Shown here: positions 1 to 5,650 of the stretch, piece by piece
How the letters are laid out: each line of letters opens with the position of its first letter
Position numbering within the stretch: the stretch's first letter is position 1
Virus record (IMG/VR): IMGVR_UViG_3300045988_006129
Span: 1-5,650 of that record
Source: a virus
DNA length: 5,650 nt
Reading direction: 5' to 3' (one strand)
Notes under the pieces: generated by a model
Told to the model about the DNA's origin: nothing
Seen by the model: the letters and a program-made list of their open reading frames with translations, nothing else
The model's database searches: none
Translations under genes and position numbers: made by a program

Positions 1-87
1 GGTTCGCCGGCGCTGGAGGCAGAGCATTCCTCCTTTACATTTGGACGCCGGTTCCCCTACGTCAATTTTACCAAAAAGAAAAAAAAC
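1..87. repeat. Direct terminal repeat, copy 1 (identical to 5564-5650). It marks a circular genome with a 5563-nt unit.
   Basis: Base-by-base comparison shows 1-87 (ggttcgccggcgctggagg...ccaaaaagaaaaaaaac) is identical to 5564-5650. The window ends exactly where the identity ends. Confidence 0.95.
65..73 (-). promoter_or_regulatory. Candidate extended -10 promoter (TGgTAAAAT) for the structural operon. A second copy lies in the terminal repeat at 5628-5636.
   Basis: The minus strand reads gcgttttttttctttttGGTAAAATtgac. TG-n-TAAAAT is preceded by a long T-rich tract. TTGACC and TTGACA hexamers lie upstream but at non-optimal spacing (21 nt or more). The site is about 105 nt upstream of the 34-aa ORF across the circular junction. 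Confidence 0.4.
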
Positions 88-164
88 GCAAGGTCAATTT
101 TTGTCAACCTCACGTTTTTTGATTAGTTCCAACTTATTTTTCCTTCGTTTTCTAGTCTTCTTAG

Positions 165-239
165 GTATTTGTATTTGTATCTTCCTTCGCAACTTGTTGA
201 GGATCTGTATTTTTCATCGTATCTGTATGGGAAGTATCT
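165..239. repeat. Cluster of GTATYT iteron-like short direct repeats in the AT-rich non-coding region
   Basis: GTATTT 165-170, GTATTT 171-176 and GTATCT 177-182 are tandem. Further copies are GTATTT 207-212, GTATCT 219-224, GTATGG 225-230 and GTATCT 234-239. ATCTGTAT occurs at 203-210 and 221-228. TTCCTTCG occurs at 140-147 and 182-189. Confidence 0.6.
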
Positions 240-315
240 TTCTCCTTTGTACCCTATTATGAATTGCACTGTATCGTCTTCGTTAAGGCAGAACTTTGTC
301 TGGATGGCCGTCCGG

Positions 316-333
316 TCGGCGCTGGTGCGCCGA
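316..333. other. GC-rich hairpin with a tetraloop
   Basis: tcggcgc (316-322) pairs with gcgccga (327-333), giving a perfect 7-bp stem with the loop tggt. Confidence 0.45.
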
Positions 334-337
334 ATGA

Positions 338-380
338 AAAGGACGGCGTAGCTTTCCGTAACTACGCCGTTCTGTCCTTT
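338..380 (-). terminator. GC-rich hairpin downstream of VP4, candidate intrinsic terminator
   Basis: The core stem acggcgtag (343-351) pairs with ctacgccgt (362-370) around a 10-nt loop. The outer arms aaaggac (338-344) and gtccttt (374-380) can extend the stem. On the minus-strand transcript the core stem is followed by CCTTTTCATT. Confidence 0.45.
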
Positions 381-382
381 AT

Positions 383-403
383 TGGCCGTTCTCCCCCCGG
401 CCA
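383..403. other. Hairpin immediately after the VP4 stop codon
   Basis: tggccg (383-388) pairs with cggcca (398-403), giving a 6-bp GC-rich stem with the 9-nt loop ttctccccc. Confidence 0.4.
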
Positions 404-404
404 C

Positions 405-1583
405 TTATATTTCATCTCTTCTTAGTTTGGAGAACTTTTCTTGATTTTTCGCGTCGATGTTGTTATAATGTTCTTGCAGACTATAGCCGTGTTGTGCGAG
501 CTGAGCGAATAGAGCGTCGTTGGCGATTTTCCGCCGCCTTCTCTTTATTTCCTTGAGTTCGTCCGACTCGGCTTTTATTATTAGAGCTTCGTAATCCTTT
601 TCCGTTTCGGCGTTTAGTGGTTCGCTGTTGCTGTGTTCAAGATCAAAGAGCTTGTCGAAGTATGCTGGCGGTTTACATCTTTTGCCCTTACTCAGCTGGA
701 TGCTGTCTTTTTGGTATATCTCATCTTTATGGTCTTCGTAGTATCTCCAGCCGATTGATGGTTTTGTGCTGATTCTGCTATCTTCCTCCTCGATACACAT
801 ATCGAGGAATTTTTCTTTTGCCTCACCATATGCTTTCTTGGAACAGTATGCTGCTGTATATGCCATGTCGTTCCATTCTGCCACTCCGATGATTACAAAG
901 CCTTTTCCCCATATCTGGTTGAGCCATGCGCAGGTGTAGTATACTCTGCCCTTCTGTTTTTTATACACCTTCAGTTCTTTCGGGTTTATGTATAAGCTGT
1001 ACACGATTGCATGATAATGCGGTCTGTGCGTTTTCGTGCCGTATTCTCCACTAGCGTAGTACATGAGTTTATTTTTCATGCCTACTTTTTCATCATATAC
1101 TTGGTATTCCCTTTTGTGGTATTCTGTCCACCTTCTCAGCCTTTTCCAGAATGCCGTCAGGTCATTATAGTCTAGTGTCAGGTTCGTTGTATACTCTCCG
1201 CTTGGAGCTTTCAGCACTCCGTTTTTGTCGATGCCTTTGCCTCTTTCGATATTGATTGGAACGTGCTTGTTGTCGTATGTCAACGTCAGGAACCAAGCCT
1301 GATCGTGATACGGTAATTCCATCTCCATTCGATTTGCCCAGCTCTTGCGTCTATCTAAAATGCATCCTTGGCAATGCTTACAAGGACAGATTACAATTTC
1401 GCCGGTTTTGATTTTTGCTTTGACTTCTCGCTCTCTTCTGCGCTGCGTTGTCATGTCGTCAGCTGGCGCTGTGTTCGGCTTGTTCGACATTCCGTATTTG
1501 ATATAGCGCTCTAGTGAACTGAAAAAATCATCTCCGTTTTTCTTCGCTCCGAAGATTCTAATGTTGGGTCTGCCACATGGCAT
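405..1583 (-). CDS. VP4: Replication initiation protein VP4, an HUH rolling-circle endonuclease of the phiX174 gpA family
   Basis: 392-aa ORF. The SD GGAGGTG lies 8 nt upstream of the ATG at 1583. RCR motif I is FLTLTY (nt 1275-1292). The HUH motif is HYHAIVY (nt 999-1019). The catalytic motif YTAAYCSKK has two Tyr residues spaced by 3 residues, as in phiX174 A protein YVAKYVNK (nt 834-860). A Cys cluster CPCKHCQGC precedes ILDRRKSWANR, which resembles the gokushovirus VP4 N-terminal region. Confidence 0.93.
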   Translation of the reverse strand: MPCGRPNIRIFGAKKNGDDFFSSLERYIKYGMSNKPNTAPADDMTTQRRREREVKAKIKTGEIVICPCKHCQGCILDRRKSWANRMEMELPYHDQAWFLTLTYDNKHVPINIERGKGIDKNGVLKAPSGEYTTNLTLDYNDLTAFWKRLRRWTEYHKREYQVYDEKVGMKNKLMYYASGEYGTKTHRPHYHAIVYSLYINPKELKVYKKQKGRVYYTCAWLNQIWGKGFVIIGVAEWNDMAYTAAYCSKKAYGEAKEKFLDMCIEEEDSRISTKPSIGWRYYEDHKDEIYQKDSIQLSKGKRCKPPAYFDKLFDLEHSNSEPLNAETEKDYEALIIKAESDELKEIKRRRRKIANDALFAQLAQHGYSLQEHYNNIDAKNQEKFSKLRRDEI

Positions 1584-1606
1584 GGATGTTTCACCTCCCG
1601 GGGTCG

Positions 1607-1649
1607 CACTGGGGGGAAATGTCCCTCTTGATTACATTTCCCCCCAGTG
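1607..1649. repeat. Perfect 16-bp inverted repeat (hairpin) between the RHH gene and VP4
   Basis: cactggggggaaatgt (1607-1622) is the exact reverse complement of acatttccccccagtg (1634-1649). The loop is 11 nt (ccctcttgatt). On the coding strand the repeat ends 10 nt before the VP4 SD. Confidence 0.9.
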
Positions 1650-1731
1650 ACACAAAAATGCGTCTGACGGTTACTGTCGGGCCTGTATTTTTGTTGCATT
1701 CAGTTTGCACGGCGAAGCCGTCAAACGGTGG

Positions 1732-1896
1732 TTAGTCGCTGTATCCAAGGATCTGTGCGAACATATCTATTGCATCTCTGACAATGTCGCTGTCCATGTA
1801 CTTGTCTCCTGTTTTATGAGCCTCTATATATTTCAGCTCGTCTACCTGTTTTTGTGTTAGGTTGATGTTGATCCTCTTTGCAATCTGACTTTTCAT
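1732..1896 (-). CDS. Ribbon-helix-helix (CopG/Arc/MetJ-like) DNA-binding protein, 54 aa
   Basis: The internal ATG at 1896 is preceded by AGGAGG with a 6-nt spacer (ggctatAGGAGGctaaccATG). The protein is MKSQIAKRININLTQKQVDELKYIEAHKTGDKYMDSDIVRDAIDMFAQILGYSD. It shows an N-terminal basic segment, an alternating beta-strand KRININL, helix A QKQVDELKYIEAH and helix B SDIVRDAIDMF, which is the classic RHH pattern. A TTGACA-17-TATATT promoter lies directly upstream. Confidence 0.68.
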   Translation of the reverse strand: MKSQIAKRININLTQKQVDELKYIEAHKTGDKYMDSDIVRDAIDMFAQILGYSD

Positions 1897-1937
1897 GGTT
1901 AGCCTCCTATAGCCAAGTGTGTGATTGGTACACTCAT

Positions 1938-1966
1938 AATATACACCTCTTTTCTCCACTTGTCAA
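1938..1966 (-). promoter_or_regulatory. Sigma70-type promoter for the RHH (and probably VP4) transcription unit
   Basis: The minus strand reads TAAaatagTTGACAagtggagaaaagaggtgTATATTatgag. The -35 TTGACA is at 1966..1961, the spacer is exactly 17 nt, and the -10 TATATT is at 1943..1938. The promoter starts 5 nt after the VP2 stop and lies about 40 nt upstream of the RHH ATG. Confidence 0.6.
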
Positions 1967-1971
1967 CTATT

Positions 1972-2910
1972 TTATGGAAGCATCGGAAGACCCGGCAGTA
2001 AGTTGAATTGGCCTTTTGCTCCAAGGCCTGCGTCAAGTCGCCCTTCGTTTTTGAACTGGTGACCTTCGGTTTTCTGTTCCTGCTGTGTGGTGCTGTCCAT
2101 TCGCTCACCCAGCTGGCCAACGGTTTTTGCGCTGCTGCTTACGGTTTGCTGTTGCATCTGTTCGAGGTGCTCAGCTGTCCAGTAGTCAGAACTTTGTTTC
2201 GCGTTGTTGATGGCCGTTTGAAAGTTCTGCACGATCTGTGCGGTGTTGTTGCCGTAGTCATACATTGCCTGCATGGTTGCGTTTTTGGCTGCTGGTGCTG
2301 TCAGAGCCTGGGCGTGTGCGAAGGTCTGACCGCCGCCGAGACTTCCATAGCCTCCTGATGGCGTTTGCGCCCCATAGCCGTTATAGGCTGCTAAGATAGG
2401 ATTCAATCCCGCTGCTTTAAGGTCTGCCACGCCTCTTTGATAGCTCGTGTTGGCCATTCGTTCTTGCCAGTCTCTTTGTGCTTTGGCCTCAGCTGAGTTA
2501 TACCGCATTGCGCTGCTTTGGCTTGCTGCACTCATGGCATTGGATGCTAGAGCGTTTCCCATGTTGAGAAGATTGCCCATCATCCATGTACCGGTCTGCA
2601 AGTCGTTGGCTGTTTTTGCGTTCGCTGCGTTGAAGCCCGCTGCTGTTTGAGCATTGTTGCTTGTCGGCGTTCCGAGTGCTGTTGCCAGCAGATTTCCCAG
2701 TGCGCTTGTGTTGCCGGTCTGGACGCTCCCACCTGCGCTTGTAGTGTCCTGTGCGGTGCTTCCCATGGTTGTACCGCTTTGGATTGTGTTTTGCATTGTG
2801 CCCTGCTGTTTTGCGCTGGAGGTGCTCCCTTTTATGCTGTTGTATATGCTGTATAATGTGTTTGCCAGAGTTAGGCCGCCTTTGACAAGGCCCATTAGCC
2901 CGATTGCCAT
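1972..2910 (-). CDS. VP2: Minor capsid / DNA pilot protein VP2
   Basis: 312-aa ORF. The SD AAGGAGGTG lies 5 nt upstream of the ATG at 2910. The protein has a hydrophobic N-terminus and long A/G/Q/S/T/N-rich low-complexity stretches. It carries the motif RDWQERMANTSYQRGVADLKAAGLNPILAAY, which I recall from gokushovirus VP2. It sits immediately downstream of VP1. Confidence 0.85.
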   Translation of the reverse strand: MAIGLMGLVKGGLTLANTLYSIYNSIKGSTSSAKQQGTMQNTIQSGTTMGSTAQDTTSAGGSVQTGNTSALGNLLATALGTPTSNNAQTAAGFNAANAKTANDLQTGTWMMGNLLNMGNALASNAMSAASQSSAMRYNSAEAKAQRDWQERMANTSYQRGVADLKAAGLNPILAAYNGYGAQTPSGGYGSLGGGQTFAHAQALTAPAAKNATMQAMYDYGNNTAQIVQNFQTAINNAKQSSDYWTAEHLEQMQQQTVSSSAKTVGQLGERMDSTTQQEQKTEGHQFKNEGRLDAGLGAKGQFNLLPGLPMLP

Positions 2911-2922
2911 TGTTCCACCTCC

Positions 2923-4545
2923 TTAGATGGTATCAAGGCCCGGGATGCTGTAGATAGGCATTGCCCTTGTCCACGTCTGGTCGAAGTAAAAGTTGCAGAT
3001 GAATTGACGGCTGTTTTGGCTTTCTACTGCGATCGTTCTATCAATGTTTTGTCTTCCCTCTTTAATCCAGTCGCTCGAGAGTCTCGGCAGTTCGTTGTAC
3101 TTGTCGGCATAGTGCCATGCGTCCAGCGTCTGAGCGTAGGTGCTGCGCATTTCGCCCGTGATCATGTTGGTGCGGTATCTGTAGTCTGCCCAAGCTTCCT
3201 GATAGCCGAATACTTCTTCGTCCTGTGTGTTGCCCTGTGCATAGATTTCCTGATTAAGCACCGCTTGCTCACTGAGGTTTGCAAGCATCGGGTCATAGTA
3301 GGAAAAGCGTGTGCTGCGTGTCCACAGTCGAGAAAGGCCTTGCTGATAGCTGTGATCTACTCGCACTGCTGCCAGACCGATGATGAAACCATGTTCCGTT
3401 GCGCTGTACGTTGCCATGTTCCTGCTCATCGTGGTCATGGAAAATGCTGCGGTATTGCCCTGCGGACTCGTCGAGTCCGTGCTAGACGTCTGAATGACCT
3501 GATTGATGTTGATAGGCAGTCTGTAGCCGCCGATGTATTCCGATCGGTCAAGTCGTGCGTCCGGACTCGTGACACCCCAAGCTCCCTGCAGGATTTCTTT
3601 GTACCGCGTGCCGGTGCGTGCATCTCTTTCCATAATGTGCTGCACTGCGATAGCCTGTCGGAGTTCGTTGATGGTCGCGGCTGTCACGTTGCTCATGTCT
3701 GCGCCCAGTACAGGGTGTAACGAATCGTCTATTTCAGTATAAAACTGTGCCGGTTTTGCTCCGCTCAGTTCATCGCCGTTTTTCCCGGCAAAGTACGGTA
3801 TGAACTGCTTGATTAATCCCACATCGTCGTTTGTCAGTTTTTCTTTCAGATTTGCTGTTCCATATCCGTAGATTGGTGCCGTTCCTGTCATCGGCAGCGT
3901 TATAGCCTCGCCTTTCTGCGGACTCGGCAGGCAGCTTGTAAAGTAGTCCTTATATTTACAGACTTTGAGCGGCAGGCCTCCGGCTTCGGTGTCGGTGAGT
4001 GCCGTTCCTGCGTTGCTTCCTGCGGTCGTGGCGTCCGTCTTGCTCATCGTGACAGGCTGCTGTAAATTTTCGTCTCGAAACCATTCGTTCCAGATTTTGG
4101 CGTATGCCCGGAAAGGCAGGCTGTTTACCTGAAGGTTTTCTACTCCGGTCGGAATGCCGAAGTAATCCGCCAGCGTGCCCACGTTCCAGCCTCCGGTCGG
4201 TGCAGTCGTTTTCGGAGTCGTGTACTCTACCTTTTCTGCCCAGAAGGTCGAGTCGTTTTGGCCCATGAGGTTTTCGAAATGCTCCCACAGCAGCCGCGAT
4301 GGTACGAAGAAGAAGTAAAAGTCACAGTAGCAGTTATCCATGACAGGATACAGCGGTGTGCTCATACGCATAAGCGCATTCAGATCGATCTTTGCCGTGT
4401 CTGCCGGGAGTACCTCGTCACAGTAGATCGGGACGAGATCGCCTTCGTTCATCGTGGTCAGCAGGCTATAATCCCGCTTGAATCTCGCACGCGGTATGTT
4501 TGCATGAGGCACTTGGCTGTAGTGCTGTTCGGCGTTTCGGTTCAT
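2923..4545 (-). CDS. VP1: Major capsid protein VP1 (Microviridae F-like jelly-roll capsid)
   Basis: 540-aa ORF. The N-terminus PRARFKRDYSLLTTMNEGDLVPIYCDEVLPADT and the C-terminus FYFDQTWTRAMPIYSIPGLDTI fit the microvirus capsid pattern. The size is typical of gokushovirus VP1. The ATG overlaps the VP3 stop as ATGA. Confidence 0.95.
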   Translation of the reverse strand: MNRNAEQHYSQVPHANIPRARFKRDYSLLTTMNEGDLVPIYCDEVLPADTAKIDLNALMRMSTPLYPVMDNCYCDFYFFFVPSRLLWEHFENLMGQNDSTFWAEKVEYTTPKTTAPTGGWNVGTLADYFGIPTGVENLQVNSLPFRAYAKIWNEWFRDENLQQPVTMSKTDATTAGSNAGTALTDTEAGGLPLKVCKYKDYFTSCLPSPQKGEAITLPMTGTAPIYGYGTANLKEKLTNDDVGLIKQFIPYFAGKNGDELSGAKPAQFYTEIDDSLHPVLGADMSNVTAATINELRQAIAVQHIMERDARTGTRYKEILQGAWGVTSPDARLDRSEYIGGYRLPININQVIQTSSTDSTSPQGNTAAFSMTTMSRNMATYSATEHGFIIGLAAVRVDHSYQQGLSRLWTRSTRFSYYDPMLANLSEQAVLNQEIYAQGNTQDEEVFGYQEAWADYRYRTNMITGEMRSTYAQTLDAWHYADKYNELPRLSSDWIKEGRQNIDRTIAVESQNSRQFICNFYFDQTWTRAMPIYSIPGLDTI

Positions 4546-5039
4546 TCCTTATTTTCTCCTTTCTGCACAGTTTCATCCGTGTCAGGATTGGGCTTTTTTT
4601 GTTCATCCTGCTGAATTTTGATGCCCATCTTGTCAAGCCATTCCTGTTCACCGGCTGTTGCCATCCAGCTTTCGAAGTTCATGCCGAATGCCTGGCGCAC
4701 ACTGAGCGGAAGCTGATTGAACTCTTCCCGCTTCTCGTTCATCATGTTCATGTATTCGGTGTAGGTCTGTGGCAGCTTGCTGGTGTCGATGTACCAGCCC
4801 GGTTTTGCCAGCACACTTTCGTCACCGGCAGCGTACCGGCTCAGAATTGCCATGACATCGCATTCGTCCTTATAGCTCTGGATTTTCTCGTAGGTGTCCA
4901 CTTCGCCCACCTTTTCCAGATACGGCTGTCCTCGGTCGTCATATCGTTCTTTGTACTCCGGTTCAAACCTGTTGCCCGGCTCGTTCGGCAGCGCCAGCGG
5001 TTTTTCGTCCTCGTAGGGTTTAAAGATTCTTACTCCCAT
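4542..5039 (-). CDS. VP3: Internal scaffolding protein VP3
   Basis: 165-aa acidic ORF directly upstream of VP1, with a 4-nt ATGA overlap. The SD AAGGAG lies 8 nt upstream of the ATG at 5039. Size, position and the segment EEFNQLPLSVRQAFGMNFESW resemble gokushovirus VP3. Confidence 0.78.
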   Translation of the reverse strand: MGVRIFKPYEDEKPLALPNEPGNRFEPEYKERYDDRGQPYLEKVGEVDTYEKIQSYKDECDVMAILSRYAAGDESVLAKPGWYIDTSKLPQTYTEYMNMMNEKREEFNQLPLSVRQAFGMNFESWMATAGEQEWLDKMGIKIQQDEQKKPNPDTDETVQKGENKE

Positions 5040-5283
5040 TGAGCTGCTCCTTTTTCATGAGTTCGATGTTGTACATGAGCATTGGCAGCTCCAGCGGCTT
5101 GATCTTGCCGCTTTCGTTGTCGTACTTGCCTAAAAGATAGATCCGCTTATCTTCGCAGTCGGCTTTCTCCATCTCCTGTGCCATCCACTTGAAGGTGCGG
5201 TCGGCCACCTTTTCATTGACCACGATCAGATTGCCGAAGATGCCAGACAGCTCATCTTTCACTGCGTATACCTGAAATTCCAT
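5020..5283 (-). CDS. Small non-structural protein, VP5-like, function unconfirmed
   Basis: 87-aa ORF. The SD AAGGAG lies 7 nt upstream of the ATG at 5283 and overlaps the preceding stop codon. The N-terminus MEFQVYAVKDELSGIFGNLIVVNEKVADRTF fits the h-Y-x-h-x-D...F...N..A.R.F pattern I recall from small gokushovirus proteins encoded upstream of VP3. The ORF overlaps the VP3 start by 20 nt. Confidence 0.6.
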   Translation of the reverse strand: MEFQVYAVKDELSGIFGNLIVVNEKVADRTFKWMAQEMEKADCEDKRIYLLGKYDNESGKIKPLELPMLMYNIELMKKEQLNGSKNL

Positions 5284-5295
5284 GATGATTCTCCT

Positions 5296-5415
5296 TTACA
5301 GTCGGATGCCGCCGCGCGACGGCTTCGGGTTGACGTTGATCTTCTTCGTCTTTTTTGCGGTGTTGGTAAACACTCGCTTATCTTTTTTGGGATTGACCGG
5401 CATACGATGTGCCAT
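5296..5415 (-). CDS. Small highly basic DNA-binding/packaging protein (gokushovirus VP8-like, functional analogue of phiX174 J)
   Basis: Hand-translated 39-aa ORF, not in the supplied track: MAHRMPVNPKKDKRVFTNTAKKTKKINVNPKPSRGGIRL. It has 12 Lys/Arg residues and 1 acidic residue. The C-terminal RGGIRL matches the RGGIR(F/L) tail I recall from chlamydiaphage/gokushovirus ORF8 proteins. The SD AAGGAGG lies 6 nt upstream of the ATG at 5415. Confidence 0.78.
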   Translation of the reverse strand: MAHRMPVNPKKDKRVFTNTAKKTKKINVNPKPSRGGIRL

Positions 5416-5416
5416 A

Positions 5417-5521
5417 TTATTCCTCCTTATCCAGTTCCATGGCTTGATAGATCTTGTCCAGCATCGCAAGGATCTTCCTCAACTGATTAAAAATCCCGCG
5501 AATGTCTTTCAAAGTGATCAT
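5417..5521 (-). CDS. Hypothetical 34-aa protein, predicted amphipathic helix, first gene of the structural operon
   Basis: Hand-translated: MITLKDIRGIFNQLRKILAMLDKIYQAMELDKEE. The SD AAAGGAGGTG lies 5 nt upstream of the ATG at 5521. The stop TAA is separated by 1 nt from the next gene's ATG (TAAtATG). I recognise no family. Confidence 0.5.
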   Translation of the reverse strand: MITLKDIRGIFNQLRKILAMLDKIYQAMELDKEE

Positions 5522-5563
5522 GGCAGCACCTCCTTTCTGTGGTTGATTTGTGCAAATACCACC

Positions 5564-5650
5564 GGTTCGCCGGCGCTGGAGGCAGAGCATTCCTCCTTTA
5601 CATTTGGACGCCGGTTCCCCTACGTCAATTTTACCAAAAAGAAAAAAAAC
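5564..5650. repeat. Direct terminal repeat, copy 2 (identical to 1-87)
   Basis: Exact 87/87 identity with the window start. The offset of 5563 nt gives the genome length. Confidence 0.95.

What the first reader, a model, noticed from the sequence alone, without database searches (positions are those of the whole stretch)
1584..1966. RHH repressor-like gene with its own consensus promoter directly upstream of the HUH Rep gene, a plasmid copG-repB-like control cassette inside a microvirus
Seen in sequence: a near-consensus promoter (TTGACA-17-TATATT) starts 5 nt after the VP2 stop. It is followed by a strong SD and a 54-aa ORF with a textbook ribbon-helix-helix pattern. A 148-nt spacer and then VP4 (HUH Rep) follow on the same strand. 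A terminator-like hairpin follows VP4. Established knowledge: canonical gokushovirus gene sets (VP1-VP5, VP8) do not include an RHH regulator. In pMV158-family rolling-circle plasmids the RHH protein CopG is co-transcribed with the HUH initiator RepB and represses their shared promoter to control copy number. Inference: this phage may carry an autoregulated Rep module separate from the structural operon. That could throttle replication, for example to allow a carrier state, timing control or superinfection control. No toxin partner and no integrase are present, so a toxin-antitoxin or lysogeny role is not supported.
Basis: partly seen in the sequence, partly recalled or inferred. Interest (0 to 1): 0.8.

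Follow-up and report, generated by a model that had tools for sequence, protein, structure and literature searches.

The report
Small DNA-binding regulator in a microvirus
A tiny unannotated gene in a gut single-stranded-DNA phage encodes a ribbon-helix-helix DNA-binding protein with its own strong promoter just ahead of the replication gene; it probably shuts that promoter off, and no such regulator turned up for this phage group in the papers I could search.

Summary
The window is a circular 5563-nt gokushovirus with all genes on the minus strand. Between VP2 and Rep (VP4) lie a TTGACA-17-TATATT promoter, an AGGAGG ribosome site and a 54-aa ORF.

The ORF is a real gene: dN/dS is about 0.11, and at least 258 protein clusters exist, essentially all on microvirus-sized contigs. 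It is a divergent ribbon-helix-helix (RHH) protein. The family profile aligns full-length with CopG (hhalign 83%), and 11 of 36 members hit Pfam RHH_1. No GenBank record examined annotates it, and Pfam, PHROGs and NCBIfam have no dedicated family.

New findings:
- The promoter carries GTGTA-type repeats at an exact 13-bp period.
- Relatives have a second promoter of the same design after Rep; the window has lost it.
- Repeats, promoters and gene co-occur.
- RHH alleles are swapped between phage backbones.
- 22% of alleles, not the window's, end in a copy of the Gram-positive SSB tip (…DDLPF).
- The "spacer" holds a strongly covarying stem-loop that belongs to Rep, not to the cassette.

Auto-repression in the CopG manner is the best mechanism but is inferred, not shown. 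The Rep is not RepB-type, so the likeness is analogy, not membership.

The parts
1961..1966 (-). -35 hexamer TTGACA of promoter P1
   Evidence: Conserved as TTGAC(A) in 45 distinct related sequences.
1938..1943 (-). -10 hexamer TATATT of P1 (TATAAT in many relatives), 17 nt from the -35
1916..1959 (-). Candidate operator array: GTGGA (1959-1955), GTGTA (1946-1942), GTGTA (1933-1929) and inverted ACACT (1920-1916), spaced exactly 13 bp. The array covers the promoter spacer, the -10 and the predicted +1. The last two copies can also pair as a small 5' hairpin.
   Evidence: Unique in the window, 0 of 200 shuffles. The block GGTGTATAWTATGRGTGTA is nearly invariant. The periodic motif occurs only at P1 and P2 of RHH-carrying genomes. 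The R/Y positions pair as A-T, G-C or G-T and never A-C (read).
1903..1908 (-). Shine-Dalgarno AGGAGG, 6 nt before the ATG
   Evidence: A ribosome site is conserved in relatives.
1732..1896 (-). 54-aa ribbon-helix-helix protein gene, stop codon included. Strand K7-T14 (KRININLT), helix 15-27, helix 35-49.
   Evidence: dN/dS 0.11. At least 258 clusters. hhalign to CopG 83%. 11 of 36 members hit RHH_1. Helices from AlphaFold2.
1703..1726 (-). GC-rich hairpin right after the stop codon, with no U-run; not a canonical terminator
   Evidence: A hairpin of varying sequence sits at this position in many relatives and is absent in those with 92-98-nt spacers.
1607..1658 (-). Conserved flank TTTTTGTGT (1658-1650) plus a 16-bp perfect stem (1649-1634 and 1622-1607) with loop AATCAAGAGGG (1633-1623), just 5' of the Rep ribosome site. 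It belongs to the Rep region, not to the RHH cassette.
   Evidence: Present in 54 of 54 loci, including 3 without the RHH gene, in 34 distinct versions. 14 of 16 pairs show compensatory changes. Fold z -4.4 as RNA and -5.5 as DNA. No Rfam family.
405..1599 (-). Rep (VP4) gene with its ribosome site GGGAGGTG (1599-1592); HUH rolling-circle initiator of the microvirus type
   Evidence: Pfam PF23343, E 1.8e-13. phrog_942, E 1e-83.
333..370 (-). Terminator-like hairpin with T-run after Rep; the likely end of the P1 transcription unit
   Evidence: Nearly identical in four relatives.
121..288 (-). Segment that replaces the second promoter (P2) and accessory-ORF cassette found in close relatives. Homology breaks exactly at the P2 -35 position.
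   Evidence: No match in GenBank phages.

Best explanation
The 54-aa ORF encodes a dimeric ribbon-helix-helix DNA-binding protein of a family so far seen only in one clade of gut gokushoviruses.

It is transcribed from a strong sigma-70/sigma-A consensus promoter (P1) placed right after VP2. It is most probably co-transcribed with the Rep gene, up to the conserved terminator after Rep.

The protein most likely binds the short GTGT(A) sites that recur every 13 bp across the P1 spacer, the -10 and the transcription start. It would thereby block RNA polymerase. This gives negative feedback on its own synthesis and on Rep, in the manner of CopG at the pMV158 Pcr promoter. In relatives the same protein would also control a second promoter of the same design downstream of Rep; the window has lost that promoter.

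Shown: the gene is real, and the RHH assignment, the conservation of the promoter and repeats, and their co-occurrence with the gene all hold. Inferred: binding to the repeats, repression, and co-transcription with Rep.
For: Gene reality:
- dN/dS is 0.11 over 55 pairs, and the other frames are full of stops.
- At least 258 clusters exist, essentially all on contigs of about 5.9 kb or less.
- The ORF always lies between VP2 and VP4.

RHH fold:
- The strand KRININLT alternates polar and hydrophobic residues. R8, N10, N12, L13, T14, S36, D37, R40, A42 and I43 are invariant.
- AlphaFold2 places helices at 15-27 and 35-49 after an extended N-terminus.
- Member P0140 passes the Pfam RHH_1 curated cutoff, and the P0157 N-terminus scores 33 bits.
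- 11 of 36 members hit RHH_1.
- The family profile against CopG gives 83% probability and E 9e-6, full length and in register.
- PDB, PHROG and NCBIfam cross-hits are RHH proteins: CopG, ParD, ORF56, phrog_876 repressor, aCcr1 and NikR.
- P0126 is a natural tandem double-RHH.

Promoter and operator:
- P1 is conserved at a fixed distance.
- The periodic repeat is unique in the window.
- The periodic motif occurs only at P1 and P2, only on the coding strand, and only in RHH-carrying genomes. It is absent from 3 RHH-less relatives.
- 51 of 51 microvirus contigs with either block carry the gene.
- In 50,697 GenBank phage records the P1 block matches significantly only in the six RHH-carrying records.
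- The DNA-contacting strand residues and the repeats are both invariant, while the rest of the protein is swapped freely.

Operon:
- No canonical terminator or promoter lies in the spacer.
- A terminator follows Rep.

The CopG reference system is documented in PMC2724298.
Against: - No binding or expression data exist.
- The window's own sequence does not reach any Pfam threshold.
- Fold searches are non-significant.
- A 13-bp period is unusual for cooperative RHH arrays; known ones use about 7-11 bp (my knowledge).
- The -10-proximal copy (GGTG-TATAAT) also occurs in ordinary Bacillus phage promoters.
- About 7 independent non-microvirus contigs carry the exact blocks without the gene.
- The third and fourth copies could instead be a 5' mRNA hairpin.
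- Promoters and gene may co-occur only because they were inherited together.
- SSB-tip tails in 22% of alleles point to a replication role that simple repression does not explain.
Confidence: 0.5

Rival explanations
1. The protein is a replication accessory or adaptor. It binds phage DNA near the promoter or origin region and helps Rep or host replication proteins, as RHH accessory proteins help HUH relaxases at oriT. In tailed alleles it would do this by presenting an SSB-like tip that recruits SSB-binding host proteins. Transcription control would be secondary or absent.
For: - 45 of 201 distinct alleles end in an acidic run plus [LI]P[FY], on nine different linker lengths.
- DDDLPF is the Gram-positive SSB tip (PMC5531588).
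- The gene sits next to the HUH Rep and to a conserved stem-loop that is a candidate origin.
- The third and fourth GTGT copies form a duplex hairpin in single-stranded DNA, which an RHH could bind.
Against: - The window's allele and most others lack the tip.
- The stem-loop and its flank exist unchanged in relatives without the gene.
- The stem sequence varies, so it is not a sequence-specific site.
- The repeats sit on core promoter elements at two promoters.
Confidence: 0.2
2. The protein is an immunity or carrier-state repressor. It uses the same DNA binding, but its main role is to silence both promoters of resident or incoming genomes. That would allow persistence without lysis or exclude related phages.
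For: - Relatives have two promoters with the same repeats.
- Alleles are exchanged between backbones as immunity modules are in temperate phages.
Against: - No integrase, and no integrated copies in 185,579 species genomes.
- The recognition strand and the repeats are invariant across alleles. Alleles would therefore not give distinct immunities.
- The window has only one of the two promoters.
Confidence: 0.12
3. The protein binds DNA, but the periodic repeats are not its target. The repeats would be promoter-intrinsic features, a 5' mRNA hairpin or Rep-binding sites, and the protein would act elsewhere, for example on host genes.
For: - GGTG-TATAAT occurs in unrelated Firmicutes phage promoters.
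- The exact blocks occur in a few contigs without the gene.
- GTGTCA also flanks the Rep-proximal stem-loop in RHH-less relatives.
- The pairing pattern of the R/Y positions fits an RNA hairpin.
Against: - The first, third and inverted fourth copies are missing from those other promoters.
- The full periodic array is confined to RHH-carrying genomes.
- No other DNA-binding regulator was recognised among the genome's ORFs.
Confidence: 0.1
4. The protein is the RHH antitoxin of a toxin-antitoxin pair.
For: Weak CcdA and ParD cross-hits.
Against: - The next gene is Rep, and no toxin family is found in any ORF.
- The protein is only the 54-aa RHH core and has no toxin-binding extension.
Confidence: 0.02

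Closest known systems
CopG-RepB copy-control cassette of plasmid pMV158
   Same: A small RHH protein of about 45-54 aa is encoded immediately upstream of an HUH rolling-circle initiator on the same strand, behind a single consensus promoter. In pMV158 the two genes are co-transcribed and CopG represses that promoter (PMC2724298). The family profile aligns full-length with CopG.
   Different: - The Rep here is microvirus VP4/gpA-type, not RepB.
- The candidate operator is a 13-bp-periodic array over the -10 and +1, not a pseudosymmetric element at -35 (my knowledge of CopG).
- No antisense RNA partner is evident.
- A covarying stem-loop lies between the two genes.
- The element is a lytic-type single-stranded-DNA phage, not a plasmid.
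Omega repressor of plasmid pSM19035 (inc18 family)
   Same: From my knowledge, this RHH protein recognises short repeated sub-sites in direct or inverted orientation. It controls several promoters of one replicon, including copy-number control. Here, short GTGT/ACAC sites in both orientations lie at two promoters.
   Different: - Omega sites are contiguous 7-bp heptads; here the period is 13 bp.
- There is no sequence relationship beyond the fold.
- Binding is not tested here.
Arc and Mnt repressors of phage P22
   Same: These are phage-encoded RHH repressors of about 53-83 aa that act on promoter-overlapping operators (my knowledge). The strand pattern is alike, with polar residues alternating with hydrophobic ones.
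   Different: - P22 is a temperate double-stranded-DNA phage.
- Arc and Mnt control an antirepressor, not a replication initiator.
- No significant sequence match was found.
ORF56 of plasmid pRN1 (Sulfolobus)
   Same: An RHH copy-control protein encoded upstream of the replication protein. Weak hits were found in NCBIfam (E 1e-4 for one member) and in the PDB (2k9i).
   Different: It is an archaeal plasmid with a different replication protein, and the similarity is sub-threshold.
RHH accessory proteins of conjugative relaxosomes (TraY, TrwA, NikA)
   Same: An RHH protein is encoded next to an HUH nuclease and binds near its nick site, often also repressing its own promoter (my knowledge).
   Different: The nick site of this phage is unknown, and the candidate sites lie on promoters. 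The candidate origin stem-loop exists without the RHH gene in relatives.
C-terminal tip of bacterial SSB (DDDIPF / DDDLPF)
   Same: 45 of 201 alleles of this family end in an acidic run plus LPF. This is identical in form to the Gram-positive SSB tip (PMC5531588).
   Different: The tip sits on a duplex-DNA-binding RHH domain, not on an OB-fold single-strand binder, and the window's allele lacks it.

Membership tests
Ribbon-helix-helix superfamily (Pfam RHH_1, CopG/Arc/MetJ type) | An N-terminal strand with alternating polar and hydrophobic residues, followed by two helices, in about 45 residues | tested here: met
   KRININLT, then helices at 15-27 and 35-49.
Ribbon-helix-helix superfamily (Pfam RHH_1, CopG/Arc/MetJ type) | The window's own sequence passes a curated RHH profile | tested here: not met
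   No RHH hit in Pfam for the 54-aa sequence alone; only a chance-level NPH3 hit.
Ribbon-helix-helix superfamily (Pfam RHH_1, CopG/Arc/MetJ type) | A family-level profile relationship to known RHH proteins | tested here: met
   P0140 scores 22.4 bits against a cutoff of 20.5, and the P0157 N-terminus scores 33 bits. 11 of 36 members hit RHH_1. hhalign to CopG gives 83% and E 9e-6.
Ribbon-helix-helix superfamily (Pfam RHH_1, CopG/Arc/MetJ type) | A dimer formed by pairing of the two N-terminal strands, with DNA binding through that ribbon | not testable with these tools
   Only monomer models are possible here and the fold searches are non-significant. A natural tandem double-RHH (P0126) gives indirect support.
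pMV158-type CopG-RepB control cassette | The RHH gene lies directly upstream of rep, on the same strand, behind one promoter | tested here: met
   The layout holds in the window and in all relatives. Co-transcription itself is not testable here.
pMV158-type CopG-RepB control cassette | The initiator belongs to the RepB family | tested here: not met
   The Rep matches PF23343 REP_ORF2-G2P and phrog_942, the microvirus VP4 type.
pMV158-type CopG-RepB control cassette | An operator overlaps the promoter and is bound by the RHH protein | tested here: inconclusive
   Periodic GTGT(A) repeats overlap the spacer, the -10 and +1 and co-occur with the gene. Binding is not tested, and the layout differs from the CopG operator.
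pMV158-type CopG-RepB control cassette | An antisense RNA acts as a second controller of rep translation | tested here: inconclusive
   The plus strand has a terminator-like site at 1662-1682 and weak promoter-like sites inside Rep. That spacer segment is not shared with most relatives. No Rfam match.
Type II toxin-antitoxin system with RHH antitoxin | A toxin gene lies adjacent in the same operon | tested here: not met
   The downstream gene is Rep, and no toxin family is found in any ORF.
Relaxosome-type RHH accessory factor | Binding sites lie next to the nick site of the partner HUH enzyme | not testable with these tools
   The origin of this phage group is not known. The candidate stem-loop (1607-1649) is independent of the gene.
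Canonical gokushovirus genes (VP1-VP5, VP8) | Homology to one of the core proteins | tested here: not met
   The core genes are all identified elsewhere in the window. The ORF matches none of them and is unannotated in the GenBank relatives.

The most novel reading that the evidence does not exclude
The family is a site-specific DNA adaptor that couples transcription control to replication. The RHH domain would anchor the protein on the periodic GTGT sites, either in duplex DNA or as the small hairpin these sites form in the single-stranded genome. In many alleles an exact copy of the Gram-positive SSB tip would then recruit SSB-binding host proteins such as primosome, helicase or nuclease partners to that spot, or titrate them away from SSB. 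The window's tail-less allele would be a reduced form that keeps only the DNA-binding and repressor half. An SSB tip grafted onto a duplex-DNA-binding domain did not turn up in my limited literature searches.
Probability: 0.15. Interest if true: 0.8.

Novelty: new variant of a known kind. Interest (0 to 1): 0.6.

Why it matters
Microviruses are textbook minimal phages. From my knowledge, phiX174 gene expression is described as running from constitutive promoters with leaky terminators. Surveys of thousands of microvirus genomes report almost no accessory genes with assigned functions beyond methyltransferases and lysis genes (PMC9239249).

A conserved, strongly constrained DNA-binding regulator with one or two cognate promoters would mean that an abundant clade of gut gokushoviruses runs a dedicated control circuit over its replication initiator. 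This gives concrete, cheap experiments: band shifts, reporters and knockouts in a synthesised genome.

The promoter type and the DDDLPF tails also point to a Gram-positive host for a phage clade whose host I could not identify here. The free exchange of alleles, and the SSB-tip variants, hint at an arms race or at hijacking of host factors that could be tested directly.

Tried and rejected
- **Fold searches.** The single-sequence and alignment-based AlphaFold2 monomers were searched against the PDB and viral libraries. Nothing was significant, though RHH proteins top the named hits. A 54-residue monomer of an obligate dimer is a poor query.
- **Narrow-profile PDB search.** It returned only irrelevant coiled-coil hits. 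The broader profile was needed.
- **Loose hairpin pattern scan.** The scan of viral contigs returned mostly chance hits in large unrelated contigs and was discarded.
- **Rfam.** No family anywhere in the window.
- **Integrated copies and host.** The scan of 185,579 species genomes found only a weak unrelated RHH in Demequina.
- **Origin by nick motif.** The complement of the stem-loop's loop reads CTCTTGAT, which recalls the CTTG/AT nick motif of phiX174 and pC194-type initiators (my memory). It lies on the non-coding strand, and microviruses package the coding-sense strand, so I did not adopt it.
- **Relic of the SSB tip.** After the stop codon the frame reads PPF (GYSD*PPF against GYPDDLPF in P0119). 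The nucleotide match is weak, and the same bases form the post-stop hairpin. I treat it as probably coincidence.
- **Longer 75-aa reading from GTG 1959.** The extension lies inside the promoter, and its conservation is at DNA level only; many relatives have stops there.
- **Intrinsic terminator between the RHH gene and Rep.** The hairpins lack U-runs, and relatives with spacers of 92-98 nt have only the Rep-proximal stem-loop.
Full report
**What the window is.** The window is one circular gokushovirus genome of 5563 nt; bases 1-87 repeat at 5564-5650. All genes run on the minus strand:
- Rep/VP4: 405-1583
- the small ORF: 1732-1896
- VP2: 1972-2910
- VP1: 2923-4545
- VP3: 4542-5039
- VP5: 5020-5283
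- a 39-aa basic VP8/J-like protein: 5296-5415

The nearest GenBank relatives are pig and human gut Microviridae.

**Checking the observation.**
- VP2 stops at 1972-1974. TTGACA follows 5 nt later (1966-1961), then 17 nt, then TATATT (1943-1938).
- AGGAGG lies at 1908-1903, the ATG at 1896, and the ORF encodes 54 aa.
- After 148 nt comes the Rep ATG at 1583. A terminator-like hairpin follows Rep at 370-343.
- The promoter matches 11 of 12 positions and is the best site in the window on either strand.
- The same promoter sits at the same distance from the ORF in 49 of 51 related loci. One exception has it displaced about 250 nt upstream, and one locus is cut off.
- It is the best or second-best site in 36 of 36 relatives in which the scan found it.

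**The ORF is a real gene.**
- Homologues form at least 258 clusters at 90% identity, essentially all on contigs of about 5.9 kb or less.
- An exhaustive profile search finds only 42 representatives at the 50% level, so this is a tight family.
- The gene always lies between VP2 and VP4.
- Pairwise dN/dS has a median of 0.11, and the other reading frames carry stops in most or all sequences.
- None of the GenBank records examined annotates it.
- Pfam, PHROGs and NCBIfam have no dedicated family.
- Full-text searches found no paper on RHH proteins or transcription regulators in microviruses.
- The large survey of microvirus diversity lists only methyltransferases and lysis genes as accessory genes with assigned functions (PMC9239249).

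**It is a ribbon-helix-helix protein.**
- Residues 7-14 (KRININLT) alternate polar and hydrophobic residues, as an RHH strand should.
- R8, N10, N12, L13, T14, S36, D37, R40, A42 and I43 are invariant.
- SDIVRDAI matches the usual start of RHH helix 2 (my knowledge).
- AlphaFold2 with an alignment gives an extended N-terminus and helices at 15-27 and 35-49, with mean pLDDT 74.
- The window's own sequence does not pass any Pfam model.
- Family member P0140 passes the curated RHH_1 cutoff, and the N-terminal domain of P0157 scores 33 bits.
- 11 of 36 members hit RHH_1, far ahead of any other family.
- The family profile aligns with CopG over the whole domain, in register, at 83% probability and E 9e-6.
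- Sub-threshold hits in the PDB, PHROGs and NCBIfam are again RHH proteins: CopG, ParD, ORF56, a phage repressor family, aCcr1 and NikR.
- One relative, P0126, is a tandem double-RHH, a natural single-chain dimer.
- Fold searches were non-significant.

I put the RHH assignment at about 0.85-0.9.

**A periodic repeat array on the promoter.**
- Across 45 distinct related sequences the block GGTGTATAWTATGRGTGTA…ACACYT is almost invariant, while the DNA further upstream is unrelated. That is much more than a promoter needs.
- In the window the array reads GTGGA (1959-1955), GTGTA (1946-1942), GTGTA (1933-1929) and an inverted ACACT (1920-1916), each 13 bp from the last.
- It spans the promoter spacer, the -10 and the predicted start.
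- The triple repeat is unique in the window, with 0 of 200 shuffles producing it. GTGTA itself is not enriched.
- The last two copies can also pair as a 5-6-bp hairpin at the 5' end of the transcript. Their variable positions pair as A-T, G-C or G-T and never A-C (read).

**A second promoter of the same design in relatives.**
- Many relatives have a perfect TTGACA-17-TATAAT promoter about 100 nt after Rep, carrying three GTGTA copies at the same 13-bp period.
- In the window, homology to close relatives runs up to the -35 position of that promoter. Unrelated sequence (about 121-288) then replaces it, so the window has lost it.
- The terminator after Rep and a second strong terminator (120-73) are conserved.

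**Co-occurrence of repeats, promoters and gene.**
- The periodic motif occurs only at these two sites, only on the coding strand and only in genomes that carry the gene. Three relatives without the gene have neither the motif nor these promoters.
- All 51 microvirus contigs in IMG/VR that carry either exact block also carry the gene.
- Among 50,697 GenBank phage records, the first block matches significantly in exactly the six that have the gene. The second block matches four of those six.
- Caveat 1: about seven independent non-microvirus contigs carry the exact 19-mers without the gene.
- Caveat 2: ordinary Bacillus phage promoters share TTGACA-17-(G)TGTATAAT, though not the other copies.
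- Caveat 3: co-occurrence could simply reflect shared descent.

**The "spacer" is not empty.**
- Just 5' of the Rep ribosome site lies a perfect 16-bp stem (1649-1634 and 1622-1607). Its loop is AATCAAGAGGG and its conserved 5' flank is TTTTTGTGT.
- All 54 loci have it, in 34 distinct versions. The stem sequence changes between clades while pairing is kept, and the loop is constant.
- RNAalifold finds 16 pairs, 14 of them with compensatory double changes.
- The spacer folds far better than shuffles: z is -4.4 as RNA and -5.5 as DNA.
- No Rfam family matches.
- The element is also present upstream of Rep in relatives without the RHH gene: Dulem viruses 202 and 206 and chicken microvirus mg7_10. 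It therefore belongs to Rep, and the promoter-plus-gene unit is an insertion between VP2 and it.
- Its role is open. Candidates are an origin for either strand or an RNA element affecting Rep.
- Similar covarying hairpins upstream of Rep were reported in other microvirus clades, with the function left open (PMC9865509).

**Allele exchange and SSB-like tails.**
- RHH alleles do not follow the phage backbone. The window and L026 have 99% identical Rep proteins but 57% identical RHH proteins. The window and L001 have 91% identical RHH proteins on Rep backbones only 54% identical.
- The strand residues and the repeats stay constant, while the helices and C-terminus vary.
- 45 of 201 distinct alleles, in nine length classes, end in an acidic run plus [LI]P[FY], for example SEEEDLPF or DDDDDLPF.
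- This is the form of the Gram-positive SSB C-terminal tip, DDDLPF (PMC5531588). The window's allele ends GYSD and lacks it.
- Together with the promoter type and the strong Shine-Dalgarno sites, this points to a Gram-positive host. That is an inference.

**Mechanism.** The best-supported model has four steps.
1. P1 drives a transcript through the RHH gene and Rep to the terminator at 370-333.
2. RHH dimers bind the GTGT sites over the core promoter.
3. Binding shuts P1 off.
4. This gives negative feedback on Rep dosage, as CopG does for RepB (PMC2724298).

In relatives the second promoter would be under the same control. The gene, the fold assignment, the conservation and the co-occurrence are shown. 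Binding, repression and co-transcription are inferred. I rate this model at 0.5. The rivals are:
- a replication adaptor role, supported by the SSB tips: 0.2
- an immunity or carrier-state repressor: 0.12
- a DNA binder whose target is not the repeats: 0.1
- an antitoxin: 0.02

**Comparison with known systems.**
- The layout works like copG-repB, but it is not a member of that system. The Rep is of the microvirus VP4 type, and the candidate operator differs in place and form. No antisense RNA partner is evident.
- The short sites in both orientations at more than one promoter recall the omega repressor of pSM19035 (my knowledge), though the 13-bp period is unusual.
- No toxin or integrase gene was found, and no integrated copy.

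**Verdict.** This is a new variant of a known kind: an RHH regulator cassette placed ahead of an HUH initiator, here inside a microvirus. It has its own promoter array, freely exchanged alleles and SSB-tip variants. Interest 0.6.

Noticed in passing
window 1607-1658 (minus strand); also L172 2655-2703, L173 2705-2752, L174 2641-2686: A strongly covarying stem-loop with constant loop (A)TCAAGAG and flank TTTGTGTCA lies immediately 5' of the Rep ribosome site. It is also present in gokushoviruses that lack the RHH gene. It is a candidate origin or Rep control element, and no Rfam family matches it.
   Followed up: yes
relatives: P0055, P0099, P0104, P0119, P0133, P0135, P0139, P0143, P0150, P0151; L004, L005, L029, L035-L037, L039, L041, L042: 22% of distinct alleles of the RHH family end in an acidic run plus LPF (EEEDLPF, DDDDDLPF, EEDELPF and similar). 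This is the same form as the Gram-positive SSB C-terminal tip DDDLPF. The window's allele lacks it.
   Followed up: partly
relatives, about 100 nt after the Rep stop (e.g. L005 1217-1260, L028 4520-4565); window 121-288: A second perfect consensus promoter with three GTGTA copies at a 13-bp period drives a variable small accessory ORF in relatives. In the window the homology breaks exactly at its -35, and unrelated sequence with no GenBank phage match takes its place.
   Followed up: yes
window 1732-1896 compared with L001, L026, L028 and others: RHH alleles are exchanged between phage backbones: Rep 99% with RHH 57% identical (window and L026), and Rep 54% with RHH 91% identical (window and L001). 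The conserved promoter block and the stem-loop flank could serve as recombination joints.
   Followed up: partly
window 1623-1633: The complement of the stem-loop's loop reads CTCTTGAT. It contains the CTTG/AT nick motif recalled for phiX174 and pC194-type initiators, but lies on the non-coding strand.
   Followed up: no
L185 (IMGVR_UViG_3300022212_000150), minus strand, position about 1112 counted on the reverse complement: A 4.6-kb non-microvirus contig carries the 13-bp unit GGTGTATAATAAA three times in tandem just upstream of a ribosome site and ATG. The period is the same as in the microvirus promoters, and no RHH family member is present.
   Followed up: no
P0126 (125 aa) and P0157 (308 aa): P0126 is a tandem double-RHH version of the family. 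P0157 has an RHH_1 domain that matches the family profile fused to a T4-type terminase large-subunit N-terminal domain.
   Followed up: partly
window 5417-5521 (minus strand) and 5522-5590: A 34-aa ORF (MITLKDIRGIFNQLRKILAMLDKIYQAMELDKEE) with a strong ribosome site lies upstream of the VP8-like gene and is conserved in relatives. Just upstream, an AAAGGAGG site lies in a GGAGG…CCTCC hairpin. No family match.
   Followed up: no
window 73-120 and 30-65 (minus strand): A strong terminator (17-pair stem plus T-run) is followed by a conserved TTGACG-17-AAATGT element that has a good -35 but a poor -10. Apart from P1, no convincing sigma-70 promoter was found upstream of the structural genes in the window.
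   Followed up: partly
window 1-87 and 5564-5650: The window ends are an exact 87-nt direct repeat, so the sequence is a circular 5563-nt genome with assembly overlap.
   Followed up: yes

Follow-up and report, generated by a model that had tools for sequence, protein, structure and literature searches.

What does a long, perfect hairpin do directly in front of the replication gene of a small gut phage? The whole 5,650-nt stretch analyzed here, called the window, is a gokushovirus-like microvirus genome in which every recognisable gene lies on the minus strand (Table 1), and gokushoviruses are the most abundant ssDNA phages of animal guts. The hairpin sits between the genes for VP4, the HUH replication initiator, and for a small RHH-like protein. 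An earlier note on this DNA had proposed for it, among other roles, an origin element, an operator of the RHH-like protein, and an mRNA structure controlling VP4. Judged from the sequence comparisons below, the hairpin is probably the viral-strand (double-strand) rolling-circle origin used by the adjacent VP4.

Table 1. Features of the window around the hairpin and elsewhere, with the corresponding elements of two cultured gokushoviruses (positions are those of the window unless another genome is named)
Feature	Position	Strand	Remark
VP4 (Rep; HUH rolling-circle replication initiator)	405-1583	minus	Pfam PF23343, E=1.8e-13; PHROG 942 replication initiation protein, E=1e-83
VP4 start codon ATG	1583-1581	minus	
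VP4 Shine-Dalgarno GGGAGGTGA	1591-1599	minus	read from the sequence; begins 7 nt past the hairpin in the coding-strand direction
Hairpin left arm CACTGGGGGGAAATGT	1607-1622	+	16 nt, 100% complementary to 1634-1649
Hairpin loop CCCTCTTGATT	1623-1633	+	11 nt; holds the conserved core CTTGAT, 1627-1632
Hairpin right arm ACATTTCCCCCCAGTG	1634-1649	+	16 nt
Conserved flank GTGACAC (+); TTGTGTCA on the coding strand	1647-1653		overlaps the stem base; candidate VP4 recognition sequence
Second, imperfect hairpin, ACAAAAAT...ATTTTTGT around GTCTGACGG/CTGTCGGGC	1652-1694	+	ssDNA fold of the + strand
CCTGTATTTTTGTTGC, window version of the clade-conserved motif CATGGAYWWWTGTTG	1682-1697	+	at a distance of ~35-45 nt from the main hairpin
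Third, small G+C-rich hairpin TTTGCACGGCGAAGCCGTCAAA	1704-1725	+	just past the RHH stop codon; RNA and DNA folds
RHH-like gene, 54 aa	1735-1896	minus	context of the hairpin, not its partner
Promoter-like site	1966-1938		a VP4 transcript from here would include the hairpin
VP2 pilot protein	1972-2910	minus	
VP1	2923-4545	minus	Phage_F, E=4e-164
VP3 scaffold	4542-5039	minus	
ORF5	5020-5283	minus	
Terminator-like sites	370-343 and 120-81		downstream of VP4; true terminator-like sites, unlike the hairpin
Chp2 element	2904-2941 of Chp2		between VP3 and ORF8/VP4, one gene from VP4; CTTGAT or CTTGTT on the coding strand
SpV4 element	512-544 of SpV4		CTTGAT or CTTGTT on the coding strand

A Perfect Hairpin between the RHH-like and VP4 Genes

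The 16-bp perfect inverted repeat with an 11-nt loop described in the earlier note was borne out, as was its place between the RHH and VP4 genes, directly upstream of the ribosome-binding site of the Rep; on the coding strand, 23 nt separate the hairpin end from the VP4 ATG. The window yielded a single further inverted repeat, with 79% complementarity. We compared the stem with 200 dinucleotide-preserving shuffles of the window, counting perfect inverted repeats with a loop of 3-30 nt, and the longest repeat in a shuffle was usually 7-9 bp and at most 12 bp. Folding of the region as RNA and as ssDNA, which had been suggested as a check, gave predicted structures of the intergenic region dominated by the hairpin in RNA and in both DNA strands (z = -4.0, -5.2, and -5.3, respectively), no shuffle being as stable; the RNA fold reached -61.5 kcal/mol for 171 nt. 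No T-run follows the hairpin on either strand, in agreement with the earlier statement that it is not a canonical intrinsic terminator.

The predicted folds contain two further hairpins (Table 1). The second was not kept as a structure in relatives, and RNAalifold detected no conserved second structure in the 125 nt adjoining the main hairpin; counterparts of the third occur at the same place in some relatives. The motif CATGGAYWWWTGTTG, conserved in the clade, could be a second binding locus of VP4. Homologues of the RHH-like protein, 35-98% identical, were found by tblastn at the same place, directly upstream of the hairpin, in all loci of the window clade. RHH_1 Pfam matches were weak and limited to 3 of 14 homologues, PDB profile searches for the RHH family returned nothing significant, and a single-sequence AlphaFold model showed an extended N terminus and two helices with moderate confidence (pLDDT 70.6). 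The pairing of an RHH gene with rep resembles the copG-repB arrangement of plasmids.

Covariation of the Stem

We collected relatives with a protein-guided search of IMG/VR, which gave 41 loci with a VP4 45-99% identical to that of the window. Essentially all of the 39 relatives examined within this identity range had a hairpin 19-28 nt upstream of VP4. Within the window clade these hairpins are near-perfect and 15-20 bp long, and their arm sequences vary by subclade (CACTGGGGGGAAATGT, AGTGGGGGGAATAGAC, TCAGTGGGCCCCAATAAC, TCACCTAGCCCCAATAAC, TCAGTAAGCCCCTATAAC, and CAACTGGCCCATATAC), both arms changing together between VP4 clades. In an alignment of 34 sequences, 95% of the cells were paired and 14 of the 18 pairs showed double-sided changes, so that the hairpin is conserved through the compensatory changes for which the earlier note had suggested looking. 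The covariation score of 0.393 compares with 0.098 when columns were shuffled and with no more than 0.105 when partners were slid. One-sided (G–U type) intermediates were absent from the stems of this alignment, and across all clades 50 of the 61 distinct hairpins were perfect. As Watson–Crick pairing is strictly kept without G–U intermediates, the pattern indicates a structure maintained at the DNA level. Stem mismatches gave no evidence of a G·T bias on the CTTGAT strand once the pairing register was optimised (3 vs. 3).

While the stems vary freely, the loop core TCAAGA (coding strand) and the flank TTGTGTCA are invariant in the 34 aligned relatives, which matches the pattern of HUH origins with the nick site in the loop.

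Likeness of the Loop and Flank to Rolling-Circle Origins

On the + strand, the element of the window consists of arm, CCCTCTTGATT, arm, and (GT)GACACAAAAA, and its general form is arm-nnnCTTGAT-arm-GTGACAC. The loop reads (A/T/C)CTTGAT across the elements, CTTG being invariant in 34 of 34 distinct loop contexts and in every clade. With the elements of all clades anchored on CTTG, TGAC(A/G) started 16 nt (17 loci) or 17 nt (73 loci) downstream of it, independent of the length of the stem (9-21 bp), and in a few lineages the flank TGACACAA was followed by its inverted copy. Direct repeats or clear iterons flanking the loop were not found.

The hexamer CTTGAT is the core of the phiX174 gene A origin known from experiments, CAACTTG^ATATTAATAACACTATAGACCAC or CAACTTG^ATA, whose rep_origin is annotated at 4306, i.e., after G4305, and phiX174 carries GACCAC at an equal distance from its nick. 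Extended by one base to CTTGATA, it is the nick consensus of the double-strand origins of Rep_1 (pC194-type) plasmids (PMC10378824). By this likeness, VP4 would nick the + (non-coding) strand between G1630 and A1631, a prediction of both cleavage and position that draws on a short motif match, a 6-7-mer together with a 5-mer at fixed spacing. The window contains no other CTTGAT-in-loop candidate for the nick site. In VP4, the residues H189 and H191 (HUH) and Y242 and Y246 (YxxxY), which form the motifs of phiX174-type initiators, were invariant among 24 homologues. The phiX174-type core, the fixed spacing of the flank, and the HUH and YxxxY motifs of VP4 are the grounds on which we read the hairpin as a putative VP4 origin.

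Linkage of the Hairpin to VP4

VP4 is inherited together with the entire intergenic region, as a single module. The relatives found in GenBank by megablast are 82% identical over 1736-5538, from RHH through the structural genes; this similarity does not extend to VP4 and the intergenic region. In four IMG/VR genomes the pattern is the converse, with a near-identical VP4 and intergenic region and divergence from ~1720 onward. Among individual loci, L028 combines a VP4 that is 98% identical and an identical hairpin with an RHH-like protein of only 40% identity, and L040, L041, L046, and MG945569 combine RHH-like proteins of 74-90% identity with a different VP4 and stem type (VP4 identity ~51-57% in L040, L041, and L046, those measured). 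The stem thus follows VP4 and not RHH or the structural genes, and the hairpin is therefore part of the replication module, which favours an element specific to the Rep over an operator of RHH. A separate scan of viral contigs with a single 16-nt arm matched four near-identical relatives; some 20 further single-arm matches in contigs of ~15 kb were taken as chance or unrelated.

Two Orientations of the Element and Strand Composition

A profile-guided search added 66 more distant loci (VP4 30-38% identical), many of which carry the same element, with the nCTTGAT loop and the GTGACAC flank, in two orientations and at several positions. CTTGAT is on the coding strand (forward) in 12 loci and in the cultured gokushoviruses Chp2 and SpV4, and on the non-coding strand (inverted) in the window and 75 other loci. 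The inverted elements lie just upstream of VP4 in the window clade, 7 nt upstream in a small group, and just downstream in ~30 loci. Loop and flank invert together with their DNA sequence preserved; a function at the RNA level would not survive this, and a strand-specific element acting at the DNA level is thus favoured. In a VP4 tree most of the inverted loci form one clade, which implies few independent inversion events. The inverted locus L102, whose nearest VP4 relatives are all forward (the closest, L103, at 46% identity), looks like an independent inversion.

NNT codons are favoured in ssDNA phages, a preference attributed to C-to-T pressure on the single-stranded genome and known as a mark of the packaged strand (PMC3278643). 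As a measure of this mark, we computed the coding-strand skew (T-A)/(T+A) at fourfold-degenerate sites. It was +0.76 in phiX174, +0.35 in Chp2, +0.38 in SpV4, and +0.50 to +0.74 in 11 of 13 forward loci, in comparison with -0.46 in the window and -0.46 to -0.76 in all inverted loci. The deposited records of Chp2 and SpV4 are, we assume, the virion strand. Under strict element criteria, 13 of 14 forward loci were T-rich and 76 of 76 inverted loci A-rich (Fisher p = 8.5e-15), although this test ignores kinship and overstates independence, as most inverted loci may stem from few inversion events. From the pattern of orientation and skew it follows that the CTTGAT-bearing strand is the T-rich strand in both classes. 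The skew is flipped in L102, being -0.56 vs. +0.50 in L103, and in the non-coding DNA of the window the + strand has T 0.32 vs. A 0.21.

Three genomes depart from the rule: L147, L136, and the cultured phiMH2K are mildly A-rich, with a strong excess of C over G, though their orientation is forward or unclear. The G/C skew is ~-0.16 in forward loci and ~0 in inverted loci and does not mirror between the classes; this fits if, as the pattern needs, an additive coding-strand component lies on top of the packaged-strand component.

Proposed Mechanism and the Packaged Strand

In the origin that we propose, the 16-bp inverted repeat would extrude or melt in supercoiled replicative-form DNA and so expose the loop as single strand. 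VP4 would dock on the GTGACAC flank, 16-17 nt from the nick core, and cut CTTG^AT at G1630^A1631 of the + strand, with one tyrosine of its YxxxY motif becoming joined to the 5' end. The 3'-OH would then be extended by the host polymerase, and after one round the second tyrosine would cut the regenerated site, the displaced strand being circularised and packaged.

In microviruses, the strand nicked by the Rep is the strand displaced and packaged. Because all genes are on the strand opposite to the nick motif, the window lineage is predicted to displace and encapsidate the antisense strand. Among the roles suggested by the earlier note, the origin element finds the most support. The note took the coding strand to be the relevant one, but the phiX174-like motif CTTG^AT is on the non-coding strand. 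For the large, gut-dominated gokushovirus-like clade to which the window belongs, we lean slightly towards a picture in which a gokushovirus origin, with its CTTG^AT loop and GTGACAC flank, has been inverted and the antisense strand is encapsidated, L102 representing a further, independent inversion.

Antisense packaging would contradict the description of Microviridae as positive-sense (PMC4406084, PMC12450867), a family in which a single complementary-strand gene was deemed highly unusual by Roux et al. 2012 (PMC3394797). It would also set replication head-on against transcription. Neither an origin hairpin of gokushoviruses nor antisense packaging was described in the literature searched, and absence there is not proof.

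Alternative Roles of the Hairpin

The alternative that survives best, unlikely as we consider it, is a complementary-strand origin, i.e., a single-strand initiation signal at which host primase, PriA, or RNA polymerase primes the conversion of packaged ssDNA to the double-stranded replicative form while VP4 nicks elsewhere. The hairpin is very stable as ssDNA of either strand, and the intergenic fold holds three hairpins, as do the priming regions of phiX174 and G4. A conserved loop with variable stems is a property of ssoA-type origins too. A priming signal is likewise strand-specific and would fit the association of orientation with skew, and the same conservation and linkage would be expected of it; the Rep-adjacent hairpins of other microvirus clades have tentatively been read in this way (PMC9865509, section 3.8). 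On the other hand, the loop matches the phiX174/pC194-type nick core and no known priming motif, the CS-6 sequence TAGCGT of ssoA being absent, and the fixed distance of the flank mirrors the layout of the phiX174 origin. The exchange of the element together with VP4, and the lack of an alternative CTTGAT-in-loop nick candidate in the window, also speak against priming. If the hairpin were nevertheless a priming signal, it is probably the + strand, and not the coding strand, that would be packaged. No consensus that could be used in such a comparison exists for PriA and primase sites.

Autoregulation at the origin is known for the Rep proteins of several rolling-circle replicons, and VP4 might bind the hairpin duplex to repress its own expression or to regulate transcription, without nicking there. 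The short distance of the hairpin from the VP4 start codon (23 nt) and its covariation with VP4 would suit such a role, which we nonetheless consider improbable. The element lies downstream of VP4 in ~30 related loci and is separated from it by a gene in Chp2, and for this reason autoregulation is not its general role; furthermore, perfect complementarity over 10-21 bp combined with free sequence change points to a structure and not to protein half-sites. In promoter scans, the conserved flank did not form a convincing promoter of either the sigma-70 or the Bacteroidetes type. Autoregulation is possible as a secondary effect in the window clade, where it would be compatible with the hairpin being the VP4 origin.

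Still less probable is an element of the VP4 mRNA, acting in the 5' UTR on transcript stability or on translation, e.g., by sequestering the Shine–Dalgarno sequence. The hairpin would be transcribed if VP4 were read from the promoter-like site at 1966-1938, and the RNA fold is very stable (see above), but the element is found facing either way with respect to transcription and, in some loci, downstream of VP4, its loop and flank are conserved as DNA, and its 14 covarying pairs show no G–U intermediates. A search of Rfam 15 gave no match at E<=1 on either strand, which also counts against an RNA element. The alternative fold in which an arm would sequester the Shine–Dalgarno sequence, raised in the earlier note, found no support, as the minimum-free-energy fold keeps the hairpin intact and the arm sequences that would do the pairing differ between clades. 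Control of VP4 through mRNA structure is thus unlikely as the primary role.

The suggestion that the hairpin is the operator of the RHH-like protein fared worse, and we give it very little credence. RHH repressors commonly control the rep genes of rolling-circle plasmids, as in CopG-RepB of pMV158, and the RHH-like gene lies directly upstream of the hairpin in every genome of the window clade. Yet the stem sequence tracks VP4 and not RHH, being identical where the RHH-like protein is divergent (L028) and different where that protein is similar (L040, L041, L046, and MG945569), and the element is present in clades with no detectable RHH homologue, including Chp2 and SpV4. To our knowledge, a perfect 16-bp palindrome with an 11-nt spacer is also unlike known RHH operators.

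Least probable of all is a recombination site (dif-like XerC/D, as in enterobacterial gokushovirus prophages) or an intrinsic terminator: the hairpin is palindromic and dif motifs of 28 bp are present in short non-coding stretches of some gokushoviruses (bioRxiv 10.1101/743518), but its architecture is 16-11-16 instead of 11-6-11 (11-bp arms and a 6-bp spacer), a search of the window for dif-like sequences gave no matches, and a terminator is contradicted by the lack of a T-run on either strand. A scan of bacterial genomes for CTCTTGAT-N14-17-TGACACAA gave at least 120 matches, and since none of the matches listed carries the hairpin, we take them as chance occurrences holding no information on host or prophages.

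Relation to Known Systems

The putative VP4 origin is closest in kind to well-described replication origins, from each of which it also differs. With the phiX174 gene A origin (30-bp ori, nick G4305^A4306) it has in common the ACTTG^AT nick core, a GAC(C)AC-type block ~16-17 nt downstream of the nick, and a two-tyrosine HUH initiator from the same virus family. However, the phiX174 origin is located within gene A on the coding (virion) strand and has an A+T-rich spacer, whereas the element of the window is intergenic, has its motif on the non-coding strand, and presents the nick core in the loop of a 16-bp covarying hairpin. The element thereby departs from the Microviridae norm of a nick on the gene-carrying strand.

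The double-strand origins of pC194/pUB110-type (Rep_1) plasmids share the nick sequence CTTGATA and the position upstream of rep (PMC10378824), but their Rep belongs to PF01446 and that of the window to PF23343, packaging plays no part in them, and nothing comparable to the long perfect hairpin surrounds their nick site. CRESS-DNA viruses (gemini-, circo-, and nanoviruses) and the plasmids pT181 and pMV158 similarly place a nick sequence in the loop of a covarying stem beside rep, with NANTATTAC as the loop instead of the nCTTGAT of the window; the Rep families differ, and the window is without clear iterons.

Within the microviruses, reekeekee- and roodoodoo-microviruses have Rep-adjacent intergenic hairpins with an identical loop and compensatory stem changes, as here (Virus Evol 2022, PMC9865509). 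These belong to different clades and are likened to our element by their description; the authors leaned towards complementary-strand priming, left the function open, and reported no analysis of orientation or strand composition for the hairpins. If the prediction of antisense packaging holds, the window also resembles negative-sense circular ssDNA viruses such as Anelloviridae, which are unrelated viruses of eukaryotes, in having its genes opposite to the encapsidated strand.

Implications

The element provides a precise candidate for a gokushovirus origin, with a predicted nick site, a putative recognition flank, and a cognate Rep, and would, if the reading is right, be the first viral-strand origin identified in gokushoviruses. 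The prediction on packaging, if true, would mean that there are negative-sense members of Microviridae, now defined as positive-sense, and would change the orientation and annotation of genomes and the interpretation of strand-specific viromics. It would likewise affect models of mutational bias and codon usage in ssDNA phages, offer a natural experiment in which strand-specific mutation pressure can be told apart from translational selection, and pose the problem of how such phages cope with head-on replication and transcription. As a marker, the element could help to locate origins and to predict which strand is packaged across thousands of metagenomic microvirus genomes; it is also a candidate substrate for new HUH-tag enzymes. 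On the + strand, the candidate cleavage substrate of VP4 reads CCCTCTTGATTAC.

Modular Organization of the Genome

Comparisons with related sequences indicate that the genome is built of modules. Over 1736-5538, which covers the structural genes together with the RHH-like gene, the window shares 82% identity with two pig-faeces records, MG945569 and MG945797. On the 1-1735 side, which holds VP4 and the intergenic region, it is unrelated to both records at the DNA level. VP4 and the intergenic region are instead nearly identical in four IMG/VR genomes, the remaining genes of which differ. One module breakpoint falls at ~1720-1736, at the stop codon of the RHH-like gene.

The RHH-like gene precedes the hairpin in all genomes of the window clade, the relatives with the hairpin 19-28 nt upstream of VP4, and the order of RHH and then Rep resembles that of the copG-repB cassette of rolling-circle plasmids. 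The assignment of an RHH fold to the 54-aa protein is weak, with a match to Pfam RHH_1 at E=0.005, found in 3 of 14 homologues, and an AlphaFold model with a pLDDT of 70.6.

Features of the window outside the 16-bp hairpin
Feature	Position	Strand	Details
Terminator-like hairpins with T-runs (two), downstream of VP4	343-370 and 81-120	-	11 pairs in one, 17 in the other
93-aa ORF	123-404		No family match
Second conserved motif, CATGGAYWWWTGTTG	1682-1697	+	~35-45 nt from the hairpin; clade-wide, in the same place in L031-L077
RHH-like gene, 54 aa	1735-1896	-	KRININLT strand motif, then two helices
Sigma-70-like promoter-like site of the RHH-like gene	1966-1938	-	TTGACA-17-TATATT, near-consensus (11/12 match)
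57-aa ORF, very basic	5296-5469	-	PHROG 10695 match, E=5e-9
Second 57-aa ORF	5417-5590		Overlaps the basic ORF; no match found

The Hairpin and Adjacent Motifs in Relatives

In a 99%-identical relative (IMGVR_UViG_3300045988_020022; L026/L027), the right arm of the hairpin has C8 opposite G6, and two bases after it are missing. The cause is either slippage within the stem's G/C run or a sequencing error at the homopolymer. The 16-nt arm CACTGGGGGGAAATGT also occurs, once per contig, in ~20 related IMG/VR contigs of ~15 kb (L001-L025); the partner arm is absent from them, and we took these occurrences as a presumed chance match repeated inside one contig family.

The second conserved motif, which reads CAACAWWWRTCCATG on the coding strand, could be a further locus bound by VP4. 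In some lineages (L034, L037, L040, and L044), the conserved flank TGACACAA is followed after ~4-8 nt by an inverted copy (TTGTGTCA or TTGTCA), which makes a predicted second small hairpin or a putative inverted pair of binding sites.

phiMH2K, a cultured Bdellovibrio phage (L150), has no long hairpin of the window type. Its VP3-VP5 intergenic region (2863-2945) contains two small hairpins on the coding strand, each followed by CCCTTGAC(T/AC). The coding strand of this phage is rich in A and C (A 0.44, C 0.23, G 0.09, and T 0.23 at fourfold-degenerate sites), and phiMH2K, L136, and L147 are exceptions to the rule that the CTTGAT-bearing strand is T-rich at such sites.

VP4 and Small ORFs

Residues C3, P6, C68, C71, and C74 of VP4 (residues 3-6 and 68-74, CPCKHCQGC, in the window) are unchanged across 24 diverse homologues. 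Their invariance suggests that a small predicted module that binds metal or DNA precedes the HUH domain on its N-terminal side. Downstream of VP4, the 93-aa ORF may not be a gene, and the two terminator-like hairpins probably mark the end of the single transcription unit. The very basic 57-aa ORF probably encodes the small DNA-binding (VP8/J-like) protein.
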